In this document: one piece after another, positions 1-35,868 of the stretch
Layout of the letters: every line of letters begins with the position of its first letter
Position numbering within the stretch: the stretch's first letter is position 1
IMG/VR virus record: IMGVR_UViG_2609460346_000008
DNA: 35,868 bases
Direction: 5' to 3' (one strand)
Origin: a virus
Taxonomy: Duplodnaviria; Heunggongvirae; Uroviricota; Caudoviricetes
Position numbers and translations under genes: made by a program
The notes under the pieces: model-generated
Seen by the model: the letters and a program-made list of their open reading frames with translations, nothing else
Databases searched by the model: none
Told to the model about the DNA's origin: nothing

Positions 1-162
1 ATGACTACTCAAAACAATAAGCATGATAGCCTGGATTACTCAGAAAAGCCCAAAAGCAAGCACATCGTGACGTTCGAGCGCGATTCCGGTAGAAAAGGAG
101 AATCGTCTTCCTCTGCCAATAAAACCACTATGCCGGCAGCCCCTGCCCCAGGGAAAAAATAA
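1..162 (+). CDS. Small ORF (53 codons) of unknown function; possibly the 3' end of a longer gene starting upstream of the window
   Basis: Open frame from base 1 to TAA at 160-162, not in the supplied track (below its size cutoff). Ser/Ala/Pro-rich tail. Convergent with the 166-798 gene. No RBS can be assessed because the window starts at the ATG. Confidence 0.2.
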   Translation: MTTQNNKHDSLDYSEKPKSKHIVTFERDSGRKGESSSSANKTTMPAAPAPGKK

Positions 163-165
163 ACA

Positions 166-798
166 TCATTCATCGTTCGTTGCACGAACGCGCCTGATCT
201 CCACTCTGGCAATCTGATCTGCTGGAATATAGGTTGCCAGAGCTCCCCAGTACTTATCAACCACGCCTTTATACTCTTCCCATTCGTTACTGCCTGAAGG
301 GCTGCTGTGCGTGACGTAAAGAACCATATCGCCTTTATTCCCCAGGGTAAACGGACCGTTAGGCCACTCTTCAAAGTTCCCTGGCAGCCGTGACATCATA
401 CCGGAACCATCGCGAAGAATCACTCTGACCTCGGTAACGCTGAAGCCTGTTTGATCAAACATTGCCTGCCATGCTGAGCTGGTATCGTCAGACCATGAAA
501 CATCATTATTCCACAGTAATCTGTACATCCATTTGCGACCGTACCTGCGCCACCACGCACCACATGTAACGGCACACAGAAGTGCTGGTGGTGTTGCCAG
601 CCAGGCATTCAGACCTGCCCACATAACAGCCTGGTAAGCCATCATTGCTGTCAGGCCAAAAATCAGCGAAGAAAAAGTCACCTCAATGGGCTTGTGGTGA
701 TCCTTCAGTCCCACATTCGCAATAAAATACCCAATATAGCCACTGGTCAGGGTCACCAGTGTTGCCCATGGCAGATTTAACAACGAAACGTCAAACAT
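166..798 (-). CDS. Hypothetical membrane protein (about 3 N-terminal TM helices plus about 120-aa soluble C-terminal domain); accessory/moron candidate
   Basis: Track ORF 166..876; preferred start is the ATG at 798 (MFDVSLL...) with GGGAGA 4 nt upstream. Hydrophobic segments LVTLTSGYIGYFIANVGL and LIFGLTAMMAYQAVMWAGL...LLCAVTCGAWW. Lies downstream of the early-operon terminator. No family recognised. Confidence 0.6.
   Translation of the reverse strand: MFDVSLLNLPWATLVTLTSGYIGYFIANVGLKDHHKPIEVTFSSLIFGLTAMMAYQAVMWAGLNAWLATPPALLCAVTCGAWWRRYGRKWMYRLLWNNDVSWSDDTSSAWQAMFDQTGFSVTEVRVILRDGSGMMSRLPGNFEEWPNGPFTLGNKGDMVLYVTHSSPSGSNEWEEYKGVVDKYWGALATYIPADQIARVEIRRVRATNDE
174..190. terminator. Short hairpin (7-bp stem CGTTCGT/ACGAACG, 3-nt loop) between convergent ORFs
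   Basis: Inverted repeat read directly from sequence; no clear U-tract on either side, so terminator function is uncertain. Confidence 0.3.
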
Positions 799-835
799 AT
801 TTTCTCCCTGCATCCTGAATACTAAAGAGAGAGCA

Positions 836-867
836 TAAAAAAAGCACGGTAAGGGGTCTACCGTGCT
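836..867 (-). terminator. Rho-independent terminator of the leftward early operon
   Basis: 9-bp stem AGCACGGTA/TACCGTGCT with 7-nt loop (843-867), followed on the minus-strand transcript by a run of 7 U (plus-strand A7 at 836-842), immediately downstream of the Mor-like gene. Confidence 0.65.
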
Positions 868-912
868 TTTATACAATAAGGAGATTTTTGAAAGGGCTTT
901 AACAAGCAGGAA

Positions 913-1311
913 TTATCTGGATTTGTTAACGTCTTTCGTCTCCTCTGGCAGATCTTCATCAAACAACCTGCCCTGCATCCGATCCAGTTCTTCTTTTCTG
1001 ACCCGCTTAACCACGCTGTAGACCCACTGAAGCGAAACACCAAACTTGCGGGCCAGTTCGTGGTGGTTGCGTCCGTTAAACTCCCTGAAGATTTCCCGGT
1101 CGCGCTGACTGACCTTCCATACCATGCCCATCGGGAAATAAACGTTTTGCCCGCCCCAGACCTGCATCATTCGGTTCGCGACGGCCTGACCAATCTGGTC
1201 GGCAATTGCGGGCTCAATATCAATAATCTCGCGAACGGTCTCAGAGGTATGCTGTGCCAGCTCCACCAGGAGTTCCGGCCCTTTACTTCGAAACTGATTC
1301 AGGTCGCTCAT
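913..1311 (-). CDS. mor: Mor/C-family transcriptional activator (middle/late gene activator)
   Basis: 132 aa, C-terminal HTH-like segment ELARKFGVSLQWVYSVVKRVRKEE; last gene of the early operon directly after a GemA-like gene, as in Mu (gemA-mor). RBS GGGAG 7 nt upstream of the ATG at 1311. Confidence 0.75.
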   Translation of the reverse strand: MSDLNQFRSKGPELLVELAQHTSETVREIIDIEPAIADQIGQAVANRMMQVWGGQNVYFPMGMVWKVSQRDREIFREFNGRNHHELARKFGVSLQWVYSVVKRVRKEELDRMQGRLFDEDLPEETKDVNKSR

Positions 1312-1732
1312 GTTTTACTCCCGCAGCTCTGTGCTGCCACTTCTTCAGTTTCTCAATAACACTGCTTGCCTGTTCAGTATTGAGCCAGCGCAGGGCGCTG
1401 ATGCCCGTTTCCCGCTTGATCCACCGCGCTAATGCATTTTCTGAACGGTCACGAACAATGCCGGCAGCAGCCATTTCAAGCCATAGCGCACGAATTTTCC
1501 TGGACTGCGGATGGTTATCCAGCGGTAAACCGGAGCTGGCTTTTCTGGCTGGTTTAACGCGAAAGCCTTTCTTTTTCATGGATTCCAGCACGCAGTTTAG
1601 TTGTGTGGTATCCATTCCTTTGGTTGAGGCTTTACCGGTCAGCCCCTGTAACATCTGGCGGTAGGTGTCTTCATCCATACCCAGTTCATTACGGGCAATA
1701 TGGATAAGCTGTATCAGGCGTTTTTTCTGCAT
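1283..1732 (-). CDS. gemA: GemA-like protein (Mu gp16 family, DUF1018-like)
   Basis: 149 aa, N-terminus MQKKRLIQLIHIARNELGMDEDTYRQML typical of the GemA family; AAGGAG RBS 5 nt upstream; 3' end overlaps the mor start by 29 nt. Confidence 0.7.
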   Translation of the reverse strand: MQKKRLIQLIHIARNELGMDEDTYRQMLQGLTGKASTKGMDTTQLNCVLESMKKKGFRVKPARKASSGLPLDNHPQSRKIRALWLEMAAAGIVRDRSENALARWIKRETGISALRWLNTEQASSVIEKLKKWQHRAAGVKHERPESVSK

Positions 1733-1733
1733 A

Positions 1734-1940
1734 TCATCTCCTTTTTTTCAGTCTGTCGGCAACAATGTCGGTTGCAGCTGGCAGGGTGACTGGCCAGAAC
1801 AACATGACGGCGGTCATGTACAGGATGTAATGCGCGGTGTCGTAGTGCCTGCCATAGCCCAGGGAACGATGAAGTCTTGCGCTGCATGATCCTGCGTACA
1901 TATACCAGAAAAGAAAACAGACAATGGTTTCAGTAGTCAT
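1734..1940 (-). CDS. Small hydrophobic membrane protein (68 aa)
   Basis: Internal ATG at 1940 (MTTETIVCFLFWYMY...) with GGGAGG RBS 9 nt upstream; hydrophobic; follows the stop of the upstream gene by 7 nt. Confidence 0.45.
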   Translation of the reverse strand: MTTETIVCFLFWYMYAGSCSARLHRSLGYGRHYDTAHYILYMTAVMLFWPVTLPAATDIVADRLKKRR

Positions 1941-2160
1941 TCTGAATACCTCCCCATTCGATATGAATATTACGGGCAGCAATGACAGGGTCGTTATTCC
2001 ACCATGCACCTGACATGTATTTTTCAACCTGTTCGCGTCCGGCAATAACACCAATTGTGATCCCCGGCCTGACGTTCTTAAAAAAGGCGCGGGCAAAAAG
2101 GTATCTGGCAGATATTCGGCAGGCTTTTAATTTCCGGCTGTTACCTGATAGCGTAATCAT
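1930..2160 (-). CDS. Hypothetical protein (76 aa)
   Basis: ATG at 2160 overlaps the stop of the upstream gene (ATGA coupling); GGAGG RBS 5 nt upstream. Confidence 0.45.
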   Translation of the reverse strand: MITLSGNSRKLKACRISARYLFARAFFKNVRPGITIGVIAGREQVEKYMSGAWWNNDPVIAARNIHIEWGGIQNDY

Positions 2161-2840
2161 CTGGCCTCCAGTTTCTGTTGTTCCTGCCCACTGACCGGGC
2201 GGTGCAGTCTGACGTTCTGCCCTTCACGAAACCCCGCATAGCGCGAGGCGTCGCCATTGCGGCTTCTTCCCGGTTTACGCGCCCTGGTGGTTTGCGTTTG
2301 CGGGTATTTATGTTCCAGCCACTGTTGCATCAGTTCACGCTCATCATCGGTCAGGGCAAAGGACTGTATTTCACTGATAACGGCCAGTACCCAGCCTTCA
2401 GCAAACTGGTCTCCACGGCTGGTACGGGTGGCGTTTTTTATTCTTTTGTTCTGTGCGCTGATATACTGCTGACGCGCCTTTTTCAGCTGGCGGACCAGCA
2501 CTTCCCAGGTGTACGCAGCCAGTGCCGCTCGTTCCCGGTTACCGTAGAACCCCACAGACGGATGCGTGCCGGGGTGAATGATGGAGTTAACACCAAATGC
2601 CTCGCGGATGATGTTCATCAGGCCCAGCATGTAGCGCGGTGGACGGAGACTGCCTGTCGGCCAGTAATGACTGATGGTTTCATCAATATCACTCATAGCA
2701 ATGTCGGAATGTGTGATGCCGTGAACATCCATCAGTTTACGGGCTCGGCGCAGTGCCAGAGCGGCCTCGTGCGGGTTGCCGGATGCGGCCAGCGCCAGCA
2801 ACTTTTTCAGTTTCTCAATGTGTTTATTCTGGTCTGTCAT
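2157..2840 (-). CDS. DUF2786-like early-region protein (Mu semi-essential region type)
   Basis: Start at the ATG at 2840 (MTDQNKHIEKLKKLLALAASGNPHEAALALRRARKLM...), 3 nt after the upstream gene's stop; N-terminal motif resembles the DUF2786 family common in Mu-like prophages. Confidence 0.55.
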   Translation of the reverse strand: MTDQNKHIEKLKKLLALAASGNPHEAALALRRARKLMDVHGITHSDIAMSDIDETISHYWPTGSLRPPRYMLGLMNIIREAFGVNSIIHPGTHPSVGFYGNRERAALAAYTWEVLVRQLKKARQQYISAQNKRIKNATRTSRGDQFAEGWVLAVISEIQSFALTDDERELMQQWLEHKYPQTQTTRARKPGRSRNGDASRYAGFREGQNVRLHRPVSGQEQQKLEAR

Positions 2841-3052
2841 TGTTCTGTATCTCCGGTATTTTTCTGCCGTTTCCATGCCCGGACAGCGTCGGACAGCTCT
2901 TTCAGGCTGTATGCTGCTTTAAGCTTTTCCCATAACCACTGTGTTGTTATGTGCATCAGCAGGGCAGCCAGGGCTGCCCCCGCACTGAGGCATGTCGCCA
3001 GGCCAGTAAGAATCAGTGTCCATGCGGTGATTTCCCTGAGTATGTCAGCCAT
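2837..3052 (-). CDS. Small membrane protein (71 aa)
   Basis: GGGAGG RBS 8 nt upstream of the ATG at 3052; one hydrophobic helix (WTLILTGLATCLSAGAALAALLM). Confidence 0.5.
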   Translation of the reverse strand: MADILREITAWTLILTGLATCLSAGAALAALLMHITTQWLWEKLKAAYSLKELSDAVRAWKRQKNTGDTEQ

Positions 3053-3066
3053 TGAATGCCTCCCGG

Positions 3067-3363
3067 TTACTCGTTCGTGTAAATCACGCCCAGTCGTGCA
3101 GCCAGACGTTCCAGTTTTTTCTGTTTGTGGAAGTCAATCAGCCGGTCCATCCCCTGAAGGCGCAGTTGCTCTGTCATGATTTCCACGTCTGCCAGCTCTG
3201 CCGCGAGGTCACTTTCGCTGCCCTGTCCGTTCAGATTGCGGGCAGCACTGGCCGCCAGTTCAGCGGCCTCTTCTGTCAGTTTCAGGGCCTGTGCGTCCGG
3301 CCCGAAACGCTGCAGGGCCAGACGGTAGAGGGCGGTGCGGGTGAGTTCGGTGTTTCGTGTCAT
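3067..3363 (-). CDS. MazG-like nucleotide pyrophosphohydrolase domain protein (98 aa)
   Basis: Paired acidic helices LTEEAAELAASAA and LAAELADVEIMTEQL match the EExxE...ExxD pattern of all-alpha NTP-PPase (MazG/HisE-like) proteins; RBS GAGGG 7 nt upstream. Confidence 0.5.
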   Translation of the reverse strand: MTRNTELTRTALYRLALQRFGPDAQALKLTEEAAELAASAARNLNGQGSESDLAAELADVEIMTEQLRLQGMDRLIDFHKQKKLERLAARLGVIYTNE

Positions 3364-3372
3364 GCCGCGCCC

Positions 3373-3645
3373 TCAGTGCTTCCGGCTGACGGTGATGTGC
3401 AGGCCGCCTTCTGCAGTGGTTTCCATCCGGTACGGCACCTCATGCTCTGCCGTGTGGGTGAGTGTGTTCATCAGTACCTGCAGGGCAGCCTCCTTTCCGT
3501 TGGTCGCCACAATGGCCTGTGTGGCCATGCTGATTAGCGCCGTCAGGACGTGCTTCACATCGGTGAGGTCGCGGCATTCACACTCGTTGACATAGTGTTC
3601 AACAAGAGTTCGGGTGCGCTGTCGTGCTTCCTGTGGGGTAATCAT
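3373..3645 (-). CDS. Hypothetical early protein (90 aa)
   Basis: GGGAGG RBS 8 nt upstream of the ATG at 3645; ATGA overlap with the upstream gene's stop. Confidence 0.5.
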   Translation of the reverse strand: MITPQEARQRTRTLVEHYVNECECRDLTDVKHVLTALISMATQAIVATNGKEAALQVLMNTLTHTAEHEVPYRMETTAEGGLHITVSRKH

Positions 3646-3836
3646 TGCGCGTCCTCCCTGTCAGGGCGGGAGAATTCTATGACGGGCACGTCCGCCGAAA
3701 AATGCTGGCTGCAGTACGGGCAGACCAGGGTGACGCGTACTGCAGGTACGTGGTACTTACCGGACATCACGGCGATGGCGCTGTGAAAACGCAGGGCTGT
3801 TATATCCCTCTCGCACTGAATACATTTAAATATCAT
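3642..3836 (-). CDS. Small zinc-ribbon protein (64 aa, CxxC...CxxC)
   Basis: CIQC near the N-terminus and CPYC 30 residues later; AGGAG RBS upstream of the ATG at 3836. Confidence 0.5.
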   Translation of the reverse strand: MIFKCIQCERDITALRFHSAIAVMSGKYHVPAVRVTLVCPYCSQHFSADVPVIEFSRPDREDAQ

Positions 3837-3932
3837 GATTTAATTCTCCTCTGTTTCCGGCGTGCAGAAGCCCACGGCGCTGATGCCGGAATAAAAAAGA
3901 AAAGGCTGTTTTAAATAGCTTATATGCTGTTT

Positions 3933-4463
3933 TTACTGCACATTCTGCTCAAAAGGAATTATTGAAAAATCCTCAATATCACTTTTTATGGTAATACCGG
4001 GAATATTTTTCACGGCGTCCTTTTCATTCAGGATGGCGTCTTTATTTATTTCCTCCTTTACACGGATAAAGCGCTCAAGCCCCAGACGTCTCAGTAATTC
4101 AATAACATTATCCGCCCCACGGATACTGACTGACGGCGGACGGTTTCGCCACTGCACCTCGCCGGTGGTGAGGTTAGCGAACTTCACCTTCCCGTTGCCG
4201 GTCAGTTCATCACGGTGTGCCTCACACCATGTCTGAATACCGGACTGCAGTTCGGCCATGCGTTTTTTCAGGCTCTCGGTGAGCGGGGCATAACGTGCGG
4301 TGATGTCGCCAATGGTGTCATTCATTTCTGTTTCAGCCCTGACCAGTTCACGTTGCGCGTCACCAAGCAGTCTGATTCCCTCAATGACCTCTTCGCGTGT
4401 CCCCGGCACCCAGAGTGCTGCTGCGGCTTTGATACGTTTTGCCCCTTTTGTACTTTTTGCCAT
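3933..4463 (-). CDS. gam: Gam-like host-nuclease inhibitor (Mu Gam / Ku-like DNA-end-binding protein)
   Basis: 176 aa (Mu Gam is about 174 aa); position downstream of the transposition genes as in Mu; strong AGGAGGAG RBS. Confidence 0.75.
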   Translation of the reverse strand: MAKSTKGAKRIKAAAALWVPGTREEVIEGIRLLGDAQRELVRAETEMNDTIGDITARYAPLTESLKKRMAELQSGIQTWCEAHRDELTGNGKVKFANLTTGEVQWRNRPPSVSIRGADNVIELLRRLGLERFIRVKEEINKDAILNEKDAVKNIPGITIKSDIEDFSIIPFEQNVQ

Positions 4464-4490
4464 ATTTTATGACTCCTCCTGTTGTGCTGA

Positions 4491-4760
4491 TTACCACAAA
4501 GATTCCGGCCACACGACGCGACAGCCGTGCAGTTCGAAAACGCCCTGACGGAAATGTCCCCTGTGGTCATGACCGGTATACAGATAACAGGCCTTTCCCT
4601 GCTCAAGCATGCGCATGCAATGCGCACTCCGGGAAACGCGGATGACAGGTTTGTTACCCCTGATGGTGATGCTTTGTACATCCGTGTTCGTCGCCTTAAG
4701 CGCCATAATGGCTGACTGCACTTTGCTGATTTGCTGGTTGATACCTGTGGTGGATTTCAT
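4491..4760 (-). CDS. Hypothetical early protein (89 aa)
   Basis: RBS AAGGGG 8 nt upstream of the ATG at 4760; directly downstream of the transposition ATPase gene. Confidence 0.5.
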   Translation of the reverse strand: MKSTTGINQQISKVQSAIMALKATNTDVQSITIRGNKPVIRVSRSAHCMRMLEQGKACYLYTGHDHRGHFRQGVFELHGCRVVWPESLW

Positions 4761-4762
4761 TA

Positions 4763-5929
4763 TTAAACCCCTTTGACAACGTCAGCGTTGACCTGTGGAA
4801 CCCCGATTTCAGCGGCCAGATTCATGGCGGCTATTACCAGGTTACTGACGGCCAGCGGATACAGCAGGCTGACCATATTTTTACGATGACTTCCCGGATT
4901 GCTCAGGCGGGCACGTATGGCATCCACTGCGCTGGCGTCCATAATGTCCGTCAGTTGTTTACCGGCCCGTTGCAGTTTGAACGTCAGAAACTCTTCAAGG
5001 TTATTGTCCAGAGGCAGAAGTTCGACCACCTCACAGCGCTGAACGACTTCACGGACTTCCATATTGCGTTCAGACAGTTTTGTCGCCAGTTCCGGCTGGC
5101 CAATCAGCACGATGGACAGCAGTTTTTTGAAACCGGACTCCAGCTCAAAAAAGCGTTTGAGGTGTTTCAGTGTCGGAATGGGCAGACTGTGGGCCTCCTC
5201 AATCACCAGAACGTGGCTGAACCCCGCCTGGCTGCTGTCTTTCAGGACGCGATGCAACTGGCGAAAGCGGGCGTCCTGACTGCGTCTGATGCTTTCCAGT
5301 GGTGCGATGGTACTGATAATGGCTTCGGCAATCGCTGCTGCCTTCAGGGTTTTCCCTTTCACATCGTTGTCTTCCATAGCGATGATGTATGGCTCGATAA
5401 CAATTACCGGCGCATTCTCGCGGTTGATACGTTCAGTCAGGTCGCGGCGCAGCGTGGATTTACCCGCACCGGACTCACCGATGACGGCCATAAACCCACC
5501 ATGACGGGCTGTCTGGTACAACGCCTCACGCACGTAGCGAATGTCCGGGGTGGTGAACACATCATCAGAACCCTGCATGGCTTCATCGGCGAACGGGTCA
5601 CGGAAAAGACCAAACGCTTTTTTGGTTGCTGGAAATAACACCTGTTTTTTGAGTAACATATTCTCTTCCTCACTGAGGCTCGTTTTATCTGTGGTACCCG
5701 CTGTACGGGGCGTGGCTGCGCCCTGTACAGCATCAAAACTCTTCGTTGTATCAATCCCCTGACTTTCCAGCCAGGACGCAAGACGCCGGCGCACTTCTCC
5801 GGGGCTGGTGCGGGGCCACGCGTTATGATTCACAATCTGGGCCAGCGTGGCCTCAGAAACATCGACAGCTCTCGCCACCACCGCCTGTGGGATACGGGCC
5901 TCTTTCAGTTGCTGCTTCAGTACCAGCAT
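4763..5929 (-). CDS. Transposition ATPase (AAA+; functional analogue of MuB, ExeA/TniB-like)
   Basis: Walker A GESGAGKST and Walker B VLVIEEAH; N-terminal HTH-like region; preferred start is the ATG at 5929 with GAGGAGG RBS 5 nt upstream (track ORF extends to 5968); immediately downstream of the DDE transposase. Confidence 0.8.
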   Translation of the reverse strand: MLVLKQQLKEARIPQAVVARAVDVSEATLAQIVNHNAWPRTSPGEVRRRLASWLESQGIDTTKSFDAVQGAATPRTAGTTDKTSLSEEENMLLKKQVLFPATKKAFGLFRDPFADEAMQGSDDVFTTPDIRYVREALYQTARHGGFMAVIGESGAGKSTLRRDLTERINRENAPVIVIEPYIIAMEDNDVKGKTLKAAAIAEAIISTIAPLESIRRSQDARFRQLHRVLKDSSQAGFSHVLVIEEAHSLPIPTLKHLKRFFELESGFKKLLSIVLIGQPELATKLSERNMEVREVVQRCEVVELLPLDNNLEEFLTFKLQRAGKQLTDIMDASAVDAIRARLSNPGSHRKNMVSLLYPLAVSNLVIAAMNLAAEIGVPQVNADVVKGV

Positions 5930-5939
5930 GTTTTCCTCC

Positions 5940-7709
5940 TCAGTTGCCGTTAACAATGCTGATAACACTGCTGCGTGCCGGCGTGGTCAGCGTGGCCATG
6001 ACTTCATCCAGTGCAGCTTCCGGTACGCCGTCCGGGTACTGTGCCGTTAACTGGCGGTAATGTTCCGGCGTCCAGGTAAGGCCGTCGGCGCTGAACTTAT
6101 CGCGCAGGGCTTTCGCGGCCTCCACATGAGTCATGGGACGCTGTTCAGTGCGCGGTCCGCGTACGTCAGAGGCCTGGCCTCGCTTCGGCAGGTAGGCCGG
6201 AAGTGTGGTGTCGTCGATATGTTTATACGGGTCAAGCCGCCCGCCGAACGGCAGCGCCTTCGCCTTGCGTGCGGCAGCTGCATCTGCGGCGTTGTCTGTA
6301 CCGGTGACCAGCGCTTCGGTTTCTTTTGCCGCCATCTGCGCCGGGGTTTCCGGCAGGGCTTTGTAACTTTCGCCAAATACCGCCGCGCCTTCAGCAAAGC
6401 CAAACTCGTTCTTTCTGACCTCTTCGACCAGGAAGAACGTCTCGTGGCCGTCCTCACCGGTCAGAACCACCTGTGCCACATCGCTGCGCCACGGGTTACG
6501 GGTAATCATCAGTTTTTCACCAACCAGTACGCCCGGTACCGTTGATACGTCAAATTCAGTGCCCCGGAACGAGACACGAAGTTTTGGCGTGACTTTGCGG
6601 AGTTCTGGTGCCGCCACAGCCAGTTCACGACATACCTCAACGGAAGGCGCTTTTTTCAGCTGCTCAGCAGTAATCTTCAGCCAGATATCCGTGCGGGTTT
6701 TACCGTGGCGGCTGTGAACAGCCGTGGCGTTAAAGTGGCTGCGCCATTTCGCGGCCAGCGCGTTGAGTTCTTCCAGACTGTGAACCGGCCGGAACTTCAG
6801 ACCCGGCTCCAGCTTGCGTTCGATAATGTCCCGCGCCTTTTCCACCTGTCCGGTGGCGCGGGCGTTATGCGGCTTGTGCGCTATCAGGTCGATGCCCAGT
6901 GAGCGGCACATGTTTTTCGTCATACCCGCGGTGTTTGCCGAGCCGGGGTCGAGATAGAGTATTTTCGGCACACCGTGCAGCACGTCTGCGCCGCCACGCT
7001 CCTGCATGGCGTTGATAAGCACAGAACACAGGTTCTCACCTGATTCCGCGCCCGTCACATACTCAACGTAAATCCAGCCGCTGGCATGGTCGGTAATCTC
7101 GTAACTCCACACGCGGTCACTGGCGATACGGGCAAGGTTAGCGGGCTTGTTCTTGTAGAACTTCGCGCTGTCCATCACCTGCAGCCCTTTATGTCCATTG
7201 CTCAGGTAGTAAAGCGTGCAGAGTGAGGCGTCAATCTGCCAGACATGATTGGGATGCAGACTGGCCACTTCGGTATGCGGCGCAGGGGCATCCAGTTGTT
7301 CCGGGTGCAGGCCATAGTTACGCAGGGCTCGGCTGATGGCATCTTCGGACAACGGGAAAAACTCACCGGTGGTTTCATCTGTTCTGCCTGCGGATATAAA
7401 GCCGTTAGCCCGCAGGGTTTCCACTGCATCCGCGATGGAATAGAGACGCTTACCGTTCTTGCGGGTGGCCTCACGCAGTGTGGCAGATATCAGCGCGGCT
7501 TCGTCGCGGGTCAGGGCGCTGCGCCCGGCATCGGCGCGTTTTTTGCGTTTATCAGTCACAGATACCTCCTTCAGCCTGCGCAGCAGAGTGGCGCGGGACA
7601 TGCCAAGTTCAGCACAGGCAGCGTCGTATATTGCACCGCGTTTACCATGCCCCGCGTCACGTGCCGCGCGGGCTGTTTCAACCAGTTTTTCAGTCAGTGC
7701 CGGGGTCAT
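5940..7709 (-). CDS. DDE transposase (integrase-core/rve fold, Mu/Tn552/TnsB-like) with N-terminal HTH
   Basis: 589 aa; catalytic triad spacing read from the translation: D in HVWQIDAS, D in YLDPGS, E in ATGQVE 36 residues after the second D (D,D-35-E). Confidence 0.85.
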   Translation of the reverse strand: MTPALTEKLVETARAARDAGHGKRGAIYDAACAELGMSRATLLRRLKEVSVTDKRKKRADAGRSALTRDEAALISATLREATRKNGKRLYSIADAVETLRANGFISAGRTDETTGEFFPLSEDAISRALRNYGLHPEQLDAPAPHTEVASLHPNHVWQIDASLCTLYYLSNGHKGLQVMDSAKFYKNKPANLARIASDRVWSYEITDHASGWIYVEYVTGAESGENLCSVLINAMQERGGADVLHGVPKILYLDPGSANTAGMTKNMCRSLGIDLIAHKPHNARATGQVEKARDIIERKLEPGLKFRPVHSLEELNALAAKWRSHFNATAVHSRHGKTRTDIWLKITAEQLKKAPSVEVCRELAVAAPELRKVTPKLRVSFRGTEFDVSTVPGVLVGEKLMITRNPWRSDVAQVVLTGEDGHETFFLVEEVRKNEFGFAEGAAVFGESYKALPETPAQMAAKETEALVTGTDNAADAAAARKAKALPFGGRLDPYKHIDDTTLPAYLPKRGQASDVRGPRTEQRPMTHVEAAKALRDKFSADGLTWTPEHYRQLTAQYPDGVPEAALDEVMATLTTPARSSVISIVNGN

Positions 7710-7724
7710 AGCTTGTCTTCCCTG

Positions 7725-8042
7725 TTATCCGATTCTGGCGGCAATTTTTCTGGCGAGGTCGCACAGTGTTTCGCCATCGCAGGTTTTCACCACGGTATTT
7801 ACCGGTTGCGGTGCAACTACCGGGCGTAATGCTGACTGATTCTGCAGACGTCTTATCTGCTGCATCAGCATCACCTCCATCGTCAGTACAAACGGGTGCG
7901 TCTCCTGTGCGGGTACGCAGATTTCACCGGAAGGGGTCACCACGCGGAAACCCTGCACCATCTCCGGCAGCAGATTACACAGTGCGTGCCCCAGTGCCTC
8001 CGGGCTGTCCATCAGGGTATTTTGTGTGTTATTCGTATTCAT
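7725..8042 (-). CDS. Hypothetical early protein (105 aa)
   Basis: ATG at 8042 overlaps the stop of the upstream gene (TAATG); GGAGG upstream. Confidence 0.5.
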   Translation of the reverse strand: MNTNNTQNTLMDSPEALGHALCNLLPEMVQGFRVVTPSGEICVPAQETHPFVLTMEVMLMQQIRRLQNQSALRPVVAPQPVNTVVKTCDGETLCDLARKIAARIG

Positions 8043-8962
8043 TACTGCATATCCTCCGGTCGGTTGATTTCAGGTTCCGGTTCGGTCAGCCAGGCGGGGG
8101 CATCGTTACCCGATGGAGCGGCCTCAAGGTCAAACGTCTCACGTAATGCATGAACACTGCGTTCAATCTGGCAGACCAGACCGGCCATGAAATCTCTGGG
8201 GGTATCGATCATGTTTTTGGTGCAGTATTCACACAGGGTCTCAAAAACACTGGACAGCTGGACGGCGATAGCCGATTCGGCCTCAACCGCTAATGCCATC
8301 ACTTCCGCCCGCAATTTTTTCAGTTCTTCGTCTGGCGGCGGAGGTTGCAGGCGCGATTTCTTCTCCAGTTTTGTGGCCAGTTCGTTGATTTTTTCGTCCT
8401 TTCCGGCAAGCACCTGTTGCTGAGCTGCGTTGGTTTCGCGCGCTTCACGCAGGGCGGCCTTCAGTTCGCGGCTGGTCATGCGATCAATATCATCAAGCGT
8501 TGCACCGGCGACGGTTCCACCATCAGCTAATGCGTCGAGTTCTTCGTCATCCAGAACCATCAGTTCATATAACTTGGTTTTTCCCAAAACGCTCAGCGCT
8601 GAGCGTTTTGGCTGTTCATCTCCATTGCCGAGAAATTTCACGCTGGCCTGCATCATGCGACGAGCTACCTGTGGTGCTAATCCGAGGTCGTTTTCCAGAA
8701 TATTTGTGAAATCACCATGCGGTTCATTTTCTTTTAAGATGATCAGCCGCTTACCCGCTTCCAACATAGATTCAGCACTCTGCGCCATATAAAAACGTGC
8801 TTCGTGAACGATGCGTTCACGTTCATAAGGCAGTCCATCACCAAACTGCTGCATGATCTCCATGCGATGCTGTGTCATGGCATTCAGGCTGACGTTGAGA
8901 TCATCCGACAGCGGTACATCGGCGTTCAGTTCAGTGTTAATCGGTGATTTGGTACGTCCCAT
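8042..8962 (-). CDS. Hypothetical early protein (306 aa) with acidic/coiled-coil C-terminal half; possibly DUF3102-like
   Basis: AAGGAG RBS 8 nt upstream of the ATG at 8962; the N-terminal region (RFYMAQSAESMLEAGKRLIILKENEPHGDF...) resembles a phage/plasmid domain of unknown function. Family assignment is tentative. Confidence 0.55.
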   Translation of the reverse strand: MGRTKSPINTELNADVPLSDDLNVSLNAMTQHRMEIMQQFGDGLPYERERIVHEARFYMAQSAESMLEAGKRLIILKENEPHGDFTNILENDLGLAPQVARRMMQASVKFLGNGDEQPKRSALSVLGKTKLYELMVLDDEELDALADGGTVAGATLDDIDRMTSRELKAALREARETNAAQQQVLAGKDEKINELATKLEKKSRLQPPPPDEELKKLRAEVMALAVEAESAIAVQLSSVFETLCEYCTKNMIDTPRDFMAGLVCQIERSVHALRETFDLEAAPSGNDAPAWLTEPEPEINRPEDMQ

Positions 8963-8972
8963 TGATTACTCC

Positions 8973-9281
8973 TTACAAACGACTACCTGAAATGACACGT
9001 TGGTTAATTTCGTTAATACGATCCTGTGCACGTGCCATCTCGTTACTGTGGGCCATGGCGATCTGCAGTAACTGGATGCCCGGTGCAAAACGTCCGTTCT
9101 CCAGTTTCAGAGCCAGCCCTTCTTCAATGAGGGTGTTGAGTGCCCGGTTGATGTTTGCCGGTGACTCGTGCAGTGCTGTCGCCAGTTCACCGTTAGAAAT
9201 ACCGTTCAGGGCATGACCGCGCAGCGCTTTGAGTACCCGGAGGATGCGACTGCCGGAGCTTGAAACATTCGTCTTACTCAT
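8973..9281 (-). CDS. Winged-helix DNA-binding protein (IclR/MarR-like HTH)
   Basis: Start at the second ATG at 9281 (MSKTNV...), which has AGAGG at proper spacing; segment ISNGELATALHESPANINRALNTLIEEGLA is HTH-like. Confidence 0.55.
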   Translation of the reverse strand: MSKTNVSSSGSRILRVLKALRGHALNGISNGELATALHESPANINRALNTLIEEGLALKLENGRFAPGIQLLQIAMAHSNEMARAQDRINEINQRVISGSRL

Positions 9282-9333
9282 CTGCATACCTCTTTTGCGA
9301 TATGTGATAACCTTTTACAAAGACTCAAAATAT

Positions 9334-9522
9334 TTAGGCCGCCTGAGCTGTTGATTTCAGTCCCAACTTCACGGCGATTTCATGGGATTTACCGTAACGG
9401 GCTTTGGTCTGCCCGTTGAGAACGCGGTATACCTCATTGCGGTTGTAGCCGTTTTCTTCTGCCCAGCGGGTGAAAGTGATCCCGCGCTGGCGGAAGAGAG
9501 CTTTGACTTGTTCTGCAGTCAT
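9334..9522 (-). CDS. Ner/Cro-like small DNA-binding regulator (first gene of the early operon)
   Basis: 62 aa, HTH-like; AAGGAG RBS 8 nt upstream; divergent from the repressor gene across an operator-containing intergenic region, as for Mu ner versus c. Confidence 0.55.
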   Translation of the reverse strand: MTAEQVKALFRQRGITFTRWAEENGYNRNEVYRVLNGQTKARYGKSHEIAVKLGLKSTAQAA

Positions 9523-9574
9523 CGTTGTCTCCTTTGTTGATGCAATGATGTTTGCCTTATATGTGTTAGATTAT

Positions 9575-9592
9575 TGCTCATAATTATGAGCA
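9575..9592. promoter_or_regulatory. Operator: 18-bp perfect palindrome TGCTCATAATTATGAGCA between ner and the repressor gene
   Basis: Perfect dyad read from sequence; a third half-site copy TTATGAGCA at 9614-9622 overlaps the repressor start codon. Confidence 0.55.
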
Positions 9593-9615
9593 TATCAAGA
9601 TAGAGATTCACTTTT

Positions 9616-9972
9616 ATGAGCAAAGATATAGGAGAGCGCGTTATTTCTGTGAGGAAGAAAGCAGGGTTGAACCAGAGAGAATTTGCAGCTCGTTTAGGTA
9701 TTTCTAATGGTGGTATCAGTCAGATTGAAAATGGAAAGGCGATGCCTGGAGGGGAGTTTCTGTTAAAGATGCATCAAGAGTTTAATGTTGATGTAAATTG
9801 GTTGCTCACTGGAATGAGCACAGATGGTATGACTAGAAACCAGAATCAAATTTCCCCAGAAAAACAAAAACTAATAGATACTTTTGACGACATGACACCA
9901 GACCAACAACGCTCATTTCTTGAGATTGGGCGATTCTATACTCAGCCAAAACCAGGAAAAATCGCAGGCTGA
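9616..9972 (+). CDS. Phage repressor, XRE-family HTH (c-like immunity repressor)
   Basis: 118 aa; HTH QREFAARLGISNGGISQIENGK near the N-terminus; no S24 peptidase domain; gene visibly A+T-rich relative to neighbours; weak RBS. Confidence 0.8.
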   Translation: MSKDIGERVISVRKKAGLNQREFAARLGISNGGISQIENGKAMPGGEFLLKMHQEFNVDVNWLLTGMSTDGMTRNQNQISPEKQKLIDTFDDMTPDQQRSFLEIGRFYTQPKPGKIAG

Positions 9973-10057
9973 TACTGACCCGGACACAAAGGACAGGTGG
10001 TTGATCTGGATGCTTTCAGAAAACATCGCCAGTGACATAGTGGAAGTTGTTTGGTTT

Positions 10058-10090
10058 ACCGGAAAGCATTGTGCTTTCCGGTTTTGTTTC
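10058..10090. terminator. Bidirectional rho-independent terminator between the repressor and methyltransferase genes
   Basis: 10-bp perfect stem ACCGGAAAGC/GCTTTCCGGT, 5-nt loop, T-rich tracts on both sides (ttggttt ... tttgtttc). Confidence 0.7.
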
Positions 10091-10853
10091 AGAAGTTGCA
10101 GATTAGCAGTTCACGGCGCGGCGTGGGTTTACCCGCCAGACTGTAGTTGATATTCACTGTCTGTATGTTCAGTCCAGTGAACACCTCGCGCATCTGCGGG
10201 ATGTCGTTCACCGAAATTATCATTTTTCCTCTGATGCACCGGGCCAGCTCTGCCAGCCGCGAGTAGTTCCCTTCAGGAAAATCCACACCATAGCCTTCCG
10301 TACCCAGGTACGGTGGGTCGCAGTAGAACAGCGTGTGCGGACGATCATAACGCTCAATGCACTGTTGCCAGTCCATGTGTTCTATGACTGTTCTGGAAAG
10401 CCGCAGGTGTGCCGCTGACAGTTCTTCTTCAATACGCAGCAGGTTGAAGCGTGGCGGGGATGTGGTGGAGGTACCGAAGCTGTGCTCTGCCACCTTGCCG
10501 CCAAACGCCTGCTTCTGAAGGTAGTAGAACCGTGCCGCACGCTGGATATCCGTCAGTGTTTCTTCCGGGGTGATCTGCAGCCATTTGTAGATCTGACGGC
10601 TGACCAGCGCCCATTTGAACTGGCGGACAAATTCTTCCAGGTGATGCTTTACCACCCGGTACAGATTCACCAGTTCACCGTTGATATCATTGATGACTTC
10701 GATCTTGCCGGGTGTCTTAAGAAAATAGAGCGCTGCTGCCCCACAAAACGGCTCCACATAACATTCATGCGCCGGAAACAGCGGCAGAATGTGTTTTGCA
10801 AGGCGGCGTTTGCCACCAATCCACGGCACGATGGGTAATGTCTGCATTTTCAT
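10089..10853 (-). CDS. dam: DNA N6-adenine methyltransferase, Dam (D12) class; orphan (no nuclease partner seen)
   Basis: Motif I FCGAAAL and motif IV DPPY (FYCDPPYLG); N-terminus PIVPWIGGKRRLA typical of the Dam family; start placed at the internal ATG at 10853 (MKMQTL...); the track ORF extends to 10943. Confidence 0.85.
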   Translation of the reverse strand: MKMQTLPIVPWIGGKRRLAKHILPLFPAHECYVEPFCGAAALYFLKTPGKIEVINDINGELVNLYRVVKHHLEEFVRQFKWALVSRQIYKWLQITPEETLTDIQRAARFYYLQKQAFGGKVAEHSFGTSTTSPPRFNLLRIEEELSAAHLRLSRTVIEHMDWQQCIERYDRPHTLFYCDPPYLGTEGYGVDFPEGNYSRLAELARCIRGKMIISVNDIPQMREVFTGLNIQTVNINYSLAGKPTPRRELLICNF

Positions 10854-10957
10854 AATCTGTAAGCCTTTTACAATTATTAAAAAATATGGCAGTCTGGTCA
10901 GGTCTCGCGAGACTGACTGAACCTTGGTCGGCTCACAGCGCATTCCTGTGGGGCGAT

Positions 10958-10989
10958 GACCAGCCCGGCTTTCGGGTGCCGGGCTGGTC
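10958..10989. terminator. Strong hairpin (12-bp perfect stem GACCAGCCCGGC/GCCGGGCTGGTC, 8-nt loop), plus-strand terminator-like
   Basis: Read from sequence; followed on the plus strand by gTTCTTTCat. Lies in the non-coding gap between dam and the 71-aa ORF. Confidence 0.45.
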
Positions 10990-11043
10990 GTTCTTTCATG
11001 ATGCGGCAGGGATGGCGGGATTTCTGTTAATGTGGTTTAGGGA

Positions 11044-11259
11044 TTATCCGGGGCGATTTTCTGACCTTATCCGGTCCAGGGCATAAGTAATACCTTCTGC
11101 AAAAACAGAAGTATCAAACTGCTTTTGTATTCCCTGAAAATGAAAAGCGGCACGACAGACACTCAGTTCTCCGCGATGTAACCGGATAATATCTTCCAGA
11201 ACATTGTTCACTGCTTCAGCACGGCGCTGATGTTCTGTTAACGTTAATCGGGGATTCAT
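11044..11259 (-). CDS. Hypothetical protein (71 aa)
   Basis: AAGGAG RBS 7 nt upstream of the ATG at 11259, but the start codon overlaps the start of the opposite-strand ORF; one of the two may be spurious. Confidence 0.35.
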   Translation of the reverse strand: MNPRLTLTEHQRRAEAVNNVLEDIIRLHRGELSVCRAAFHFQGIQKQFDTSVFAEGITYALDRIRSENRPG

Positions 11260-11260
11260 G

Positions 11261-11662
11261 ATGCACTCCTTAAATGATGATTTTTATGCACTCACCGGCA
11301 AAATATTCTGCCGATTACTGAACACGCATCCGGCACCTCAGGTTTTGATTTATTCTGGTTTTTTCGATATTCCGGACCAGGTTGATCACGACCAGAAAAA
11401 GTGCCGGTATTTTATTGATACGCTGATATGGCTTCGGGATAACAGCTATATTCGTTACTCTCAGTTGCTGGCTGTGGGAGCGGCTGATGTCGTCCTCACG
11501 GAAAAAACGCTCCGTCTGCTCAATGCCACGCCGACCCTTCTGCAGCCCCGGCCCGCACCATTTAAAGAGTCACTTCTGGATGCAGTAAAAACCGGTGAAA
11601 ATGCAGTCATCGCTGAACGCGTATCCCGGATTATGAGTTACGTGTTTAATGAACGTAAGTGA
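11261..11662 (+). CDS. Hypothetical protein (133 aa), convergent with the P-loop gene
   Basis: Open frame with coding-like codon usage; GGGGA 6 nt upstream of the ATG at 11261; 3' end overlaps the P-loop gene's 3' end by 25 bp. No family recognised. Confidence 0.4.
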   Translation: MHSLNDDFYALTGKIFCRLLNTHPAPQVLIYSGFFDIPDQVDHDQKKCRYFIDTLIWLRDNSYIRYSQLLAVGAADVVLTEKTLRLLNATPTLLQPRPAPFKESLLDAVKTGENAVIAERVSRIMSYVFNERK

Positions 11663-12366
11663 GGTTTATCCGCTGTCTGCATAATCCCGATAGCCAGTGC
11701 GAGGGGAAGTAATTCCGGGGAAGTTCTTTCAAACAGCGATTCCCATTCTCCTCTCGCCATCACTCTGTCCAGCCCGCCCTCCAGTTGCATTTCAGCAATC
11801 TTCCTGATTTCCCGGAACAACGCCGCTTTGATCTCTTCATGCTCAGCTTTATTTTCCGGTGTCAGAAGGTATTCGTCGAAGAACCGGGGAGGCTGGTTAA
11901 TCGGGATGTGTTCCTGTTTGCCGTACTTCGGAGACGAACAACATTCTGTTGGCTGACCGGTGAGTTTACGTAACTCCTTCATGAGCAGCTCCTGATCGTA
12001 AACTGTCATCAGTGCCGCAATGGTGGCATGCAGTGCATCGGGCAGTATCCAGGGTTGCCGGCCCGTGGGGCATATAACATCCAGCAGCTCATTCCTCCGA
12101 CAGATACGCTCCTCGCCGTATGACAACAGGCCCTGTCCCGTGTATTCCTCCAGCCTGATCACTGTGCCAGCCCGTGGTTTCTGCCATGTGCTCAGATCAT
12201 CCCCACTCATACGGCGCTCACCGTCCACGTCTGCGGCGTCGACAATGACGCTGTTTCCGAATTCCTGTTTCACCACTTCCTCTATCCGCGCCAATATGTA
12301 ACTTTTACCGCTGCCCACAGGACCGGACACGGTGACAGTGATGACCGGATTCAGTGTCTGCGTCAT
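11638..12366 (-). CDS. P-loop NTPase-like protein (242 aa) with uncharacterised C-terminal domain
   Basis: Walker A GPVGSGKS near the N-terminus (residues about 15-22); strong RBS GAGGAGA 7-8 nt upstream of the ATG at 12366; divergent from the lysis cassette; C-terminal about 160 aa unrecognised. Confidence 0.65.
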   Translation of the reverse strand: MTQTLNPVITVTVSGPVGSGKSYILARIEEVVKQEFGNSVIVDAADVDGERRMSGDDLSTWQKPRAGTVIRLEEYTGQGLLSYGEERICRRNELLDVICPTGRQPWILPDALHATIAALMTVYDQELLMKELRKLTGQPTECCSSPKYGKQEHIPINQPPRFFDEYLLTPENKAEHEEIKAALFREIRKIAEMQLEGGLDRVMARGEWESLFERTSPELLPLALAIGIMQTADKPHLRSLNT

Positions 12367-12428
12367 ATCGTATTCTCCTCTGTGAATAATTCATCGTTTA
12401 TCCTGCACATCCCGTATCCCCGGCTCTC

Positions 12429-12447
12429 TTAACGCGCTTTAAAATCC
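12429..12447 (+). promoter_or_regulatory. Putative late promoter element P1 (ttaacgcgcTTTAAAATCc) upstream of the lysis/head operon
   Basis: One of four copies of TTAA-N5-TTTAAWATC; its 3' end lies 49 nt upstream of the ATG at 12497. Confidence 0.4.
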
Positions 12448-12496
12448 TTCGCGCCCTGTATTTGTGATGCTGTCTCCACCAGACAAGGAGACACAC

Positions 12497-12847
12497 ATGA
12501 AAAACCTGAAAAAATTCATTCCCCCTGTTAAAAAACCTCGCCTCAGCGGCTGGCTGCTGACCTCAGTGCTGTTGCTGGGCACCATCGCTCTGGTCTCGCC
12601 ACAGCAGTTGCCTGTTGTGATCTACAAGCTGGCACTCATCACGCTGGCAGCAGTGCTGGGTTACTGGCTTGACCGTTCGCTCTTCCCCAAAGCCCGTCCC
12701 GGTCAGTACCTGAAACATGACGACAGGCTGATGGCTGATGGGCGTTTCCCGGTACAGACCGGCCTTCACCTGGTGTTTTCTGCTGCGTTAATCCGCCGTG
12801 CACTGATTGTTGCAGCGGTCTGTCTGGCTGTTGCGATGGGGCTTTAA
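12497..12847 (+). CDS. Membrane protein at the head of the lysis cassette (holin/antiholin candidate)
   Basis: Start ATG at 12497 with AAGGAG 6 nt upstream (track ORF starts at 12464); three predicted hydrophobic helices; immediately precedes the lytic transglycosylase. C-terminus is hydrophobic, which is atypical for a classical holin. Confidence 0.5.
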   Translation: MKNLKKFIPPVKKPRLSGWLLTSVLLLGTIALVSPQQLPVVIYKLALITLAAVLGYWLDRSLFPKARPGQYLKHDDRLMADGRFPVQTGLHLVFSAALIRRALIVAAVCLAVAMGL

Positions 12848-12849
12848 TC

Positions 12850-13587
12850 ATGAACTGGCCGCAGATCACCTGGATTGTATGCATGTCCCTGAAACTGGCT
12901 TTCGAAGCCTTTAGGGTCTTCATCAGAACCGAACGCCTGTCAGTCCGCGCCGGGACCTTTCTGGTTCATATGGCACGGGTATTCTTTGTCGCAATGTTGC
13001 TCTGGTGTGGCGGCTTCTTCAGTCAGGCCCGCGCAGCGCAGCCTCCGCAGGCAGCGCTGCAGTATCGCGATGATGTGATCCGTAATGCCCGGCTTGAATG
13101 GGGACTGTCTGCGCCGGTGGCTGATTTCGCTGCGCAACTGCATCAGGAAAGCGGCTGGCGACCTGATGCGATCTCGCCGGTTGGCGCTCAGGGACTGGCG
13201 CAGTTCATGCCCGCCACCGCCGACTGGATAAGTCAGTTGATGCCGGGGCTTAACAGCCGTGAGCCATTTAATCCGGCATGGGCCATCCGGGCGCTGGTCA
13301 GCTATGACCGCTGGCTGTGGCAGCGCGTCAGCGCCGCCAGTGACTGCGAGCGTATGGCCATGACACTGTCGGGCTATAACGGTGGTCTGGGCTGGGTACA
13401 GCGGGACAGGCGGCTTGCATCACAAAAAGGGCTGGACAGCACCCGCTGGTTTGGTCATGTCGCCACGGTGAATGCCGGACGCAGCACTGCCAGCTGGCGG
13501 GAGAACCGTCATTATCCCCAGCGCATCCTGTTCACGCTGGCCCCGCGTTATCTCTCATGGGGAGGGGCAAGCTGTGTGGGTACGTAA
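12850..13587 (+). CDS. Endolysin: soluble lytic transglycosylase (SLT domain), probably membrane-tethered or secreted (SAR/signal-type)
   Basis: SLT motif ...QESGWRPDAISPVGAQGLAQFMP...; weakly hydrophobic Gly/Ala-rich segment MARVFFVAMLLWCGGFFSQARAA ahead of the catalytic domain; alternative start at the ATG at 12970. Confidence 0.8.
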   Translation: MNWPQITWIVCMSLKLAFEAFRVFIRTERLSVRAGTFLVHMARVFFVAMLLWCGGFFSQARAAQPPQAALQYRDDVIRNARLEWGLSAPVADFAAQLHQESGWRPDAISPVGAQGLAQFMPATADWISQLMPGLNSREPFNPAWAIRALVSYDRWLWQRVSAASDCERMAMTLSGYNGGLGWVQRDRRLASQKGLDSTRWFGHVATVNAGRSTASWRENRHYPQRILFTLAPRYLSWGGASCVGT

Positions 13588-14227
13588 GTTACGGTCGCTG
13601 CCGTGGCGGGGCATTATGCTGGCCATTCTCCTGAACACCTTCCTGCTGGCGATCTGGTGGCTGGGATACAGCACAGGCCACGACCGGGCCTCCGCTGACG
13701 GTCAGGCGGCGCTCAGCCGCCTGCAGGCGGATTTTGACGGATACCGGGCAGAACAGGCCCGGCGTGAGGTGGCGGCGTTGCGCGCATGGTCTGAGCGTTA
13801 TCAGGAGCAGGTAGCCGCCGGGCAACGGGCTGAAGCTGATTATCTTGAGCAGATTGCTCAACTGGAGGACCAGAACAAACAACTACAGGGGCAAATTAAC
13901 GATGTCACACAGCGCTGGATTGATGAAAAAGGTAAGAGCCATCCCATTGAGTGCGTGTTTACTCGCGGTTTCGTGCGCCAGTACAACGCCGCACTCGGAT
14001 ACGACAACGCATCCGTCGACACCGGTCATTCAGACTCAGTTGCCGCCGCTGGCACCGGCACTGGCGCAGCGACCGGGCAACCTGAAACCGCTGACGCCCG
14101 GTTACGCAATTCGGGTGTCTCCCAGCTTGACGTCCTTGCCAACATCATCGACAACGCAGGGCAATGTCGTCGCTGGCGAAACCAGATAAACGCGCTACTG
14201 GATGAACGGGAAGGATTACAGAAATGA
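13574..14227 (+). CDS. i-spanin (Rz-like)
   Basis: GTG start at 13574 with GGAGG 8 nt upstream; N-terminal TM helix (IMLAILLNTFLLAIWWLGY) followed by coiled-coil-like periplasmic region; contains a nested +1-frame lipoprotein ORF. Confidence 0.6.
   Translation: MWVRKLRSLPWRGIMLAILLNTFLLAIWWLGYSTGHDRASADGQAALSRLQADFDGYRAEQARREVAALRAWSERYQEQVAAGQRAEADYLEQIAQLEDQNKQLQGQINDVTQRWIDEKGKSHPIECVFTRGFVRQYNAALGYDNASVDTGHSDSVAAAGTGTGAATGQPETADARLRNSGVSQLDVLANIIDNAGQCRRWRNQINALLDEREGLQK
13923..14189 (+). CDS. o-spanin (Rz1-like outer-membrane lipoprotein), embedded in the i-spanin gene
   Basis: MKKVRAIPLSACLLAVSC lipoprotein-type signal with lipobox Cys, followed by a Pro/Thr/Ser-rich mature region; entirely nested in the +1 frame of the i-spanin gene. 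Confidence 0.5.
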   Translation: MKKVRAIPLSACLLAVSCASTTPHSDTTTHPSTPVIQTQLPPLAPALAQRPGNLKPLTPGYAIRVSPSLTSLPTSSTTQGNVVAGETR

Positions 14228-14550
14228 CACTGCAGGTTGAATTCTGGACGGTGGTGAGTTTTTTGCTCACCTTCATGGGGTTTGTGGGAGGGCTCGCCAA
14301 ATGGTTGTTCAGTAAAACAGAAGAACGCCAGGCGGCACGATTCGCCTCCCTTGAGCAGGCCCTGCAACAGTCCGCCTCCAACTGGGGCGAACTGGAAAAA
14401 GAATTTATGCGATTTAAAGCGGATTTACCGCTGAATTATGTCCGTCGCGAGGATTATATCCGTGGCCAGACAGTCATCGAGGCCAAACTGGACGCGCTCT
14501 ACAACAAACTGGAAGTGGTACAGCAGTACCGCAATACCGGAGGTCAATAA
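14224..14550 (+). CDS. Hypothetical single-pass membrane protein (108 aa)
   Basis: ATGA overlap with the i-spanin stop; N-terminal TM helix, hydrophilic helical C-terminus. Confidence 0.5.
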   Translation: MTLQVEFWTVVSFLLTFMGFVGGLAKWLFSKTEERQAARFASLEQALQQSASNWGELEKEFMRFKADLPLNYVRREDYIRGQTVIEAKLDALYNKLEVVQQYRNTGGQ

Positions 14551-14861
14551 TGGTCGATATTACCCGGGTACGCCGCGAATCCCTGCGCTGGAGTCTGCTG
14601 GTTGCCCTGAACAAAACCCGCCCTTATACCGCCAGCGAGACGCTGCTGCTGGAAGTGTCCCGCGCCATCTACCCGGACACCACGCAACTGGAGCTGCGCC
14701 GTGAGCTTGATTACCTGGCAGATCGCAAGATGGTGGAACTGGAGAAGAGGCCTTCCGGTGACTGGTTTGCCGATCTGAGTCGCCTTGGTGTGGATATTGT
14801 GGAATACACCGTGGAATGCGGCCCCGGTATTGCCCGCCCGGAAAAATACTGGAGTGAGTGA
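14550..14861 (+). CDS. Hypothetical protein (103 aa)
   Basis: TAATG overlap with the upstream stop; GGAGG 8 nt upstream. Confidence 0.5.
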   Translation: MVDITRVRRESLRWSLLVALNKTRPYTASETLLLEVSRAIYPDTTQLELRRELDYLADRKMVELEKRPSGDWFADLSRLGVDIVEYTVECGPGIARPEKYWSE

Positions 14862-14863
14862 TT

Positions 14864-15406
14864 ATGGGACGTCGCAGCAGCATTGATTCTCTGCCGAAGG
14901 AGGTCCGTCGCTGGCTTGAGCGGGCACTGACGGAGAATAATTTCACCGGCTATGCAGAGCTTGAAAGTCTGTTGAAGGAAAAGGGGTACAGCATCACCCG
15001 CTCTTCCCTGCAGCGGTTTGGCTACAAAATGGAGCAGCAACTGGCCCGGGTGCGGGCGGCAACCGAGGCAGCGCGTCTGCTTGCCCGGGAGGCCGGAGAC
15101 GATCCTGATGACCGTTCAGCCGGGCTGATAACCCTCGTCCAGACCGAAATGACGGATATCCTGATGCGCCTGCAGGAGTCGCGGGAAAACGACGATCCCT
15201 TCGCCCGGGCAAAACTGCTGGCAACGGCTTCAAAAAATATCGCCACACTGACCCGCGCCTCGGTCAACCTCAAGCGCTATCAGGCAGAAGTCAGAGAGAG
15301 GGTTGAACGTGCTGCCGCTGCCGCCGAGAAAATTGCCCGTAAGGGCGGGCTCTCTGCGGAAGCCGTACAGGCACTGCGCCGGGAAATTCTGGGGGTGGTA
15401 TCATGA
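14864..15406 (+). CDS. Mu gp27-like protein (DUF3486-like; probable small terminase subunit)
   Basis: Position immediately upstream of the large terminase; start ATG at 14864 with GGAG 9 nt upstream (track begins at the GTG at 14858). Confidence 0.6.
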   Translation: MGRRSSIDSLPKEVRRWLERALTENNFTGYAELESLLKEKGYSITRSSLQRFGYKMEQQLARVRAATEAARLLAREAGDDPDDRSAGLITLVQTEMTDILMRLQESRENDDPFARAKLLATASKNIATLTRASVNLKRYQAEVRERVERAAAAAEKIARKGGLSAEAVQALRREILGVVS

Positions 15407-16926
15407 CGGAGCTGCCGCCGCACATTCCTGACACCGCGAGTTATAAGGCCCCTCCCGTTCTGTTGCCCTACCAGCAGCGCTGGGTGGCAGATGCCTCTCC
15501 GCTTAAGGTGATAGAAAAGAGCCGTCGTACCGGTATTACATGGGCTGAGGCATCCGATAACGTACTGACCGCCGCCTCTTCTGCGCCAGCAGGCGGGATG
15601 AATGTGTATTACATCGCTTATAACCAGGACATGACCGTCGAATACATTCAGGCGTGTGCGATGTGGGCACGGGCATTCAACTATGCGGCCAGTGAAATTG
15701 AAGAAGGATTCTGGGAAGAGGACGACGACGACAAACACATCAGGACTTACACCATCAAATTTCCTGACTCCGGCTTTCGTATTGTTGCGCTCTCCAGCCG
15801 CCCGTCTAACCTGCGTGGCCGTCAGGGTATTATTGTTATCGACGAAGCGGCGTTCCATGAGCAACTGGACGAACTGCTGAAAGCGGCGCTGGCGATGCTT
15901 ATCTGGGGGGGAAAGGTACGCGTTATCTCCACCCATGACGGTGACGACAATCCGTTCAATACGCTTATCGGGGATATCCGTGCCGGACGTCAGGGAGGCA
16001 GCGTACATCGCATTACTTTCCGGGAAGCCGTATCTGAGGGGCTGTTCCGGCGCGTCTGTCTGCGCACCGGGAAGGAATGGTCGGAGGCATCCGAGCAGGC
16101 CTGGATGGCGTCGGTGTACAAATTCTACGGTGCCGGTGCATCCGAAGAGCTTGACTGTATTCCGGCCAACGGTGGCGGTGCCTGGCTGTCCCGAGCCCTG
16201 ATAGAGTCCCGCATGTCCGCTGATACGCCGGTATTGCGTCTGACCTGCAAGGAAGGTTATGAACTGCTGTCTGATGAGGTTCGCTTCCGCGAGACGCAGG
16301 ACTGGCTTGATGAGCATCTGAAACCATTACTGGAGGCGCTCCCCGCTGGTGCCCGCTCTTTTCTGGGGCGTGACTTTGGCCGTAGCGGGGATTTGTCGGT
16401 GGACTACCCGTTGTTGCAGGAGAAGAACCTGATACGACGCGTGCCATTCGTACTGGAGTTGCGTAACGTGCCGTTCAGGCAGCAGGAGCAAATCACCTGG
16501 TATCTGATGGATGGCCTGCCCGGTCTGCTGGGTGCAGCGTTTGATGCCCGTGGTAATGGTGCCTATCTGGCTGAATACGCCATGCAGCGCTACGGCTCCG
16601 GCCGGGTTCAGCAGGTGATGCCAACCGAAGGCTGGTACCGGGAGCATATGCCTCCGGTCAAAGCTGCACTGGAAGACGGTAACCTGGTGGACTTACCAAA
16701 GGATGAAGACACACTGGATGACCTGCGGGCCGTTCAGGTGGTGAACGGTGTCCCCCGCGTGCCGGAGCAACGCTCAAAAGCAAAGGCTGATGGTGGTAAA
16801 CGTCACGGGGATTCAGCCATCGCACTGGCGCTGGCGTATTTCGCCAGCCGTGAAATTAACAAAGGGCCGGTGAAGGCAAGCTCACGCCGTCGTCGTCAGG
16901 CGGCCCGCATGCTGGAGGGGTACTGA
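15403..16926 (+). CDS. Terminase large subunit (Mu gp28-like)
   Basis: 507 aa; position between the gp27-like and portal genes; ATGA coupling to the upstream gene. Confidence 0.8.
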   Translation: MTELPPHIPDTASYKAPPVLLPYQQRWVADASPLKVIEKSRRTGITWAEASDNVLTAASSAPAGGMNVYYIAYNQDMTVEYIQACAMWARAFNYAASEIEEGFWEEDDDDKHIRTYTIKFPDSGFRIVALSSRPSNLRGRQGIIVIDEAAFHEQLDELLKAALAMLIWGGKVRVISTHDGDDNPFNTLIGDIRAGRQGGSVHRITFREAVSEGLFRRVCLRTGKEWSEASEQAWMASVYKFYGAGASEELDCIPANGGGAWLSRALIESRMSADTPVLRLTCKEGYELLSDEVRFRETQDWLDEHLKPLLEALPAGARSFLGRDFGRSGDLSVDYPLLQEKNLIRRVPFVLELRNVPFRQQEQITWYLMDGLPGLLGAAFDARGNGAYLAEYAMQRYGSGRVQQVMPTEGWYREHMPPVKAALEDGNLVDLPKDEDTLDDLRAVQVVNGVPRVPEQRSKAKADGGKRHGDSAIALALAYFASREINKGPVKASSRRRRQAARMLEGY

Positions 16927-18422
16927 TGGCTAAAGGTATCTGGGTTTCACCCGATGAATTTGTTGCTTTTTCTGAGCCTCAGAAATCACTGACCGCGCAG
17001 ATTGCCTCCCGCAGCCGCGCGATCGACTTTTACGGACTGGGCATGTATCTGCCCAATCCTGATCCCATTCTCAAGGCTCAGGGACGGGATATCCGTATCT
17101 ACCGCGAACTGCGCACCGACCCGCTGGTCGGGGGCTGTATCCGCAGACGTAAAGCAGCGCTCAAATCACTGGAGCGTGGACTGGAGCGCGGTCACGCTTC
17201 TGCCCGGGTCTTCCGTTTCATCCGCGACATGCTCGACGATCTGGATCTGTCCCGCATCATCGGTGAGATGAGTGATGCCGTGCTCTACGGGTATCAGCCC
17301 TGTGAAATCATGTGGGGCCGTTCGGTCAGGGCGTGGGCAGTGACGGATATTGTCGGCAAACCGCCTGAGTGGTTTCAGTTTGATACGGACAACTGCCTGC
17401 GCTTCCGGGCGCGTGATGCGGGTGTGGAGGGTGAGCTGCTGTCACCGTCAAAATTCGTGGTGCCGGCACAGGATGCCTCGTATGACAATCCTTACGGTTT
17501 CCCGGACCTGTCCATGTGCTTCTGGCCGGTCGCCTTCAAGAAAGGCGGGATGAAATTCTGGCTCCGCTTTGCCGAAAAGTTTGGCTCCCCGTGGGTGATC
17601 GGTAAGCACCCGAGGGGTGCAAATGATGCAGAGATTGAAAAACTGCTGGACTCCATGGAGCAGATGGTGGAGGACGCGGTGGCCGCCATCCCCGATGACA
17701 GCAGCATCGAACTCAAAGCCGCGGATGGTAAGGCGGACAGCAGCGAGGTATTCCGCGAGCTGATCACACTGTCACGCAGTGAGATCTCCATTGCATTACT
17801 TGGTCAGAATCAGACCACGGAAGCGAACAGTAACAAGGCCTCTGCACAGGCCGGGCTGGAGGTAACGGCTGATATCCGCGATGCGGATGCGGACATCATT
17901 CAGGCAGCAGTGAATCAGGTTATCAGAACGGTGGTCACCCTGAACTTCGGCGATGTGCCGTGTCCGGTCTGGGCCATGTGGGAACAGGAGACCATTGATG
18001 ACACCCGCGCCACCCGCGACGAAAAACTCACCCGGGCGGGTCTGCGTCTGACCCCGCAATACTTTAAGCGTGAGTACCAGCTGCAGGACGGCGATATTGA
18101 CGAGACACCACCGTCGGAACGCCAGAATAACATGCTGCCGCTGTCATTTGCCGAGGCGATTGATGCCGATATTCAGGCTCAGCAGCAGCTTGACGACGCG
18201 CTGGACATTCTGATGAACGGAGGTGTGTTAAATGGCACGCTGGAACCCGTCCTGGCACCTCTGTTTAAGCGGGTCGAAAACGGGGTTAACCCGTCTGAGC
18301 TGCTGGGCGAACTGGCGGAGCTCTACCCTCAGATGAACACGGACGATCTGCAGGAACGGCTGGCCCGCATTCTCTTTGTGGCAAATATCCGGGGGCGTCT
18401 GCATGAGCGTGACAACGGCTGA
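16926..18422 (+). CDS. Portal protein (Mu gp29-like)
   Basis: 498 aa; directly after the large terminase with ATGA overlap; followed by the F-like head morphogenesis gene. Confidence 0.8.
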   Translation: MAKGIWVSPDEFVAFSEPQKSLTAQIASRSRAIDFYGLGMYLPNPDPILKAQGRDIRIYRELRTDPLVGGCIRRRKAALKSLERGLERGHASARVFRFIRDMLDDLDLSRIIGEMSDAVLYGYQPCEIMWGRSVRAWAVTDIVGKPPEWFQFDTDNCLRFRARDAGVEGELLSPSKFVVPAQDASYDNPYGFPDLSMCFWPVAFKKGGMKFWLRFAEKFGSPWVIGKHPRGANDAEIEKLLDSMEQMVEDAVAAIPDDSSIELKAADGKADSSEVFRELITLSRSEISIALLGQNQTTEANSNKASAQAGLEVTADIRDADADIIQAAVNQVIRTVVTLNFGDVPCPVWAMWEQETIDDTRATRDEKLTRAGLRLTPQYFKREYQLQDGDIDETPPSERQNNMLPLSFAEAIDADIQAQQQLDDALDILMNGGVLNGTLEPVLAPLFKRVENGVNPSELLGELAELYPQMNTDDLQERLARILFVANIRGRLHERDNG

Positions 18423-19224
18423 ACTGGCGTACTGCATGACGCTTCCCCCGAAGCGGGCAGTCAGTTACCTGAAGTCCAAAGGGTATCAGATTACCTGGGA
18501 CTGGGAAGAAATGTGGCAGGAGGCCCATGCCCGCGCCTTTACCGTTGCTAAAGTGACCCGCCTGGATATCCTGGAAGATATTCGCGGGGCACTGCAGCAG
18601 GCTGTCGATGAAGGAAAAACCGATCGCTGGTTCCGGCAGGAGCTGGAGCCGGTGCTGAAGCGTAAGGGATGGTGGGGACCACGTGACACGACTGACCCGG
18701 TAACGGGTGAGCCGGTCACCATTCAGCAGGGCAGTCCGTGGCGGCTCGATACCATCTTTCGCACCAATATGTCCGTACTCTACAGCGCCGGTCGTTGGGC
18801 GGAACAGATGGAAAACGTCGACGACAGGCCGTACTGGATGTATACCGGCATCAACGACAGCCATACCCGCAGGAGCCATCTGGCGCTGCATGGTCTGGTG
18901 CTGCGCTGGGATGACCCGTTCTGGCAGGCATTTTACCCGCCGAACGGCTGGCGCTGCCGCTGTAGTGTGATTGCCCTGAGTGCGGCGGATGTCCGTGCCC
19001 GTGGCCTGAAGGTTATCAGCTCCGGCTCTGCCATGGGCCAGGAACTGAAACTGGTCTCAGAGAAAACCGGCGAAATGCGGAACGTGGCCACCTTTAATAC
19101 CGGCACCACGAAGGTGACCACCGACGTCGGCTGGTCTTATGCACCGGGGGCAGCATACCGTCCCGACCTGGCCCGCTATCAGGGTACGCTTCAGCCACTG
19201 GCACAACAGGAACTGAGAGGATAA
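18403..19224 (+). CDS. Head morphogenesis protein (Mu F / gp30-like)
   Basis: Start at the ATG at 18403 (MSVTTAELAY...), overlapping the portal 3' end; conserved Mu head-module order. Confidence 0.7.
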   Translation: MSVTTAELAYCMTLPPKRAVSYLKSKGYQITWDWEEMWQEAHARAFTVAKVTRLDILEDIRGALQQAVDEGKTDRWFRQELEPVLKRKGWWGPRDTTDPVTGEPVTIQQGSPWRLDTIFRTNMSVLYSAGRWAEQMENVDDRPYWMYTGINDSHTRRSHLALHGLVLRWDDPFWQAFYPPNGWRCRCSVIALSAADVRARGLKVISSGSAMGQELKLVSEKTGEMRNVATFNTGTTKVTTDVGWSYAPGAAYRPDLARYQGTLQPLAQQELRG

Positions 19225-19226
19225 CA

Positions 19227-19685
19227 ATGGCTTCCGATAACCTGGTCAGTATCACCATTAACGATAAATCCCTGCGCCGGAGCCTCCGTGCGCTGGATCT
19301 TGCTGCCACAGACCTGGAGCCCGCGATGCGCAAAATCGCCGGAACCCTGCTGGCGGAAACACAGTTTAACTTTCTTGATGAGGGGCGTCCGGGGTGGATC
19401 CCCTCGCTGGCAGCGGAAGAACGTGACGGGCAGACACTGCAGGATACCGGGCGTCTGATGGGGTCAGTATCAACCGACCATGACGACCGGCAGGCTGTTG
19501 TGGGGACCAACGTTGTTTACGGTGCCATTCACCAGTTCGGGGGTAAAACGGGGCGTAATGAGTCTGTTGAACTTCCGGCCCGCCCGTTCCTGCCGGTGAC
19601 GGGGGATGGAGAACTACAGCCTGAAGTGGTAATCCCCATCCTCGATACCATTGTCCGCCATCTTGAATCAGCGGCCCGTCGCTGA
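19227..19685 (+). CDS. Virion morphogenesis protein (Mu G-like)
   Basis: 152 aa; follows the F-like gene; upstream of the 214-bp intergenic region that precedes the protease/scaffold gene, as in Mu. Confidence 0.65.
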   Translation: MASDNLVSITINDKSLRRSLRALDLAATDLEPAMRKIAGTLLAETQFNFLDEGRPGWIPSLAAEERDGQTLQDTGRLMGSVSTDHDDRQAVVGTNVVYGAIHQFGGKTGRNESVELPARPFLPVTGDGELQPEVVIPILDTIVRHLESAARR

Positions 19686-19731
19686 GTTTTCTCTCTTCAG
19701 GCGGGTGATTTATCATTGCCAGCGAATGAGG

Positions 19732-19763
19732 GGCTGTATTACCTTTATAAAGGCTTTACAGCC
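19732..19763 (+). terminator. Hairpin/terminator after the G-like gene (outer 7-bp stem GGCTGTA/TACAGCC enclosing 12-bp palindrome CCTTTATAAAGG)
   Basis: Read from sequence; followed by tcTGTTTTat. Confidence 0.4.
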
Positions 19764-19826
19764 TCTGTTTTATAACCGCCTCCGGTTCACCGCATTGCTT
19801 TCCCTGTCCTTCTCCCCTGATGTTTT

Positions 19827-19845
19827 CTAAAGCAGATTAAAATCG
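19827..19845 (+). promoter_or_regulatory. Putative late promoter element P2 (ctaaagcagaTTAAAATCg) upstream of the protease/scaffold-capsid operon
   Basis: Degenerate copy of TTAA-N5-TTTAAWATC; 3' end 54 nt upstream of the ATG at 19900. Confidence 0.35.
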
Positions 19846-19899
19846 CCGGGCCTGCATTTCTCACAAACTGTCTCCGACAACATAACGCGGGACAGCAAA

Positions 19900-21015
19900 A
19901 TGTCAGCCATTCACATTTTTAAAGCCGGTACTCATACCGATATGCACGGCAAAAAACTGCCGTTCACGCCAGACGATCTTGCCGCCTGCGTGAAAGCCTA
20001 TGACCCGTCCGTCCATGAAGCACCACTCGTGATTGGTCATCCCAGAACGGAAGACCCGGCGTGGGGCTGGGTGAAAGCCCTGTCGCTCAGCGGCGTCGAT
20101 CTGATGGCAGAGCCTGCCCAGCTGGACCCGCAGTTTGCTGAGATGGTCACCGACGGACGATTCAAAAAAGTGTCCGCCTCTTTCTACCTCCCGGATTCAC
20201 CGTCCAATCCGAAGCCCGGCGTGCTCTACCTTCGCCATGTGGGCTTTCTCGGGGCACAGCCACCTTCCGTCAAGGGGCTGAAACAGGTGTCCTTCAGTGA
20301 GCAGGAAGAAGGTGTGGTGGAGTTCGCCGACTGGCAGGCCATCACGAATGCCTCCCTGTGGGGAAAGCTGCGCGATTTTCTGATCGCCCGCTTCAGTCTG
20401 GACGAGGCAGAAAAAGTCCTGCCGGAATGGCAGCTCAACAGTCTGCGCGAAGAGGCGTACCGCGACACACTGTCGCAGGATGCAGCAGGTGCACAATTCA
20501 GTGAGACAGGCCCGGGGCCGTCTTCCGCAAGTAACGAGGAATCATCGATGACAAAAGAAGAGATTGAAGCCCTTCAGGAGGAGAACCGCCGCCTGAAGCA
20601 GCAGGCTGCTGATCGCGATGCGCGTGATGCACAGGTCAGACAGGAGCAACTGCATAAGGACAATGTGGCCTTTGCAGAAAAACTGGTCGCAGAGGGCCGT
20701 CTGGCTCCCCGCGCCTCCTCCGTGGTGGTTGCCCTGCTGGATGCCGTCGCCGGTGGCGACAAGCCGGTGGAGTTTGCTGAGGGGGAAAGCCGCACACCGC
20801 TGGCCACCGCCTTTCGTTCATTGCTCTCCGACGGGGAGCCGGTGATGAATTTCGCCGAACAGGCCACAAAAGAGCGTGTCGGCGACACGGTGAAGGTGGA
20901 TGTGGCAGCGTTTGCGGAAGCCGATCCTGAGCGTCTGGCCCTGCATCAGAAAGCAGTGGCCCTGTCCAAAAAAGAAGGCATCAGCTATGAGGCTGCTGTC
21001 GCACGCTGCCTGTAA
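19900..21015 (+). CDS. Head protease/scaffold protein (Mu I-like)
   Basis: 371 aa; Ala/Glu-rich coiled-coil C-terminal half (scaffold-like); immediately upstream of the major head gene. Confidence 0.75.
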   Translation: MSAIHIFKAGTHTDMHGKKLPFTPDDLAACVKAYDPSVHEAPLVIGHPRTEDPAWGWVKALSLSGVDLMAEPAQLDPQFAEMVTDGRFKKVSASFYLPDSPSNPKPGVLYLRHVGFLGAQPPSVKGLKQVSFSEQEEGVVEFADWQAITNASLWGKLRDFLIARFSLDEAEKVLPEWQLNSLREEAYRDTLSQDAAGAQFSETGPGPSSASNEESSMTKEEIEALQEENRRLKQQAADRDARDAQVRQEQLHKDNVAFAEKLVAEGRLAPRASSVVVALLDAVAGGDKPVEFAEGESRTPLATAFRSLLSDGEPVMNFAEQATKERVGDTVKVDVAAFAEADPERLALHQKAVALSKKEGISYEAAVARCL

Positions 21016-21029
21016 TTTAAGGAGAGAGC

Positions 21030-21983
21030 ATGTCTGATTACTTAAAAGGTAAACGTGTCGTTGATCCGGTACTGACCAGTATCGCCCGTGGCTATAAAAA
21101 TGCCGCATTCATCGGCGAACGTATTTTCCCCGTCGTGCTGACGGACAAGGAAGGCGTGCGTGTACCGACCTTCGGGAAAACCGCCTTTGTGGAATATGAC
21201 ACCGAGCGTGCCGTCGGGGCGGACAGCAATGTTCTGGTCCGTGAAAAAACAGGCACGCTGGACCTGGTGCTGGGTGAACACGATCTGGCTGCGCCGGTGG
21301 ACTATCGCGAGCAGGCGGAGTCCATGTTTAACGAAGAGAGCAAGGCCATCCGTCGCGCCACGAATGGCGTGAACCTGCGCCGTGAACTTATCGCTGCCCG
21401 TCTGGCTCAGGATGAAAAGGTCTACCGTACCGGGCACGTCAAAAAACTGACAGCCAGTGATCGCTGGGCCGGTGGTAAGGGGGACCCCATCGGGGTGATT
21501 GAAGCCGGTATGGAAGCGGTCCGTACGGCCACGGGGCTGCGTCCTAACCTGATGACCATGGGGGCCGGCGTGATGGCGCTGCTGAAGTTCCATCCGGCAC
21601 TTCAGGCTGCCATCGGAGCCAACGAACGCAAGCGCATCACCACAGAAATCCTGCAGGACCTCTTTCAGATCGAAGAGATCGTCATCGGTGCGCCTGTCTC
21701 CCTGCCGTCCATGAAAGCGGCAATGGATAAGGACAGCGTGCCGGCGGATATCTGGGGAGACAACCTGATGCTGCACTATGTCGGCAAACCGCAGCCCGGG
21801 GCGGACAGCGCGGACGAGAACGAGCCGTCCTTCGGCTACACACTGCGTCGTAAGGGGATGCCTGTTGCTGACAAATACGACGGAGCCGGTGGCAAGGTGA
21901 AGTACTGCCGTTATACCGATATCTACAAAGTCGCCGTGGTTGGTGGCGATGCCGGGTATCTCATCACCGGTATCAGTAAATAA
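21030..21983 (+). CDS. Major head subunit (Mu T-like)
   Basis: 317 aa; position after the protease/scaffold gene; AGGAG-type RBS. Confidence 0.8.
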   Translation: MSDYLKGKRVVDPVLTSIARGYKNAAFIGERIFPVVLTDKEGVRVPTFGKTAFVEYDTERAVGADSNVLVREKTGTLDLVLGEHDLAAPVDYREQAESMFNEESKAIRRATNGVNLRRELIAARLAQDEKVYRTGHVKKLTASDRWAGGKGDPIGVIEAGMEAVRTATGLRPNLMTMGAGVMALLKFHPALQAAIGANERKRITTEILQDLFQIEEIVIGAPVSLPSMKAAMDKDSVPADIWGDNLMLHYVGKPQPGADSADENEPSFGYTLRRKGMPVADKYDGAGGKVKYCRYTDIYKVAVVGGDAGYLITGISK

Positions 21984-21992
21984 GGAGGCGTT

Positions 21993-22331
21993 ATGGGAAC
22001 CACTCAGCAGGTCATTCTGATCACAACCGTAACGGCAGGGGCTGCACTGACACAGCAGCGTTTTGTCGGGGCAGATAATACCCCCTGTAAAGCCGGTGCC
22101 GCAGCGCTCGGGGTTGCCGAAGTGGATGCTGTTACCGGCGACAGCACGCCGGTGAGCGTTCTGGGCATTATTGCTGTCGAGGCCGGGGCCGCTGTCAGCC
22201 GTGGTGTGGCTGTTCAGTCAGATGCTCAGGCCAGAGCCGTGCCGCAGTCCGGCGACGGTAAATCCTGTGGTATTGCACTTGATGAAGCCGGGGGTGAAGG
22301 CGACGTCATTCGTATCCTGCGCGGGGTGTGA
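21993..22331 (+). CDS. Small Ala/Gly/Val-rich head-associated protein (DUF2190-like)
   Basis: 112 aa, low-complexity A/G/V-rich; immediately after the major capsid gene. Confidence 0.55.
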   Translation: MGTTQQVILITTVTAGAALTQQRFVGADNTPCKAGAAALGVAEVDAVTGDSTPVSVLGIIAVEAGAAVSRGVAVQSDAQARAVPQSGDGKSCGIALDEAGGEGDVIRILRGV

Positions 22332-22332
22332 C

Positions 22333-22779
22333 ATGTACTGCACCCTGGAGGATTTGCTTGCGCAGGTGCCGGAGCGGACGCTTATCGAACTCACCAGTGA
22401 AGAGATGGACTTCGACTCGCCTGCAACAGTGAATACCCGTGTGGTGGACAGCTGTATCCGCTATGCCGACGAGCTGATTGATGCCCATCTGCGCGGACGC
22501 TATATCCTGCCACTGGCAGAGATACCGACTGTTCTGCGGGACATTGCCATCACGCTGGTCCGTTACCGGCTCTACGCCCGCCGCCCGGAAGGTGACCTCC
22601 CGGATACGGTGAAGGATGACCACAAAGAAGCGCTGCGGCAACTCAGGGAGTTACGTGATAACAGGCTCACGCTGGGGCTGCCGTCCACTCAGAAAGATGT
22701 GCCTGAGCCTGGCGAGTTTCGTGTACGCAGTCGCCCGGCCACTTTCGGCGGTCGTGACGGTTTACTGGAGAAATACTGA
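22333..22779 (+). CDS. Mu gp36-like protein (DUF1320-like; head-tail connector region)
   Basis: ATG at 22333, 1 nt after the upstream stop; track ORF 22171..22779 shares the frame but overlaps the upstream gene. Confidence 0.55.
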   Translation: MYCTLEDLLAQVPERTLIELTSEEMDFDSPATVNTRVVDSCIRYADELIDAHLRGRYILPLAEIPTVLRDIAITLVRYRLYARRPEGDLPDTVKDDHKEALRQLRELRDNRLTLGLPSTQKDVPEPGEFRVRSRPATFGGRDGLLEKY

Positions 22780-23243
22780 TGAACGTTCTGCCCGTCCTTG
22801 ATGCGGTACTGGCCCGGTTACGCGAGAAGCTGCCGCAACTGCAGGTGGAGTACTTCCCGGAGAAACCGGCTGAATATCGCCTGAACCATCCGGTTGGCGC
22901 GTTGCTGTTGAGCTATGCCGGTTCGCGCTTTGACAGGCCGGATGATACCGGTGCGGTGATCCAGTCTCAGACTATCCAGCTCTGCGTCACGGTGGTCTTC
23001 CGCCAGCTCAACGGTAAAAAAGGGGCGATTAATGTCCTGGATGCTGTCCGCCGCATTCTCGGTGGCCACACCCCGCCCGGCTGCCGCCGCCGTATCTGGC
23101 TGACCCGCGAGGTGTTTATCGGTGAAGTCAGGGGGCTGTGGCAGTACGCCCTCGACTTCGCGACTGAAAGCGTCTTTATCGAAGACAGCGATTTACCGTC
23201 CGGCCCGCTGTTAACCGAAGTGAACTATGAGGAAAGCGAGTGA
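22779..23243 (+). CDS. Mu gp37-like protein (DUF1834-like)
   Basis: 154 aa; ATGA-coupled to the upstream gene; conserved position before the sheath gene. Confidence 0.55.
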   Translation: MNVLPVLDAVLARLREKLPQLQVEYFPEKPAEYRLNHPVGALLLSYAGSRFDRPDDTGAVIQSQTIQLCVTVVFRQLNGKKGAINVLDAVRRILGGHTPPGCRRRIWLTREVFIGEVRGLWQYALDFATESVFIEDSDLPSGPLLTEVNYEESE

Positions 23244-23494
23244 TGAAAGAATACCGCTATTCCGGCCCGGCCAGCGGCGTCACGCTGTCGGACGGAACCG
23301 AAATCCTGCTCTGGCCGGGGAAGACGGTTTCCCTGCCGGAGGAGCATGACTACGTGAAGGTACTGGTGGCGCTGAAACATCTGACGCCGGTACCTGAAGA
23401 GACTAAACCCGCCGGCACACCGGCTGTGCAGTCACCAAAGCGCAGAAGCAGCAGTGACAGCGAAGTGAAAACGGAGGACATCCATGGCAGCTAA
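23240..23494 (+). CDS. Small protein (84 aa; DUF2635-like) preceding the tail sheath
   Basis: Overlaps neighbouring genes at both ends; position conserved in Mu-like tail modules. Confidence 0.5.
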   Translation: MMKEYRYSGPASGVTLSDGTEILLWPGKTVSLPEEHDYVKVLVALKHLTPVPEETKPAGTPAVQSPKRRSSSDSEVKTEDIHGS

Positions 23495-24911
23495 CTATCT
23501 GCATGGTCCCGAAACCATTGAGGTGGAAAACGGAGCCCGCCCGGTTAAAACGGTGAAATCTGCCGTTATTGGCCTGATTGGTACCGCCCCGATGGGGGAT
23601 GTCAATACGCTGGTACAGTGCCTGTCTGAGAAAGACGCAGCGGCATTTGGCAGCCAGTTCACCGGCTTTACCATTCCGCAGGCGCTGGATGCGATTTATG
23701 ACCATGGTGCAGGTACCGTTCTGGTCATTAACGTCCTCGACCCGGCGAAACATAAAACGGCGATCGAGGATGAGGTGGTTACCTTTGACAAATCGACAGG
23801 GCAGGCCAGACTGGCGCATCCGGTTGTCGCTAATGTGGTGGTGAAAAACAGTGAAGGCAGCACCTCCCACACGGCGAACACGGACTACCGTGTTGATGCG
23901 CAGGCGGGTGTGCTCACGAACCTGGGCAAGGCTATTGAGGCCGGTGGCAGCGTGAAGGTGAGCTATGAGTACGCGGACCCGTCGAAGGTGACTGCGGCGG
24001 ACATCATCGGCGGGGTGAACAGCGCCGGAAACCGAACCGGCATGAAGCTGCTTAACGACAGCTTCAACCTGTACGGCTATTTCGCCAAAATTCTGATTGC
24101 GCCGGTGTTCTGCACCCAGAAGAGTGTCGCAGTTGAGCTTATCGCCATGGCAGAGAAGCTGGGCGCGGTAACCTACATTGATGCGCCTGTCGGTACCACC
24201 TTTGCACAGGCTCTGGCAGGTCGTGGCCCGGAAGGCACCATCAACTTCAATACCAGCTCCGACCGCGTCCGTCTGTGCTATCCGCATGTGAAGGTATATG
24301 ACCCGGTGACAAACACAGAGCGTCTGGAGCCGCTCAGCCAGCGTGCAGCAGGTCTGCGTGCCAGAGTCGATCTGGACAAGGGCTACTGGTGGTCATCCTC
24401 CAATCAGGAGATTCTGGGGATCACCGGCGTGGAGCGCCAGCTGTCCGCGATGATTGATGACCCGCAGAGTGAGGTGAACCTGCTTAACGAACAGGGGATC
24501 ACCACGGTATTCAGCAGTTACGGCAGCGGCCTTCGTCTGTGGGGTAACCGGACGGCAGCATGGCCAACGGTCACCCATATGCGTAACTTTGAGAACGTTC
24601 GCCGCACCGGTGATGTGATCAACGAGTCCATTCGTTATTTCAGCCAGCAGTACATCGACATGCCGATTACTCAGGCGCTGATTGATGCACTGACGGAGTC
24701 GGTCAACGCCTACGGTCGCAAAATGACTGGTGATGGTGCGGTACTGGGCTTCCGTTGCTGGTTTGATCCGGCCCGCAATCCGGAGACGGAGCTGGCCGCC
24801 GGGCACCTGTTGCTGAGCTACAAATATACGCCACCACCGCCGCTGGAGCGACTGACGTTTGAGACTGAGATCACCTCGGAATACCTGTTAACCCTGAAAG
24901 GGGGCAACTGA
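23484..24911 (+). CDS. Contractile tail sheath protein (Mu L-like)
   Basis: 475 aa; followed immediately by the tube gene with ATGA overlap. Confidence 0.8.
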   Translation: MAANYLHGPETIEVENGARPVKTVKSAVIGLIGTAPMGDVNTLVQCLSEKDAAAFGSQFTGFTIPQALDAIYDHGAGTVLVINVLDPAKHKTAIEDEVVTFDKSTGQARLAHPVVANVVVKNSEGSTSHTANTDYRVDAQAGVLTNLGKAIEAGGSVKVSYEYADPSKVTAADIIGGVNSAGNRTGMKLLNDSFNLYGYFAKILIAPVFCTQKSVAVELIAMAEKLGAVTYIDAPVGTTFAQALAGRGPEGTINFNTSSDRVRLCYPHVKVYDPVTNTERLEPLSQRAAGLRARVDLDKGYWWSSSNQEILGITGVERQLSAMIDDPQSEVNLLNEQGITTVFSSYGSGLRLWGNRTAAWPTVTHMRNFENVRRTGDVINESIRYFSQQYIDMPITQALIDALTESVNAYGRKMTGDGAVLGFRCWFDPARNPETELAAGHLLLSYKYTPPPPLERLTFETEITSEYLLTLKGGN

Positions 24912-25432
24912 TGTCAAAGATTGAGATAAACCGCATCACGAATGCCAACATCTATCTGGATGGTACTAACCTGCTGGGACGGGCTGAGGAAGTTAAACTC
25001 CCCGATGTCTCCATGATTATGCAGGAACACAAGGCGCTGGGGATGGTGGGTAAGGTGGAACTCCCGGCTGGTTTTGACAAACTGGAAGGCGAAATCAAAT
25101 GGAACAGCTTTTACCGCGATGCGATGCTGTCTGCCGCGAACCCGTACAGGTCGCTGGCACTGCAGTGTCGTTCCAGCGTCCAGCGCTACAGCTCGCAGGG
25201 GCTGATTGACGAAATCCCGCTGGTCACCTTCCTGACGATTATGTTCAAGAAGAACCCGCTGGGGACGTTCAAACAGCACGAGAACGCCGAGTTCTCCAGT
25301 AGCTTCACCTGCACGTATATCAGACAGGTACTGGATGGTGAAGAGCTGCTGCAACTGGACTATCTGGCCAACATCTTCCGGGTCGGCGGTGTTGATCAAC
25401 TGACTGACTACCGTATCAATATCGGGGGCTGA
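24911..25432 (+). CDS. Tail tube protein (Mu M-like)
   Basis: 173 aa; directly downstream of the sheath gene. Confidence 0.75.
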   Translation: MSKIEINRITNANIYLDGTNLLGRAEEVKLPDVSMIMQEHKALGMVGKVELPAGFDKLEGEIKWNSFYRDAMLSAANPYRSLALQCRSSVQRYSSQGLIDEIPLVTFLTIMFKKNPLGTFKQHENAEFSSSFTCTYIRQVLDGEELLQLDYLANIFRVGGVDQLTDYRINIGG

Positions 25433-25434
25433 CG

Positions 25435-25716
25435 GTGAGTGTTGAACTGACGGATAAAGGAGGACGATGTGCGGCACTGGGCATGTCAAATGGTACGTGG
25501 TTTACCCTCCTTGATATTCCGGGGGTGGAAACCCTTTTTAATACCCGTAAAACCAATGACCCGATTGACTGCACACGTTCAAAGGCCCGCAAACTGGCGG
25601 ATTTGATTGAAGCATGGGAGCCTCCCGACCACTGGTTCTCCGGCACCGGCAAATCTGAGGGAAAGACGCTTCTCATCGCTTTCCTGCGTAACTGCAAGGG
25701 GTTTCGCACTTGCTGA
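25435..25716 (+). CDS. Hypothetical protein (93 aa, GTG start)
   Basis: GTG at 25435 with GGGGG 6 nt upstream; followed by a terminator-like hairpin. Confidence 0.4.
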   Translation: MSVELTDKGGRCAALGMSNGTWFTLLDIPGVETLFNTRKTNDPIDCTRSKARKLADLIEAWEPPDHWFSGTGKSEGKTLLIAFLRNCKGFRTC

Positions 25717-25722
25717 CATCAC

Positions 25723-25745
25723 AGGGGCTCCGGCCCCTTCTTCTT
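25723..25745 (+). terminator. Rho-independent terminator/attenuator after the sheath-tube block
   Basis: 6-bp stem AGGGGC/GCCCCT with loop tccg (25723-25738), followed by TCTTCTT. Confidence 0.5.
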
Positions 25746-25762
25746 AATCTCCTTTAATATCC
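25744..25762 (+). promoter_or_regulatory. Putative late promoter element P3 (ttaatctccTTTAATATCc) upstream of the chaperone/tape-measure operon
   Basis: Copy of TTAA-N5-TTTAAWATC; 3' end 51 nt upstream of the ATG at 25814; a -10-like catact lies about 20 nt downstream of the motif. Confidence 0.4.
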
Positions 25763-25813
25763 GTCACGCGCTTCTCCCGACATACTGCCCTGAACTTACA
25801 CAGGAGCACAATC

Positions 25814-26149
25814 ATGTCACAGACCCCATCCGATACTTTTAAATTGTCTTATCCCTTCACCACTGCTGCAGGCACCAGAATTGAGCTGGTTGAACTGAAA
25901 CGCCTGACGGTAAAAGACCTGAAGCAGGTGCGCAAAATCAGCAAAAACCCGGCAGACTGGGACGAACCGCTGATTGCCCGCAGTACTGGTCTTCTCCCGG
26001 AGGATCTCGACAATATGGATCTGGCTGATTACCTGCAGTTACAGAAACGATTTCAGCTCATCACGGGGATGGGTGAGAGCAACCAGGGCGCTGACGCAGG
26101 CGCAGGGGCTGCTGGCGAGATGGTTCCGGTTTCAGCCGGGGGAGATTGA
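25814..26149 (+). CDS. Tail assembly chaperone (P2 E / Mu gp41-like)
   Basis: 111 aa; located between tube and tape measure; acidic Gly/Ala-rich C-terminus; overlapped by an alternative-frame ORF. Confidence 0.6.
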   Translation: MSQTPSDTFKLSYPFTTAAGTRIELVELKRLTVKDLKQVRKISKNPADWDEPLIARSTGLLPEDLDNMDLADYLQLQKRFQLITGMGESNQGADAGAGAAGEMVPVSAGGD

Positions 26150-26231
26150 TGCCCTCGATACTGACGATCTGGAGATGTGGCTGGAGCAGGCTGAAGAGCA
26201 AATCAAAAGCGAGTACGGCGACAAATCATAG
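25974..26231 (+). CDS. Alternative-frame extension ORF of the tail chaperone (probable frameshift product C-terminus)
   Basis: Overlaps the chaperone ORF in the +1 frame; acidic C-terminus typical of a chaperone extension; a G5 run at 26138-26142 lies in the overlap. Its own ATG has no RBS and is probably not used. Confidence 0.4.
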   Translation: MPAVLVFSRRISTIWIWLITCSYRNDFSSSRGWVRATRALTQAQGLLARWFRFQPGEIDALDTDDLEMWLEQAEEQIKSEYGDKS

Positions 26232-26236
26232 TACAG

Positions 26237-26257
26237 ACAGCCGCCAGTAGCGGCTGT
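26237..26257 (+). terminator. Hairpin (8-bp stem ACAGCCGC/GCGGCTGT, loop cagta) between chaperone and tape measure genes
   Basis: Read from sequence; weak downstream T-tract, so probably an attenuator or mRNA stability element. Confidence 0.3.
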
Positions 26258-26306
26258 TCTGCGTTATCCCCTCACGTCTTTTCACCTTCCCCGGAGGTTA
26301 ACCACT

Positions 26307-29300
26307 ATGTCGGGACAGTTTTCAGTCGGCGTTGTTATCGGCGGGATGATTGGCAGCACATTCCGTTCTGCAATGAGCGGTACCCGCCGTGCGCTTGATT
26401 CCCTGAGCGATACCTCACGCCGCCTGCAGGAACGTCAGAACGCTTTAACCCGTGCAACAGAACGTTATGGTCAACTGGGTTCTTCCCGGATGCAGCATCT
26501 CAACAGCGAGCTGCTGCGGGTAAGCCGCACCATGGAGCAAATTGAGCGCCAGCAGCGCCGTCTGTCAGCGGCATCCGCTACCAGTGATGCGCTGAAAGCT
26601 AACCGCATGGCGCTGTATGGTCAGGGGATTGAAGCGTATGGCATGGCACAGACTGTTTATCATACGGTTTCCCCTGCCGTTCAGCAGTCCATGTCTTTTC
26701 AGGACAAAATGATTGATATGTCGATCACCGCAAAATATGACAATAAAACGCGGGATGCACTTGCCGGACAGATAAAAGGCTGGGCGCTTAAATACAATCA
26801 GTATCAGGATGAGCTGCAGGAGGCGGTGGGTTCACTCATCAGCGACAATATTGATAATGTGTCAGATATCGGTTTTCTGATGCCGGATATTGCCCGCGCG
26901 GCAACGGCAACACGCACGTCTGCTCAGGACTGGGCAAAAGTGGCCGCAGTCTGGCAAAACTCCCTGAAAGGTGCGGCCAGAGATTTTGGTGCCGTTCAGA
27001 ATATTATGGCTTATGCCGGTGACCAGGGGTCATTTGAAATCCCGGATCAGGTCAAGTGGATGCAGTCCCTGGCCCCAATGATGGCGGGTATTGCCAGTGG
27101 AAAAGAGGCTGTTGCTGAAATCGGGGCCAGTCTCCAGATAGCAAAAATCGGTGCAGGTTCCACCGACGAAGCAGCCAATAATTTTAAAAACTTTCTTACC
27201 AAAATTTTTGCCCGCGATACTCAGAAACAGTTTGCTGATCTGGGTATTGATTTGCAGGGATCTATTGCGAGTTATAAGGCTGCGGGGATCTCTCCGATTG
27301 AAGGGATGTTGAGTGTTATAGAACGTTACCTCAATGCCAAAAGCCCCGAAGCGCTGGCCGGCTTCAAATCCGCCATGAAAATAAAGAATGATACGGCAAG
27401 AGATGAGGCACTTCAGGCTCTGGCGAAAAACTTTGGTCTGGGTGATATGTTCGCGGATATGCAGGTCATGGCATTTATCCGCCCGATGCTGGCCAACATG
27501 GACAGATATCGAGAGATCCGTGCCGGTGCTCTCAGGGCTGCGGATAACGATTTGCTTGCCAGTGCTTACGATCAGCGACTGAAATCTCCCCTTGAAGCCA
27601 CTAAAACACTTATGGTCAGCAGTCGCGATCTGGCAATTACGCTGGGCGATCAATTAGCTCCATCTTTTATTTCTTTGACTCAGGAACTGCTTCCACTCAT
27701 TCAGGGGGCAAAACACTGGGTAGCGACTCACCCGCAATTTGTCAGTGGGGCTTTTAAGCTCATCAGTGCGCTCCTTGCGATTAAGATAGCGACTGTTGGT
27801 CTCAAACTGGGGCTGAATCTCCTTATTTCCCCCTTTGTAAGTGTCTGGAAAAATGCTGTTTTACTCCGGACCAACTGGCATCGACTGACTACCGCACTCG
27901 GAGAAGGTGGCAAATTACGCTGGCTTGTCACTGGATTCAGCCGACTGACCAGCGGAGGACTGAAACTCAGCAAAGTTCTGGCGGGCAGCCTCGTTCGCGG
28001 TTTTATGAGCGCTGCACGTGCCGTTCTCTGGATTGGGCGAGCGCTGATGATGAATCCCATCGGTCTCGTTATCACCGCTGTCGCGGCAGCAGCTTACCTT
28101 ATCTACCGCAACTGGGGGGCTGTCAGTGGTTGGTTTAAACAGCGCTGGGCTGACATTCAGGAAGCCTTTAACGGCGGCATTGTGGGAACTGGTAAGTTGC
28201 TGATTAACTGGTCGCCGGCAGGCCTGCTCTATAAAGCCTTTGCGGCTGCGCTGAAATATTTCGGCGTTGCTCTGCCGGCAAAGTTCACCGACTTCGGTGG
28301 CCATCTTATCGACGGTCTGATTAACGGTATCAAAAGCAAATGGGGGTCGCTCAAATCCAGTGTAACCGGAATGGGTGACAGCATCAGTAGCTGGTTTAAA
28401 CAGCGCTGGGCTGACATTCAGGAAGCCTTTAACGGCGGCATTGTGGGAACTGGTAAGTTGCTGATTAACTGGTCGCCGGCAGGCCTGCTCTATAAAGCCT
28501 TTGCGGCTGCGCTGAAATATTTCGGCGTTACTCTGCCGGCAAAGTTCACCGACTTCGGTGGCCATCTTATCGACGGTCTGATTAACGGTATCAAAAACAA
28601 ATGGGGGTCGCTCAAATCCAGTGTAACCGGAATGGGTGACAGCATCAGTAGCTGGTTTAAACAGTGCTGGGCTGACATTCAGGAAGCCTTTAACGGCGGT
28701 ATCGCGGGAACTGGTAAGCTGCTGATTAACTGGTCGCCGGCAGGTCTGCTCTATAAAGCCTTTGCAGCTGCGCTGAAATATCTTGGTGTTGATCTGCCGG
28801 CAAAGTTTACCGACTTCGGTGGCCATCTTGTCGATGGTCTGATTAACGGTATCAAAAACAAATGGGAGTCGCTCAAATCCAGTGTAACCGGAATGGGCGA
28901 CAGCATCAGTGGCTGGTTCAGCGAAAAGCTGGGCATTCATTCGCCGAGCCGCGTGTTTATGGGCTTTGGTGACAATATCGCGCAGGGGGCCGCCATTGGC
29001 CTGCAGCGGACCACTCCGCTTGCAGCTCTGGCCGGGCAGCGAATGGCCAGTGAACTGCTCCCCAGAATGCCCGTGAGCATTCAGGGGCCAGAAATACGGG
29101 ATAACACTTCAGGTGTTCGCTTCAGTATGCCGTTGCCCGATATCAATGGGTTTATGTCGTCTGCTAAAAATGCGATCGGAGCCGTAATCAATAGTTTGTC
29201 TTCCATGCCCGCTATCCCGCTCTCCACCCGGGCATCGATTTTACCAGGGCAACGTCTGGCAAATGAGATGACACCGGATGTTCCCCGTATCCCCTCGCCT

Positions 29301-29519
29301 GAAATCATGGCTGCCGGATATTCAGGCCGTGGTGCAGCTGCAACCGGCGGTGGAACGTCTGGTGGTATCCAGGTCAGCTTTAATCCTCAGTTTTTCCTCA
29401 ATGGCAGGGAAACCACAGCGCCTGCAGGACTGACTGGTGCCCTGAATATGAGTCTGCATGAGCTGGAAAAAATGCTGGAGCGTCTGCTGGCTCAGAAACA
29501 ACGTAAGGAGTACCGCTGA
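26307..29519 (+). CDS. Tail tape measure protein (1070 aa) with internal tandem repeats
   Basis: Longest ORF in the tail module; GGAGG RBS 9 nt upstream; Ala/Gly-rich helical regions plus hydrophobic segments; three 87-aa tandem repeats. Confidence 0.9.
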   Translation: MSGQFSVGVVIGGMIGSTFRSAMSGTRRALDSLSDTSRRLQERQNALTRATERYGQLGSSRMQHLNSELLRVSRTMEQIERQQRRLSAASATSDALKANRMALYGQGIEAYGMAQTVYHTVSPAVQQSMSFQDKMIDMSITAKYDNKTRDALAGQIKGWALKYNQYQDELQEAVGSLISDNIDNVSDIGFLMPDIARAATATRTSAQDWAKVAAVWQNSLKGAARDFGAVQNIMAYAGDQGSFEIPDQVKWMQSLAPMMAGIASGKEAVAEIGASLQIAKIGAGSTDEAANNFKNFLTKIFARDTQKQFADLGIDLQGSIASYKAAGISPIEGMLSVIERYLNAKSPEALAGFKSAMKIKNDTARDEALQALAKNFGLGDMFADMQVMAFIRPMLANMDRYREIRAGALRAADNDLLASAYDQRLKSPLEATKTLMVSSRDLAITLGDQLAPSFISLTQELLPLIQGAKHWVATHPQFVSGAFKLISALLAIKIATVGLKLGLNLLISPFVSVWKNAVLLRTNWHRLTTALGEGGKLRWLVTGFSRLTSGGLKLSKVLAGSLVRGFMSAARAVLWIGRALMMNPIGLVITAVAAAAYLIYRNWGAVSGWFKQRWADIQEAFNGGIVGTGKLLINWSPAGLLYKAFAAALKYFGVALPAKFTDFGGHLIDGLINGIKSKWGSLKSSVTGMGDSISSWFKQRWADIQEAFNGGIVGTGKLLINWSPAGLLYKAFAAALKYFGVTLPAKFTDFGGHLIDGLINGIKNKWGSLKSSVTGMGDSISSWFKQCWADIQEAFNGGIAGTGKLLINWSPAGLLYKAFAAALKYLGVDLPAKFTDFGGHLVDGLINGIKNKWESLKSSVTGMGDSISGWFSEKLGIHSPSRVFMGFGDNIAQGAAIGLQRTTPLAALAGQRMASELLPRMPVSIQGPEIRDNTSGVRFSMPLPDINGFMSSAKNAIGAVINSLSSMPAIPLSTRASILPGQRLANEMTPDVPRIPSPEIMAAGYSGRGAAATGGGTSGGIQVSFNPQFFLNGRETTAPAGLTGALNMSLHELEKMLERLLAQKQRKEYR
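28131..28913 (+). repeat. Three in-frame tandem repeats of 261 bp (87 aa) inside the tape measure gene
   Basis: Unit starts at 28131, 28392 and 28653 (tggtttaaacagcgctgggctgacattcaggaagcc...); copies 1 and 2 nearly identical, copy 3 slightly diverged. Confidence 0.9.
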
Positions 29520-30403
29520 TGTTTGCCGTACTGGGTGATATTGAGTTTGAGCTGATTACCTACTGGGACGGCTTCGAGGCCACGTTCGGCGTCGATTATG
29601 CGGAGCATGCCCGCATCGGGGGTAAGCCTGGCCTGCAGTTCGTCGGCGACAGGCTGGACGAAATCCAGATAACTCTGGTTTTCCATCAGCATTATTGTGT
29701 ACCCGATGTGGAGCTGGCGAGACTGCGAACAGCCATGAAAGCCCATCAGGCACTGGCGCTGGTCTTCGGCAACGGTGACTATCGCGGCTGGTTCGTGATT
29801 ACCGATGTGACCGCAACCAGCGAGCAGACTGACAGTACCGGCAACGTGCTGGCTGTCAGTGCCACCGTGTCTCTCCGGGAATACACCGGTGACCCGAAAA
29901 ATCCTCTGCAACCACCGGCAATACGCACGAAGCTCCCGGGTGTCGGGGCGGTCTCCGGTGCCATACCTTCACCTTCAGGGGTGGCGCAGTTCATCCGCAA
30001 CGGCGTCAACTATGCGAAACAGGCGCAGTCTGTACTCCAGACCACTATCAGCGCCGTTCGGGTGACACAGAAAATGAAGGATAACCCCGTTGTCGCACTG
30101 ACCCGTGTGCCGGGGCTGATGAGCGGACTGGGTAATATCTCCGGGGCTCTGGGGAAAAGTGTTCCGGCGTTTAACGCACTCTCTGAATCCATGCCCGATG
30201 CCATCAGTCTGGCCAGAACAGCCAGCGAAGCAGCCACGTATGTACAGCAGGCACAGTCTGCGCTGAGTGGTGTGGACAAAAGAAATATTGCAGGTGCTCT
30301 GGATACCGTTTCCGGGCAGCTTAACGCCGCCGGCACAGCATTCAACCGCATGTCTCCGGGATTAAGTGCAATGGCCGCCAGAATACTGACGAGGAGTGTG
30401 TGA
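29519..30403 (+). CDS. Tail protein with P2 gpU-like N-terminal domain and Ala/Ser-rich C-terminal extension
   Basis: ATGA overlap with the tape measure stop; AAGGAG RBS; N-terminal segment ...GNGDYRGWFVITDVTATSE... resembles the gpU tail-completion fold. Confidence 0.55.
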   Translation: MFAVLGDIEFELITYWDGFEATFGVDYAEHARIGGKPGLQFVGDRLDEIQITLVFHQHYCVPDVELARLRTAMKAHQALALVFGNGDYRGWFVITDVTATSEQTDSTGNVLAVSATVSLREYTGDPKNPLQPPAIRTKLPGVGAVSGAIPSPSGVAQFIRNGVNYAKQAQSVLQTTISAVRVTQKMKDNPVVALTRVPGLMSGLGNISGALGKSVPAFNALSESMPDAISLARTASEAATYVQQAQSALSGVDKRNIAGALDTVSGQLNAAGTAFNRMSPGLSAMAARILTRSV

Positions 30404-30615
30404 TGTTTCTTGAACATGTTACCCGTGACGGAGAGCGCTGGGATTCGCTGGCATGGCAGTACTACGGTGACCCGCTGGGCTATCCCCGGATTATTGCCGC
30501 CAATCCGCACGTGGCCATCACGCCGGTGCTGCCCTCCGGGCTGTTGTTACTGATCCCGGTGATTGAGGCTGAAGAAGCCCGTACAGAAGAGGATATTGCC
30601 CCATGGCTGAGATAA
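30403..30615 (+). CDS. Tail protein X (P2 gpX-like, LysM-like)
   Basis: 70 aa; GAGGAG 6 nt upstream of the ATG at 30403 (track starts at the GTG at 30400). Confidence 0.6.
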   Translation: MFLEHVTRDGERWDSLAWQYYGDPLGYPRIIAANPHVAITPVLPSGLLLLIPVIEAEEARTEEDIAPWLR

Positions 30616-31757
30616 ACAGCACTGCGCAAGTCACATCAGCGTTAACCAGCGTCAGCGATGTGCTGACACCGGTGTTCACTCTGTGGTATCTGCAGAAAAA
30701 CATCACCTCTGATATCGCGCCTTATGTCACCCGTGTGACCTGGAGCGATAACATCAAAAATGAGTCCGATACCATTGAGGTGGAGCTGGACGACACCGAT
30801 GGCCGCTGGCTGGATAAGTGGTATCCGGGCAAGGGTGACACGCTGACGCTGAAAATGGGCTATCAGGGCGAGAAGCTGCTGTCCTGCGGTACGTTCTCTA
30901 TAGACGAGATCGAAGTGAGTTCGCCCGCTTCCGTTGTTTCTATCCGTGGGGTGGCCACCTCGGTTAACAGTGCCCTGCGGACTAAAACCAGTCGTGGTTT
31001 TGAGAACACCACGCTGGCAGCTGTTGCGGGGCGGATTGCCAGAAAGCACCGACTGAAACTGGTGGGCAGCATTGAGTCCATCAGAATCGACCGGGTGACC
31101 CAGTATGCTGAAACCGACGTGGGTTTTCTGCGCCGGCTGGCCAGCGAGTATGGTTATGCAGTGAAAGTGGTCAGTGACCAGCTGATTTTTTCTCATCTGG
31201 CCACACTGCGCAGTCAGGAGCCGGTCAGGCAGTTAAAACCGCAGGATGTGGCCCGCTTTTCCCTGCGTGACACCATCAACCGGGTCTATAAATCTGCAAA
31301 GGTAAAACACCAGAAAAGCAGCAGTAAAAAACTGATCGTCTACGAAGCTGATGGTGGTACCCGTGAAAGCGACAAAAAGCTCAAAGGTGGTAAGGTTACC
31401 AGCGCTGACTCACTTAAAGTTAACAGCCGCGTCAGCGACCCGGACAGTGCCCGGATTAAAGCGGATTCAGCACTGGCCAGACATAACGAATACCAGCAGA
31501 ACGGCTCCCTGACGCTGACGGGAACACCTCAACTGACAGCAGGCAACAAAATTGAACTGGTGAGTTTTGGGCAGTTATCCGGGCCATGGCTCATAACCAC
31601 TGCCCGCCATGCGTTTGACCGTAACAGCGGCTACACCACAGAGCTGGAAGTGGCACGGGGGCCAGTCACAAGAGGGAAAAAACAAAAAACTCAGAAACTC
31701 ACGGTTTATCACCCGGATGGCAGTACATCGACGGTGATTAAGGAGAAGAAAAAATGA
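30603..31757 (+). CDS. Tail protein D (P2 gpD-like; baseplate hub/late control D family)
   Basis: 384 aa; overlaps the gpX-like gene's 3' end; position upstream of the V/W/J/I baseplate genes. Confidence 0.7.
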   Translation: MAEINSTAQVTSALTSVSDVLTPVFTLWYLQKNITSDIAPYVTRVTWSDNIKNESDTIEVELDDTDGRWLDKWYPGKGDTLTLKMGYQGEKLLSCGTFSIDEIEVSSPASVVSIRGVATSVNSALRTKTSRGFENTTLAAVAGRIARKHRLKLVGSIESIRIDRVTQYAETDVGFLRRLASEYGYAVKVVSDQLIFSHLATLRSQEPVRQLKPQDVARFSLRDTINRVYKSAKVKHQKSSSKKLIVYEADGGTRESDKKLKGGKVTSADSLKVNSRVSDPDSARIKADSALARHNEYQQNGSLTLTGTPQLTAGNKIELVSFGQLSGPWLITTARHAFDRNSGYTTELEVARGPVTRGKKQKTQKLTVYHPDGSTSTVIKEKKK

Positions 31758-32350
31758 CTGGTGTCACTCGTCAGGTCGGTACGGTCAGTGCCGTTGATGC
31801 CGACAGGGTTCAGGCCCGCGTTCGTCTGCCTGAATGCGATAACCTGCGCACAAACTGGCTTAACGTGCTGCAGCGCAATACCCAGGATAACAAAGATTAC
31901 TGGCTCCCTGACGTGGGGGAGCAGGTTGAGGTGCTGCTCGATGCCAACGGCGAGGATGGTGTTATTCTGGGCGCGGTGTATTCAGACGTCGATAAACCAC
32001 CGTTCAGTGACAAAAATATCCGGGGAACCCGGTTTGCTGATGGTGCAGAGTACAGCTACAACCGGAAGACGCACACTCTGATCATCCGGGGCGGCATTGA
32101 GCATATTGTCATTGAGTGTGGTGCTGATGTGGTATTGAAAACACAGAAAGCCACGATTGACGCACCGGAAACCGAACTTACCGGAGATCTGCGTGTCAGG
32201 GGTAAGCTGATTTACGAAGGAGGCATGGCGGGGTCTGGTGGTGAAGGTGTTACCGCGACCATCCATGGCAATATCGAGATTAAAGGGAATGCCCATGCCA
32301 CGGGCAGTATGTTGTCTGATGGCGAAAACTCCAGCCACCACTCCCACTGA
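31754..32350 (+). CDS. Baseplate spike protein (P2 gpV-like)
   Basis: 198 aa; ATGA coupling to the D-like gene; Gly-rich C-terminus with a His-rich tip (SSHHSH) consistent with a spike apex. Confidence 0.7.
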   Translation: MTGVTRQVGTVSAVDADRVQARVRLPECDNLRTNWLNVLQRNTQDNKDYWLPDVGEQVEVLLDANGEDGVILGAVYSDVDKPPFSDKNIRGTRFADGAEYSYNRKTHTLIIRGGIEHIVIECGADVVLKTQKATIDAPETELTGDLRVRGKLIYEGGMAGSGGEGVTATIHGNIEIKGNAHATGSMLSDGENSSHHSH

Positions 32351-32355
32351 GCTTT

Positions 32356-32374
32356 TTAAACGCCTTTAATATCA
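32356..32374 (+). promoter_or_regulatory. Putative late promoter element P4 (ttaaacgccTTTAATATCa) upstream of the W-J-I-fibre operon
   Basis: Copy of TTAA-N5-TTTAAWATC; 3' end 30 nt upstream of the ATG at 32405; a -10-like aatact lies about 20 nt downstream. Confidence 0.4.
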
Positions 32375-32386
32375 GCGTTCCCGCAC

Positions 32387-32404
32387 GGGGGCAATACTGC
32401 CCCC
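32387..32404 (+). promoter_or_regulatory. Hairpin (GGGGGCA/TGCCCCC, loop atac) abutting the gpW start codon and covering the RBS position
   Basis: 7-bp perfect inverted repeat ending 1 nt before the ATG at 32405; the G-run that would serve as RBS is inside the stem. Confidence 0.35.
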
Positions 32405-32752
32405 ATGAAAACAACCTCAGTATTCTGGCAACCAGCCCTGCAGGCTCCCGGCGAAATTGTCCGGGGGCTGGATGATATCCGGCAGGCGATTCAAATTATC
32501 CTGCGGACTCCCCGCGGCAGCGACCCGCATCGCCCGGAGTTCGGCAGCAATCTGCATCTTTATATCGACTGGCCTGTAGACCGGGCCATTCCGCATGTGG
32601 TGCGCGAATCCGTCGATGCCATCCGGCGCTGGGAGCCCCGCTGCCAGCTTATGTCAGTTAAACCCGCCGTCGACGGCGAACATCTTACGCTCCGGGTGAG
32701 CTGGAAAGGCTCAGACGGACAGACCCGGACTCAGGAGCTGCTATGGCGCTGA
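32405..32752 (+). CDS. Baseplate protein W (P2 gpW / T4 gp25-like)
   Basis: 115 aa; position and size fit the gpW/gp25 family; followed by overlapping J-like gene. Confidence 0.7.
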   Translation: MKTTSVFWQPALQAPGEIVRGLDDIRQAIQIILRTPRGSDPHRPEFGSNLHLYIDWPVDRAIPHVVRESVDAIRRWEPRCQLMSVKPAVDGEHLTLRVSWKGSDGQTRTQELLWR

Positions 32753-33846
32753 CAGAACCCGATTTTATTGAACGCGATGCCGACAAAATCACGGCAGAAA
32801 TGATTGCGAAGTATGAAGCGGATACCGGCAAAACGCTGTACCCGGCACAGGCAGAACGTCTGCTGATTGATCTGTGGGCCTATCGCGAAATGCTGGTCAG
32901 GGTTGCGGTACAGGAGGCAGCAAAGCAGAATCTGGTCGCCTTTGCCCGTGAGCCGATGATTGATTACCTCGGTGAACTGGTTGGTGTATACCGTCTTGCC
33001 GCGCAGCCTGCCACCACCACGCTCCAGTTCTCCGTAGATGAGGCACTGGCCATTGATGTGCTGATCCCGGCAGGCACCCGCGTCAGCGCTTCCGACAGCG
33101 TTATTTTTGCCACCGATACAGATGTGGTACTGAAGGCCGGATTGCTGCTGGTCAATGTCACGTCCACCTGTACCGAACCCGGTACCGCTGGTAACGGCTG
33201 GCAACCTGCGCAGGTCAGTCAGTTACTCGATGAGATTGATAACGTCGACATGCTGGTGAGCAATCTGACGGCCAGTTCCGGCGGTTCAGAACAGGAAGAC
33301 GATGACAGGCTCCGGGAGCGTATCAGGCTGGCCCCGGAGTCATTCACCAATGCCGGAAGCCGTGGCGCATACCGCTTTCATGCCATGCAGGCCCATCCCA
33401 ACATTGTCGATGTTGCTGTGCTTTCCCCGGTTCCCGGGACCGTAGATCTGTATCCGCTGCTCAGTACCGGTCTGCCGGACGGCGGTGTTCTCACGCTGGT
33501 AGAGAGTTTCTGCTCTGATGAGAAAGTCAGGCCACTCACTGATACAGTGCGGGCTAAAACACCAGTGAAGGTGGATTACACCATTGAAGCCAGGATTACG
33601 ATCTATCGTGATCAGGATGCCAGGTCTGTAAAAGATGCCGCTAACAGCGCCATACAGAACTGGGTGGCATCACGTGCCGCCACGCTGGGGCGTGATATTG
33701 TCCCCAGCCAGATTATCAGTGCATTGTCCGTTTCCGGGGTGTACCAGGTTGAACTGGTGAAACCGGCACTGAGGGTGGTGGCAGAAAACGAATGGGCAAA
33801 CTGTACGGCGATCACACTTAACATGAGTGGAGTGTCTGATGACTGA
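32743..33846 (+). CDS. Baseplate protein J (P2 gpJ-like)
   Basis: 367 aa; overlaps the W-like gene's 3' end by 10 nt; followed by the I-like gene. Confidence 0.75.
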   Translation: MALTEPDFIERDADKITAEMIAKYEADTGKTLYPAQAERLLIDLWAYREMLVRVAVQEAAKQNLVAFAREPMIDYLGELVGVYRLAAQPATTTLQFSVDEALAIDVLIPAGTRVSASDSVIFATDTDVVLKAGLLLVNVTSTCTEPGTAGNGWQPAQVSQLLDEIDNVDMLVSNLTASSGGSEQEDDDRLRERIRLAPESFTNAGSRGAYRFHAMQAHPNIVDVAVLSPVPGTVDLYPLLSTGLPDGGVLTLVESFCSDEKVRPLTDTVRAKTPVKVDYTIEARITIYRDQDARSVKDAANSAIQNWVASRAATLGRDIVPSQIISALSVSGVYQVELVKPALRVVAENEWANCTAITLNMSGVSDD

Positions 33847-34417
33847 GCCATTACAACTCCCGCCACCGCTTGAGGGTGATATCAGTCTCAGGACGCTGGG
33901 AAGACTGGCAGGGCGGCTGGATAACATCGACCTGAGCGTACTGATGGTCTTTCTCGTCGATATCGTCGACAGTTCTGCGCTGCCATGGCTGGGCGAGCAG
34001 TTCTCACTGTCTGGCGATGGCTGGGAGCTGGCGGAATCGGACGATGTTCGCCGCATGCTTATAAAAGCAGCCATCGAACTACACCGGTATAAAGGGACGC
34101 CGTGGTCAATCCGGGAAGTTATCCGCCGTTTTGGCTTTGGTGAAGTGGATCTGATTGAAGGCACAGGTCGTCTCAGTTACGACGGCAATCGCAGCTATAA
34201 CGGACTGTTTGTTCATGGAGATACAGCCGCCTGGGCGGTTTATCGCGTTATTCTGAAACAGCCCATTACTAACGATCAGGCCGCGATGCTGCGTCAGACG
34301 CTCGCTGCATTTGCACCGGCCCGCTGCCATCTGGCCAGCCTGGAGTATCAGTCTGTGGCCATTCGCTATAACAATACCGCCATCCATGATGGCAGTTATA
34401 ACCACGGGAGCAGTTGA
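33839..34417 (+). CDS. Tail protein I (P2 gpI-like)
   Basis: Start at the ATG at 33839 (MTEPLQL...) with GGAG 6 nt upstream (track starts at the GTG at 33827); between the J-like and fibre genes. Confidence 0.65.
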   Translation: MTEPLQLPPPLEGDISLRTLGRLAGRLDNIDLSVLMVFLVDIVDSSALPWLGEQFSLSGDGWELAESDDVRRMLIKAAIELHRYKGTPWSIREVIRRFGFGEVDLIEGTGRLSYDGNRSYNGLFVHGDTAAWAVYRVILKQPITNDQAAMLRQTLAAFAPARCHLASLEYQSVAIRYNNTAIHDGSYNHGSS

Positions 34418-34419
34418 TT

Positions 34420-35868
34420 ATGGGAAACCTGAATGAAACAGAAAAGTGGGAAGAAAATATCTATCAACTGGAGACATCAGATCCGGTTCTGGGTGGTGCT
34501 GACGGGATATCAAATCGAGCCCCCCGGCAACTGGCAAACAGGACGAAATGGCTGAAGAAAAAAACGGAGGAAGCCGCACAGTCACTGGCTGAACACGTAC
34601 GTTCCCGTAACCACCCGGACGCGACACTGACAGCTAAGGGGTTCACCCAACTGAGCAGTGCCACCAACAGCACCTCTGAAACGCTGGCCGCCACACCAAA
34701 AGCGGTCAAGGCTGCATACGACCTGGCAGCCGGCAAGGCGCCTGCCAGCCACACTCACCCGTGGAGTCAGATAACGGGAGTGCCTGCGGCTTCACTGACG
34801 GCAAAAGGCACCGTACAACTGAGCAGCGCCACGGACAGTCAATCAGAAACTGAGGCTGCCACGCCGAAGGCTGTGAAAATCGCGTATGATCTGGCCCGGG
34901 GAAAATACACAGCCCAGGATGCAACAACGACCCGTAAAGGGATCGTACAACTGAGCAGTGCCATCAACAACACGTCTGAAACGCTGGCCGCCACACCGAA
35001 AGCGGTCAAGGCTGCATACGACCTGGCAGCCGGCAAGGCGCCTGCCAGCCACACTCACCCGTGGAGTCAGATAACGGGAGTGCCTGCGGCTTCACTGACG
35101 GCAAAAGGCACCGTACAACTGAGCAGCGCCACGGACAGTCAATCAGAAACTGAGGCTGCCACGCCGAAGGCGGTCAAGGCTGCATACGACCTTGCAGCCG
35201 GCAAGGCGCCCGTCAGCCACACTCACCCGTGGAGTCAGATAACGGGAGTGCCTGCTGCCTCGCTGACGGCAAAAGGCACCGTACAATTGAGCAGTGCCAT
35301 CAACAGCACGTCTGAAATACTGGCCGCCACACCGAAAGCGGTCAAGGCTGCATACGACCTTGCAGCCGGCAAGGCGCCCGTCAGCCACACTCACCCGTGG
35401 AGTCAGATAACGGGAGTGCCTGCTGCCTCGCTGACGGCAAAAGGCACCGTACAATTGAGCAGTGCCATCAACAGCACGTCTGAAGTGCTGGCCGCTACAC
35501 CGAAAGCTGTCAAGGCTGCATACGATCTGGCAAACGGAAAACAACCGGCAGATGCCACGCTCACTGCTCTGGCAGGACTTTCCACTGCAGCAGATCGGTT
35601 GCCTTATTTTACCGGAGCAGACCGAGCAGCGCTGGCAACCCTTACAGCTATTGGTCGCGCTATTATCGCTAAGGGCAGTATAAAAGATGTCCTCAATTAC
35701 CTTGGTTTGGGGGAAGGCTCTGCATTGCCTGTTGGTGTACCGGTTCCGTGGCCCACCGCCACACCGCCAGAAGGCTGGTTAAAGTGCGACGGGCGCGCCT
35801 TTACAAAAGAACAATATCCTGTTCTGGCCAGAGCCTACCCGACCCTCCGTCTTCCCGATTTACGCGGT
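34420..35868 (+). CDS. Tail fibre protein, 3'-truncated by the window end
   Basis: Open frame from the ATG at 34420 (GGGAG 9 nt upstream) to the last base of the window with no stop, which is why it is absent from the track; about 56-aa tail-fibre repeats (TAKGTVQLSSA...ATPKAVKAAYDLA...SHTHPWSQITGVPAASL); C-terminal visible part PVPWP...GWLKCDGRAF...YP.L...YP resembles conserved fibre segments. Confidence 0.8.
   Translation, partial: MGNLNETEKWEENIYQLETSDPVLGGADGISNRAPRQLANRTKWLKKKTEEAAQSLAEHVRSRNHPDATLTAKGFTQLSSATNSTSETLAATPKAVKAAYDLAAGKAPASHTHPWSQITGVPAASLTAKGTVQLSSATDSQSETEAATPKAVKIAYDLARGKYTAQDATTTRKGIVQLSSAINNTSETLAATPKAVKAAYDLAAGKAPASHTHPWSQITGVPAASLTAKGTVQLSSATDSQSETEAATPKAVKAAYDLAAGKAPVSHTHPWSQITGVPAASLTAKGTVQLSSAINSTSEILAATPKAVKAAYDLAAGKAPVSHTHPWSQITGVPAASLTAKGTVQLSSAINSTSEVLAATPKAVKAAYDLANGKQPADATLTALAGLSTAADRLPYFTGADRAALATLTAIGRAIIAKGSIKDVLNYLGLGEGSALPVGVPVPWPTATPPEGWLKCDGRAFTKEQYPVLARAYPTLRLPDLRG
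34620..35530 (+). repeat. Tandem repeat array (about 168-bp units) inside the tail fibre gene, including a near-identical 190-bp duplication 300 bp apart
   Basis: 34681-34871 and 34981-35171 are nearly identical (one mismatch noted); 168-bp periodicity at 35221 versus 35389; accounts for the shadow ORFs on the minus strand here. Confidence 0.85.

Follow-up and report, generated by a model that had tools for sequence, protein, structure and literature searches.

A two-gene accessory cassette at the end of a BcepMu-type transposable prophage of Escherichia coli as a candidate phage-conflict system

One end of a transposable prophage of Escherichia coli carries an accessory cassette of two convergent genes, which encode a predicted three-helix membrane protein with a cytoplasmic barrel and a small proline-rich partner protein. 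That the cassette is phage-borne, optional and composed of two genes is firmly established, and it is presented here as a candidate new phage-conflict system. The explanation that best accounts for the observations as a whole is that of a mobile two-gene accessory cassette with a role in conflicts between mobile elements, a reading that we hold tentatively, with slightly less than even confidence.

Prophage layout, prophage ends and distribution of the cassette

The window, i.e. the whole stretch of 35,868 nucleotides that was analysed, covers the greater part of an E. coli transposable prophage of the BcepMu type, whose early operon lies on the minus strand and encodes a Ner-like protein followed by the genes expected of a transposable prophage, namely those for a DDE transposase, a MuB-like ATPase, Gam, GemA and Mor, all in one operon, and the plus strand carries the repressor, holin, SLT transglycosylase, head and tail genes. 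The layout is the same in BcepMu, in which the Mor homologue gp01 is the terminal gene at the left end, and the related phage PhiKM is classified as Bcepmuvirus. The features referred to below are as follows:

about -72 to -43 (left of the window), plus strand: predicted sigma-70 promoter of the small convergent open reading frame (ORF), TTGAAA-18-TAGAAT
1-162, plus strand: small convergent ORF of 53 aa, the partner gene (RefSeq WP_001571575.1, phrog_15726)
166-798, minus strand: membrane-protein gene, 210 aa (phrog_12870; homologues, AlphaFold model and topology)
804-808, minus strand: GGGAG, the Shine-Dalgarno sequence of the membrane gene, 5 nt ahead of its ATG (direct sequence reading)
837-870, minus strand: predicted intrinsic terminator of the early operon (pattern scan, folding and relatives)
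884-907: dyad TTGTTAAAGCCCTTTCAAAAAT, candidate Mor-binding site, which resembles the four late-promoter boxes of the phage
913-1311, minus strand: Mor-family transcription activator, final gene of the early operon (Pfam PF08765, E 1.1e-43)
1283-1732, minus strand: GemA (Pfam, E 9.8e-41)
3933-4463, minus strand: Gam (Pfam and RefSeq names)
4763-5968, minus strand: MuB-like ExeA-family ATPase (Pfam and RefSeq names)
5940-7709, minus strand: DDE transposase (Pfam and RefSeq names)
9334-9522, minus strand: Ner-like gene
9616-9972, plus strand: repressor
12464-12847, plus strand: holin (Holin_2-3, E 1.5e-41), adjoined by the SLT transglycosylase gene
12426-12447, 19824-19845, 25741-25762 and 32353-32374, plus strand: likely late-promoter boxes
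prophage left end: TGATCAGACATGAGATAAATG...GTGAGATAAAT
prophage right end: ...CATTTATCGCGCGGCGCATCA

Copies of window positions 1-1400 with 100% or 99.8-99.9% identity are present in three genomes, beside yegV/yegU, fliC and inaA, respectively. Homology between the three prophage copies begins at TGATCAGACATGAGATAAATG, and in the alignment of the three insertion junctions the shared sequence starts at TGATCAGACATGAGATAAATGAAGGGGGATCCGTGAGATAAAT; the left end of the prophage, TGATCAG..., thus lies 196 bp to the left of window position 1. In strain VG38-53E1, the far end of the prophage reads ...CGATAAATGCACTC..., and since its reverse complement starts TGATGCGCCGCGCGATAAATG, both ends carry TGAT and repeated GATAAAT sites. 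A query of 400 nt joining both yegU-yegV flanks was compared with 5426 complete E. coli genomes. The empty yegU site was found in 5422 of them, with the query aligning as one piece of 394 nt, which defines an exact empty site, a 6-bp duplication (TTTACC) and a prophage of about 38.8 kb. The element therefore shows what is expected of the ends of a transposable prophage: TG...CA ends, repeated transposase-binding sites and a 6-bp target duplication, found at three sites. Of the two marks that the original prediction proposed to look for, terminal transposase-binding repeats are indeed present at both ends, and the target duplication is 6 bp instead of 5 bp long.

The same prediction had considered that the prophage might end within 799-912, which would make the membrane-protein gene host DNA that should be found at the empty site of related genomes. 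This reading is refuted by the end located 196 bp to the left of the window and by the exact empty site, and flanking host DNA is further ruled out by the differing insertion sites. The membrane gene is missing from the empty yegU site in the 5422 genomes, it moves with the prophage to at least three chromosomal sites together with the 196 bp beyond the window start, and the terminal repeats TGAT...GATAAATG are found at both prophage ends. No evidence in favour of a host origin was found, and its probability is practically nil.

Window positions 1-907, together with about 75 bp to the left, form the cassette, which is located between the left-end transposase-binding sites and Mor. A region related to Mor-GemA was matched in 640 complete E. 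coli genomes and window positions 1-870 in 132 (sensitive blastn included); the cassette is found in about 2% of the complete E. coli genomes, and around four fifths of the related E. coli prophages lack it. The related prophages of ST131, which have homologous terminal repeats and no extra gene, end 162 bp past the Mor stop codon compared with 1107 bp in the window prophage, and the additional 945 bp or so therefore point to an insertion between the end repeats and Mor. BcepMu and PhiKM are also devoid of the cassette and end just past Mor. Presence or absence of the cassette at the same junction among closely related phages identifies it as optional cargo and shows that it is dispensable for the phage. 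Furthermore, Mu-like prophages of Klebsiella, Serratia and Salmonella carry the membrane gene in the same slot after Mor, with an extra small ORF between the two genes in Serratia and one E. coli variant. In a P2-like element encoding terminase, portal, ParM and the replication protein GPA, the membrane gene follows ogr after 24 nt, and no terminator was found between ogr and the membrane gene. The cassette family also occurs in a Synechococcus phage.

Morons of temperate (lambdoid) phages are optional genes located between conserved genes. The cassette resembles them in that it is present or absent at the same junction within a phage group, that it lies at the genome end, where a terminator shields it from the operon next to it, and that one of its two genes, the small ORF, has its own predicted sigma-70 promoter. 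However, it is a convergent pair and not a single promoter-gene-terminator unit, its membrane gene lacks an evident promoter of its own, and it is also found outside of phages. The proposal that the membrane gene is a moron is thus correct with regard to its being optional cargo, as seen from the related phages that end after Mor, but not with regard to its being a single gene, as the ORF at 1-162 had been missed.

The membrane protein and its small convergent partner

The membrane gene starts with the ATG at 798 and not with the TTG at 876, on which the RefSeq annotation and the N-termini of 34 homologues concur, and it is, as proposed, a separate gene downstream of the terminator with its own ribosome-binding site (GGGAG, 808-804). 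In the AlphaFold model of the protein (pLDDT 84.5), three helices comprising residues 11-28, 37-60 and 65-97 agree with the estimate of about three N-terminal transmembrane (TM) helices, and are followed by a beta domain formed by residues 119-205. Hydropathy and the positive-inside rule, the topology check that had been recommended, place the N-terminus outside and the C-terminus inside, and according to the charge distribution the beta domain is cytoplasmic. The first helix is the best conserved part of the protein, with 81% identity among the 34 homologues. A soluble part, which was thought to be one domain of 120 aa, does exist; however, it is composed of a basic linker of about 20 residues and a barrel of about 90 residues. 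The soluble domain is a five-stranded bent beta-barrel that superposes on Sm proteins, as required of an Sm/LSm-like fold. Its sequence identity to Sm/LSm and Hfq barrels is only 7-16% and, unlike these, the predicted barrel is membrane-tethered. The modelling thus shows a predicted 3-TM inner-membrane protein with a cytoplasmic Sm-like barrel.

Searches of Pfam, NCBIfam, PADLOC and PDB sequences gave no match to the protein, and among the defence models of PADLOC-DB 2.0.0, 0 families were matched by either cassette protein at E <= 1. No function is assigned to phrog_12870, the PHROG family of the protein. Homologues are 54-98% identical in Enterobacterales and 39-47% identical in alphaproteobacteria, and an exhaustive profile search delimited the family to 521 clusters out of 1.84 billion representatives, nearly all of which are 200-215 aa long and have one common architecture. 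No informative domain fusion was found among the 521 clusters, the few longer members of which carry no Pfam domain. The only full-length match to the protein was one uncharacterised siphovirus protein, no characterised homologue was found, and the literature on DUF6338 or on the RefSeq and PHROG entries of the cassette proteins yielded nothing relevant. DUF6338 (PF19865) is an uncharacterised membrane-protein family of Pfam, to which 19 of 34 members of the gene family gave weak matches (best E-value 8.5e-6) that span only residues 27-137 or so, and NCBI calls a few relatives 'DUF6338 family protein'. The window protein itself, however, has no match at E <= 1; the relatives examined score 16-23 bits as opposed to the gathering score of 26.5, and this threshold is reached neither by the window protein nor by the relatives whose scores were examined.

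Two known types of membrane protein were considered and rejected. The TM bundle weakly resembles 3-TM holins (E 0.03 and above); however, the phage possesses its own holin at 12464-12847 beside the SLT transglycosylase and the membrane gene is dispensable, and for these reasons a holin was discarded. The gene is also distant from the lysis genes and missing in relatives. An MscS-type mechanosensitive channel was dismissed because the protein has no MS_channel signature and gave no structural match to TM3 plus beta domain.

The partner protein of 53 aa is hydrophilic and rich in Pro and Ser, with an N-terminal DYSEKPK motif and a C-terminal PAAPAPGKK, and the stop codon of its ORF is 3 nt away from that of the membrane gene. 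Of the 13 distinct loci that were checked, 12 have a comparable small ORF in tail-to-tail arrangement with the membrane gene, and none was found in the remaining one, the Allosphingosinicella locus L034. These ORFs encode 39-57 aa and are separated from the membrane gene by 0-43 nt. They are present in the Mu-like prophages of Klebsiella, Serratia, Salmonella and the variant E. coli, in the P2-like element, in the chromosomes of Bradyrhizobium, Rhizobium and Mesorhizobium, on two metagenomic contigs and on a Rhodobacteraceae plasmid. The enterobacterial partner proteins have (D/E)YSExP(K/R) in common and usually a C-terminal PPAPxxKK, and those of alphaproteobacteria combine a C-terminal PxPxPKK with one to three repeats of xYxP(K/P)T. 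Beyond Enterobacterales the alignment is weak (in A6, M1 alone is invariant), and homology of the partners there is therefore probable rather than certain; their proline-rich composition could partly reflect GC-rich alphaproteobacterial DNA.

The predicted sigma-70 promoter of the small ORF (TTGAAA-18-TAGAAT or a near variant, with a match at 9-10 of 12 positions, and at 10 of 12 for the window ORF) is kept in all six enterobacterial locus types, where it is located 37-44 nt from the ATG. A pattern scan of the minus strand upstream of the membrane gene identified no sigma-70 promoter. By these sequence criteria, the small ORF carries a conserved promoter of the constitutive type and the membrane gene does not. 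No plus-strand terminator is predicted between 162 and 843, i.e. ahead of the hairpin at 844-866, so that the transcript of the small ORF should cross the entire membrane gene in antisense orientation. Within the spacer of this promoter, one segment is complementary to the Shine-Dalgarno region of the small ORF, and compensatory changes are seen in three of the nine pairs of this fold-back (six sequences). Translation of the IS10 transposase is protected against read-in transcripts by such a fold-back. Likewise, the complementary sequence would be part only of transcripts entering from outside; however, IS10 is another element with another gene.

Terminator and candidate Mor control of the membrane gene

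The strong terminator with seven U residues that had been noticed after Mor is borne out. Its stem, GCACGGTA-N7-TACCGTGC, covers 844-866 and can be extended by A-U pairs to 840-870, and the hairpin is directly followed on the minus strand by seven T at 843-837; the pattern scan called a stem of 13 pairs, and folding of the region gave z = -3.3 compared with shuffles. On the plus strand, the hairpin is followed by TTTTAT, and the terminator at 837-870 may function in both directions. At the matching spot downstream of Mor, the E. coli variant and Klebsiella have hairpins with other stems and the same TTTTTTTAT tail, Serratia has a hairpin with a different stem and the same TTTTTTTAT tail directly after Mor, and the Salmonella relative has one with a similar stem and a TTTTGCTTTTT tail. 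As judged from these relatives, the terminator is no fortuitous hairpin, and its structure is conserved more than its sequence. A spacing of -43 to TAGTAT at 824-819 had suggested that the hairpin itself could be a sequence-specific Mor dyad, which was rejected as the principal reading because the stems of the relatives, i.e. Klebsiella, the E. coli variant and Serratia, differ from that of the window, the one of Salmonella being similar. No other copies of the hairpin sequence were found within the window. The membrane gene, which is located behind this terminator and has its own ribosome-binding site, is not preceded by a recognisable sigma-70 promoter.

The transcriptional signals of the late region offer a clue to an alternative promoter. 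The motif TTcTTAA-N6-TTTAAaATC, with xAxxCT 20 nt further on, is common to four sites on the plus strand. One of these sites precedes the lysis gene and the others precede three more late-region ORFs on that strand; all four are likely the late promoters of the phage. The dyad at 884-907 is the second-best non-training match in the window to the position weight matrix (PWM) of these boxes, but with 11-13 bits it scores no better than the best matches in shuffled sequences. The top PWM match of the whole 6.6-kb locus falls into the same Mor-gene spacer in two diverged phages that carry the cassette, and the cassette-less ST131 prophage has no PWM match beside Mor.

The Mor-binding site of Mu consists of two inverted repeats of 5 bp that flank a G/C-rich spacer centred at -43.5 (PMC4390567, PMC4287176). 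A Pm-type promoter is defined by a dyad centred near -43.5, a -10 hexamer, the lack of a -35 hexamer and an activity that requires Mor. The Mu annotation places the Mor-dependent promoter Pm at 9163-9233, with a predicted terminator at 9179-9200 inside it, just past mor, and the genes after Pm are E18, E19 with four TM helices, gp20 with one, and then C. Mu and the window prophage are alike in that the gene of the Mor-family activator is the last early gene, that an intrinsic terminator follows it within tens of bases, that the next gene, some 46-48 bp past the hairpin, encodes an uncharacterised membrane protein, and that just upstream two short A/T-rich half-sites form a dyad with a G/C-rich spacer in between (PMC4390567). 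However, the membrane protein resembles none of E18, E19 and gp20 in sequence, and the membrane gene is not followed by a C gene. Moreover, the Mor site and the 5' arm of the hairpin overlap in Mu, where transcripts begin past the terminator, whereas the dyad of the window prophage is located about 30 bp upstream of the hairpin, inside which the start is predicted, and its dependence on Mor is putative.

The dyad at 884-907 suggests, by this analogy, that the membrane gene is controlled by Mor as at Pm of Mu. The geometry of Mu would place the start site near 852, within the hairpin, and transcripts starting there would lack its 5' arm and thereby escape termination. This scheme is attractive but unproven, since the candidate -10 hexamers of the Mor-box promoter are weak and inconsistent between loci. 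Alternatively, the transcript of the membrane gene could arise from a low level of transcription through the terminator. For this phage, these sequence features point to expression of the membrane gene that is coupled to early or lytic transcription rather than taking place in the lysogen.

These observations bear on the main rival of a conflict role, according to which the membrane gene is the phage's own accessory of the lytic cycle, a Mor-activated middle gene like E18, E19 and gp20 of Mu, whose product would tune lysis timing, membrane energetics or the exclusion of secondary infections during the burst rather than defend the lysogen. The order of Mor, terminator and membrane-protein gene as in Mu, the dyad resembling the late promoters in the Mor-gene spacer of three diverged phages, the position of the membrane gene in the P2-like element directly behind ogr, which encodes a late activator, the lack of a sigma-70 promoter and the faint likeness of the TM bundle to 3-TM holins would all be consistent with such a phage-internal function. 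However, the cassette is also found in chromosomal islands and on a plasmid, where there is no phage, Mor or Ogr, it is lacking from about four fifths of the related E. coli prophages, the phage has its own holin and transglycosylase, and there is no sequence similarity to the proteins of the middle operon of Mu. We consider a purely lytic function unlikely.

Proposed conflict role and biological meaning of the cassette

Outside of phages, the cassette is found in the vicinity of genes linked to conflict. On a small plasmid, its neighbours are a Dam-type methylase and ImmA/IrrE; in one alphaproteobacterial island the membrane gene lies near AbiEii/AbiEi and RelB/ParE, and in another it comes immediately behind a type I restriction system that includes an AAA_13 ATPase, with HipAB nearby. 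At further loci, it is located near a peptidase M78 with DUF4411 or surrounded by SMEK, a PRTase-SLOG pair, AAA_15/21 genes and IS66. No conserved upstream regulator gene was found in the alphaproteobacterial loci, in which the upstream small ORFs are mutually unrelated.

The mobility of the cassette between unrelated elements, its neighbours in bacterial islands and its asymmetric regulation are the reasons why a conflict role is preferred, as an inference only; this role could be exclusion, abortive infection or a function of the toxin-antidote kind. In this proposal, the membrane protein would be an effector acting at the inner membrane, whose barrel would serve for sensing or oligomerisation, and in the lysogen the effector would be restrained by the small protein and/or by the transcript that runs antisense through the membrane gene. 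Transcription of the effector would rise only with early or Mor-dependent transcription, either by read-through of the terminator or from the Mor-box promoter starting inside the hairpin, and the effector might then serve in a conflict between mobile elements, by phage exclusion or abortive infection or in a toxin-antitoxin-like manner. Several points argue against this proposal. Neither protein matches a PADLOC defence model, and neither a characterised homologue nor relevant literature was found. The score of the Mor box does not exceed the best matches in shuffled sequences, and its -10 hexamers are weak and inconsistent. An effector made only in lytic growth could not protect the lysogen in the usual way. 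The homology of the partners is weak beyond Enterobacterales, where GC-rich DNA may account for part of the proline richness. Finally, the link to defence islands comes from a handful of loci, as guilt by association and not as a statistical finding.

The neighbourhood also bears on the possibility that the cassette is an addiction or toxin-antitoxin-like stabiliser, in which the membrane protein would be the toxin and the constitutively produced small protein or antisense RNA the labile antidote. The tail-to-tail arrangement of the pair with a gap of 0-43 nt and no terminator in between, the conserved strong promoter of the small gene, the location beside partition genes in the P2-like phage-plasmid and the RelB/ParE, HipAB and AbiE modules nearby would fit such a function. 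However, an integrated transposable prophage profits little from post-segregational killing, and convergent genes with a disordered, proline-rich antidote of about 50 aa correspond to no described type of toxin-antitoxin system. We consider a stabiliser quite unlikely.

A conflict role could also take a more specific form, which we regard as very unlikely in all its parts together: an undescribed two-gene anti-phage or conflict system, in which the barrels would assemble, as in Sm proteins or the beta domain of MscS, into a ring below the membrane and the 3-TM segments would form a gated pore. The proline-rich partner, with its xYxPxT repeats and C-terminal PxPxPKK, would bind the barrels and hold the pore shut, and its loss or titration during infection or induction would open the pore, thereby leading to a collapse of the membrane potential.

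Cap15 of CBASS is a membrane effector with a small cytoplasmic ligand-binding barrel that acts in abortive-infection systems. Like the cassette protein, it joins a small cytoplasmic beta-barrel to a few TM helices at the N-terminus and occurs in defence islands. However, no sequence or fold match between Cap15 and the window protein was obtained, and the cassette encodes no cyclase or other signal-producing partner, its partner being a disordered proline-rich mini-protein.

Accessory cassettes at prophage ends are of a kind that is already known; the family, the partner gene and the wiring are not described in the sources searched. Exclusion and defence functions abound among the optional genes at prophage ends; of the cassette family, no member has been described in the sources searched. 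The cassette represents a compact module of about 1 kb whose range extends from Enterobacterales to rhizobia and takes in phages of the Mu-like and P2-like kinds, a small plasmid and defence islands. In its recurring layout, a membrane protein with a predicted small cytoplasmic barrel is paired with a convergent mini-protein. Regulation was examined in the enterobacterial loci, in which the promoter of the mini-protein gene is of the constitutive type and the putative effector gene is insulated by a terminator. The cassette is small, and cassette-less sister prophages exist in nature as controls. Should the cassette turn out to act in defence or in a toxin-antitoxin-like manner, its effector architecture would be a new one, and it would also exemplify a cargo gene that is wired into the Mor/Ogr switch of late activation.

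Prophage ends and accessory regions

The prophage is bounded by a target duplication of 6 bp, TTTACC, in yegU (L001 5805 and L031 3528, the left and right junction regions in NZ_CP128578.1), whereas the target duplication of Mu comprises 5 bp. The prophage is ~38.8 kb long, so that 196 bp at its left end and about 2.7 kb at its right end fall outside the window. To the right of the window, L031 1860-3450 contains alternative pieces of a tail-fibre gene on the opposite strand and a gene of the recombinase family; this stretch appears to be an invertible host-range segment of the Gin type, such as Mu carries. Inspection by eye showed that the tail-fibre gene itself contains, at about 34600-35550, several direct repeats that are almost identical and each roughly 240 nt long, in which GGCACCGTACAACTGAGCAG...CCGAAAGCGGTCAAGGCTGCATACGACCT recurs.

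A second accessory region is located at 10089-12366, flanked by the repressor and lysis genes, and contains the following genes.

Genes of the second accessory region
within 10089-12366, minus strand: Dam-type (D12 class) methyltransferase (PADLOC MTase_II, E 9e-112)
11044-11259, minus strand: ORF of 71 aa without a family
11258-11662, plus strand: ORF of 134 aa without a family
11638-12366, minus strand: ORF of 242 aa without a family, with a faint P-loop match

Probable late-promoter boxes

A 22-bp box with the consensus TTcTTAA-N6-TTTAAaATC is present in four copies in the window, each of which is followed 20 nt later by xAxxCT.

Copies of the probable late-promoter box
12426-12447, plus strand
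19824-19845, plus strand
25741-25762, plus strand
32353-32374, plus strand

One copy lies upstream of the lysis gene and the others precede three further plus-strand ORFs of the late region. In all probability the boxes serve this phage as Mor-dependent late promoters, which would make them the counterpart of the four late promoters of Mu. The best match outside the four training sites (14.8 bits) is found at 4758-4781, where the MuB-like gene meets the next early ORF, and the cassette-less ST131 relative carries the same site (L004 7309-7330). A sigma-70-like match, TTGAAA-17-AATTAT (9/12), at 888-916 on the plus strand overlaps the Mor-box-like dyad and points antisense into mor; matches of this kind are no more frequent in the region than expected by chance.

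The cassette in other elements and the repeat preceding its small ORF

The membrane-protein/small-ORF cassette also occurs directly 3' of ogr in a P2-like element (L025 and L026, Logan contigs SRR17276595_175 and SRR19215678_29), which encodes terminase, portal, Ogr and the GPA replication protein. ParM/StbA partition genes occupy the place expected for the attachment and integrase genes, and the element is probably a phage-plasmid. In the 20-kb genome of the cyanophage Ssp-JY41 (L020, Synechococcus phage), the terminal gene (record 1-744) encodes a protein distantly homologous to the membrane protein, with 29% identity across 94% of the length.

In front of the small ORF, one arm of an inverted repeat (L001 5933-5941, window about -67 to -59) lies in the spacer of the ORF's own promoter and pairs with the other arm (L001 5988-5996, window about -12 to -4) in the Shine-Dalgarno region. 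Comparison of six loci revealed compensatory changes in three of the nine pairs, and 90.7% of the compared cells were paired. Since both arms would be present only in transcripts that enter from outside the element, this arrangement suggests that the repeat may protect the small ORF against read-in translation, similar to the protection described for IS10.

Follow-up and report, generated by a model that had tools for sequence, protein, structure and literature searches.

The stretch at 2837-4760 belongs to a common Mu-like Escherichia coli prophage, in which it is the swappable, "semi-essential" (SE) portion of the early operon. The element from which it comes was analysed as a window of 35,868 nt, meaning the whole stretch of DNA (IMG/VR record IMGVR_UViG_2609460346_000008). 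Escherichia phage PhiKM, of the genus Bcepmuvirus, matches it at 98.3% identity, and 624 of 5426 complete E. coli genomes carry the prophage region, in every case on the chromosome. The gene run lies downstream of the transposase and a B-type ATPase, and upstream of GemA and Mor. We consider it likely that the prophage is transposable and BcepMu-like and that the interval is the accessory, promoter-distal portion of its early operon, with its genes to be read as the modules described below. The existence of the genes, their families, their packing in the operon, the gain and loss of modules and the conservation of a catalytic motif are observations; each biochemical activity, and each tie to host defence beyond what is known of the Gam family, is inferred. 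Gam is, by homology, the sole gene of the cluster whose family is already known to act in counter-defence, by blocking RecBCD. The region is a typical accessory early region, offering a good list of candidates and no new kind of system, and looking there for counter-defence genes is reasonable, if unremarkable. The features, from the transposase to Mor, are:

5940-7709: transposase
4763-5929: B-type ATPase, ExeA/AAA_22 type
4491-4760, minus strand: p89, 89 aa, putative HI_1482 family, starting 2 nt past the B ATPase stop
3933-4463, minus strand: Gam, 176 aa, by homology a Ku-like DNA-end-binding inhibitor of host nuclease (RecBCD); largest gene of the cluster
3837-3932, minus strand: intergenic gap of 96 nt, the only sizeable non-coding stretch of the cluster
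3642-3836, minus strand: zn64, 64 aa, four-cysteine zinc ribbon
3373-3645, minus strand: p90, 90 aa, its start overlapping the zn64 stop by 4 nt
3067-3363, minus strand: mazG98, 98 aa, minimal predicted NTP pyrophosphohydrolase of the all-alpha MazG/HisE superfamily
2837-3052, minus strand: tm71, 71 aa, accessory gene of cassette type for a predicted single-pass membrane protein
2157-2840: DUF2786/DUF7168 gene, in the B-GemA interval and outside 2837-4760
1930-2160: gene of 76 aa, likewise in the interval and outside 2837-4760
1734-1940: gene of 68 aa, likewise placed; a second membrane protein
1283-1732: GemA
913-1311: Mor

Six genes, all on the minus strand, were found within 2837-4760; the initial annotation had counted eight or nine there, and nine is the number for the whole interval from B to GemA. 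Its picture of tightly coupled small genes between the transposition ATPase and GemA is borne out: the genes share one strand, and the gaps along the run are 2, 27, 96, -4, 9 and 14 nt, which makes the interval 93% coding. A Shine-Dalgarno-like sequence precedes the start of every one of the six ORFs by 6-10 nt, and each of them is annotated in RefSeq, matches a PHROG family (E 1e-34 to 1e-73), and is under purifying selection (median dN/dS 0.15-0.45). A consensus scan placed the sole strong terminator at 840-870, after Mor, and the early-operon genes would be co-transcribed with the transposase and the B ATPase upon prophage induction or infection. Long antisense ORFs run throughout the region, and the PhiKM annotation takes a plus-strand ORF in place of the zinc-ribbon gene, both of which would fit the idea that some small ORFs are no genes and stay open by chance in GC-rich DNA. 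However, this plus-strand CDS opposite zn64 is open in just 17 of 49 relatives, whereas the cysteines of zn64 that form two CxxC knuckles (C5, C8, C39, C42) are all kept in 49 of 50 homologues, in agreement with the zinc ribbon originally proposed at 3642-3836. The Shine-Dalgarno sequences, the dN/dS values and the PHROG families at E <= 1e-34 moreover extend to all six genes. Chance ORFs are thus rejected already by the conservation data, and we give them hardly any probability.

The content of the interval was compared across 42 species-level loci of relatives, chosen by the B ATPase only. The distance from B to GemA ranged from 309 to 4303 bp and gene content was shuffled, with p89 present in 24 loci, the DUF2786 gene in 20, the zinc ribbon in 19, MazG in 17, Gam in 11, p90 in one and tm71 in none. 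Given this range of distances and occupancies, the region behaves as an accessory module. In the Photorhabdus relatives of this set just 720-790 bp separate B from GemA; the core life cycle therefore requires none of the genes of the cluster. The Gam slot is alternatively filled by a non-homologous DUF3164 protein (51 loci with Gam, 54 with DUF3164, none with both), and in many close relatives it is this unrelated protein that occupies it. The modules of the cluster would be independent and exchangeable, strung together without forming one machine.

Exchange of this kind is also seen at tm71, which matches phrog_3958 (1.1e-41), has one hydrophobic segment (residues 14-32, 19 residues, Kyte-Doolittle 1.98), and is a present-or-absent cassette. 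Among E. coli prophages with MazG 93-97% and B 99-100% identical to those of the window, the junction between MazG and DUF2786 is empty (8 nt), holds tm71 (229 nt), or holds tm71 together with a 127-aa gene (593 nt). Of the two tiny membrane proteins previously placed in the cluster, tm71 is the one that lies inside 2837-4760; the other, at 1734-1940, is outside. Presence or absence among near-identical prophages would suit a set of small genes, tm71 above all, that serve lysogenic conversion or superinfection exclusion to the benefit of the host and are not lytic-takeover genes, and reported low-level transcription of Mu early/SE genes in lysogens, with a suggested host benefit, points the same way (PMC3820752). 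However, the consensus scan found no promoter belonging to tm71 itself, which overlaps the start of the next gene by 4 nt inside the early operon and is without a PADLOC match, and we regard a host-benefit role as quite unlikely.

The position and the modular content agree with the earlier placement of this cluster as the equivalent of the Mu semi-essential early region. That region (kil, gp6-gp9, gam, gp11-gp14, gemA, mor), the functions of which have been described as largely unknown (PMC3820752), has the same place in the operon, with A and B on one side of it and GemA and Mor on the other. Mu and the prophage have Gam (62% identity over 168 aa), GemA (36%) and Mor (31%) in common, but beyond these three no similarity between their proteins is detectable by BLAST. 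Mu lacks the MazG-like gene, p90, tm71 and the DUF2786 protein, and the two also differ in that the B ATPase of the prophage is of the ExeA/AAA_22 type, the phage belonging to Bcepmuvirus and Mu to Muvirus.

Gam was overlooked in the initial annotation although it is the largest gene of the cluster. It is a full-length match to the family PF07352 (Phage_Mu_Gam; 7.8e-41; 139.9 bits, cut-off 28.3), with residues 23-169 aligned to profile positions 1-148 of 149; it also matches phrog_491 (3.6e-73) and is named "host-nuclease inhibitor Gam family protein" in RefSeq. Its dN/dS is 0.15, and compared with Mu Gam and the Ku-like PF07352 proteins nothing notable differs in the protein itself. Gam proteins of the Mu type, studied in Mu and JBD30, bind DNA ends and block the loading of RecBCD (10.1101/2025.08.30.673261). 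By this homology, Gam would, as a Ku-like dimer, cap the ends of linear phage DNA and exclude RecBCD.

The first gene of the run, p89, had been described as having no recognisable motif, but it belongs to a recognisable family that directly follows the B ATPase in Mu-like phages. It matches phrog_2041 (1e-36), and a profile search of 1.84 billion representatives returned 85 relatives of 85-115 aa; two distant members (P0093 and P0116) directly follow a Mu-B-like AAA_22 ATPase. Of 48 B-selected loci, 26 carried a family member, mostly no more than 3 nt from the B stop and otherwise at ~100-380 nt. A scan of NCBIfam release 20 gave no match for p89, and RefSeq WP_000843445.1, presumably the E. 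coli form of p89, is called "HI_1482 family protein" in GCF_059294445.1 and "hypothetical protein" in another assembly. The AF2 model (pLDDT 89) has the topology a-b-b-a-b-b-b.

We infer a probable, if distant, kinship of p89 with Mu Kil. When 15 Mu early proteins were searched with the p89 family HMM, Mu Kil alone was picked, over its full length, at 13.9 bits. Comparison of the family with Mu Kil by hhalign gave a probability of 60% (P 8.8e-5), and p89 aligned full-length and collinearly with two PHROGs of the Kil family (phrog_2743, 6381 and 2679): phrog_6381 (E 0.023) and phrog_2743 (E 0.21). The link is statistically weak, with an E-value estimated at ~0.05 in a set of 16,000 ORFs by scaling from the 15-protein search; the family HMM found no Mu-type locus at E <= 0.01 among the B-selected loci, and a BFVD structure search with the p89 model did not return Mu Kil. 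Mu Kil (phrog_2743), FluMu HI_1482 of Haemophilus influenzae and p89 are alike in being small (74-108 aa) and the first gene after B, and have in common the pattern A..L..G..V ... P.I.I ... L.GC.vvW at the C-terminus. However, Mu Kil lacks ~15 central residues and its similarity to p89 is borderline. For the description of Mu kil, PMC3961180 cites Waggoner et al. 1989; a gene of the Kil family would be expected to kill the host or block septation when expressed. The role of p89 is most likely Kil-type host takeover rather than anti-defence, in which case it would perturb host division or morphology.

p90 matches phrog_3691 (4.2e-56) and gave no match in Pfam, NCBIfam, PADLOC or PDB. It occurs almost only in E. 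coli, and no other gene of the cluster varies as much. Nearly all homologues are from E. coli (44-98% identity), and in 36 E. coli-lineage haplotypes its mean nucleotide divergence is 0.062 (maximum 0.22), compared with ~0.03 for its neighbours. Its N-terminal half occurs in two to three allelic types, the C-terminal EVPYRMETTAEGGLHITV.RKH is conserved, and its dN/dS of 0.45 is the highest of the cluster. mazG98 (dN/dS 0.15) is the small gene best conserved in distant relatives, at 56-77% identity.

The earlier MazG-like call for 3067-3363 is supported at the level of the superfamily. mazG98 matches phrog_2245, "nucleoside triphosphate pyrophosphohydrolase", at 4.8e-34 and bears the identical product name in RefSeq, with weak matches to phrog_4856 and phrog_1992. 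The metal-binding motif of the MazG superfamily is ExxE-x(12-28)-ExxD, and mazG98 has E31 E32-x2-E35-x20-E56-x2-D59 (E32-AA-E35, E56-LA-D59), plus E61 and E65. Of 75 distinct homologues, 64 have this acidic motif in full; motif residues are substituted or deleted in the other 11, with E56K/R in five, which could mean prophage decay or a non-catalytic role. In profile searches mazG98 scored below the cut-offs of Pfam PRA-PH (PF01503; 15.1 bits, cut-off 21.3) and TIGR03188 (14.5 bits, cut-off 42.7), and across 19 members of its family PRA-PH matched 14 and MazG (PF03819) nine, all below the gathering score (best E-values 0.0012 and 0.019, respectively). Alignment with E. coli MazG was not significant, though the motifs pair with those of its N-terminal domain, and a profile search of PDB returned nothing significant.

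The AF2 monomer model of mazG98 is all-alpha (pLDDT 77), and the top Foldseek neighbours in PDB are DCTPP1, iMazG, Bacillus MazG, AF1178, YpjD and HisE (E 0.07-1, probability 0.8-0.99). mazG98 resembles HisE (PRA-PH) and the single-domain MazG-like enzymes (iMazG 2q5z, Bacillus MazG 5ie9, YpjD 2gta, AF1178 4qgp, DCTPP1 7mu5) in being all-alpha as modelled, in its length of ~100 aa, and in the EExxE...ExxD motif. These are its best structural neighbours, but the matches are below curated or significance thresholds, and the model has two long helices where the MazG-like enzymes, which form dimers or tetramers, have a closed four-helix bundle; the conserved G21-P22 and G71 probably mark breaks that are missing from the model. 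When 50,697 phage genomes were searched by tblastn only five Mu-like relatives were found, and mazG98 is therefore not close to other phage MazG proteins. Enzymes of the superfamily split nucleoside triphosphates into the monophosphate and pyrophosphate. The protein would most likely hydrolyse a nucleotide triphosphate or polyphosphate, either editing pools for replicative transposition or removing an alarmone or immune nucleotide.

The first of these two roles, in which mazG98 is a housekeeping or pool-editing dNTP pyrophosphatase for replicative transposition with no part in defence, we regard as possible, if short of probable. Such an enzyme would clear non-canonical dNTPs or skew dNTP pools. 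Its closest structural neighbours include DCTPP1, iMazG, Bacillus MazG and YpjD, which are house-cleaning enzymes, and its identity in distant relatives and low dN/dS point in the same direction. Related activities are also on record: cyanophage MazG prefers dGTP and dCTP and leaves (p)ppGpp untouched (PMC6850273), and mycobacterial MazG is described in PMC3855555 as cleaning 5-OH-dCTP. However, Mu itself has no homologue of mazG98, and the presence of the gene in just 17 of the 42 B-selected relatives makes it dispensable for transposition as such.

Unlikely, in our view, is a set of counter-defence proteins in which mazG98 acts as Atd1 does and weakens abortive infection by hydrolysis of (p)ppGpp or of another signalling or immune nucleotide, with p90 and zn64 as direct inhibitors of defence proteins. 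The initial idea that a MazG-like enzyme could deplete alarmones has a precedent in Atd1 of Pectobacterium phage PcCB7V, a (p)ppGpp pyrophosphatase of the MazG-like kind, the catalytic domain of which hydrolyses ppGpp and protects from TIR-STING and retron-TIR (10.1101/2022.06.09.495361). Likened by description, both are short proteins with a single MazG-type domain and the acidic motif, encoded among accessory genes, but Atd1 lies beside a nucleotidyltransferase gene and mazG98 in the early operon of a transposable phage. The conserved catalytic motif of mazG98, its predicted early expression in an accessory region, and the diversity, dN/dS and allelic N-termini of p90, as expected for an arms-race protein, are consistent with such functions. 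Against them are the restriction of mazG98 to five Mu-like relatives in the tblastn search, the inactivity of cyanophage MazG on (p)ppGpp, and a dN/dS of p90 that is still below 1, its diversity resembling allele replacement by recombination. The initial suggestion that the cluster holds counter-defence genes stands for the Gam family, which it had missed. For mazG98, zn64, p90 and tm71, among the small proteins for which a structure search had been proposed, structure, profile and PADLOC searches gave no resemblance to a solved structure or a defence-system component, and PADLOC-DB had no match at E <= 0.1 to any of nine proteins. We hold it to be unlikely that the cluster encodes, besides Gam, one or more counter-defence functions as yet uncharacterised; by analogy with Atd1, it would most plausibly be mazG98 destroying an alarmone or immune nucleotide early in Mu-type replication, while p90, E. 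coli-restricted and rich in alleles, could directly inhibit a strain-variable host defence.

Returning to the accessory modules, zn64 matches phrog_3401 (1.3e-39) and has a dN/dS of 0.21 over 30 pairs. It is possibly related to Mu gp6 (E5), which is likewise a CxxC...CPxC zinc ribbon; hhalign with the Mu gp6 family gave a probability of 53% (P 1.3e-4) over an alignment that spans both CxxC knuckles. The 96-nt gap in front of zn64 had no match in Rfam, and the consensus scan found neither a promoter nor a terminator in it. Its fold (-28.7 kcal/mol, with a z of only -1.8) includes a hairpin in which a U-run base-pairs with the GAGGAG ribosome-binding site of zn64.

The cluster at 2837-4760, on the minus strand, lies in a prophage; nucleotides 1-8000 of the window share 98.3% identity with PhiKM, an Escherichia phage of the genus Bcepmuvirus with uropathogenic E. 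coli as its isolation source. The 2.7 kb around the cluster are present in 624 of 5426 complete E. coli genomes, always on the chromosome and in at most three copies per genome. Because roughly one complete E. coli genome in nine carries this type of prophage, with PhiKM as a released phage, its accessory early genes would be expressed in many clinical strains when the prophage wakes. The region is of a known kind, in a very common prophage, and is not surprising; our understanding of Mu-like phages is unchanged. Its value is as a ranked, testable shortlist for anti-defence and host-takeover screens: Gam, of known function; p89, a probable Kil-type takeover protein; MazG98, a predicted enzyme with an intact active-site motif; p90, rapidly diversifying and E. 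coli-specific; and tm71, a mobile cassette. The early region is laid out as follows.

5940-7709, minus strand: transposase
4763-5929, minus strand: transposition ATPase B, of the ExeA/AAA_22 type
Between B and GemA, minus strand: nine small genes, namely the next nine lines
4491-4760, minus strand: p89, 89 aa
3933-4463, minus strand: Gam, 176 aa
3642-3836, minus strand: zn64, zinc-ribbon protein, 64 aa
3373-3645, minus strand: p90, 90 aa
3067-3363, minus strand: MazG98, MazG-like protein, 98 aa
2837-3052, minus strand: tm71, membrane protein, 71 aa
2157-2840, minus strand: DUF2786/DUF7168 gene (PF23771, 3.1e-26; PF10979, 4.8e-11)
1930-2160, minus strand: 76-aa gene
1734-1940, minus strand: gene for a 68-aa hydrophobic protein, adjoining GemA
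1283-1732, minus strand: GemA
913-1311, minus strand: Mor
840-870: strong terminator, after Mor

The initial annotation had counted eight or nine genes at 2837-4760; six were found there, and nine are reached only over the whole B-GemA interval, with the DUF2786/DUF7168, 76-aa and 68-aa genes added. The six ORFs are real genes and, as had been proposed, form a tightly packed early accessory cluster. All are preceded by a Shine-Dalgarno sequence, annotated in RefSeq and assigned to a PHROG family (E <= 1e-34), and the spacings are 2, 27, 96, -4, 9 and 14 nt. Each is under purifying selection, with median dN/dS of 0.16 (p89), 0.15 (Gam), 0.21 (zn64), 0.45 (p90, the cluster maximum), 0.15 (MazG98) and 0.36 (tm71), compared to 0.07 for B. 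Chance ORFs are rejected by these ratios, by the conservation of the zn64 cysteines and by the antisense frame: a plus-strand CDS annotated in PhiKM across the zinc-ribbon gene is open in just 17 of 49 relatives, and is therefore probably wrong. Promoter and terminator signals inside the region were no higher than expected from shuffled sequence, and an Rfam search of 1-10000 gave no match. The 96-nt spacer between Gam and zn64 (3837-3932) has a possible fold pairing a U-run with the zn64 ribosome-binding site; the stability of this fold falls short of significance (z -1.8), and the spacer has no Rfam match.

Placement of the cluster in a semi-essential-type early region was correct. Across 42 species-level relatives selected solely by their B ATPase, the B-GemA distance spans 309-4303 bp and the genes within it vary, as is expected of an accessory 'semi-essential' region. 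The functions of Mu's own semi-essential region are still largely unknown (PMC3820752). In Photorhabdus prophages (L159, L160, L162-L166) the distance is just 720-790 bp, so that nearly the entire accessory cluster is absent there.

The anti-defence interpretation originally offered for the cluster is supported for Gam only, and by family. This gene had been overlooked in a listing of small genes, and encodes a full-length Phage_Mu_Gam protein (PF07352, 7.8e-41) with 62% identity to Mu Gam. Mu-type Gam is a Ku-like dimer whose binding to DNA ends blocks RecBCD loading (10.1101/2025.08.30.673261), and of the cluster's genes it alone comes from a family with an established role in counter-defence; PADLOC gave no defence-system match for the cluster proteins. 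In relatives, the slot after the post-B gene holds either Gam or a 203-aa DUF3164 protein (PF11363, 3e-80; L054:2616-3227, minus strand, and also loci L056-L185). The two never co-occur: B-selected species loci include 11 with Gam, 22 with DUF3164, 7 with neither and none with both, and viral loci selected by MazG include 40, 32 and none with both. Diverged homology between them is rejected by an hhalign probability of 0.6%, and DUF3164 may serve the same function as Gam without being homologous to it. Since the two are strict alternatives in one slot, DUF3164 can be hypothesised to act in end protection or RecBCD evasion.

For p89, host takeover is more likely than anti-defence. The protein, described initially as having no recognisable motifs, is not matched in Pfam or NCBIfam and belongs to a recognisable post-B family. 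Among 1.84 billion representatives, a profile search recovered 85 relatives of 85-115 aa; two distant members lie in Mu-like early regions, each directly behind an AAA_22 ATPase resembling Mu B, and one of these two loci also carries Gam, GemA and Mor. A family member is present in 26 of 48 loci picked solely by B ATPase, at most 3 nt from the B stop in most of them and ∼100-380 nt away in the remainder. The E. coli form, WP_000843445.1, is named 'HI_1482 family protein' in one RefSeq assembly; in the FluMu prophage of H. influenzae, HI_1482 is the gene after B, and a literature search for HI1482 returned unrelated papers only. In Mu, the gene directly after B is kil, encoding a host-takeover protein. 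The four PHROG matches of p89 include two of the three Kil PHROGs, both aligned collinearly over their full length (E 0.023 and 0.21). Among 15 Mu early proteins the p89-family HMM singled out Mu Kil (13.9 bits; hhalign probability 60%, P 8.8e-5), with which the family shares A..L..G..V, P.I.I and a C-terminal L.GC.vvW. From position and these alignments, p89 is probably a Kil-type takeover protein, and distant homology to Mu Kil is slightly favoured. The AF2 model is confident (pLDDT 89) and has an a-b-b-a-b-b-b topology. Conserved acidic residues are absent from the family, and the model's resemblance was therefore treated as topological only. Searching BFVD with the model found one uncharacterised family member and did not recover Mu Kil, and a scan for Mu Kil relatives yielded nothing below 84% identity, a set without the depth that a good Kil profile needs.

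For MazG98, the proposed MazG-like domain stood on its motif and on phrog_2245 ('nucleoside triphosphate pyrophosphohydrolase', 4.8e-34, identical to the RefSeq product name), but the curated Pfam threshold was missed (PRA-PH, 15.1 bits against a cut-off of 21.3). Weak matches to PRA-PH and MazG were obtained for 14 and 9 of 19 homologues. The motif E31 E32-x2-E35-x20-E56-x2-D59 fits the metal-binding signature of the family, and 64 of 75 distinct homologues retain it in full; the 11 exceptions include five with E56K or E56R and three, from decaying symbiont genomes, that carry deletions. In the PDB, neither single-sequence nor profile searches with MazG98, p89, p90 and zn64 gave anything significant. 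Foldseek placed the right family on top for the all-alpha MazG98 monomer model (AF2, pLDDT 77), with weak E-values (DCTPP1, iMazG, Bacillus MazG, AF1178, YpjD and HisE). Alignment of the family to E. coli MazG paired the motifs without significance (hhalign E 0.16), and BLAST against 50,697 phage genomes detected no relatives besides five Mu-like phages. MazG98 very probably belongs to the MazG/HisE-type superfamily and is likely to be catalytically competent. On the substrate, the published cases disagree: Atd1, a phage MazG-like protein, hydrolyses ppGpp and counters TIR effectors (10.1101/2022.06.09.495361), whereas a cyanophage MazG prefers dGTP and dCTP and does not hydrolyse (p)ppGpp (PMC6850273). 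Anti-defence is one of two comparably plausible readings, the other being pool editing. Three of the five E56-substituted homologues (L121, L161, L133, L134 and L158) have also lost D59, while E61 and E65 are invariant in all 75; these substitutions may reflect cryptic-prophage decay or a catalysis-independent role.

The remaining cluster proteins, zn64, p90 and tm71, have no match in PADLOC, Pfam, NCBIfam or PDB. The CxxC...CxxC zinc ribbon initially recognised in zn64 was confirmed, its four cysteines being retained in 49 of 50 homologues, and an alignment to Mu gp6 spans both knuckles (hhalign 53%). Word-indexed homologue searches returned Enterobacterales proteins only; those for MazG98 and p89 nearly all share 58% identity or more, and those for p90 nearly all come from E. 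coli. Of the 42 species-level relatives, p90 was found in 1. Nucleotide diversity is highest in p90 (0.062, compared to ∼0.03 elsewhere in the cluster); its N-terminus occurs as two to three allelic types and its C-terminus is conserved. It forms a diversity hot spot in E. coli prophages with near-identical neighbouring genes, the N-terminal half being allelic and the last 22 residues invariant; one database variant, P0188, fuses a zinc-ribbon N-terminus to the p90 C-terminus. The protein tm71, with its single transmembrane segment, is encoded by a cassette: among closely related prophages the junction between MazG and DUF2786 measures 8, 229 or 593 nt. The DUF2786/DUF7168 gene has a 4-nt overlap with the end of tm71, and its protein is found in 20 of 42 relatives. 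Copies of the 68-aa hydrophobic protein fall into two sharply distinct alleles, at 100% or ∼40% identity, in E. coli prophages that are nearly identical elsewhere.

The far left end of the prophage, past the terminator that follows Mor, carries a gene at 166-798 (minus strand); its 210-aa product has hydrophobic helices at the N-terminus and a soluble C-domain. Pfam and PADLOC searches gave no match for it, and a fragment is wrongly labelled as an ABC permease in the PhiKM annotation. The first kb of the window, containing this gene, has a GC content of 0.476 compared to 0.51-0.55 across the next few kb, and the gene looks like a separately transcribed moron.

Follow-up and report, generated by a model that had tools for sequence, protein, structure and literature searches.

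The closest described counterparts of the locus presented here are transposition modules that follow a common logic, i.e., a DDE enzyme paired with a target-selecting AAA+ partner, as in the TnsB-TnsC pair of Tn7 and CAST elements and the IstA-IstB pair of IS21. Tn552, a 6.5-kb resistance transposon of Staphylococcus aureus that also carries a resolvase, has the transposase gene p480 followed by a small AAA+ gene, p271. At each Tn552 end, the transposase has two 23-bp binding sites in direct repeat, and the target duplications of the element are 6-7 bp in length. Phage Mu uses replicative transposition as its mode of phage DNA replication, with an A then B gene order and TG...CA ends. The gp09/gp08 pair of phage BcepMu (genus Bcepmuvirus) was reportedly described by Summer et al. 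in 2004. The BcepMu transposase is a member of the Tn552-IS1604 family that is unrelated to MuA, and BcepMu is said to be without an invertible tail-fibre segment with a Gin-like recombinase (PMC2771037). In phage B3, the target duplication is 6 bp (PMC8705779).

The window, i.e., the whole 35,868-nt stretch of tailed-phage DNA that was analysed, very probably carries the pair, TnpA and TnpB, with which a transposable Escherichia coli prophage of the BcepMu/B3 type, related to Bcepmuvirus, transposes and replicates. What the initial annotation proposed had already been published for BcepMu-like viruses (PMC2771037). A BcepMu-type pair distinct from MuA/MuB has been known from publications since 2004, and that reading is correct but ordinary: transposable phages that combine a Tn552-related transposase with an AAA+ partner form a well-described group, of which the window is a routine representative with little that is new. 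This transposition module occurs in 638 of the 5,426 complete genomes of E. coli that were counted (~12%), with up to three copies in each.

The genomic context matches that of BcepMu in gene order and strand. Thirty-four of the 50 BcepMu proteins have collinear counterparts in the window in the same orientation, the early genes lying on the minus strand and the late genes (lysis, head, and tail) on the plus strand. The early gene directly upstream of tnpA (8042-8962, minus strand) is conserved and belongs to Pfam DUF3102; its product is a homologue of BcepMu gp10 (38% identity) and of B3 ORF13, which is annotated DUF3102 and occupies the same position. Downstream in the leftward early operon lies gam (3933-4463, minus strand; Pfam Phage_Mu_Gam, 8e-41), which encodes a Mu Gam-like host-nuclease inhibitor, and the operon ends with gemA (1283-1732, minus strand; Pfam GemA, 1e-40) and a mor/C-type late activator gene (913-1311, minus strand; Pfam Mor, 1e-43). 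Mu has the same gam, gemA, and mor neighbours, but the early genes of the window run opposite to the late ones, unlike those of Mu. Among phage records, PhiKM comes closest (98% DNA identity) and is classified as Bcepmuvirus, while a close relative, VG38-53E1, has Mu gp29/F/G-like head genes and P2 FI/FII/X/D/V/W/J/I-like tail genes in its PGAP annotation. These features bear out the earlier description of the element as a BcepMu-type mosaic with a Mu-like head module, a P2-like baseplate, leftward early genes, and rightward late genes. The differences from BcepMu lie in the host (Burkholderia for BcepMu, E. coli here), in the accessory genes (a Dam methylase and left-end ORFs in the window, an acyltransferase in BcepMu), and in the invertible tail-fibre segment and Gin-like recombinase of the E. 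coli relatives. B3 shares only the early and transposition module, with the order DUF3102 gene, tnpA, ATPase gene; it is a siphovirus, and its late region differs.

The transposase gene, tnpA (5940-7709, minus strand), opens with ATG in the ORF list of the window and encodes 589 aa, which agrees with the initial annotation, as does the comparison with the longer MuA (663 aa). TnpA and the ATPase encoded next to it each have thousands of full-length homologues, and both ORFs are therefore real genes and not chance ORFs. TnpA matches PHROG family phrog_310 ("transposase", 4e-147) and a single Pfam family, rve, with 35.8 bits against a cut-off of 32.6 bits; the Pfam content of the BcepMu pair is the same (rve only and AAA_22 only). 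It is 68% identical to BcepMu gp09 across 581 aa and 56% identical to B3 TnpA (ORF12) across 595 aa, in both cases over the full length of the protein.

The D,D-35-E character assigned to TnpA earlier is retained. The predicted catalytic triad comprises D160 (codon 7230-7232, minus strand; HVWQIDASL), D254 (6948-6950, minus strand; KILYLDPGSAN), and E290 (6840-6842, minus strand; TGQVEKA), with 35 residues between the latter two. All three residues are invariant among 117 TnpA relatives with 31-54% identity and in a 60-sequence subset. Searched against the PDB, the profile built from these 117 sequences matches retroviral integrase cores (7e-11) and Tn7 TnsB (1e-6), with no match to MuA; in these alignments, D160 falls opposite the region of the first catalytic Asp in HTLV-2 integrase, and E290 opposite the G-VE of retroviral integrases. 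The first PDB searches, which used single sequences or shallow profiles of TnpA and the ATPase, returned only P-loop or marginal integrase matches. On the basis of these alignments, TnpA is classed as an rve-type DDE transposase of the BcepMu/B3 family with an intact triad, and by homology it would catalyze end cleavage and strand transfer.

Structural models agree with this assignment to a limited extent. AF2 models built from 30-sequence alignments (64-94% identity) have mean pLDDT values of 62.9 and 64.4, with values below 50 in the TnpA DDE core (residues 152-366) and in the ATPase P-loop region (residues 110-170). Foldseek against the PDB ranks ShCAST TnsB, IstA, and Tn7 TnsB first for the low-confidence TnpA model, and generic AAA+ proteins, Cdc6/ORC, type I-B CAST TnsC, and Tn7 TnsC for that of the ATPase; these rankings count as weak support because the cores are modeled with low confidence. 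Sequence identity to the Tn7, CAST, and IS21 proteins is only ~13-15%, and TM-scores are only ~0.2-0.35 with models that are unreliable in their cores. The TnsA, TniQ, and CRISPR components of Tn7 and CAST are absent here.

The ATPase gene, tnpB (4763-5929, minus strand), encodes a 388-aa transposition ATPase composed of an N-terminal helix-turn-helix (HTH) domain, a variable linker, and an AAA_22 core with a lid. The longest ORF at this position (4763-5968, minus strand; ORF list of the window) begins with GTG and has the 401 codons given in the initial annotation, but the N-terminal trim amounts to 13 codons and not 12, leaving a coding sequence of 388 aa. The GTG start was rejected, all 30 aligned homologues beginning at the ATG methionine (ML[VQ]LK...). 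Translation almost certainly begins with the ATG at 5929, which is preceded at a distance of 4 nt by a GGAGGA Shine-Dalgarno sequence, and the gene is 1167 nt in both the PGAP annotation and the PhiKM record. This ribosome-binding site overlaps the TGA stop codon of tnpA (5942-5940; overlap region 5930-5942, minus strand). The gap between the two genes is 10 nt, which suggests that their translation may be coupled.

The ATPase scores 73 bits against AAA_22 and matches phrog_296 ("DNA transposition protein", 7e-94). Full-length identities to BcepMu gp08 and B3 ORF11 are 59% and 55%, respectively, and the linker is ~16 aa shorter than that of gp08. Walker A (GESGAGKS, residues 151-158; 5456-5479, minus strand) and Walker B (VLVIEE, residues 240-245; 5195-5212, minus strand) are both intact: G151, E152, S153, G154, G156, and K157 of the former and I243, E244, and E245 of the latter are invariant in 30 homologues, and Walker B aligns with VIIDE of MuB. 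The putative HTH domain (residues 1-56; 5762-5929, minus strand), delineated from AF2, BFVD, and hhalign comparisons, consists of four predicted helices (residues 3-10, 15-21, 26-35, and 43-56; pLDDT 82-87) that superpose with 2-3 Å rmsd on many XRE/Cro-type HTH proteins in Foldseek searches of BFVD; the same searches with the low-confidence models returned no significant whole-protein match. Pfam HTH matches are weak (HTH_3, E=0.11 for the window ATPase; HTH_24, E=0.0017 for BcepMu gp08), and PF01381 is precomputed for Serratia homologues. Together these results argue with moderate strength for the N-terminal HTH that had been proposed in the initial annotation. Tn552 p271 is without this HTH and linker.

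The terminal repeats and target-site duplication that the initial annotation suggested looking for were found in close relatives (loci L004 and L009-L014) and were read there and not in the window. Four independent insertions in E. coli lie in yegU, in a PTS gene, in gspL, and between fadM and ybaV; their ends, of the TG...CA type, are identical (TGATCAG...GCATCA), and they are flanked by the 6-bp duplications TTTACC, GCTGGC, GAGTGT, and CCACGA. The ends were located by reading the junctions and confirmed by the empty site and three further insertions; the empty yegU site occurs in 5,422 genomes. Generic inverted-repeat detection reported no prophage ends because these are short and imperfect. 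Both ends contain a GATAAAT core at nucleotides 14-20 and 37-43, i.e., 23 bp apart, and the BcepMu ends have the same architecture, with TGA at the outer end, GATAWWT at nucleotides 14 and 37, and a terminal CA. The GATAAAT units are putative TnpA binding sites by analogy with homologous systems. The duplication length of 6 bp found here is the one reported for B3 and differs from the 5 bp of Mu. The combination of TGATCAG...GCATCA ends, GATAAAT units with 23-bp spacing, and a 6-bp duplication provides a simple way to delimit such prophages, which prophage finders often truncate.

The window is truncated likewise and contains neither prophage end, which makes its integrity impossible to judge from the window alone; moreover, the tape-measure gene is annotated as broken in VG38-53E1. 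The copy could thus be a decayed, immobile remnant with a non-functional module, but this is improbable: both ORFs are full length with their invariant catalytic and Walker residues in place, synteny with BcepMu is kept across the whole 35.9 kb, the nearly identical PhiKM DNA was deposited as a phage record, and relatives occupy many chromosomal sites with intact ends and duplications.

The database name of the ATPase, "ExeA family protein" (PGAP), raises a second alternative, according to which the protein is a true ExeA/GspA-type accessory factor in type II secretion and stands outside transposition. Its gene would then serve lysogenic conversion or "pathogenesis", the role initially suggested for BcepMu gp08. 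The BcepMu record carries the note "exe/eha type II secretion pathway subunit", and the KS10 paper repeats both the ExeA assignment and a toxin-secretion suggestion (PMC2628397). The ATPase does match TIGR03015, the ExeA-like ATPase model, but with 68 bits it falls far under the cut-off of 324.5 bits. Compared with E. coli GspA, which served as a stand-in for ExeA, it shares a 20-32 residue P-loop match and nothing beyond, and Pfam detects no peptidoglycan-binding or other periplasmic domain; the likeness is confined to the AAA_22-type P-loop core from which the name derives. The context is that of a transposition operon, the gene following tnpA after 10 nt with its ribosome-binding site overlapping the tnpA stop codon. 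The pairing of transposase and ATPase is kept in BcepMu, B3, and Tn552, the layout of an N-terminal HTH and an AAA+ core is that of MuB, and RefSeq now calls both gp08 and ORF11 "DNA transposition protein". A secretion role is therefore highly improbable, and the ATPase is better read as the partner of TnpA. The names "ExeA family protein" and "integrase catalytic domain-containing protein" mask a phage replication-transposition pair, and the former has led to unsupported virulence-factor suggestions.

The TniB half of the earlier "ExeA/TniB-like" label fares no better. Pfam TniB (PF05621) is unmatched by the ATPase at E<=1, and R751 TniB gives an hhalign probability of 3% and an HMM E-value of 0.15, while the match of the ATPase HMM to Tn552 p271 is marginal (E 4e-4). 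The AAA_22 core implied by the label is present, but the contrast drawn with MuB was overstated, because MuB matches AAA_22 equally (78 bits) and has an N-terminal HTH as well. On sequence grounds, the ATPase is not a secretion-type ExeA and is not demonstrably TniB-like.

MuB further contains Phage-MuB_C (116 bits), which Pfam does not find in the window ATPase, and BLASTP reveals no similarity between the two proteins. Their hhalign comparison is weak (probability 24%, E 8e-4), with the HTH, Walker A, and Walker B collinear. The succession of an N-terminal HTH and an AAA_22 core is common to both proteins and is not specific to the MuB family. By analogy, the ATPase corresponds to MuB in function and is distantly related to it, with a weak sequence link.

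For the transposase the separation from Mu is sharper. MuA contains the Pfam domains DDE_2, HTH_Tnp_Mu_1, HTH_Tnp_Mu_2, and Mu-transpos_C, none of which is found in the window TnpA even at E<=1 or in any of 60 diverse family members at E<=0.01. BLASTP of TnpA against MuA gives nothing significant, and hhalign assigns a probability of 0.2% even with the 117-sequence profile. In a six-sequence database, the TnpA family HMM matches the C-terminal fragment of Tn552 p480 with an E-value of 3.9e-8 and leaves MuA unmatched; BLASTP against the same fragment gives E 0.002 for TnpA and 5.7e-5 for BcepMu gp09, with 25% identity over 187-209 aa, a region that takes in the latter half of the DDE core and the barrel behind it. 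Two p480 fragments were used because the source copy, from pMW2, is frameshifted; the best 12 of 440 plasmid matches are 100% identical to pMW2 p480 and have no annotated transposase CDS at that location. The Tn552 transposase is absent from pUSA300HOUMR. As judged from these comparisons, TnpA has a detectable relationship to the Tn552 transposase and TnsB and none to MuA.

That the pair represents highly diverged MuA and MuB of the same families as Mu is scarcely credible: function, A-then-B order, TG...CA ends, Gam/GemA/Mor neighbours, and the HTH and AAA_22 layout of MuB are indeed common to Mu, and the enzymes all fall within the RNase-H-fold DDE and AAA+ superfamilies, but the sequence comparisons to MuA and MuB are negative, the MuA domains and Phage-MuB_C are missing, the target duplication measures 6 bp against the 5 bp of Mu, and the TnpA family lies nearer to p480 and TnsB. 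Profile searches thus place neither protein in the MuA or MuB family, in line with the initial annotation, which had set the pair apart from a classical MuA/MuB module, and the gene order is BcepMu-like rather than Mu-like.

As a BcepMu/B3-type module, the pair may operate as follows, with biochemical roles taken from homologous systems. TnpA, an RNase-H-fold, rve-type DDE enzyme, would rely on D160, D254, and E290 for catalysis and bind the two GATAAAT-core sites, 23 bp apart, at each prophage end. It would then pair the ends, nick at the terminal 3′ CA, and join the 3′-OH groups to target phosphates staggered by 6 bp. TnpB, with its N-terminal HTH, would be an ATP-dependent DNA-binding AAA+ protein that captures target DNA and hands it to the transposase, much like MuB, Tn7 TnsC, Tn552 p271, and IS21 IstB. 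This target-delivery role is proposed mainly from gene position and from analogy with MuB, TnsC, and IstB. Replication across the strand-transfer intermediate would yield replicative transposition in the lytic cycle, while its repair would yield a simple insertion on infection.

The only possibly new point to emerge from the analysis is a candidate second start, in frame and conserved, within the ATPase gene. Met91 (candidate start codon 5657-5659, minus strand) is invariant in the 30 ATPase homologues, and conservation resumes there after the variable linker. It is preceded by a Shine-Dalgarno-like motif in all three phages compared, namely GAGGA in the window (5671-5667), AGGAGG in BcepMu, and GAGGAG in B3. 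The gene might conceivably encode two in-frame proteins, one of 388 aa with the HTH and one of ~298 aa, initiated at Met91, without it, although this reading is tentative and rather unlikely. If it holds, a short HTH-less isoform could act on filament formation, on the choice of target, or on immunity, a layer of control that, to our knowledge, is undescribed for MuB-type proteins. The peptide that begins at Met91, MLLKKQVL, is also nearly the same as the N-terminus of the ATPase, MLVLKQQL.

The transposition module of the window comprises two minus-strand ORFs, tnpA (5940-7709(-), 589 aa, ATG start), which encodes the transposase, and tnpB (listed as 4763-5968(-), 401 aa, GTG start), which encodes the ATPase; ORF listing and translation agree exactly with the coordinates initially annotated for both. 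The GTG start is rejected because GGAGGA precedes an ATG at 5929 and overlaps the tnpA stop codon (TGA, 5942-5940), this first Met is the start in 30/30 aligned homologues, and the gene is 1167 nt long in both the PGAP and the PhiKM (the closest phage record) annotations. On these grounds the ATPase has 388 residues, and its N-terminal trim is 13 codons, not the 12 originally counted. The DDE enzyme and its P-loop partner are both intact and share one operon, and the 10-nt gap between stop and start suggests translational coupling.

The transposase is 68% identical to gp09 of BcepMu, the record note of which reads "Tn552/IS1604 rve transposase", and 56% identical to TnpA of phage B3. Its sole Pfam match is rve (35.8 bits, cut-off 32.6); MuA matches DDE_2, HTH_Tnp_Mu_1, HTH_Tnp_Mu_2, and Mu-transpos_C. 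Among 1.84 billion cluster representatives searched, 1,239 proteins (E<=1e-3), mostly ~590 aa long, make up a compact family. D160, D254, and E290 are invariant across an alignment of 117 of these proteins (31-54% identity), with 35 residues between D254 and E290. Among 60 diverse family members, 47 match rve and none carries a MuA-specific Pfam domain. Searched against the PDB, the family profile finds retroviral integrase cores (7e-11), Tn7 TnsB (1e-6), and, marginally, IstA, with MuA absent among the 60 matches listed; hhalign of the transposase with MuA is null (probability 0.2%). In a small panel, the family HMM matches the Tn552 p480 C-terminal fragment (E 4e-8), does not match MuA whatsoever, and reaches no significance with R751 TniA. 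Foldseek with the AF2 model, which is unreliable in the catalytic core, ranks ShCAST TnsB, IstA, and Tn7 TnsB above retroviral integrases, an order consistent with the sequence result but no independent proof of it.

The ATPase shares 59% identity with BcepMu gp08 and 55% with B3 ORF11, both currently named "DNA transposition protein". It consists of a four-helix HTH (residues 1-56; AF2 pLDDT >80, XRE/Cro-like matches at 2-3 Å), a variable linker (residues ~60-90), and an AAA_22 core (73 bits in Pfam) followed by a helical lid; Walker A (GESGAGKS, residues 151-158) and Walker B (VLVIEE, residues 240-245) are invariant. The HTH plus AAA_22 layout is common to MuB (AAA_22, 78 bits), but the Phage-MuB_C domain of MuB is absent. 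BLASTP returns no match to MuB, and the hhalign alignment is fully collinear but weak (E 8e-4, probability 24%). These profile searches bear out the reading that the pair is not MuA/MuB. Pfam TniB is unmatched, and R751 TniB aligns still more weakly than MuB. The ExeA model TIGR03015 scores 68 bits against a cut-off of 324.5, Pfam finds no peptidoglycan-binding domain, and only the P-loop is in common with E. coli GspA. Judged by sequence, the "ExeA" name stems solely from the generic core.

An internal in-frame ATG encodes Met91 of the ATPase (window 5659; 5657-5671(-) including an upstream SD-like GAGGA). All 30 homologues keep Met91, at which conservation resumes beyond the variable linker, and the equivalent Met follows SD-like motifs in BcepMu (AGGAGG) and B3 (GAGGAG). 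The peptide from Met91, MLLKKQVL, echoes the N-terminus, MLVLKQQL. A nested isoform of ~298 aa lacking the HTH may be produced from this codon, a possibly new point.

The module is 98.8% identical to that of Escherichia phage PhiKM, classified as Bcepmuvirus, and 89% identical to that of Klebsiella phage KP12. It occurs in 638/5,426 complete E. coli genomes, which carry 1-3 copies. By tblastn, 34 of the 50 BcepMu proteins match the window in collinear order and in the same orientation. The minus strand carries mor, gemA, ATPase, transposase, gp10, gp12, and gp16, and the plus strand carries holin, endolysin, terminase, portal, head, sheath, tube, tape measure, and baseplate. In the near-identical prophage of E. 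coli VG38-53E1, PGAP annotates head genes of the Mu gp29/F/G type and tail genes of the P2 X/D/V/W/J/I type. The proposed BcepMu-type mosaic, with early genes leftward and late genes rightward, is supported. The VG38-53E1 prophage is otherwise 99% identical, with mosaic patches at window 2974-3077, 7697-8169, and 8169-9574; two short mosaic stretches have no alignment to it, and ORF 7725-8042, which immediately precedes tnpA, falls in this unaligned sequence. The gp10/gp12/gp16 homologues and repressor region are only 85% identical, which suggests that early-control and immunity alleles are exchanged among relatives.

The window is a truncated prophage that holds neither end: the first 196 bp at the left are missing, and it stops within the tail-fibre gene, ~2.6 kb before the right end. 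The element ends and the target duplication are seen in four close relatives at four different loci (yegU, a PTS gene, gspL, and the fadM-ybaV interval), which share identical ends, 5'-TGATCAGACATGAGATAAAT...ATTTATCGCGCGGCGCATCA-3', flanked by 6-bp direct repeats (TTTACC, GCTGGC, GAGTGT, CCACGA). A 7-bp duplication is excluded at two of the four sites, and 5,422 genomes have an empty yegU site with a single TTTACC. The element integrates with a 6-bp stagger at many sites; the literature gives 6 bp for B3/Tn552-family transposases and 5 bp for Mu (PMC8705779). GATAAAT occupies nt 14-20 and 37-43 of each end (two 23-bp units), accounting for 4/7 occurrences in the whole 38.8-kb element, and BcepMu has GATAWWT at identical positions in both ends. 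The TG...CA ends are defined, with paired candidate binding sites. By analogy with Mu, Tn7, Tn552, and IS21, TnpA would assemble on these sites, nick at the 3' CA, and carry out strand transfer, while ATP-bound TnpB would coat or capture target DNA and activate TnpA; replication of the intermediate would amplify the genome during lytic growth.

The initial interpretation is right but already known, because the literature states its key points: the transposase of BcepMu is a member of the Tn552-IS1604 family with no relationship to MuA (PMC2771037), and TnpA plus a TnpB ATPase is the signature of transposable phages (PMC8705779). Phages with Tn552-related transposases are the subject of a dedicated paper, as cited elsewhere (Toussaint and Van Gijsegem 2018, in PMC5977238, PMC6776037, and PMC8705779).

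The right part missing from the window carries, in relatives, inverted 220-bp repeats (39719-39947, 41101-41329, and 41597-41814 of L004, a locus with a related prophage at 3758-42528), together with alternative C-termini for the tail fibre and a recombinase resembling Gin (L004 41878-42450). It is an invertible host-range segment, reported absent from BcepMu (PMC2771037).

A D12-class N6-adenine DNA methyltransferase (10089-10943(-), Pfam 1e-28) is flanked by the immunity region and the lysis cassette and has no BcepMu counterpart by tblastn. Between it and the holin sit ORFs 11638-12366(-) (242 aa; faint P-loop match only, AAA_30 E 0.0075) and 11258-11662(+) (134 aa), with no family or BcepMu counterpart. 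The left-end segment (1-876; G+C 47.6% versus about 55-60% elsewhere) contains ORFs 1-162(+) and 166-798(-), which have no Pfam family or BcepMu counterpart and could be cargo ("moron") genes beside the prophage end. The tape-measure gene (26307-29519(+), 1070 aa) includes a 261-bp unit repeated three times in tandem (28123-28918(+), 95% matches). The VG38-53E1 annotation splits this gene into two broken pieces, and a sequencing gap interrupts it in PhiKM, both probably through assembly problems or copy-number variation at the repeat. In the tail-fibre gene a 168-bp unit is repeated ~3.6 times in tandem (34936-35532(+), 89% matches), and the copy number differs in a related prophage according to BLAST offsets.

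Follow-up and report, generated by a model that had tools for sequence, protein, structure and literature searches.

The c/Ner switch of phage Mu (Pe/Pc), a transposable phage, contains three repressor sites, O1 to O3, and its early operon starts with Ner. In the operators of phages 434 and P22, the outer arms are conserved, and the central segment is free and mostly A/T. Auxiliary operators that act by looping are known from several systems, namely lac (O2 in lacZ), gal (OI in galE), the CI repressor of TP901-1 (OD) and phage 186 (FL and FR). SinR of Bacillus subtilis binds paired sites as a tetramer.

Among the B3-like transposable phages, RepC of the Pseudomonas phage Fc02 is a proven immunity repressor, as demonstrated by the ts mutant G64E and the immunity conferred by the cloned gene (PMC9936078). 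The proximal promoter pC2 of this phage overlaps pE and appears to be active only after inactivation of the repressor, and the lysogenic transcript originates mainly from a distal upstream promoter (PMC9936078). Predicted promoters are given for the B3/Fc02 phages in the same work, and operators are not described (PMC9936078). In the literature, we found neither operators of B3/BcepMu-like repressors nor papers on phage PhiKM, whose immunity region is discussed below; an earlier description, for example in the B3 genome paper, is possible.

Prophage and gene organization of the immunity region

The whole stretch of DNA that was analyzed, here called the window, has a length of 35,868 bp and is a B3/BcepMu-like transposable prophage. 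The immunity region is located about 10 kb from one genome end, in a B3-like layout. Its sequence (701 bp) recurs with at least 99% identity in 391 complete E. coli genomes, many of them ST131, and is 100% identical to that of Escherichia phage PhiKM (Bcepmuvirus). In the GenBank record of PhiKM the repressor gene is unannotated. The two divergent genes of the region are the following:

9334-9522, minus strand: Ner-like first gene of the early operon, 62 aa, BcepMu gp16 family
9616-9972, plus strand: immunity repressor gene, 118 aa, with an XRE/434-P22-like HTH (aa 5-65), a linker and a C-terminal two-helix hairpin (aa 81-109)

The initial annotation had described a divergent region of 93 bp, and positions 9523-9615 do separate the 62-aa gene from the repressor ORF. 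On the minus strand, the 62-aa gene is followed by an IclR-like HTH gene, a DUF3102 gene, a 105-aa ORF for which no family match was found, and the gene of a 589-aa DDE (rve) transposase. This is the B3-like/Bcepmuvirus gene order, with the repressor gene divergent from a gp16/Ner-like gene, the DDE transposase gene located later, and Pe in the short intergenic region.

The name "ner", which had been given to the 62-aa gene, is appropriate as far as position and annotation are concerned, and we therefore refer to the product as Ner-like. By family, however, the protein belongs to BcepMu gp16 (TIGR04111, 97.4 bits, cutoff 34; also phrog_925), and its score against the Pfam family of Mu Ner (HTH_35, PF13693) is 17.9 bits, which is under the cutoff of 25. 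The nucleotide identity of the gene to its counterparts in B3, Fc02 and Ps59 is 70-76%.

The O1 dyad and the predicted early promoter

A consensus scan of positions 7600-10150 found only one sigma-70-like promoter, TTGATA-17-AATAAT on the minus strand, which is the predicted leftward early promoter Pe of the ner-like/transposase operon. Its elements and the probable primary operator are located as follows:

9593-9598, minus strand: -35 hexamer of Pe, TTGATA, found by the consensus scan; most related loci have a TTGACA-like hexamer at the same place
9570-9575, minus strand: -10 hexamer of Pe, AATAAT, whose first base is also the first base of O1
9575-9592, no strand: O1, the probable primary operator, an 18-bp dyad TGCTCA-TAATTA-TGAGCA with 6-bp arms and an A/T-only centre

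As already proposed in the initial annotation, TGCTCATAATTATGAGCA at 9575-9592 is a perfect 18-bp palindrome, equal to its own reverse complement. Allowing up to 3 mismatches, the 35,868-bp window contains no further match, and 0 matches were obtained in 100 shuffles. Its half-site TTATGAGCA is present in exactly 3 copies in the window, at 9575-9583 (minus strand), 9584-9592 (plus strand) and 9614-9622 (plus strand); any others need a mismatch. O1 fills the 17-bp spacer of Pe, plus one base of either hexamer.

The arrangement was compared with that of 80 loci anchored on the Ner-like gene, taken from species-representative genomes, and 15 loci anchored on the repressor gene, taken from viral contigs. 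In most of the approximately 85 loci scanned, a TTGACA-like -35 element, a spacer of 16-18 bp and a -10 element can be observed, and a type-specific dyad is located in the spacer. What the family has in common is the position of the dyad in the spacer, and not the sequence of the spacer.

Dyads and repressor DNA-binding domains in heteroimmune relatives

The megablast homology between the window and E. coli genomes ends exactly at 9574/9575 (query position 275, which is window position 9574). Pairwise blastn comparisons with heteroimmune E. coli prophages revealed flanks that are 94-98% identical, enclosing a segment without homology. This segment extends over 9575-9857 in the comparison with the prophage of E. 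coli 83972, over approximately 9576-9847 with two type-D prophages, and over 9586-9804 with a type-F phage. The following feature was delimited by these pairwise blastn boundaries:

9575-9857, no strand: exchangeable immunity cassette, 283 bp, containing O1, the HTH-coding part of the repressor gene and two further operators, O2 and O3, described below

When the prophage of strain 83972 is compared with the window, the Ner-like proteins are identical at 62 of 62 residues and the IclR-like proteins at 102 of 103, and the HTH of the repressor is different. The spacer of Pe is occupied there by GGTGCAG-ATTA-CCTCACC. The dyads of further cassettes are TGAGAAC-TATT-GTTCTCA, TATCCCA-ATAA-TGGGATA and TGTCTAA-N4-TTAGACA. 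The repressor of the last of these types shares only its C-terminal 60 residues with the window repressor (85% identity), and its HTH is different. Since the same C-terminal module is thus combined with another HTH and another dyad, the specificity maps to the N-terminal domain.

The initial annotation had pointed out that a palindrome missing beside the same repressor would speak against its reading; we searched for such cases and found none. The repressors with the same HTH are 57-78% identical to that of the window, and the O1 arms TGCTCA/TGAGCA are kept beside them. The centres of O1 vary among these relatives (TAATTA, TTATTT, CAATAA, TTATTA and TTTAAA), which comprise Klebsiella-, Serratia- and Citrobacter-type prophages, metagenomes, and one non-transposable phage with a pRha neighbour. 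Three Pseudomonas loci (L021, L022 and L055) also contain TGCTCA-N6-TGAGCA. The HTH of their repressors is unrelated, and we rejected them as recognition homologues and use them in support of the architecture only.

The Ner-like and IclR-like HTH proteins are both small DNA-binding proteins encoded beside the palindrome, and the corresponding region of Mu is where Ner acts, so that either of them, and not the 118-aa repressor, might be the protein that binds O1. We consider this extremely improbable. The prophage of strain 83972 has a wholly different dyad despite its conserved Ner-like and IclR-like proteins, the dyad tracks the N-terminal domain of the repressor, and the Ner-like protein has a better candidate site in a separate conserved dyad:

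9542-9555, no strand: candidate Ner-like operator GCAA-TGATGT-TTGC, in the shared leader of the early transcript

In 34 of 71 loci, which belong to several bacterial orders, a GCAA-N6-TTGC dyad keeps a constant distance from O1, and it is this conservation that makes 9542-9555 a candidate operator of the Ner-like protein. As the dyad in the promoter spacer differs together with the HTH of the repressor while the Ner-like protein stays 100% identical, we assign O1 to the repressor. The earlier proposal that the dyad is a repressor operator on the early promoter is therefore well supported: the dyad fills the spacer of Pe, co-varies with the repressor HTH, and keeps its arms down to 57% repressor identity. 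The cassette swaps on identical Ner-like backgrounds represent a natural, ready-made specificity experiment.

A putative second operator over the start codon

The start codon of the repressor gene is covered by a second site:

9605-9622, no strand: O2, a putative weak second operator GATTCA-CTTTTA-TGAGCA, covering the ATG at 9616-9618, with its centre 30 bp from the centre of O1

The third half-site of the initial annotation, TTATGAGCA at 9614-9622, does cover the ATG of the repressor gene; it is, however, the consensus arm of the 18-bp O2 and not an isolated half-site. The right arm of O2 corresponds to the consensus, and the left arm is weak (3 of 6 bases), with only TCA kept. The right arm is present in all relatives, including L104, which has a GTG start (GTGAGCA), and the left arm reads xxTTCA in most of them. 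Codon 2 of the repressor gene (S2) is AGC in all 5 of the 5 aligned genes.

Repeated units can also be observed in other operator types. GTGCAG-N5-CTCAC occurs twice, 31 bp apart, in one type, and GGTGGGATATTTACACC occurs twice, also 31 bp apart, in another; elsewhere TGTCTAAAAATTTAGACA is followed by TGTCCATTAATTTAGAAA, and GTGTATA recurs over an ATG. A second-site test was performed in the interval +22 to +40, comparing the own O1 of each type with the O1 of the 28 other types and using a composition-preserving control. For 15 of the 29 types, the own O1 scored better than those of the other types (p<=0.1; Fisher 1.5e-8), at offsets of 29-34 bp. In the control intervals, p was 0.98 upstream and 0.33 far downstream.

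A putative third operator inside the repressor gene

Besides the sites of the initial annotation, we found a perfect TGCTCA-N6-TGAGCA that it had not listed:

9803-9820, no strand: O3, a putative intragenic operator TGCTCA-CTGGAA-TGAGCA (TGCTCACTGGAATGAGCA), in codons 63-68 (LLTGMS), 228 bp from O1

The motif TGCTCA-N6-TGAGCA has 2 exact matches in the window, O1 and O3, as compared to 0.01 expected, and no exact site was found elsewhere in the 35.9 kb. Two sites with 2 mismatches were discarded as further operators: the one at 6-23 is ordinary coding sequence, and the one at 10166-10183 also occurs beside a different repressor type. O3 is located inside the swapped cassette, close to its right edge.

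It could be argued that only O1 is functional, and that coding (Met-Ser and WLLTGMS) together with chance produced the TGAGCA at the start codon and the dyad at 9803-9820. The hexamer TGAGCA is common, with 34 copies in the window (5 of them inside 9575-9820), WLLTG is widespread among XRE repressors, and ATGAGCA also starts unrelated genes. An exact dyad matching at 12 of 12 arm positions is nevertheless expected only 0.01 times per window, and yet it lies 228 bp from O1. The arms of O3 are invariant in six transposable-phage relatives with repressors 57-78% identical (L091, L094, L095, L006, L100 and L101), and its centres are CTGGAA, CAGGAG, CTGGAG, CAGGAA and GTGGGG.

The codon usage of five aligned repressor genes also argues against a coding by-product. 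A single codon is kept at 13 of 65 invariant degenerate residues, and against this background the six-fold codons in the operator arms (S2, L64 and S68) are invariant in 3 of 3 cases, as compared to 1 of 14 others (hypergeometric p ~0.006). The invariant codons in the arms of O3 are CTC and AGC. The arms moreover survive amino acid and start codon changes: in L101, a T65S change is written AGT, preserving the final A of TGCTCA, and the right arm of O2 withstands the change from ATG to GTG mentioned above. In L104, WLLTG is encoded by TGG CTC CTT ACA GGA and there is no O3 site, which means that the peptide does not force the DNA sequence. This pattern of codons shows that the arms of O2 and O3 are under selection at the DNA level.

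The distribution of O3 among the operator types is more restricted than that of the second site. O3 is missing from L104 and L105, which agrees with the idea that only O1 is functional, as does the marginal signal over 29 types (7 types at p<=0.1, Fisher 0.058, with scoring of whole 19-mers). Type B has a perfect dyad, AGTGCAG-TTAT-CTGCACT, at +176, with the same sequence in E. coli, Mixta and Klebsiella, and in type D a half-site, TATCCCAAAAATG, is conserved at +252 to +261. In view of the marginal signal, we restrict O3 to types A and B and, with less confidence, type D, and regard it as a feature of some lineages and not of the whole family. No common helical phase was found among the O1-O3 distances of the different types (175, 228 and 256 bp).

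A function of O1 alone would leave without explanation the second copy at +29 to +34 in unrelated operator types, as well as the location of O1, O2 and O3 all within the swapped cassette, and we consider it unlikely. It is probable that O1 would act as the operator of the repressor on Pe, with O2 and O3 as genuine auxiliary sites.

The repressor protein

The repressor matches PF01381 (HTH_3) with 55.8 bits (cutoff 23), and its matches in Pfam, NCBIfam and PHROG are all XRE/CI-like. The N-terminal domain is matched in sequence by the 434 repressor (phmmer E 3e-8). In an AlphaFold model with a mean pLDDT of 82, a five-helix domain (residues 5-65), a low-confidence linker and a two-helix hairpin (residues 81-109) can be distinguished, and the N-terminal domain superposes on the DNA-binding domain of P22 C2 with a TM score of 0.91 and an rmsd of 1.2 A. 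The solved structures of this P22 domain are operator complexes. The protein thus has the features of the XRE/Cro-CI group, which are a five-helix HTH_3 domain and dyads at a divergent promoter (O1 perfect, O2 partial, O3 perfect). Mu c-like features, i.e. a winged helix resembling the N-terminal part of MuA, were not found in this XRE-type protein.

Over its full length, the repressor has its best structural match in SinR (Foldseek E 3e-4, 111 columns), with a sequence identity of 23%, and Fc02 RepC aligns with it from end to end in BLASTP (31% identity, E 2e-20). A search of the 118-aa protein for an S24 peptidase domain gave no Peptidase_S24 match, and the C-terminal part consists of the two-helix hairpin only. 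The repressor is not of the SOS-cleavable CI type. The hairpin module is common to repressors with four different HTH types and is likely, by analogy with SinR, to be a dimerisation or tetramerisation element.

Expression of the repressor gene

The consensus scan of 7600-10150, in which Pe alone was found, did not locate a promoter of the repressor gene, and no counterpart of the distal pC1 promoter of Fc02 (olg1-olg2 unit) was found in the same interval. One candidate was read from the sequence:

9564-9572, plus strand: candidate proximal repressor promoter, extended -10-like TGTTAGATT, overlapping the -10 hexamer of Pe

TGTTAGATT is conserved only within the shared enteric block. The overlap with Pe agrees with the overlapping pC2 and pE reported for B3 and Fc02 (PMC9936078). 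In other types, a plus-strand -10 element beside O1 was rejected as a by-product of Pe anchoring. A second candidate, GAGATT at 9603-9608, has no -35 element and lies 7 nt before the ATG; it is conserved in close relatives and would give a leaderless mRNA. It was rejected as a general repressor promoter because some types carry a Shine-Dalgarno sequence at that place. Neither TGTTAGATT nor GAGATT is a convincing promoter.

The initial annotation had suggested that the repressor might regulate its own translation or transcription start, as well as the early promoter. We discard regulation of translation, because a protein bound to DNA cannot block the ribosome. Control at the RNA level could take another form, in which the left arm of O1, in a transcript started upstream, pairs with the half-site and hides the AUG, or O1 itself forms a hairpin. 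No obvious Shine-Dalgarno sequence precedes the repressor gene, which would suit such control, and the lysogenic transcript of Fc02 reads through the region from upstream (PMC9936078). The minimum-free-energy fold of 9566-9640 does pair 9574-9583 with 9613-9623 (-14.6 kcal/mol), but it is no better than the folds of shuffled sequences (z -1.8; 12 of 200 as good), and a dyad with a repeated arm yields such a pairing automatically. Moreover, direct repeats of asymmetric units (GGTGGGATATTTACACC and GTGCAG-N5-CTCAC, each present twice) are used by other types, which fits recognition by a protein, and neither O3 nor the position in the promoter spacer would be explained by RNA pairing. We consider control at the RNA level very unlikely, and retain binding of the repressor to DNA as our reading.

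Proposed mechanism of the switch and its significance

We propose that a repressor dimer bound to O1 would cover the spacer of Pe, and that RNA polymerase would thereby be excluded from Pe and the ner-like/transposase operon kept off. Given its A/T-only centre, and by analogy with the 434 and P22 operators, O1 would be the strongest of the three sites. O2, which lies approximately three helical turns from O1 and has one good arm, would probably be filled cooperatively. O3, with its perfect arms and G/C-containing centre, would probably be bridged to O1/O2 through the C-terminal hairpin, looping 228 bp of DNA.

The sequence and its comparison with relatives demonstrate the sites, their placement on Pe, their co-variation with the HTH and the selection on their arms, and from there we infer the binding and the cooperativity of the repressor. 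An oligomeric state is suggested by the resemblance of the predicted fold to SinR and by the shared C-terminal hairpin. Looping between O1/O2 and O3 is put forward as a tentative but serious possibility. O1/O2 would overlie any proximal promoter of the repressor gene and O3 falls within its transcript, so that the transcription of this gene would also be damped, and we lean towards such a negative autoregulation. The behaviour of pC2 in Fc02, which overlaps pE and appears to be active only once the repressor is inactivated, agrees with this (PMC9936078).

O1 to O3, Pe and the 283-bp cassette provide a testable map of prophage silencing, for a prophage present in about 390 complete E. coli genomes, with ST131 and other clinical isolates accounting for many of these. 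The cassette map also shows an exchange of immunity specificity among relatives in Escherichia, Klebsiella, Serratia, Pseudomonas and others. A wider generalization would be that B3/BcepMu-like phages share a looped three-site design, with the distal site in the codons of the repressor and a cassette swapped onto a common C-terminal module. We regard this as doubtful; if it is true, heteroimmune repressors present in one cell could form mixed oligomers and disturb the immunity of each other.

Comparison with known repressor systems

The closest studied relative of the locus is the Fc02/B3 system. Fc02 shares with it the divergent Ner-like first early gene, the short intergenic region and a repressor homologous over its full length. 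In addition, Fc02 has GGGAC-N6-GTCCC in the spacer of pE and a second GGGAC over the ATG. The two loci differ in operator sequence and in the spacing between O1 and O2, which is 24 bp in Fc02 and 30 bp here. Furthermore, Fc02 showed no intragenic third site, and its pC1/olg1-olg2 unit was not found in the window.

The likeness to 434 and P22 C2 consists of the five-helix XRE domain and of dyads whose outer arms are conserved around a variable centre and which are spaced by roughly 2-3 helical turns across divergent promoters. Unlike those repressors, the one described here has a two-helix hairpin in place of an S24 peptidase/RecA-cleavable C-terminal domain. The main site is located in the promoter spacer and not over a hexamer, O2 covers the start codon, O3 lies within the coding sequence of the repressor, and the phage is transposable. 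With the Mu switch, the locus has in common that the repressor gene and the early operon are divergent, that this operon encodes first a small Ner-like regulator and then the transposase genes, and that there are three sites. It differs from Mu in its XRE repressor, which is not of the Mu c type, its gp16-family Ner-like protein, its simple dyads and its B3-like layout.

As in lac, gal, TP901-1 and phage 186, a strong promoter-proximal site is accompanied by a site of the same sequence that lies a few hundred bp off within a coding region, and the arm conservation and the codon test indicate that O3, the distant site here, is under selection. Here, however, the distal site is in the gene of the repressor itself and is kept by synonymous codons, and the looping is a proposal. 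SinR resembles the repressor in its size (about 110 aa) and in the combination of an XRE HTH with a short helical module for multimerisation at the C-terminus; it differs in its cellular role, its operator and its control by the antagonist SinI. As the switch is of a familiar type, the value of the analysis lies in annotation and experimental design and not in a new principle. Taken together, these comparisons place the switch among the conventional ones, as a repressor-operator system of the 434/P22-like kind in a Mu-like gene order.

A conserved dyad in the early leader

In order of position, the features of the window described here are the following.

9542-9555, dyad GCAA-TGATGT-TTGC, within the early transcript's shared leader
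9848-9972, plus strand, two-helix C-terminal module of the repressor (residues ~79-118)
10058-10082, strong terminator-like hairpin with an 11-pair stem and a T run after it
10166-10183, palindrome TGTTCAGTCCAGTGAACA, within the 3'-terminal part of the methylase gene
34936-35532, near the right end, 168-bp tandem repeat (3.6 copies, 89% identity)

The leader dyad lies ~33 bp to the left of O1, the primary repressor operator dyad, and it was observed at this fixed distance in 34 of the 71 non-redundant related loci (21 of them exact), which include loci of Pseudomonas, Methylomicrobium and Lysobacterales. The conserved Ner-like protein is a candidate to bind this dyad as its operator. The gene of this protein is the second one in some related loci (L100 and L099), where the first gene beside the conserved leader and operator encodes a 182-aa Mor-domain protein (859-1407 in L100).

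Operator-like sequences and RNA folding

When the whole window was searched for TGCTCA-N6-TGAGCA with up to 3 mismatches, 36 matches were found, versus a shuffle-based expectation of 19.4 +/- 4.6; the excess may stem from codon structure. The palindrome TGTTCAGTCCAGTGAACA resembles O1, from which it differs by two symmetric changes. Since it is also present beside a different repressor type, in L097 and L098, it is probably unrelated to the window repressor. The repressor gene and the Dam-like methylase gene converge, and the terminator-like hairpin lies between them. Near the right end, the 168-bp repeat codes for a recurring segment of the ...ATPKAVKAAYD... type, and therefore probably belongs to a tail-fibre gene.

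In the RNA fold predicted for positions 9566-9640 (-14.6 kcal/mol), the left arm of O1 pairs with the half-site over the repressor AUG; compared with shuffles, the fold of this segment was not significant (z -1.8).

Comparison with repressors of related loci

The C-terminal two-helix module is common to four HTH types, and its nucleotides are 94-98% identical among heteroimmune prophages (the window and the matching parts of L001, L004, L097 and L103). Mixed oligomers of different repressors, formed through this common module, seem possible in polylysogens. Three Pseudomonas loci (L021, L022 and L055) have the operator arms of the window, TGCTCA-N6-TGAGCA, and in these loci the ATG is overlapped by a complete second dyad. 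The HTH of their repressors (GVARNTIYNWMAKGN) is unrelated to that of the window repressor, and the combination of identical arms with an unrelated HTH suggests an apparent convergence. The 118-aa repressor is also encoded by phage PhiKM (PQ738613.1), at positions 2817-3173 of locus L107, and the deposited record has no CDS for it; a 41-aa ORF is annotated instead on the strand opposite the repressor, at locus positions 3114-3239.

Follow-up and report, generated by a model that had tools for sequence, protein, structure and literature searches.

A probable composite accessory slot with separable gene units between the repressor and lysis genes of a BcepMu-like prophage of Escherichia coli

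The DNA between the repressor gene and the lysis cassette of a BcepMu-like prophage of E. coli is probably a composite accessory slot, in which three separable units, an orphan dam gene, a head-to-head gene pair and a mosaic gene, are placed side by side without forming one system. Its cargo may serve in phage-phage or phage-host conflict. The window (the whole stretch of 35,868 nt that was analysed) is an EC958 Phi2-type prophage, Mu-like and transposable. The region is 99% identical to that of phage PhiKM (Bcepmuvirus) and is present in 636 of 5426 complete E. coli genomes; the copy of the element in EC958 lies at 1.03 Mb and encodes an identical Dam. The features discussed below are as follows.

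9616-9972, + strand: CI/HTH_3-type repressor gene, left anchor of the slot
10058-10082, + strand: intrinsic terminator T1
10089-10853, - strand: orphan Dam-family (D12 class) N6-adenine DNA methyltransferase, 254 aa with its most likely start
10873-10901, - strand: candidate sigma-70-like dam promoter
10958-10989, + strand: strong hairpin T2
11044-11259, - strand: 71-aa gene ('small')
11258-11662, + strand: 134-aa gene ('big')
11638-12366, - strand: 242-aa mosaic protein gene, the first leftward gene
11641-11841, - strand: C-terminal module of the mosaic protein, about aa 176-242
12142-12366, - strand: N-terminal mini P-loop domain of the mosaic protein, aa 1-75
12427-12444: quasi-palindrome of the divergent control region
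from about 12497 (holin ATG at 12497), + strand: holin/SLT lysis cassette, right anchor of the slot

An earlier note, made from the sequence, had placed the block between a repressor and a lysis cassette, and both anchors are where it put them. The four open reading frames called there (10089-10943, 11044-11259 and 11638-12366 on the minus strand, 11258-11662 on the plus strand) are genuine, as the three non-Dam products each match one PHROG family over their full length and are annotated by RefSeq in hundreds of genomes. The uniform leftward transcription that had been proposed fails on the third frame: the '133-aa ORF' does exist, but it has 134 codons and lies on the plus strand, antisense to its neighbours. 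None of the non-Dam proteins belongs to a family of known function in Pfam, NCBIfam, PADLOC or PDB, as the note had supposed, and a search with the defence-system models of PADLOC-DB v2.0.0 returned no defence-system match for the three. Scans of these proteins and of homologues with Pfam, NCBIfam and PADLOC, taken up to E 10, likewise yielded nothing significant. Literature searches on BcepMu with E. coli and on PhiKM gave no coverage of these genes. Membrane or superinfection-exclusion proteins were ruled out, given that no hydrophobic segment was found in the non-Dam proteins, as were DNA-mimic anti-restriction proteins, given that the proteins are not strongly acidic.

The block is accessory, as had been suspected. 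BcepMu-like relatives of the prophage in E. coli, Klebsiella, Citrobacter, Salmonella and Serratia were compared, and the stretch from the conserved repressor region to the holin promoter showed at least six arrangements, including the following.

L006: Dam only
L007 and L023: Dam, the 71-aa gene and a 247-aa mosaic gene, with a 325-bp internal deletion in the 134-aa gene
L004 and L005: no Dam, other genes instead
KP12: Dam and a DUF2441 protein
L008 and L014: Dam, an 86-aa ORF, a 113-aa ORF and a 291-aa mosaic gene
L013 and L085: a mosaic gene followed directly by Dam, with no small ORFs

In Serratia the slot holds no P-loop domain, and in P2-like phages the pair is found without any mosaic gene. 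The slot is thus a short, high-turnover locus between conserved anchors, an accessory hotspot in the sense of Rousset et al. 2022. Among its alternative cargos PADLOC gave a single weak match, to KwaA (E 8e-5, in L006), the others being unclassified, so that a defence hotspot is not demonstrated. Within E. coli, dN/dS of the three non-Dam genes ranges from 0.3 to 2.4 on few changes; this weak constraint is also compatible with decaying, functionless cargo.

The first unit would comprise dam and its own 190-bp upstream region, supplying the phage with an orphan adenine methylase. The assignment to the Dam class made in the earlier note is sound: the protein matches PF02086 (E 9e-29, 101 bits against a cut-off of 22), the PADLOC model MTase_II (E 9e-112) and, barely over the cut-off of 114.85, TIGR00571 (116 bits), and the translation contains the catalytic DPPY motif (CDPPYLG) and an N-terminal SAM-binding motif (EPFCGAAALYF). 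Against the E. coli Dam equivalog model NF008152 it scores only 66 bits, with a cut-off of 441. Its orphan status also stands, as it is flanked by the repressor gene and the 71-aa ORF, and no nuclease match was found in the block with PADLOC or Pfam. The open frame reaches 10943; RefSeq and all homologues begin at 10853 (MKMQTLP...; MK(M/E/D)Q), and this is most likely the start, giving a protein of 254 aa and leaving a 190-bp intergenic region upstream, which houses T2. A candidate sigma-70-like promoter in this region (CTGACC-17-AATAAT, 9 of 12 matches in a consensus scan) should be read with the observation that such sites are no more numerous here than in shuffled sequence. The dN/dS of 0.08-0.15 indicates strong purifying selection on dam.

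The Dam protein does not differ in sequence from WP_000783854.1 of EC958 Phi2 (100% identity) and is very probably M.EcoMIV (EC958_1101; PMC4659465) of prophage Phi2 of E. coli ST131, an identification that was made through prophage, Pfam domain and genome position and not through an accession match. Protein sequence, PF02086 domain and prophage context coincide in the two, and no difference was seen in the gene itself. In EC958, transcription of M.EcoMIV was significantly below that of the host dam, its activity was not detectable in the lysogen, and its motif could not be assigned, leaving the target sequence undetermined; for none of the homologues with more than 65% identity was a determined target site reported (Forde et al. 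2015, PMC4659465). The gene is essentially off in the lysogen and does not behave as lysogen-expressed defence cargo. We infer that Dam may be produced in lytic growth and methylate progeny DNA, for anti-restriction or self-marking.

Two hairpins frame dam. T1, an 11-bp stem followed by UUUUGUUU (-18.5 kcal/mol, z-score -4.8), lies downstream of the repressor gene and 7 nt past the dam stop codon of the opposite strand. The earlier note had described a bidirectional terminator at 10058-10090. On the minus strand the tail reads UAAACCAAA, with no U-run, and a U-run on the plus strand alone gives no support for the term; with the U-tracts of both T1 and T2 on the plus strand only, a bidirectional terminator was ruled out. 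T2, absent from the earlier note, combines a GC-rich stem of 12 perfect base pairs with an 8-nt loop (-34.2 kcal/mol, z-score -6.1), and GUUCUUUCA follows. A matching hairpin with a T-run occupies its position in Serratia, and in the Dam-only variant L006 it directly adjoins the late promoter; T2 travels together with dam. It is predicted to work as an insulator, resembling a rightward terminator, that separates dam from the cargo or late promoter, and T1 and T2 together would shield the downstream lysis operon against rightward read-through from the repressor gene.

The right end of the slot is a divergent control region that contains the quasi-palindrome TTAACGCGCTTTAA, which shows three mismatches to its own opposite strand. 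From its centre the leftward ATG (12366) is some 70 bp away and the holin ATG some 62 bp, and the element is kept from E. coli to Serratia irrespective of the slot cargo. A consensus scan found no sigma-70-like site within 12367-12500. The quasi-palindrome may be a Mor-type activator site.

The head-to-head pair is the second unit. The start codons of the 71-aa gene (phrog_4490, E 2e-52) and the 134-aa gene (phrog_2266, E 4e-43) overlap in the CATG at 11257-11260, and the 3' end of the latter overlaps the 242-aa gene by 25 nt. A strong Shine-Dalgarno sequence of the 71-aa gene, AAGGAG, falls within the opening codons of the 134-aa gene, which has a Shine-Dalgarno sequence of its own. With the ribosome-binding site, and presumably also the promoter, of each gene inside the other, the 5' parts of the two transcripts must be mutually antisense. 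No conserved sigma-70-like site was found upstream of either gene in nine loci. The 134-aa protein is predicted from its sequence to be all-helical, soluble and near-neutral; no PDB sequence or profile match and no Pfam match was found for its family, an AlphaFold2 model from an eight-sequence alignment was unusable (pLDDT 53), and Foldseek gave nothing at E<=0.001 against PDB and BFVD (best E 2-4). Neither of the two proteins matched PADLOC at E<=1. DUF2513, the name given by its source to the Serratia homologue P0030, was rejected, as neither the 134-aa protein nor P0030 matches this family even at E<=10.

The layout is conserved well beyond E. coli. The Serratia homologue of the 134-aa protein is 52% identical and encoded in the same layout, while those of P2-like phages have 143 aa, are 30-33% identical and again stand head-to-head with a small ORF; the homologues of the 71-aa protein in Serratia (73 aa) and L083 (65 aa) are arranged likewise. 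Indeed, an in-frame CATG and a divergent small ORF were present in all 55 IMG/VR loci (13 BcepMu-like and 42 P2-like). The small proteins of BcepMu-like and P2-like phages are not detectably homologous (hhalign probability 0.1%), so that 'partner' is a label given by position alone. The dN/dS of the 71-aa gene is 0.3-0.7, and that of the 134-aa gene is 0.16 against the Serratia homologue. The small gene occurs in 499 of the 5426 complete E. coli genomes and the big gene in 492; the big gene was lost with the small one kept in about seven genomes, and the converse was not seen. Some 9% of the complete genomes thus have the cassette, and the pandemic lineage ST131, of which EC958 is a representative, is among its carriers.

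In all 42 P2-like loci the cassette lies between the portal gene and gpA, with phrog_2266 and its divergent small partner inside the gpA-portal (gpA-gpQ, old/tin) interval that is known in these phages as an anti-phage hotspot (Rousset et al. 2022, PMC9122126). There the P2-type small gene carries no label other than 'hypothetical', and no record of the cassette being tested was found. The family of the big gene is a common cargo of the best-studied prophage defence hotspot. This hotspot and the BcepMu slot are both short, of high turnover and set between conserved anchors, here the repressor and the holin, whereas the phage family (here transposable and BcepMu-like) and the anchors differ; unlike in the P2-like hotspot, none of the alternative cargos of the BcepMu slot could be recognised as a validated defence system.

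In the reading that we favour, the pair would be a mobile inter-phage conflict module in which the big protein is the effector and the small gene supplies a phage-specific partner or antidote. The small gene is co-directional with the adjoining operon in both phage families: in P2-like phages this is the early gpA operon, in BcepMu-like ones the leftward unit. If the latter is a lytic-phase unit, as seems plausible, lytic read-through would turn the small gene on and the big gene off. No terminator is predicted on the plus strand between the 134-aa gene and the lysis genes, which argues against strong expression of this rightward transcript in the lysogen. A more specific reading, which we hold only tentatively, is that the pair is an undescribed mobile two-gene phage-conflict system that its mutually antisense 5' ends turn into a transcriptional toggle, with an effector on in the lysogen and an antidote made at the lytic switch, and that the mosaic gene encodes a naturally occurring stand-alone minimal P-loop of 75 aa.

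A comparable concept is known from the Salmonella prophage BTP1, in which BstA, a prophage-borne anti-phage effector, is accompanied by the adjacent aba, an element that spares the phage's own lytic cycle. aba is a DNA element and not a protein gene, and we know of no sequence similarity between BstA/aba and the pair. The proposed pair might embody the same concept, an analogy put forward as a hypothesis only. If the pair does serve in defence or self-immunity, its divergent genes with no DNA between them would represent a further system, of unusual regulatory geometry, and the 'hotspot' idea would extend to transposable BcepMu-like prophages.

Alternatively, the pair may be a toxin-antitoxin or abortive infection unit that the prophage expresses against superinfecting phages, independently of its own lytic programme; this is possible but doubtful. 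Such a unit would suit the presence of the pair in the gpA-portal hotspot in 42 of 42 P2-like loci, its small two-gene format with a partner swapped between phage families, and the strand that the big gene shares with the repressor, and loss of the big gene while the small one stays is what a toxic or effector big protein would lead one to expect. Against this, the genes are divergent with zero intergenic DNA, unlike co-transcribed type II toxin-antitoxin pairs, no promoter was identified, and the 134-aa gene and the lysis genes have no terminator separating them. A type II module as such was rejected on the divergent genes, the overlapping start codons and the lack of a Pfam toxin or antitoxin match; PADLOC likewise had no match.

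The third unit, the mosaic gene (phrog_3787), encodes a P-loop protein of 242 aa. The earlier note had described it as such, with an unrecognised C-terminal domain, and rightly: a Walker A motif, GPVGSGKS, is formed by residues 15-22, and the C-terminal part matches nothing recognisable. The family alignment shows no variation at G15, G20 and K21, and in some members GKN replaces GKS. An exhaustive HMMER search gave 58 matches, of which the distant relatives align mainly over the first 75 or so residues; a related-locus search with a narrower alignment of the N-terminal domain reached only 3 species genomes. P0053 and P0079, long repetitive proteins that the HMMER search also returned, were discarded as spurious repeat matches, one of them Ig-like. 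The C-terminal 'DRVMARGEW...LLPLALAIG' module is a separate, stand-alone 89-aa gene in Serratia. The dN/dS of the 242-aa gene is 0.24-0.57.

In a PDB profile search, residues 8-48 aligned with ABC nucleotide-binding domains (E 2e-5) and P-loop prototypes (E 1e-4), the matches covering only the Walker-A strand-helix-strand and ending at about position 44. Pfam ABC_tran and AAA matches were below cut-off and confined to the Walker A region; PADLOC gave only Walker-A-level matches, at E>=0.002. The protein thus shares with ABC-type and P-loop NTPases, including the designed minimal prototypes 6c2u and 9jix, a beta-strand, a GxxGxGKS loop, a helix and a second strand; the ABC signature (LSGGQ), Q-loop and H-loop of ABC-type NTPases are absent, and there is no clear Walker B. 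With only about 75 aa widely conserved, it falls short of a complete nucleotide-binding domain (about 200 aa), and beyond this domain it consists, unlike ABC-type NTPases, of unrelated shuffled modules. The AlphaFold2 model of the protein alone was unusable (pLDDT 39). These mosaic proteins might be the natural equivalent of the designed minimal P-loop proteins.

The 242-aa gene has a strong Shine-Dalgarno sequence and no recognisable sigma-70 promoter; the conserved quasi-palindrome, which it shares with the lysis operon, may activate the two together. We infer a role in lytic-phase host takeover or counter-defence for the mosaic protein. An extension of this idea to all non-Dam genes, as lytic counter-defence or host takeover factors (anti-restriction, anti-Abi) with the 134-aa protein as a regulator, for instance a helical DNA-binding protein, appears improbable. 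It draws on the modular, fast-evolving nature of the first leftward gene, on a control region shared with the late promoter and devoid of a sigma-70 promoter, and on the adjoining, presumably lytic-phase Dam. The annotators of phage Midge also call the 143-aa homologue a putative transcriptional regulator (HHpred 91%, T7 gp5.5/5.7), but this likeness was not reproduced here, with no PDB sequence or Pfam match and a meaningless fold search, and the proteins are not strongly acidic DNA mimics. If none of these proposals is true, the region would hold ordinary fast-decaying phage cargo beside an already catalogued orphan methylase.

Returning to the composite slot, the view that all four genes form one leftward accessory system, as the earlier note had it, for example a methylase-linked defence or anti-restriction operon relying on the P-loop protein, is very improbable. 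The genes are adjacent, between the immunity region and the late promoter, and Dam and the mosaic P-loop gene share the slot in E. coli, Citrobacter and Salmonella prophages. However, the 134-aa gene is on the other strand, PADLOC matches the methylase only, and Dam is weakly transcribed in the lysogen. The reading is largely refuted by the separability of the parts, which occur independently in relatives: Dam alone in L006, cargo without Dam in L004 and L005, the pair alone in P2-like phages, and no P-loop in Serratia.

That the 134-aa frame is a chance antisense ORF within a leftward operon with a long untranslated spacer, as its mostly non-synonymous changes in E. coli (8 of 9 against EC958) and its deletion in some genomes might suggest, is refuted by the conservation of the protein family, with 30-52% full-length identity and invariant motifs across Serratia and P2-like phages, the low dN/dS against Serratia, the phrog_2266 match and its own Shine-Dalgarno sequence.

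A transposable E. coli prophage of BcepMu-like type (Bcepmuvirus) makes up the window. Region 9300-12900 shares 99.2% identity with phage PhiKM; of 5426 complete E. coli genomes, 636 carry this region, 470 of these at coverage of at least 80%. The copy in EC958, the ST131 reference strain, lies at 1.03 Mb, adjoining transposase, ExeA-like, Gam and Mor genes. The four ORFs claimed in the earlier note for the block 10089-12366, between the repressor and the holin, all exist, and matches to PF02086 and TIGR00571 confirmed the Dam-class methyltransferase among them. The other three are annotated in RefSeq and match, along their entire length, PHROG families without an assigned function. The features of the block are:

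10089-10853, - strand: dam, 254 aa
10958-10989, + strand: second hairpin with U-tract, -34 kcal/mol, stronger than the hairpin at 10058-10082
11044-11259, - strand: small gene, 71 aa, phrog_4490
11258-11662, + strand: big gene, 134 aa, phrog_2266
11638-12366, - strand: mosaic gene, 242 aa, phrog_3787

Contrary to the earlier claim, transcription is not uniformly leftward, given that the 134-aa ORF lies on the + strand. Its ATG overlaps that of the 71-aa gene within the palindrome CATG (11257-11260), and at its other end it shares 25 nt with the 3' end of the 242-aa gene. The hairpin at 10058-10082, described previously as a bidirectional terminator, has a U-tract on the + strand only; it ends the repressor transcript, and bidirectional action is not demonstrable. 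The start assigned to dam was also revised, as all homologues begin at the position equivalent to 10853, leaving 190 bp upstream of dam that hold the second + strand hairpin. CTAG is nearly absent from the window (1 observed vs 8 expected in 35868 bp).

Arrangements in related prophage loci were compared across the slot flanked by two conserved elements, the repressor region and the holin promoter:

L006: Dam alone, with other cargo beside the repressor
L007 and L023: Dam, 71-aa gene and 247-aa gene, the 134-aa gene having an internal 325-bp deletion
L004: no Dam; 158-aa remnant of the P-loop gene and two unrelated + strand genes
L005 and Klebsiella KP12: DUF2441 cargo
L008/L014 (Citrobacter): mosaic P-loop gene, 86-aa ORF, opposite-strand 113-aa ORF and Dam
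L013 (Salmonella) and L085: Dam directly after the mosaic gene

The varying content upholds the proposed accessory slot, whereas the separability of its parts leaves a single four-gene system unsupported; the slot is real, variable and a composite of three items. In L006 (E. coli GIMC1410:G-002-25), a homologue of the nucleoid-associated protein NA37 (E 1e-80) lies beside the repressor (237-2452); the next gene encodes a 401-aa protein that PADLOC matches weakly to KwaA (E 8e-5), and the two may form a Kiwa-like pair. In the Dam-less L004 and L005 (1772-3216), the repressor is a distinct HTH protein of greater length (153 aa), and its stop codon overlaps the start codon of a 328-aa gene without a family match, suggesting a repressor-partner operon and possibly an alternative immunity type. 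The record of L002 (OM835952.1, 'Klebsiella phage KP12 clone KP12_2') is filed under Vequintavirinae; this 35-kb 'partial sequence' has the BcepMu-like order of transposase, DUF3102, repressor, Dam, holin and Mu-type portal, and is probably a co-induced prophage rather than part of KP12.

The CATG-overlapping divergent geometry of the small and big genes, conserved with exchanged small partners, is the most interesting concrete lead. Serratia BcepMu-like prophages have the same layout, Dam (-), 73 aa (-), 139 aa (+), 89 aa (-) and holin (+), with a big protein 52% identical; the starts of the pair abut or overlap in CATGATG (as called, they are 1 nt apart), with convergent overlap of the 3' ends. 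A third variant, L083, encodes big and small homologues of 168 and 65 aa with the convergent overlap kept. The P2-like phages FSL SP-004, Midge and ST147-VIM1phi7.1 carry 143-aa big homologues (30-33% identity) head-to-head with a 63-64-aa ORF in an overlapping CATG. Each of the 55 IMG/VR loci encoding a big homologue (13 BcepMu-like and 42 P2-like) has the CATG in frame and a small ORF in divergent orientation. In all 42 P2-like loci the pair sits between the portal gene and gpA, the position of the old/tin anti-phage hotspot (Rousset et al. 2022, PMC9122126), and the P2-type small gene appears in Table S5A of that study only as 'hypothetical'. No homology was detectable between the small proteins of BcepMu-like (phrog_4490) and P2-like (phrog_2454) phages; the geometry is conserved across phage families, not the partner sequence.

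The Shine-Dalgarno sequence of the small gene (AAGGAG) sits inside the big gene and that of the big gene (GGGGA) inside the small gene, so that their 5' transcripts must be mutually antisense; a search for a conserved promoter of either gene found none. Among complete E. coli genomes, the small gene occurs in 499 and the big gene in 492, the latter being lost alone in some; loss of the small gene alone was not seen. Within E. coli, 8 of the 9 differences from EC958 in the big gene are non-synonymous; its long-range dN/dS is 0.16. The cassette is widespread, uncharacterised and shared with the P2 defence hotspot, and a defence role is plausible for it alone, through guilt by association, though unproven.

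Searches of Pfam, NCBIfam and PADLOC gave no significant match for the non-Dam proteins, and PDB searches none beyond the Walker-A region of the 242-aa N-domain. No transmembrane segments or strong acidity were found in these proteins. AlphaFold2 models were poor (pLDDT 39 for the 242-aa and 53 for the 134-aa protein), and fold searches with the latter were meaningless. The Midge annotators cite an HHpred resemblance to T7 gp5.5/5.7, which could not be reproduced here.

The 242-aa protein is a mosaic with a mini P-loop head. Exhaustive HMMER searching retrieved 58 relatives, the distant ones aligning mainly with the first ~75 residues (strand, GPxGxGKS, helix, strand, conserved E/W/P loop, strand; GKN instead of GKS in some), and the C-termini are short modules in shuffled combinations. 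One such module, DRVMARGEW...LLPLALAIG, is the stand-alone 89-aa gene of Serratia, without a P-loop domain. Against PDB, matches of the N-domain profile were confined to the Walker-A strand-helix-strand, in ABC nucleotide-binding domains and in designed P-loop prototypes; the ABC ATPase named on truncated RefSeq homologues was ruled out, because the signature motif and a complete domain are absent. Most E. coli homologues have 247 aa owing to a 5-residue tandem repeat, IPVNT-IPVNQ (P0007, L007, L023 and L024 compared), and the window and EC958 proteins have a single copy, IPINQ.

The window Dam has the same sequence as WP_000783854.1 of the EC958 prophage (100% identity). EC958 prophage Phi2 encodes one D12-class orphan methylase, M.EcoMIV (EC958_1101), which was transcribed significantly below host dam in mid-log LB, had no assignable methylation motif and was predicted inactive in the lysogen (Forde et al. 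2015, PMC4659465). The window Dam is very probably this enzyme, an already catalogued orphan nearly silent in the lysogen, as its prophage, Pfam domain and genome position indicate. Strong purifying selection (dN/dS 0.08-0.15) implies that Dam is functional somewhere, most plausibly during lytic growth. GATC is depleted across the window (99 observed vs 174 expected under a Markov model, O/E 0.57), in agreement with the depletion published for EC958 mobile elements. In L083/L084 (5435-5812), dam is broken into 71- and 46-aa fragments, or 125 aa, beside an intact big/small pair and mosaic gene, so Dam is dispensable in some lineages.

The holin upstream region (12429-12496) is conserved across genera (L002, L004-L006, L008, L013 and L016). 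Its quasi-palindrome TTAACGCGCTTTAA (12429-12442) and, downstream, TTTGTGATGCTGTCTCCA are kept from E. coli to Serratia with any cargo, the centre of the palindrome lying ~62 bp from the start codon of the holin and ~70 bp from that of the leftward gene. A sigma-70-like site was not found in this control region; with its extended -10-like TGTGATGCT, it resembles a late promoter that depends on an activator. A Mor-family activator is encoded by the prophage (EC958 copy). A Mor-type site at the quasi-palindrome may serve both divergent promoters, in which case the leftward unit would be a lytic-phase transcript. The late-promoter-like element has another copy, TTAAAGCCCTTTCAAA at 887-902 (-), which differs from 12429-12444 by 3 mismatches and is located at the extreme left of the prophage, beyond a 132-aa ORF (913-1311); shuffled sequence gave 0.13 such matches on average.

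Follow-up and report, generated by a model that had tools for sequence, protein, structure and literature searches.

Two divergent open reading frames (ORFs) whose start codons share the same few bases raise a simple question: is one of them an annotation error, or do two genes on opposite strands really begin on the same DNA? The pair lies in a window of 35,868 nucleotides, the whole of the viral stretch IMGVR_UViG_2609460346_000008. The region shares 99% identity with Escherichia phage PhiKM (Bcepmuvirus) and is found as a prophage in E. coli chromosomes, which identifies the window as a BcepMu-like prophage of E. coli. The local gene order, based on the ORF list together with annotation, Pfam or PHROG matches, comprises an HTH repressor-like gene (9616-9972, plus strand), a D12-class dam methylase gene (10089-10853, minus), a small gene of 71 aa (11044-11259, minus; phrog_4490), a large gene of 134 aa (11258-11662, plus; phrog_2266; 133 aa if it starts at ATG 11261), and a P-loop gene of 242 aa (11638-12366, minus; phrog_3787). 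To the right of the 242-aa ORF follow a holin gene, an SLT endolysin gene and late genes, all on the plus strand. The HTH repressor-like genes of the prophage lie at 8973-9972, its immunity region is at ~8973-9972, and the head-to-head pair lies outside it.

The annotation conflict over the pair is present in public records. PGAP calls both genes in E. coli E-1246, the small one as WP_001069609, with a 2-nt overlap, and the GenBank record of PhiKM (PQ738613) contains the 71-aa gene and not the 134-aa gene. The same PhiKM record also omits the HTH repressor-like gene at window positions 9616-9972 and has a 41-aa minus-strand ORF instead. The dam start likewise varies by record, giving 284 aa in PhiKM (the long ORF, from 10943) and 254 aa in PGAP (from 10853). 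In the long form, Pfam D12 matches only from residue 41 onwards, and a promoter-like site on the minus strand (10901-10873) falls within the coding sequence; both points favour the start at 10853.

The plus strand at the junction reads GGGGATTCATGATGCACTCCTT. Its core, CATGATG (11257-11263), serves both strands: CAT at 11257-11259 is the start codon of the minus-strand gene, and ATG 11258 and ATG 11261 lie in one plus-strand frame, giving 134 or 133 aa, respectively. These starts, taken from the sequence and the ORF list, are the ones given in an earlier sequence-only reading of this DNA. That reading had also placed AAGGAG upstream of the minus-strand start; the motif is there (11266-11271, CTCCTT on the plus strand), at a measured distance of 6 nt from the small-gene ATG rather than the 7 nt reported. 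Codons 3-5 of the large gene contain this Shine-Dalgarno (SD) sequence, and its duplex with the anti-SD (-8.7 kcal/mol) ranks in the top 2% of the local background. The GGGGA that had been noted upstream of the plus-strand ORF is an SD-like sequence at 11250-11254 (plus strand; duplex -5.7 kcal/mol), within codons 2-4 of the small gene. It lies 3 nt before ATG 11258 and 6 nt before ATG 11261, so the latter is the better spaced start. Use of ATG 11258 produces a 2-nt overlap with the small gene and use of ATG 11261 a 1-nt gap. Whichever is used, both ribosome-binding regions share ~22 bp (11250-11271), as expected from the earlier statement that the two initiation regions occupy the same DNA. 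In the P2-like, L069, L072 and L082 loci described below, the overlapping ATG is the only one available.

If only the 71-aa or only the 134-aa gene were real, the other would be a chance open frame. Such a view could appeal to the PhiKM record, which calls the 71-aa gene alone, to three related loci (L069, L072, L082) in which gene callers skip the small partner, and to the absence of Pfam and NCBIfam matches for both proteins. It is nevertheless extremely improbable in light of a comparison with Serratia, where BcepMu-like prophages (L003-L006) carry, in order, dam, a 73-aa gene (minus), a 139-aa gene (plus), an 89-aa gene (minus) and the holin gene, with an identical CATGATG core at the junction and GGAGG as the SD of the minus-strand gene. 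The small proteins of E. coli and Serratia are 30% identical in a gapless alignment (E 6e-11), and the large proteins are 52% identical (E 3e-42). When each of the six frames from one genus was compared with each of the six from the other, the small region was conserved in the annotated frame alone (score 94 versus at most 33 for the other 35 pairs), and the large region scored best in the annotated frame (344 versus at most 168). Both ORFs that PGAP calls also have full-length PHROG matches (71 aa to phrog_4490, 1.6e-52; 134 aa to phrog_2266, 4.2e-43). Of 5,426 complete E. coli genomes, 503 (~9%) have the pair; AR_0069, with 100% identity, and JJ1887 are among the strains that carry the prophage. 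The size of the large-protein family and the substitution ratios of the P2-like homologues, both given below, also count against a spurious ORF. Thus, given conservation in the annotated frames, purifying selection on the P2-like homologues and recurrence in unrelated phage backbones, comparative evidence indicates that both ORFs are genuine genes and not an annotation error. The sequence-only reading had left a choice between a spurious ORF and an unusual head-to-head overlap; the overlap stands, and the spurious ORF does not, since both frames are conserved and the pair recurs. Two apparent relatives of the small protein with 73-79% identity (P0007 and P0010) were set aside, as they look like frameshifted assemblies.

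In a tblastn search, the large protein matched relatives with ~31% identity in three P2-like phages, Midge, ST147-VIM1phi7.1 and FSL SP-004, for which depositors had independently called a 63/64-aa minus-strand gene and a 143-aa plus-strand gene with a 2-nt overlap. We fetched 65 loci from the two clades, consisting of public phage records and an E. coli chromosome, contigs with the Serratia homologues, three GTDB genome loci (the only ones that a scan of genome contigs confirmed) and 55 IMG/VR loci; among them, 40 different sequences are represented for the small protein and 40 for the large. In all 65, a minus-strand ORF of 63-86 aa starts at the CAT of the CATG that it shares with the ATG of the large gene. 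By chance, a C would precede the ATG with a probability of ~0.25 and the antisense frame would stay open for at least 63 codons with a probability of ~0.05, i.e., (61/64)^63, so that ~1% per gene would be expected. Set against 65 of 65 loci and purifying selection on both proteins, this estimate places the head-to-head layout beyond chance.

The large-protein family extends well past these two clades. With a cut-off of E<=1e-3, an exhaustive profile search yielded 1,105 cluster representatives, almost all of them 125-160 aa long. Among 11 sampled distant lineages, four have a head-to-head small partner and seven do not. The partners in L069/L070 (80 aa; L069 2013-2252, minus), L072 (64 aa; 1549-1740, minus) and L082 (75 aa; 1278-1502, minus) share the CATG overlap, and that in L073/L074 (90 aa), also head-to-head, starts 4 nt from the large-gene ATG; the 64- to 80-aa partners in L069, L072 and L082 were all missed by annotation pipelines. 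These distant partners (phrog_25421) are homologous among themselves (pairwise E 1e-7 to 1e-11), and an HMM built from three of them matches the L082 partner at 2e-18. Their similarity to the 71-aa protein of the window is weak (E 2.6e-4 to 1e-3), and in a search with the distant-partner HMM over 490 window ORFs the 71-aa protein ranked second. Between the 63/64-aa partners of the P2-like phages (phrog_2454) and the 71/73-aa partners, hhalign detected no similarity; the small partner of the P2-like phages may for this reason have been substituted rather than inherited. Taken together, these comparisons indicate that the head-to-head layout is a family trait, conserved across distantly related phages. 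Several distant partners carry a cysteine cluster at the C-terminus (CRHCCGC, CHCCNG, CRCCRCCGH) that is absent from the 71-aa protein. In an 89%-identical copy (L022, IMGVR_UViG_3300018478_000099) the large gene is cut to 40 aa and the small gene is intact; either decay of one partner or faulty assembly could explain this.

The sequence-only reading had proposed that conservation and synonymous sites be compared in each frame, and on both counts the annotated frames of the two genes hold up. Divergence among the E. coli copies is too low for dN/dS to be informative, and the ratios come from the P2-like clade (Nei-Gojobori; mean dS ~0.9), where the small gene has a ratio of 0.16 and the large gene one of 0.08. 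Within this clade the codons that carry the partner's SD sequence are frozen. Codon 5 of the large gene is Leu CTC in all 36 distinct sequences, and its complement, GAG, is the core of the small-gene SD. Codon 4 of the small gene is Ser TCC in 34 of 34 sequences and codons 2-3 are invariant, so that codons 2-4 (CAT/AAT/TCC), whose complement GGAAT(T/A)TG forms the SD region of the large gene, show zero synonymous variation. Elsewhere, 4- to 6-fold degenerate codons mostly have a synonymous entropy of 0.5-2.1 bits (range 0.18-2.13), and the only other invariant ones in the large gene are codons 59, 61 and 64.

These three codons fall in a trough of synonymous diversity that spans codons 36-64 of the P2-like large gene (e.g., L008 631-717), where normalised entropy is 0.17-0.35 versus ~0.6 elsewhere. 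The trough may hide a promoter of the small gene, an RNA element or a recombination tract; it contains a promoter candidate, TAGTCA-16-TAAATT, that ends 96 nt before the small-gene ATG. An inverted repeat in Midge that could sequester the small-gene SD was dropped because it is not kept in the clade consensus.

Across the lineages, the small-gene SD lies in the top 0.5-3% of the local background in 9 of 11 and has a duplex energy of -5.8 to -10.6 kcal/mol in 10 of 11. The SD of the large gene is weaker (-3.3 to -7.4 kcal/mol) and is absent in L082. From the frozen codons and the conserved motifs we conclude that both SD sequences are under selection inside the codons of the partner and, from the same two lines of evidence, that both genes are translated from leadered mRNAs. 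The alternative is a pair of leaderless mRNAs, each with the A of its ATG as the first base and driven by back-to-back divergent promoters, giving transcripts that do not overlap. The geometry would permit this, as CATG sets the two A residues one base apart, and the large gene of L082 would fit it for want of an SD. We consider it very improbable, given that strong small-gene SDs with canonical spacing occur in 10 of 11 lineages and SD-like runs precede the large gene in most, that precisely the SD-encoding codons show no synonymous variation at all, and that two sets of -10/-35 elements serving start sites 1 bp apart would have to interpenetrate.

Where the transcripts begin is constrained by the surrounding signals. 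Between dam and the 71-aa gene, at the left edge of the pair, a GC-rich hairpin (10958-10989) with a T-rich tail (together 10958-10997, plus strand; -34.2 kcal/mol, z -5.2) has the orientation of a rightward terminator. A hairpin followed by T6 lies at the equivalent place in Serratia, and L009 has a terminator for rightward transcription after its portal gene. These signals make it unlikely that the large gene is reached by rightward read-through, and its promoter should accordingly be located within the small gene. On the other strand, no terminator was found between 12366 and 11260, so the small gene could be fed by leftward read-through from the 242-aa gene, alongside or instead of an internal promoter. 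The P2-like loci have a conserved leftward terminator ~140 nt beyond the small gene. To the left of the pair, a promoter-like site for dam is located downstream of the hairpin, and a sigma-70-like site, TTTTCA-16-TACAAT (10847-10874, plus strand), precedes the hairpin and its T-rich tail by ~85 nt; the resulting element (10847-10997) could be a small RNA or a plain rightward terminator that insulates the pair. An Rfam scan of 9000-13000 gave no match.

Consensus scans and a cross-clade position-weight scan found no convincing sigma-70 promoter near the junction, only weak candidates. The plus-strand candidates do not keep their positions between E. coli and Serratia. Both have a minus-strand -10 candidate, TATTTT, whose end is 41 nt from the small-gene ATG. 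This hexamer forms the middle of an imperfect palindrome, CGGCAAAATATTCTGCCG (11296-11313), within codons 13-18 of the large gene; the palindrome core, GGCAAAATATTCTG, is the same in the two, down to the rare codons ATA and CGA. The palindrome overlies a conserved protein motif, and we did not find it in the P2-like clade; its role as candidate operator and promoter remains speculative.

Both genes could be real and the overlap still reflect mere compaction, with each gene transcribed by passive read-through from flanking operons and no regulatory coupling between them. A leftward route from the 242-aa gene through the antisense strand of the large gene into the 71-aa gene and dam would meet no minus-strand terminator from 12366 to 11260. 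In Midge, moreover, the leftward gpA-DinI genes precede the small gene; strong junction promoters were not found, and phage genomes are compact. We regard this account as rather doubtful. The exact CATG overlap is retained in lineages with unrelated flanks (tail genes, a portal gene, dam), and the rightward terminator upstream of the pair argues against a passive supply of the large gene. Transcripts that carry both SD sequences would also be antisense to each other over both ribosome-binding sites, so that some interplay seems hard to avoid.

The predicted folds give some indication of what the two proteins might do. AF2 models the small protein as a three-helix bundle (pLDDT 82.9; helices at residues 7-28, 34-47 and 51-67), for which only generic structural neighbours were found. 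The large protein is predicted to consist of an N-terminal winged-helix fold and a C-terminal helical hairpin. Its structural matches include winged helices with protein-protein roles, in Scc1, RPA32 and cullin, and DNA binding is thus only predicted, because such domains also serve protein-protein interactions. In the Midge annotation, weak HHpred evidence led to the name putative transcriptional regulator for the large protein, and the winged-helix protein is a probable DNA-binding regulator. Scans of both proteins and their relatives with Pfam, NCBIfam and PADLOC gave nothing significant; no Pfam family was reached at E<=1 by the large protein of the window, and none by its relatives, no PDB sequence match fell below E 0.05, and no PADLOC-DB v2 family matched the small and large proteins of three clades. 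Neither protein revealed a toxin-like, nuclease or membrane domain, and a literature search by accession number returned no papers on them.

The 242-aa gene to the right may also belong with the pair. It converges on the large gene and overlaps its 3' end by 25 nt. The encoded protein has an N-terminal P-loop (GPVGSGKS), and its C-terminal ~55 residues match the distant-partner HMM (E 2.4e-6; pairwise E 1e-6 to 4e-4), which makes this C-terminus closer to the distant partners (phrog_25421) than the 71-aa protein is. It is also homologous to the 89-aa protein of Serratia, where that domain stands alone in the same place. By these similarities, the cassette of this clade may extend to three genes, the 242-aa gene being the third, and a partner-like domain would then be present on either flank.

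The pair is not bound to one set of neighbours. KP12, a BcepMu-like phage of Klebsiella, keeps dam and the lysis genes and has a different, 188-aa gene in the slot (L078 4456-5022); its dam-side homology with the window stops at ~10999. Cargo varies at the dam-holin slot of BcepMu-like phages, the 188-aa gene being unrelated. The KP12 record is filed under Vequintavirinae despite a Mu-type transposase and a BcepMu-like layout. In the P2-like phages the pair lies between gpA and gpQ, beside cos and without dam, and other copies are found between tail genes or, in L072, next to an AbiJ/Abi_C gene. Gene content and position across these phages indicate that the pair is a portable two-gene accessory cassette of temperate phages, both BcepMu-like and P2-like. 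The earlier proposal that either the 71-aa gene and dam form one leftward operon or the 133-aa gene is a lone rightward gene is therefore a false dichotomy: P2-like phages have the pair without dam, and KP12 keeps dam with another gene in the slot.

The gpA-gpQ interval of P2-like phages is a hotspot that holds antiviral systems (PMC9122126). The location of the P2-like copies there, the AbiJ/Abi_C gene beside L072, the variability of the BcepMu-like slot and the partner-like domain of the neighbouring 242-aa P-loop protein would all suit an effector/regulator module for inter-phage competition (defence, exclusion or a toxin-antidote-like function), in which the small protein would be made only if the winged-helix protein were absent or inactivated. 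Like the gpA-gpQ morons of P2 (old, tin, PARIS), the pair is a small autonomous insert in variable slots flanked by terminators (PMC9122126); unlike that antiviral cargo, it has no PADLOC match or known defence domain. Since the small protein is a plain three-helix bundle, neither protein bears a toxin-like, nuclease or membrane domain, and position in a hotspot is circumstantial, we rate a competition module as unlikely. Nor does a type II toxin-antitoxin system describe the pair, whose genes lie on opposite strands and in which Pfam, NCBIfam and PADLOC found no toxin-antitoxin family.

Switches with facing promoters of the 186/P2 type are reportedly the subject of Callen et al. 2004. In 186 (pR/pL, CI/Apl) and P2 (Pe/Pc, C/Cox), facing promoters drive divergent genes and produce interfering transcripts that overlap at their 5' ends (PMC3675496, PMC5001618). 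The present pair resembles them in its divergent genes and would also do so in promoter arrangement if its promoters face each other. It differs in that 186 and P2 have a real intergenic promoter region with start codons far apart, and here there is none and the starts share CATG. The proteins of the pair are also unrelated to CI, C, Apl or Cox, have no regulator match in Pfam or PHROG, and are encoded outside the immunity region at 8973-9972. In the Ecl18kI restriction-modification system, transcription of R begins opposite the start codon of M (PMC2760811). The likeness there is again one of divergent genes, which in Ecl18kI have facing promoters; the differences are a non-coding spacer with an operator and an endonuclease and a methyltransferase that are not homologous to the pair. 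Compared with 186, P2 and Ecl18kI, what is new is the nil intergenic DNA, the fusion of the start codons into CATG and the unrelated proteins. With MarR/PadR-type regulators, whose genes lie divergently to those of their targets, the large protein has its predicted winged-helix fold in common; it has no Pfam MarR, PadR or HTH match, and its C-terminal helical hairpin differs.

In geometry the pair belongs to the divergent overlaps, i.e., genes on opposite strands that overlap at their 5' ends. These form the rarest class in prokaryotes (331 versus 12,737 codirectional overlaps, of ~15,000 in 58 genomes), a rarity that has been attributed to the cost of packing initiation signals, and they are often suspected to be mis-annotations (PMC2174442). 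The overlap described here is of this class and differs in being deeply conserved, with both SD sequences demonstrably under selection.

Considering these observations together, we think it probable, with appreciable room for doubt, that the pair is a conserved, portable head-to-head cassette with reciprocal, antisense-coupled expression. The cassette combines a winged-helix protein (~135-145 aa) with a three-helix protein (~63-90 aa) whose starts share CATG, with no intergenic DNA and the SD of each gene inside codons 2-5 of its partner. Because each SD is within the other ORF, each mRNA must begin inside or beyond the partner gene. Transcription would then come from facing (convergent) promoters, whose placement we infer, or from read-through, and the 5' ends of the mRNAs would be perfectly complementary over both ribosome-binding sites. 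Transcriptional interference and antisense occlusion of these sites could follow, and as far as the layout can tell, reciprocal, possibly mutually exclusive, expression of the two proteins is the most likely outcome. A stronger proposal is that of a self-contained toggle, in which buried facing promoters, complementary ribosome-binding sites and a winged-helix protein acting on an operator in its own gene would allow one protein or the other to be made, but not both; this we put forward tentatively, as a possibility that is more readily doubted than the cassette itself.

Gene callers and GenBank records drop one partner inconsistently, yet the pair is found in about one in eleven complete E. 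coli genomes. It provides a clean natural model for the superimposition of two translation-initiation regions and probably of two promoters. If the pair acts as a bistable switch or as a competition module of phage hotspots, it would represent a new regulatory architecture among prophage accessory genes. If the toggle is true, several families of temperate phages would carry a portable switch in their accessory and defence slots, gating some payload.

Follow-up and report, generated by a model that had tools for sequence, protein, structure and literature searches.

In the convergent, 3′-overlapping pair analysed here, the 134-aa gene appears, as comparisons between lineages support, to be partnered with the helical domain at the C-terminus of the 242-aa protein and not with its P-loop. 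Our preferred, and still tentative, explanation is that the pair belongs to a dispensable accessory cassette of a BcepMu-like prophage, consisting of a winged-helix-like regulator and a small helical partner that would be antisense-coupled, and not to a toxin-antitoxin system. The core of such a cassette would be the 134-aa winged-helix-like protein together with a helical partner domain of ∼60 residues, which in this phage is encoded twice, on either side of the 134-aa gene: once as a free 71-aa protein, whose gene meets the 134-aa gene in a CATG sequence, and once as the C-terminus of the 242-aa protein, whose gene overlaps the other end of the 134-aa gene by 25 bp. The mini P-loop head of the 242-aa protein is a separate, swappable element that was fused on in the E. 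coli and Salmonella lineages.

The window, which is the whole stretch of 35,868 nucleotides of viral DNA that was analysed, is a BcepMu-like transposable prophage, 98.6% identical in this region to Escherichia phage PhiKM (Bcepmuvirus). The early operon, on the minus strand, comprises the genes for Mor (913-1311), GemA, Gam, an AAA protein and the transposase, and a Ner-like gene. A repressor gene (9616-9972) is followed by a Dam methylase gene and then by the genes for the 71-, 134- and 242-aa proteins, beyond which the holin, SLT endolysin and late genes lie on the plus strand. The cassette is located in the accessory slot of Mu-type phages, between the immunity repressor and Dam genes on one side and the holin gene on the other, and the content of this slot is highly variable between related prophages. 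The GC content of the cassette (0.45-0.51) is slightly lower than that of the late genes (0.55-0.64), which fits acquired cargo, and in the more diverged comparisons its genes display dN/dS ratios of ∼0.1-0.4, compared with 0.04-0.1 for the Dam gene. Matches to the cassette were found in 584 of 5,426 complete E. coli genomes (∼11%), including that of the ST131 reference strain EC958, and were chromosomal every time. RefSeq annotates the 242- and 134-aa genes in hundreds of E. coli genomes, and the 71-aa gene in E. coli genomes as well; all three carry the annotation hypothetical, and a search of the literature by family, accession and phage genus returned nothing on the 242-, 134- and 71-aa families.

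The genes of the cassette, their junctions and the signals within them are positioned as follows:

11044..11259, minus strand: gene for a 71-aa small helical protein (phrog_4490), head-to-head with the 134-aa gene; dN/dS 0.06-0.7
11250..11254, plus strand: ribosome-binding site GGGGA, which serves the 134-aa gene and falls within codons 2-4 of the 71-aa gene
11257..11260, both strands: CATG junction, read directly from the sequence, in which the start codons of the 71-aa (minus) and 134-aa (plus) genes overlap by 2 nt
11258..11662, plus strand: 134-aa gene (phrog_2266), encoding a probable winged-helix-like protein; ORF call with a full-length family match
11266..11271, minus strand: ribosome-binding site AAGGAG, which serves the 71-aa gene and falls within codons 3-5 of the 134-aa gene
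11405..11527, plus strand: motif 'F..T..WL...GYI ... V.LT.K.L..LN', residues ∼50-90 of the 134-aa protein, from the family alignment; resembles a winged-helix recognition helix and wing
11638..11662, both strands: convergent 3′ overlap of the 242- and 134-aa genes, 25 bp, covering the poorly conserved tails of both proteins
11638..12366, minus strand: gene for the 242-aa modular protein (phrog_3787); ORF call with a full-length family match

These coordinates bear out the original prediction of a convergent pair with overlapping 3′ ends, and the strong ribosome-binding site ascribed to the 242-aa gene is indeed present (GAGGAG, 8 nt 5′ of the ATG; reverse complement of 12375-12380). The partner ORF described at the same time as encoding 133 residues also exists and starts at the second ATG (11261), but the full reading frame opens at 11258 and encodes 134 aa. 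Both ORFs are real genes, as judged by full-length PHROG matches (E 6e-168 for the 242-aa protein against phrog_3787 and E 4e-43 for the 134-aa protein against phrog_2266), by the RefSeq annotation, by the dN/dS ratios and by the existence of diverged homologues, which in Serratia, Salmonella and P2-like phages are 30-52% identical. A third gene of the unit, the 71-aa ORF at 11044-11259 on the minus strand, was overlooked in the first reading.

Sequence comparisons identify the 242-aa protein as a fusion of modules, all of them encoded on the minus strand:

11671..11856, minus strand: C-terminal small helical partner domain, residues ∼171-232, paralogous to the 71-aa protein
11959..12114, minus strand: middle helical module, residues ∼85-136, common to some Salmonella mosaic proteins and to the 141/158-aa truncated E. 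coli variants
12139..12366, minus strand: residues 1-76, mini P-loop domain; no other part of the protein is widely conserved, and in other phages the domain is autonomous
12145..12162, minus strand: putative Walker-B-like segment VIRLEE (hhhhEE), residues 69-74, assigned from the conservation of E74
12301..12324, minus strand: Walker A motif GPVGSGKS, residues 15-22, conserved in relatives

A HMMER search of 1.84 billion representative proteins returned 58 relatives of the 242-aa protein, and beyond close E. coli copies it is essentially residues 1-76 alone that match, in agreement with the earlier estimate that the recognizable core extends over only ∼70 residues. Residues 1-76 are a Walker-A-containing mini domain with a putative P-loop fold. 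In an alignment of 44 sequences of this domain G20 and K21 are invariant, while conservation reaches at least 90% at V13, G15, G18, S22, I28, P64 and E74. The Walker A motif, which had been correctly recognized, displays the GxxxxGK[ST] pattern of P-loop NTPases, with a β-strand before it and a helix after it, and xxxxxGK[ST] is kept in 33 of 36 relatives, the remaining three having a degenerate GAExxGKN loop. The previous statement that the protein has no canonical Walker B requires qualification, as the hydrophobic stretch of VIRLEE ends in the highly conserved E74; in P-loop NTPases the acidic residue of Walker B follows a hydrophobic strand, and E74 is a plausible counterpart. Residues 11-70 were modelled by AlphaFold2 with a pLDDT of ∼95-98, and the helices of the middle module were modelled with low confidence.

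No structural or family match for the mini domain was found, its profile matching only the strand-GxxGxGKS-helix element of P-loop NTPases in the PDB (E 2.6e-5 to 6e-4). These element-only matches include ABC transporters, kinases, EF-Tu and designed P-loop proteins, and the same N-terminal strand-GxxGxGKS-helix is common to designed minimal 'phosphate-loop' prototypes (PDB 6c2u) and a de novo P-loop ATPase (9jix). The three-layer α/β/α core with a parallel sheet of at least five strands was not found in the mini domain. Membership of the KAP NTPase or ABC ATPase families was rejected, as the matches cover only the first 40-50 residues and score below the Pfam gathering thresholds (KAP_NTPase 13.8 bits, cutoff 20; AAA_30 16.5 bits, cutoff 27; ABC_tran 17-18 bits, cutoff 25, on relatives). 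The names 'ABC transporter ATPase' and 'KAP family NTPase' that RefSeq gives to truncated copies are thus not justified.

The mini domain heads mosaic proteins of 113-364 aa in BcepMu-like prophages of Salmonella, Citrobacter and E. coli, the gene for which is always the first one divergent from the holin gene in the BcepMu-like loci examined, and in distant phages it stands alone as proteins of 78-92 aa. At their C-termini the mosaic proteins carry modules that match distinct PHROG families, none of which has an assigned function. Within E. coli, variants of the 242-aa protein of 247, 182 and 141/158 aa are found, and the dN/dS of the 242-aa gene is 0.1-0.5 in all three modules.

The convergent, 3′-overlapping pairing with a 134-family gene is conserved in five lineages and is not accidental, but the companion of the 134-aa gene is the C-terminal domain and not the P-loop. 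Across these lineages the 134-family proteins are 24-52% identical and the paired genes always converge, with overlaps of 25, 37, 54, 4 and 25 bp. In BcepMu-like prophages of Serratia the slot contains no P-loop; it encodes an 89-aa protein that shares 48% identity with residues 177-228 of the 242-aa protein, followed by a convergent gene for a 139-aa homologue of the 134-aa protein (52% identity, 37-bp overlap) and then by a gene for a 73-aa homologue of the 71-aa protein. In three Salmonella lineages (P0042, P0048 and P0051) the mosaic proteins end in the C-terminal domain of the 242-aa protein, and the 134-family genes, the products of which display 31-34% identity to that of the window, converge with overlaps of 54, 4 and 25 bp, respectively. 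Seven further lineages have, in the same slot, P-loop-headed proteins that lack the C-terminal domain, and a 134-family gene is present in none of them. Co-occurrence across genomes, which had been suggested as a check on the pair, thus links the C-terminal domain to the 134 family in five lineages, whereas P-loop proteins without this domain never have the family. The 5-versus-7 split is without exceptions (Fisher P∼0.001 by our own arithmetic, for lineages that are not independent and genes that are physically linked).

The C-terminal domain is, by sequence, a paralogue of the 71-aa protein that is encoded on the other side of the 134-aa gene. The direct comparison of the domain with the 71-aa family is weak (hhalign P=2.7e-4), and the relationship is established through a bridging sequence, the 83-aa head-to-head partner found in lambda-like loci, which matches both profiles (E 1e-9 to 1e-10 against the C-terminal domain and E 1e-10 to 1e-11 against the 71-aa family). 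A joint alignment of the C-terminal domain, 71-aa and 83-aa sequences displays the common pattern 'QL.G..DWV..R..WE......L..AL'. The 134 family itself was located by a scan of IMG/VR at 60 loci, 42 of which are distinct, in BcepMu-like, P2-like and lambda-like phages. At 39 of the 42 distinct loci the ATG of the family overlaps, within CATG, the start codon of an opposite-strand ORF of 46-83 aa.

These data bear on the possibility, which we consider rather unlikely, that the genes are unrelated neighbours. On this explanation independent cargo would gather in the slot that separates the immunity module from the lysis module, the overlaps would result from genome compaction, and the 242-aa protein would act alone, for instance as a polymorphic factor of defence or counter-defence in which the C-terminal modules pick targets and the mini P-loop is the constant working part. 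The strong variation in slot content among related prophages is consistent with such a scenario, as are the separate PHROG families, without assigned function, to which the mosaic C-terminal modules belong, and the location of the overlap on non-conserved protein tails, where its length varies from 4 to 54 bp; adjoining overlapping genes are, furthermore, co-inherited whatever their function. The pairing of the C-terminal domain with the 134 family in this slot, however, persists at ∼30% protein identity in five lineages and is split only by recent deletions. That the C-terminal domain should be a paralogue of the protein encoded on the other side of the 134-aa gene would be difficult to account for if the genes were functionally unconnected, and the conservation of the CATG junction likewise argues against independent cargo.

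A hint in favour of the accessory-cassette explanation is the probable winged-helix-like fold of the 134-aa protein, a similarity that stays below significance. The motif segment gave sub-threshold PDB alignments to the winged-helix proteins YjcQ (2hgc), AspA and eS10 (E 0.3-0.8). When 14 family members were compared with Pfam, DUF2513 (E 0.042) and YjcQ (E 0.083) were each matched by one member, below the gathering threshold, and the 134-aa protein of the window matched neither of the two. The AlphaFold2 model of the protein, with a pLDDT of 45 (shallow alignment), is too poor to be informative. DUF2513/YjcQ winged-helix proteins resemble the 134-aa family in size (∼100-145 aa) and prophage setting, and their motif '...WL...GYI...(wing)...LT.KG.' aligns with that of the family; the Serratia homologue is labelled DUF2513 in UniRef. 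The 134-aa family differs from these proteins at both ends, having an additional N-terminal helix that carries an 'FP.P' motif and a helical extension at the C-terminus.

In P2-like phages the 134-aa gene has homologues in the gpA-gpQ diversity hotspot, all of them paired head-to-head with a small ORF, the carriers being phages Midge and FSL SP-004, a Klebsiella phage, in which the genes adjoin a reverse-transcriptase gene, and E. coli prophages. This hotspot holds defence systems, and it carries non-defence genes too (Rousset et al. 2022, PMC9122126). The copy in the window differs from the hotspot cargo in that it sits in a different type of phage and in a different slot, and has no PADLOC match. 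Homology was not detected between the 63-aa partner in the P2-like loci (phrog_2454) and the family comprising the 71-aa protein and the C-terminal domain, and the 63-aa protein is treated as a positional analogue only. The likeness to T7 gp5.5/5.7 recorded in the annotation of phage Midge was not reproduced (hhalign P 0.42 and 0.23).

Two non-coding elements flank the three genes:

10958..10989, both strands: perfect 12-bp inverted repeat between the 71-aa and Dam genes; Serratia and Salmonella hairpins at the same position score as terminators
12367..12463, both strands: divergent intergenic region of 97 bp between the 242-aa and holin genes, its layout common to every BcepMu-like locus examined

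No terminator-like site was found between the convergent 242- and 134-aa genes, and the antisense coupling raised in the original prediction is therefore plausible. The intergenic region between the 242-aa and holin genes must, judged from the gene layout, hold the promoters of both; no match to the sigma-70 consensus was found within it. Sigma-70 promoters above background were likewise not found in the window for the 242-, 134- and 71-aa genes, nor was a conserved sigma-70 promoter detected 5′ of the 134-family genes in nine lineages. SOS control was considered and rejected, as there is no LexA box in 10900-12500. On the simplest reading a minus-strand transcript would start in the region between the 242-aa and holin genes, pass through the 242-aa gene, run antisense across the 134-aa gene and continue into the 71-aa gene. 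As the ribosome-binding sites of the 71- and 134-aa genes each lie within the coding sequence of the other, the 5′ ends of the two mRNAs must be complementary.

Antisense-coupled pairs, exemplified by P22 sar/ant, lambda oop/cII, 'excludon' loci and the convergent pR and pL promoters of coliphage 186, consist of opposed genes with overlapping transcripts and no terminator between them, and display mutual interference. The cassette has in common with these systems the opposed orientation, transcripts that would necessarily overlap and the lack of a terminator between them. It differs from them in that both overlapping transcripts would be protein-coding, in that one gene is overlapped at both its 5′ (CATG) and 3′ ends, and in that the flanking genes encode paralogous domains.

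In the accessory cassette that we envisage, the 134-aa protein would bind nucleic acid or otherwise regulate, the small helical domain would bind to and modulate the 134-aa protein, and tethering of this domain to the mini P-loop could make the interaction dependent on a nucleotide or phosphate ligand. The minus-strand partner genes (242, then 71, then Dam) would be transcribed antisense through the 134-aa gene; this antisense transcription, in combination with the complementary 5′ mRNA ends, suggests that the expression of the 134-aa protein and that of its partners are probably mutually antagonistic and switch-like. A role in phage-phage or phage-host conflict, expressed in the lysogen, is favoured by the variable or hotspot location, the mosaicism, the patchy distribution and the relaxed constraint, each of which falls short of proof.

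It is also conceivable, if improbable, that two novel features occur here together, namely an autonomous ligand-sensing head of ∼75 residues with Walker A/B-like motifs, carried on polymorphic proteins, and a winged-helix-like gene, overlapped twice in antisense, that serves as a self-contained bistable switch for a conflict function. If this were true, the head would be far smaller than any characterized P-loop NTPase. A mini domain that binds nucleotides would be the smallest natural P-loop module, and a natural counterpart of the minimal P-loop prototypes that were built to study the origin of the fold. A gene that is overlapped antisense at both ends by the genes of paralogous partners is an architecture not described in the literature searched. 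The CATG pairing of the 134 family with a small ORF, in three types of temperate phage and including the P2 defence hotspot, represents an uncharacterized two-gene module that is not covered by defence and counter-defence screens.

That the three genes instead control the late, lysis or Dam expression of the prophage itself is suggested by their position, which adjoins the lysis promoter and is 5′ to the Dam gene, but we regard this as distinctly improbable. The 242-aa gene invariably comes first among the genes divergent from the holin gene, the 71-aa gene precedes the Dam gene on the same strand, and the predicted winged-helix-like character of the 134-aa protein would suit a regulator. A role for the cassette as late activator was rejected, however, as a Mor-family late activator is encoded elsewhere in the window (913-1311, E 1e-43). 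Phage-internal control is also at odds with the absence, truncation or replacement of the cassette in many otherwise similar prophages, and with the occurrence of the 134-family pair in P2-like and lambda-like phages, where its neighbours are different.

The accessory-cassette explanation differs from the toxin-antitoxin or abortive-infection module that was originally suggested, in which one protein would be toxic, the other would neutralize it and the 3′ overlap would provide antisense control. This is highly improbable: the cassette does resemble type II toxin-antitoxin systems in consisting of small adjoining genes in a mobile element, without assigned function and in a prophage accessory region, one of which possibly encodes a DNA-binding protein, its 242-/134-aa overlap is conserved and relatives of the 134-aa gene are among the cargo of the P2 gpA-gpQ hotspot, where defence systems are found (PMC9122126), but its genes are convergent (242/134) or divergent (71/134) rather than arranged in a co-directional operon, they lack any family match of this type, and its parts are lost independently of one another. 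Scans of Pfam, NCBIfam and PADLOC returned no toxin, antitoxin or defence match beyond generic P-loop noise; against PADLOC-DB v2 the 134- and 71-aa proteins had no matches, and the 242-aa protein had only weak ones confined to the P-loop segment (Csx3, E 0.002, 15.8 bits). The P-loop head is widespread without a 134-family gene and the 134 family is widespread without a P-loop, and the obligate co-occurrence of type II toxin-antitoxin partners is not seen. In around 100 E. coli genomes only the front part of the P-loop gene survives, the 141/158-aa forms being examples, and the loci inspected among these contain no 134-aa gene. A complete 242-aa gene accompanies a 134-aa gene that has been shortened to 18 codons (L021, L024 and strain SCU-105) or contains a stop codon (L018/L061). 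Conversely, the 182-aa variant, in which 60 internal residues of the 242-aa protein are missing, accompanies a complete 134-aa gene.

The divergent 71-aa gene (a small helical protein) and 134-aa gene (a probable winged-helix-like protein) overlap at their start codons in the window, and the translation signals of each extend into the other:

11257-11271 and 11250-11254: CATG start-codon overlap of the divergent 71-aa (minus strand) and 134-aa (plus strand) genes, with reciprocal ribosome-binding sites

The ribosome-binding site of the 71-aa gene lies within the first codons of the 134-aa gene, and vice versa. This CATG junction is kept in 39 of the 42 distinct loci of the 134 family (homologues of the 134-aa protein), with three phage types represented. 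The module itself occupies varied surroundings. In a lambda-like group (IMG/VR loci L073, L088, L105 and L106) the 134-family gene and an 83-aa partner adjoin the large terminase subunit gene, in convergent orientation with the ends abutting; this site is a third genomic position of the module. In the P2-like Klebsiella phage ST147-VIM1phi7.1 (L009, 4056-5292) the pair directly adjoins genes for a reverse transcriptase and an XRE regulator, which are a candidate retron-like defence system.

Within E. coli, comparison of the window's 134-aa gene (11258-11662) with near-identical copies (L001, L006 and L019) gave dN/dS values of 2.4 and 1.06, based on very few changes. The resulting excess of non-synonymous differences in the window's own copy could reflect relaxed selection, positive selection or noise. 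Some BcepMu-like prophages of E. coli (L006/L007, 6393-6773, and L022) have a second, diverged paralogue of 126 aa, with 28% identity, immediately upstream of the Dam methylase gene as an insertion, and therefore carry two 134-family copies per phage. In the mosaic Salmonella proteins P0037-P0064, relatives of the 242-aa P-loop protein, the variable C-terminal parts are shuffled modules. As these modules match separate function-unassigned PHROG families (phrog_21394, 35734, 18255, 17476 and 25421), they represent independent phage proteins fused here behind one constant P-loop head.

The Dam gene is flanked by two potential hairpins:

10958-10989: perfect 12-bp inverted repeat, GC-rich, with an 8-nt loop, between the 71-aa and Dam genes
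10058-10082: strong stem-loop (11 bp, T-run) in the gap that separates the repressor gene (9616-9972, plus strand) from the convergent Dam gene (minus strand)

The arms of the first are GACCAGCCCGGC and GCCGGGCTGGTC; the prediction tool did not call it as a terminator, despite GTTCTTTC following on the plus strand. Hairpins at the equivalent position were called terminators in Serratia (L002, 5737-5770) and Salmonella (L048, 4202-4235). The second probably acts as a terminator that is either shared or bidirectional. The Dam ORF (10089-10943) encodes 284 aa at its longest, while RefSeq and other callers use a form of 254-256 aa starting near 10853, and a promoter-like site (minus strand, 10901-10873) lies just upstream of this shorter start.

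The distal early operon encodes four recognizable homologues:

913-1311: Mor homologue
1283-1732: GemA homologue
2157-2876: DUF2786/DUF7168 homologue
3933-4463: Gam homologue

These genes confirm a Mu-type organization in which the early operon is inverted relative to the late genes.
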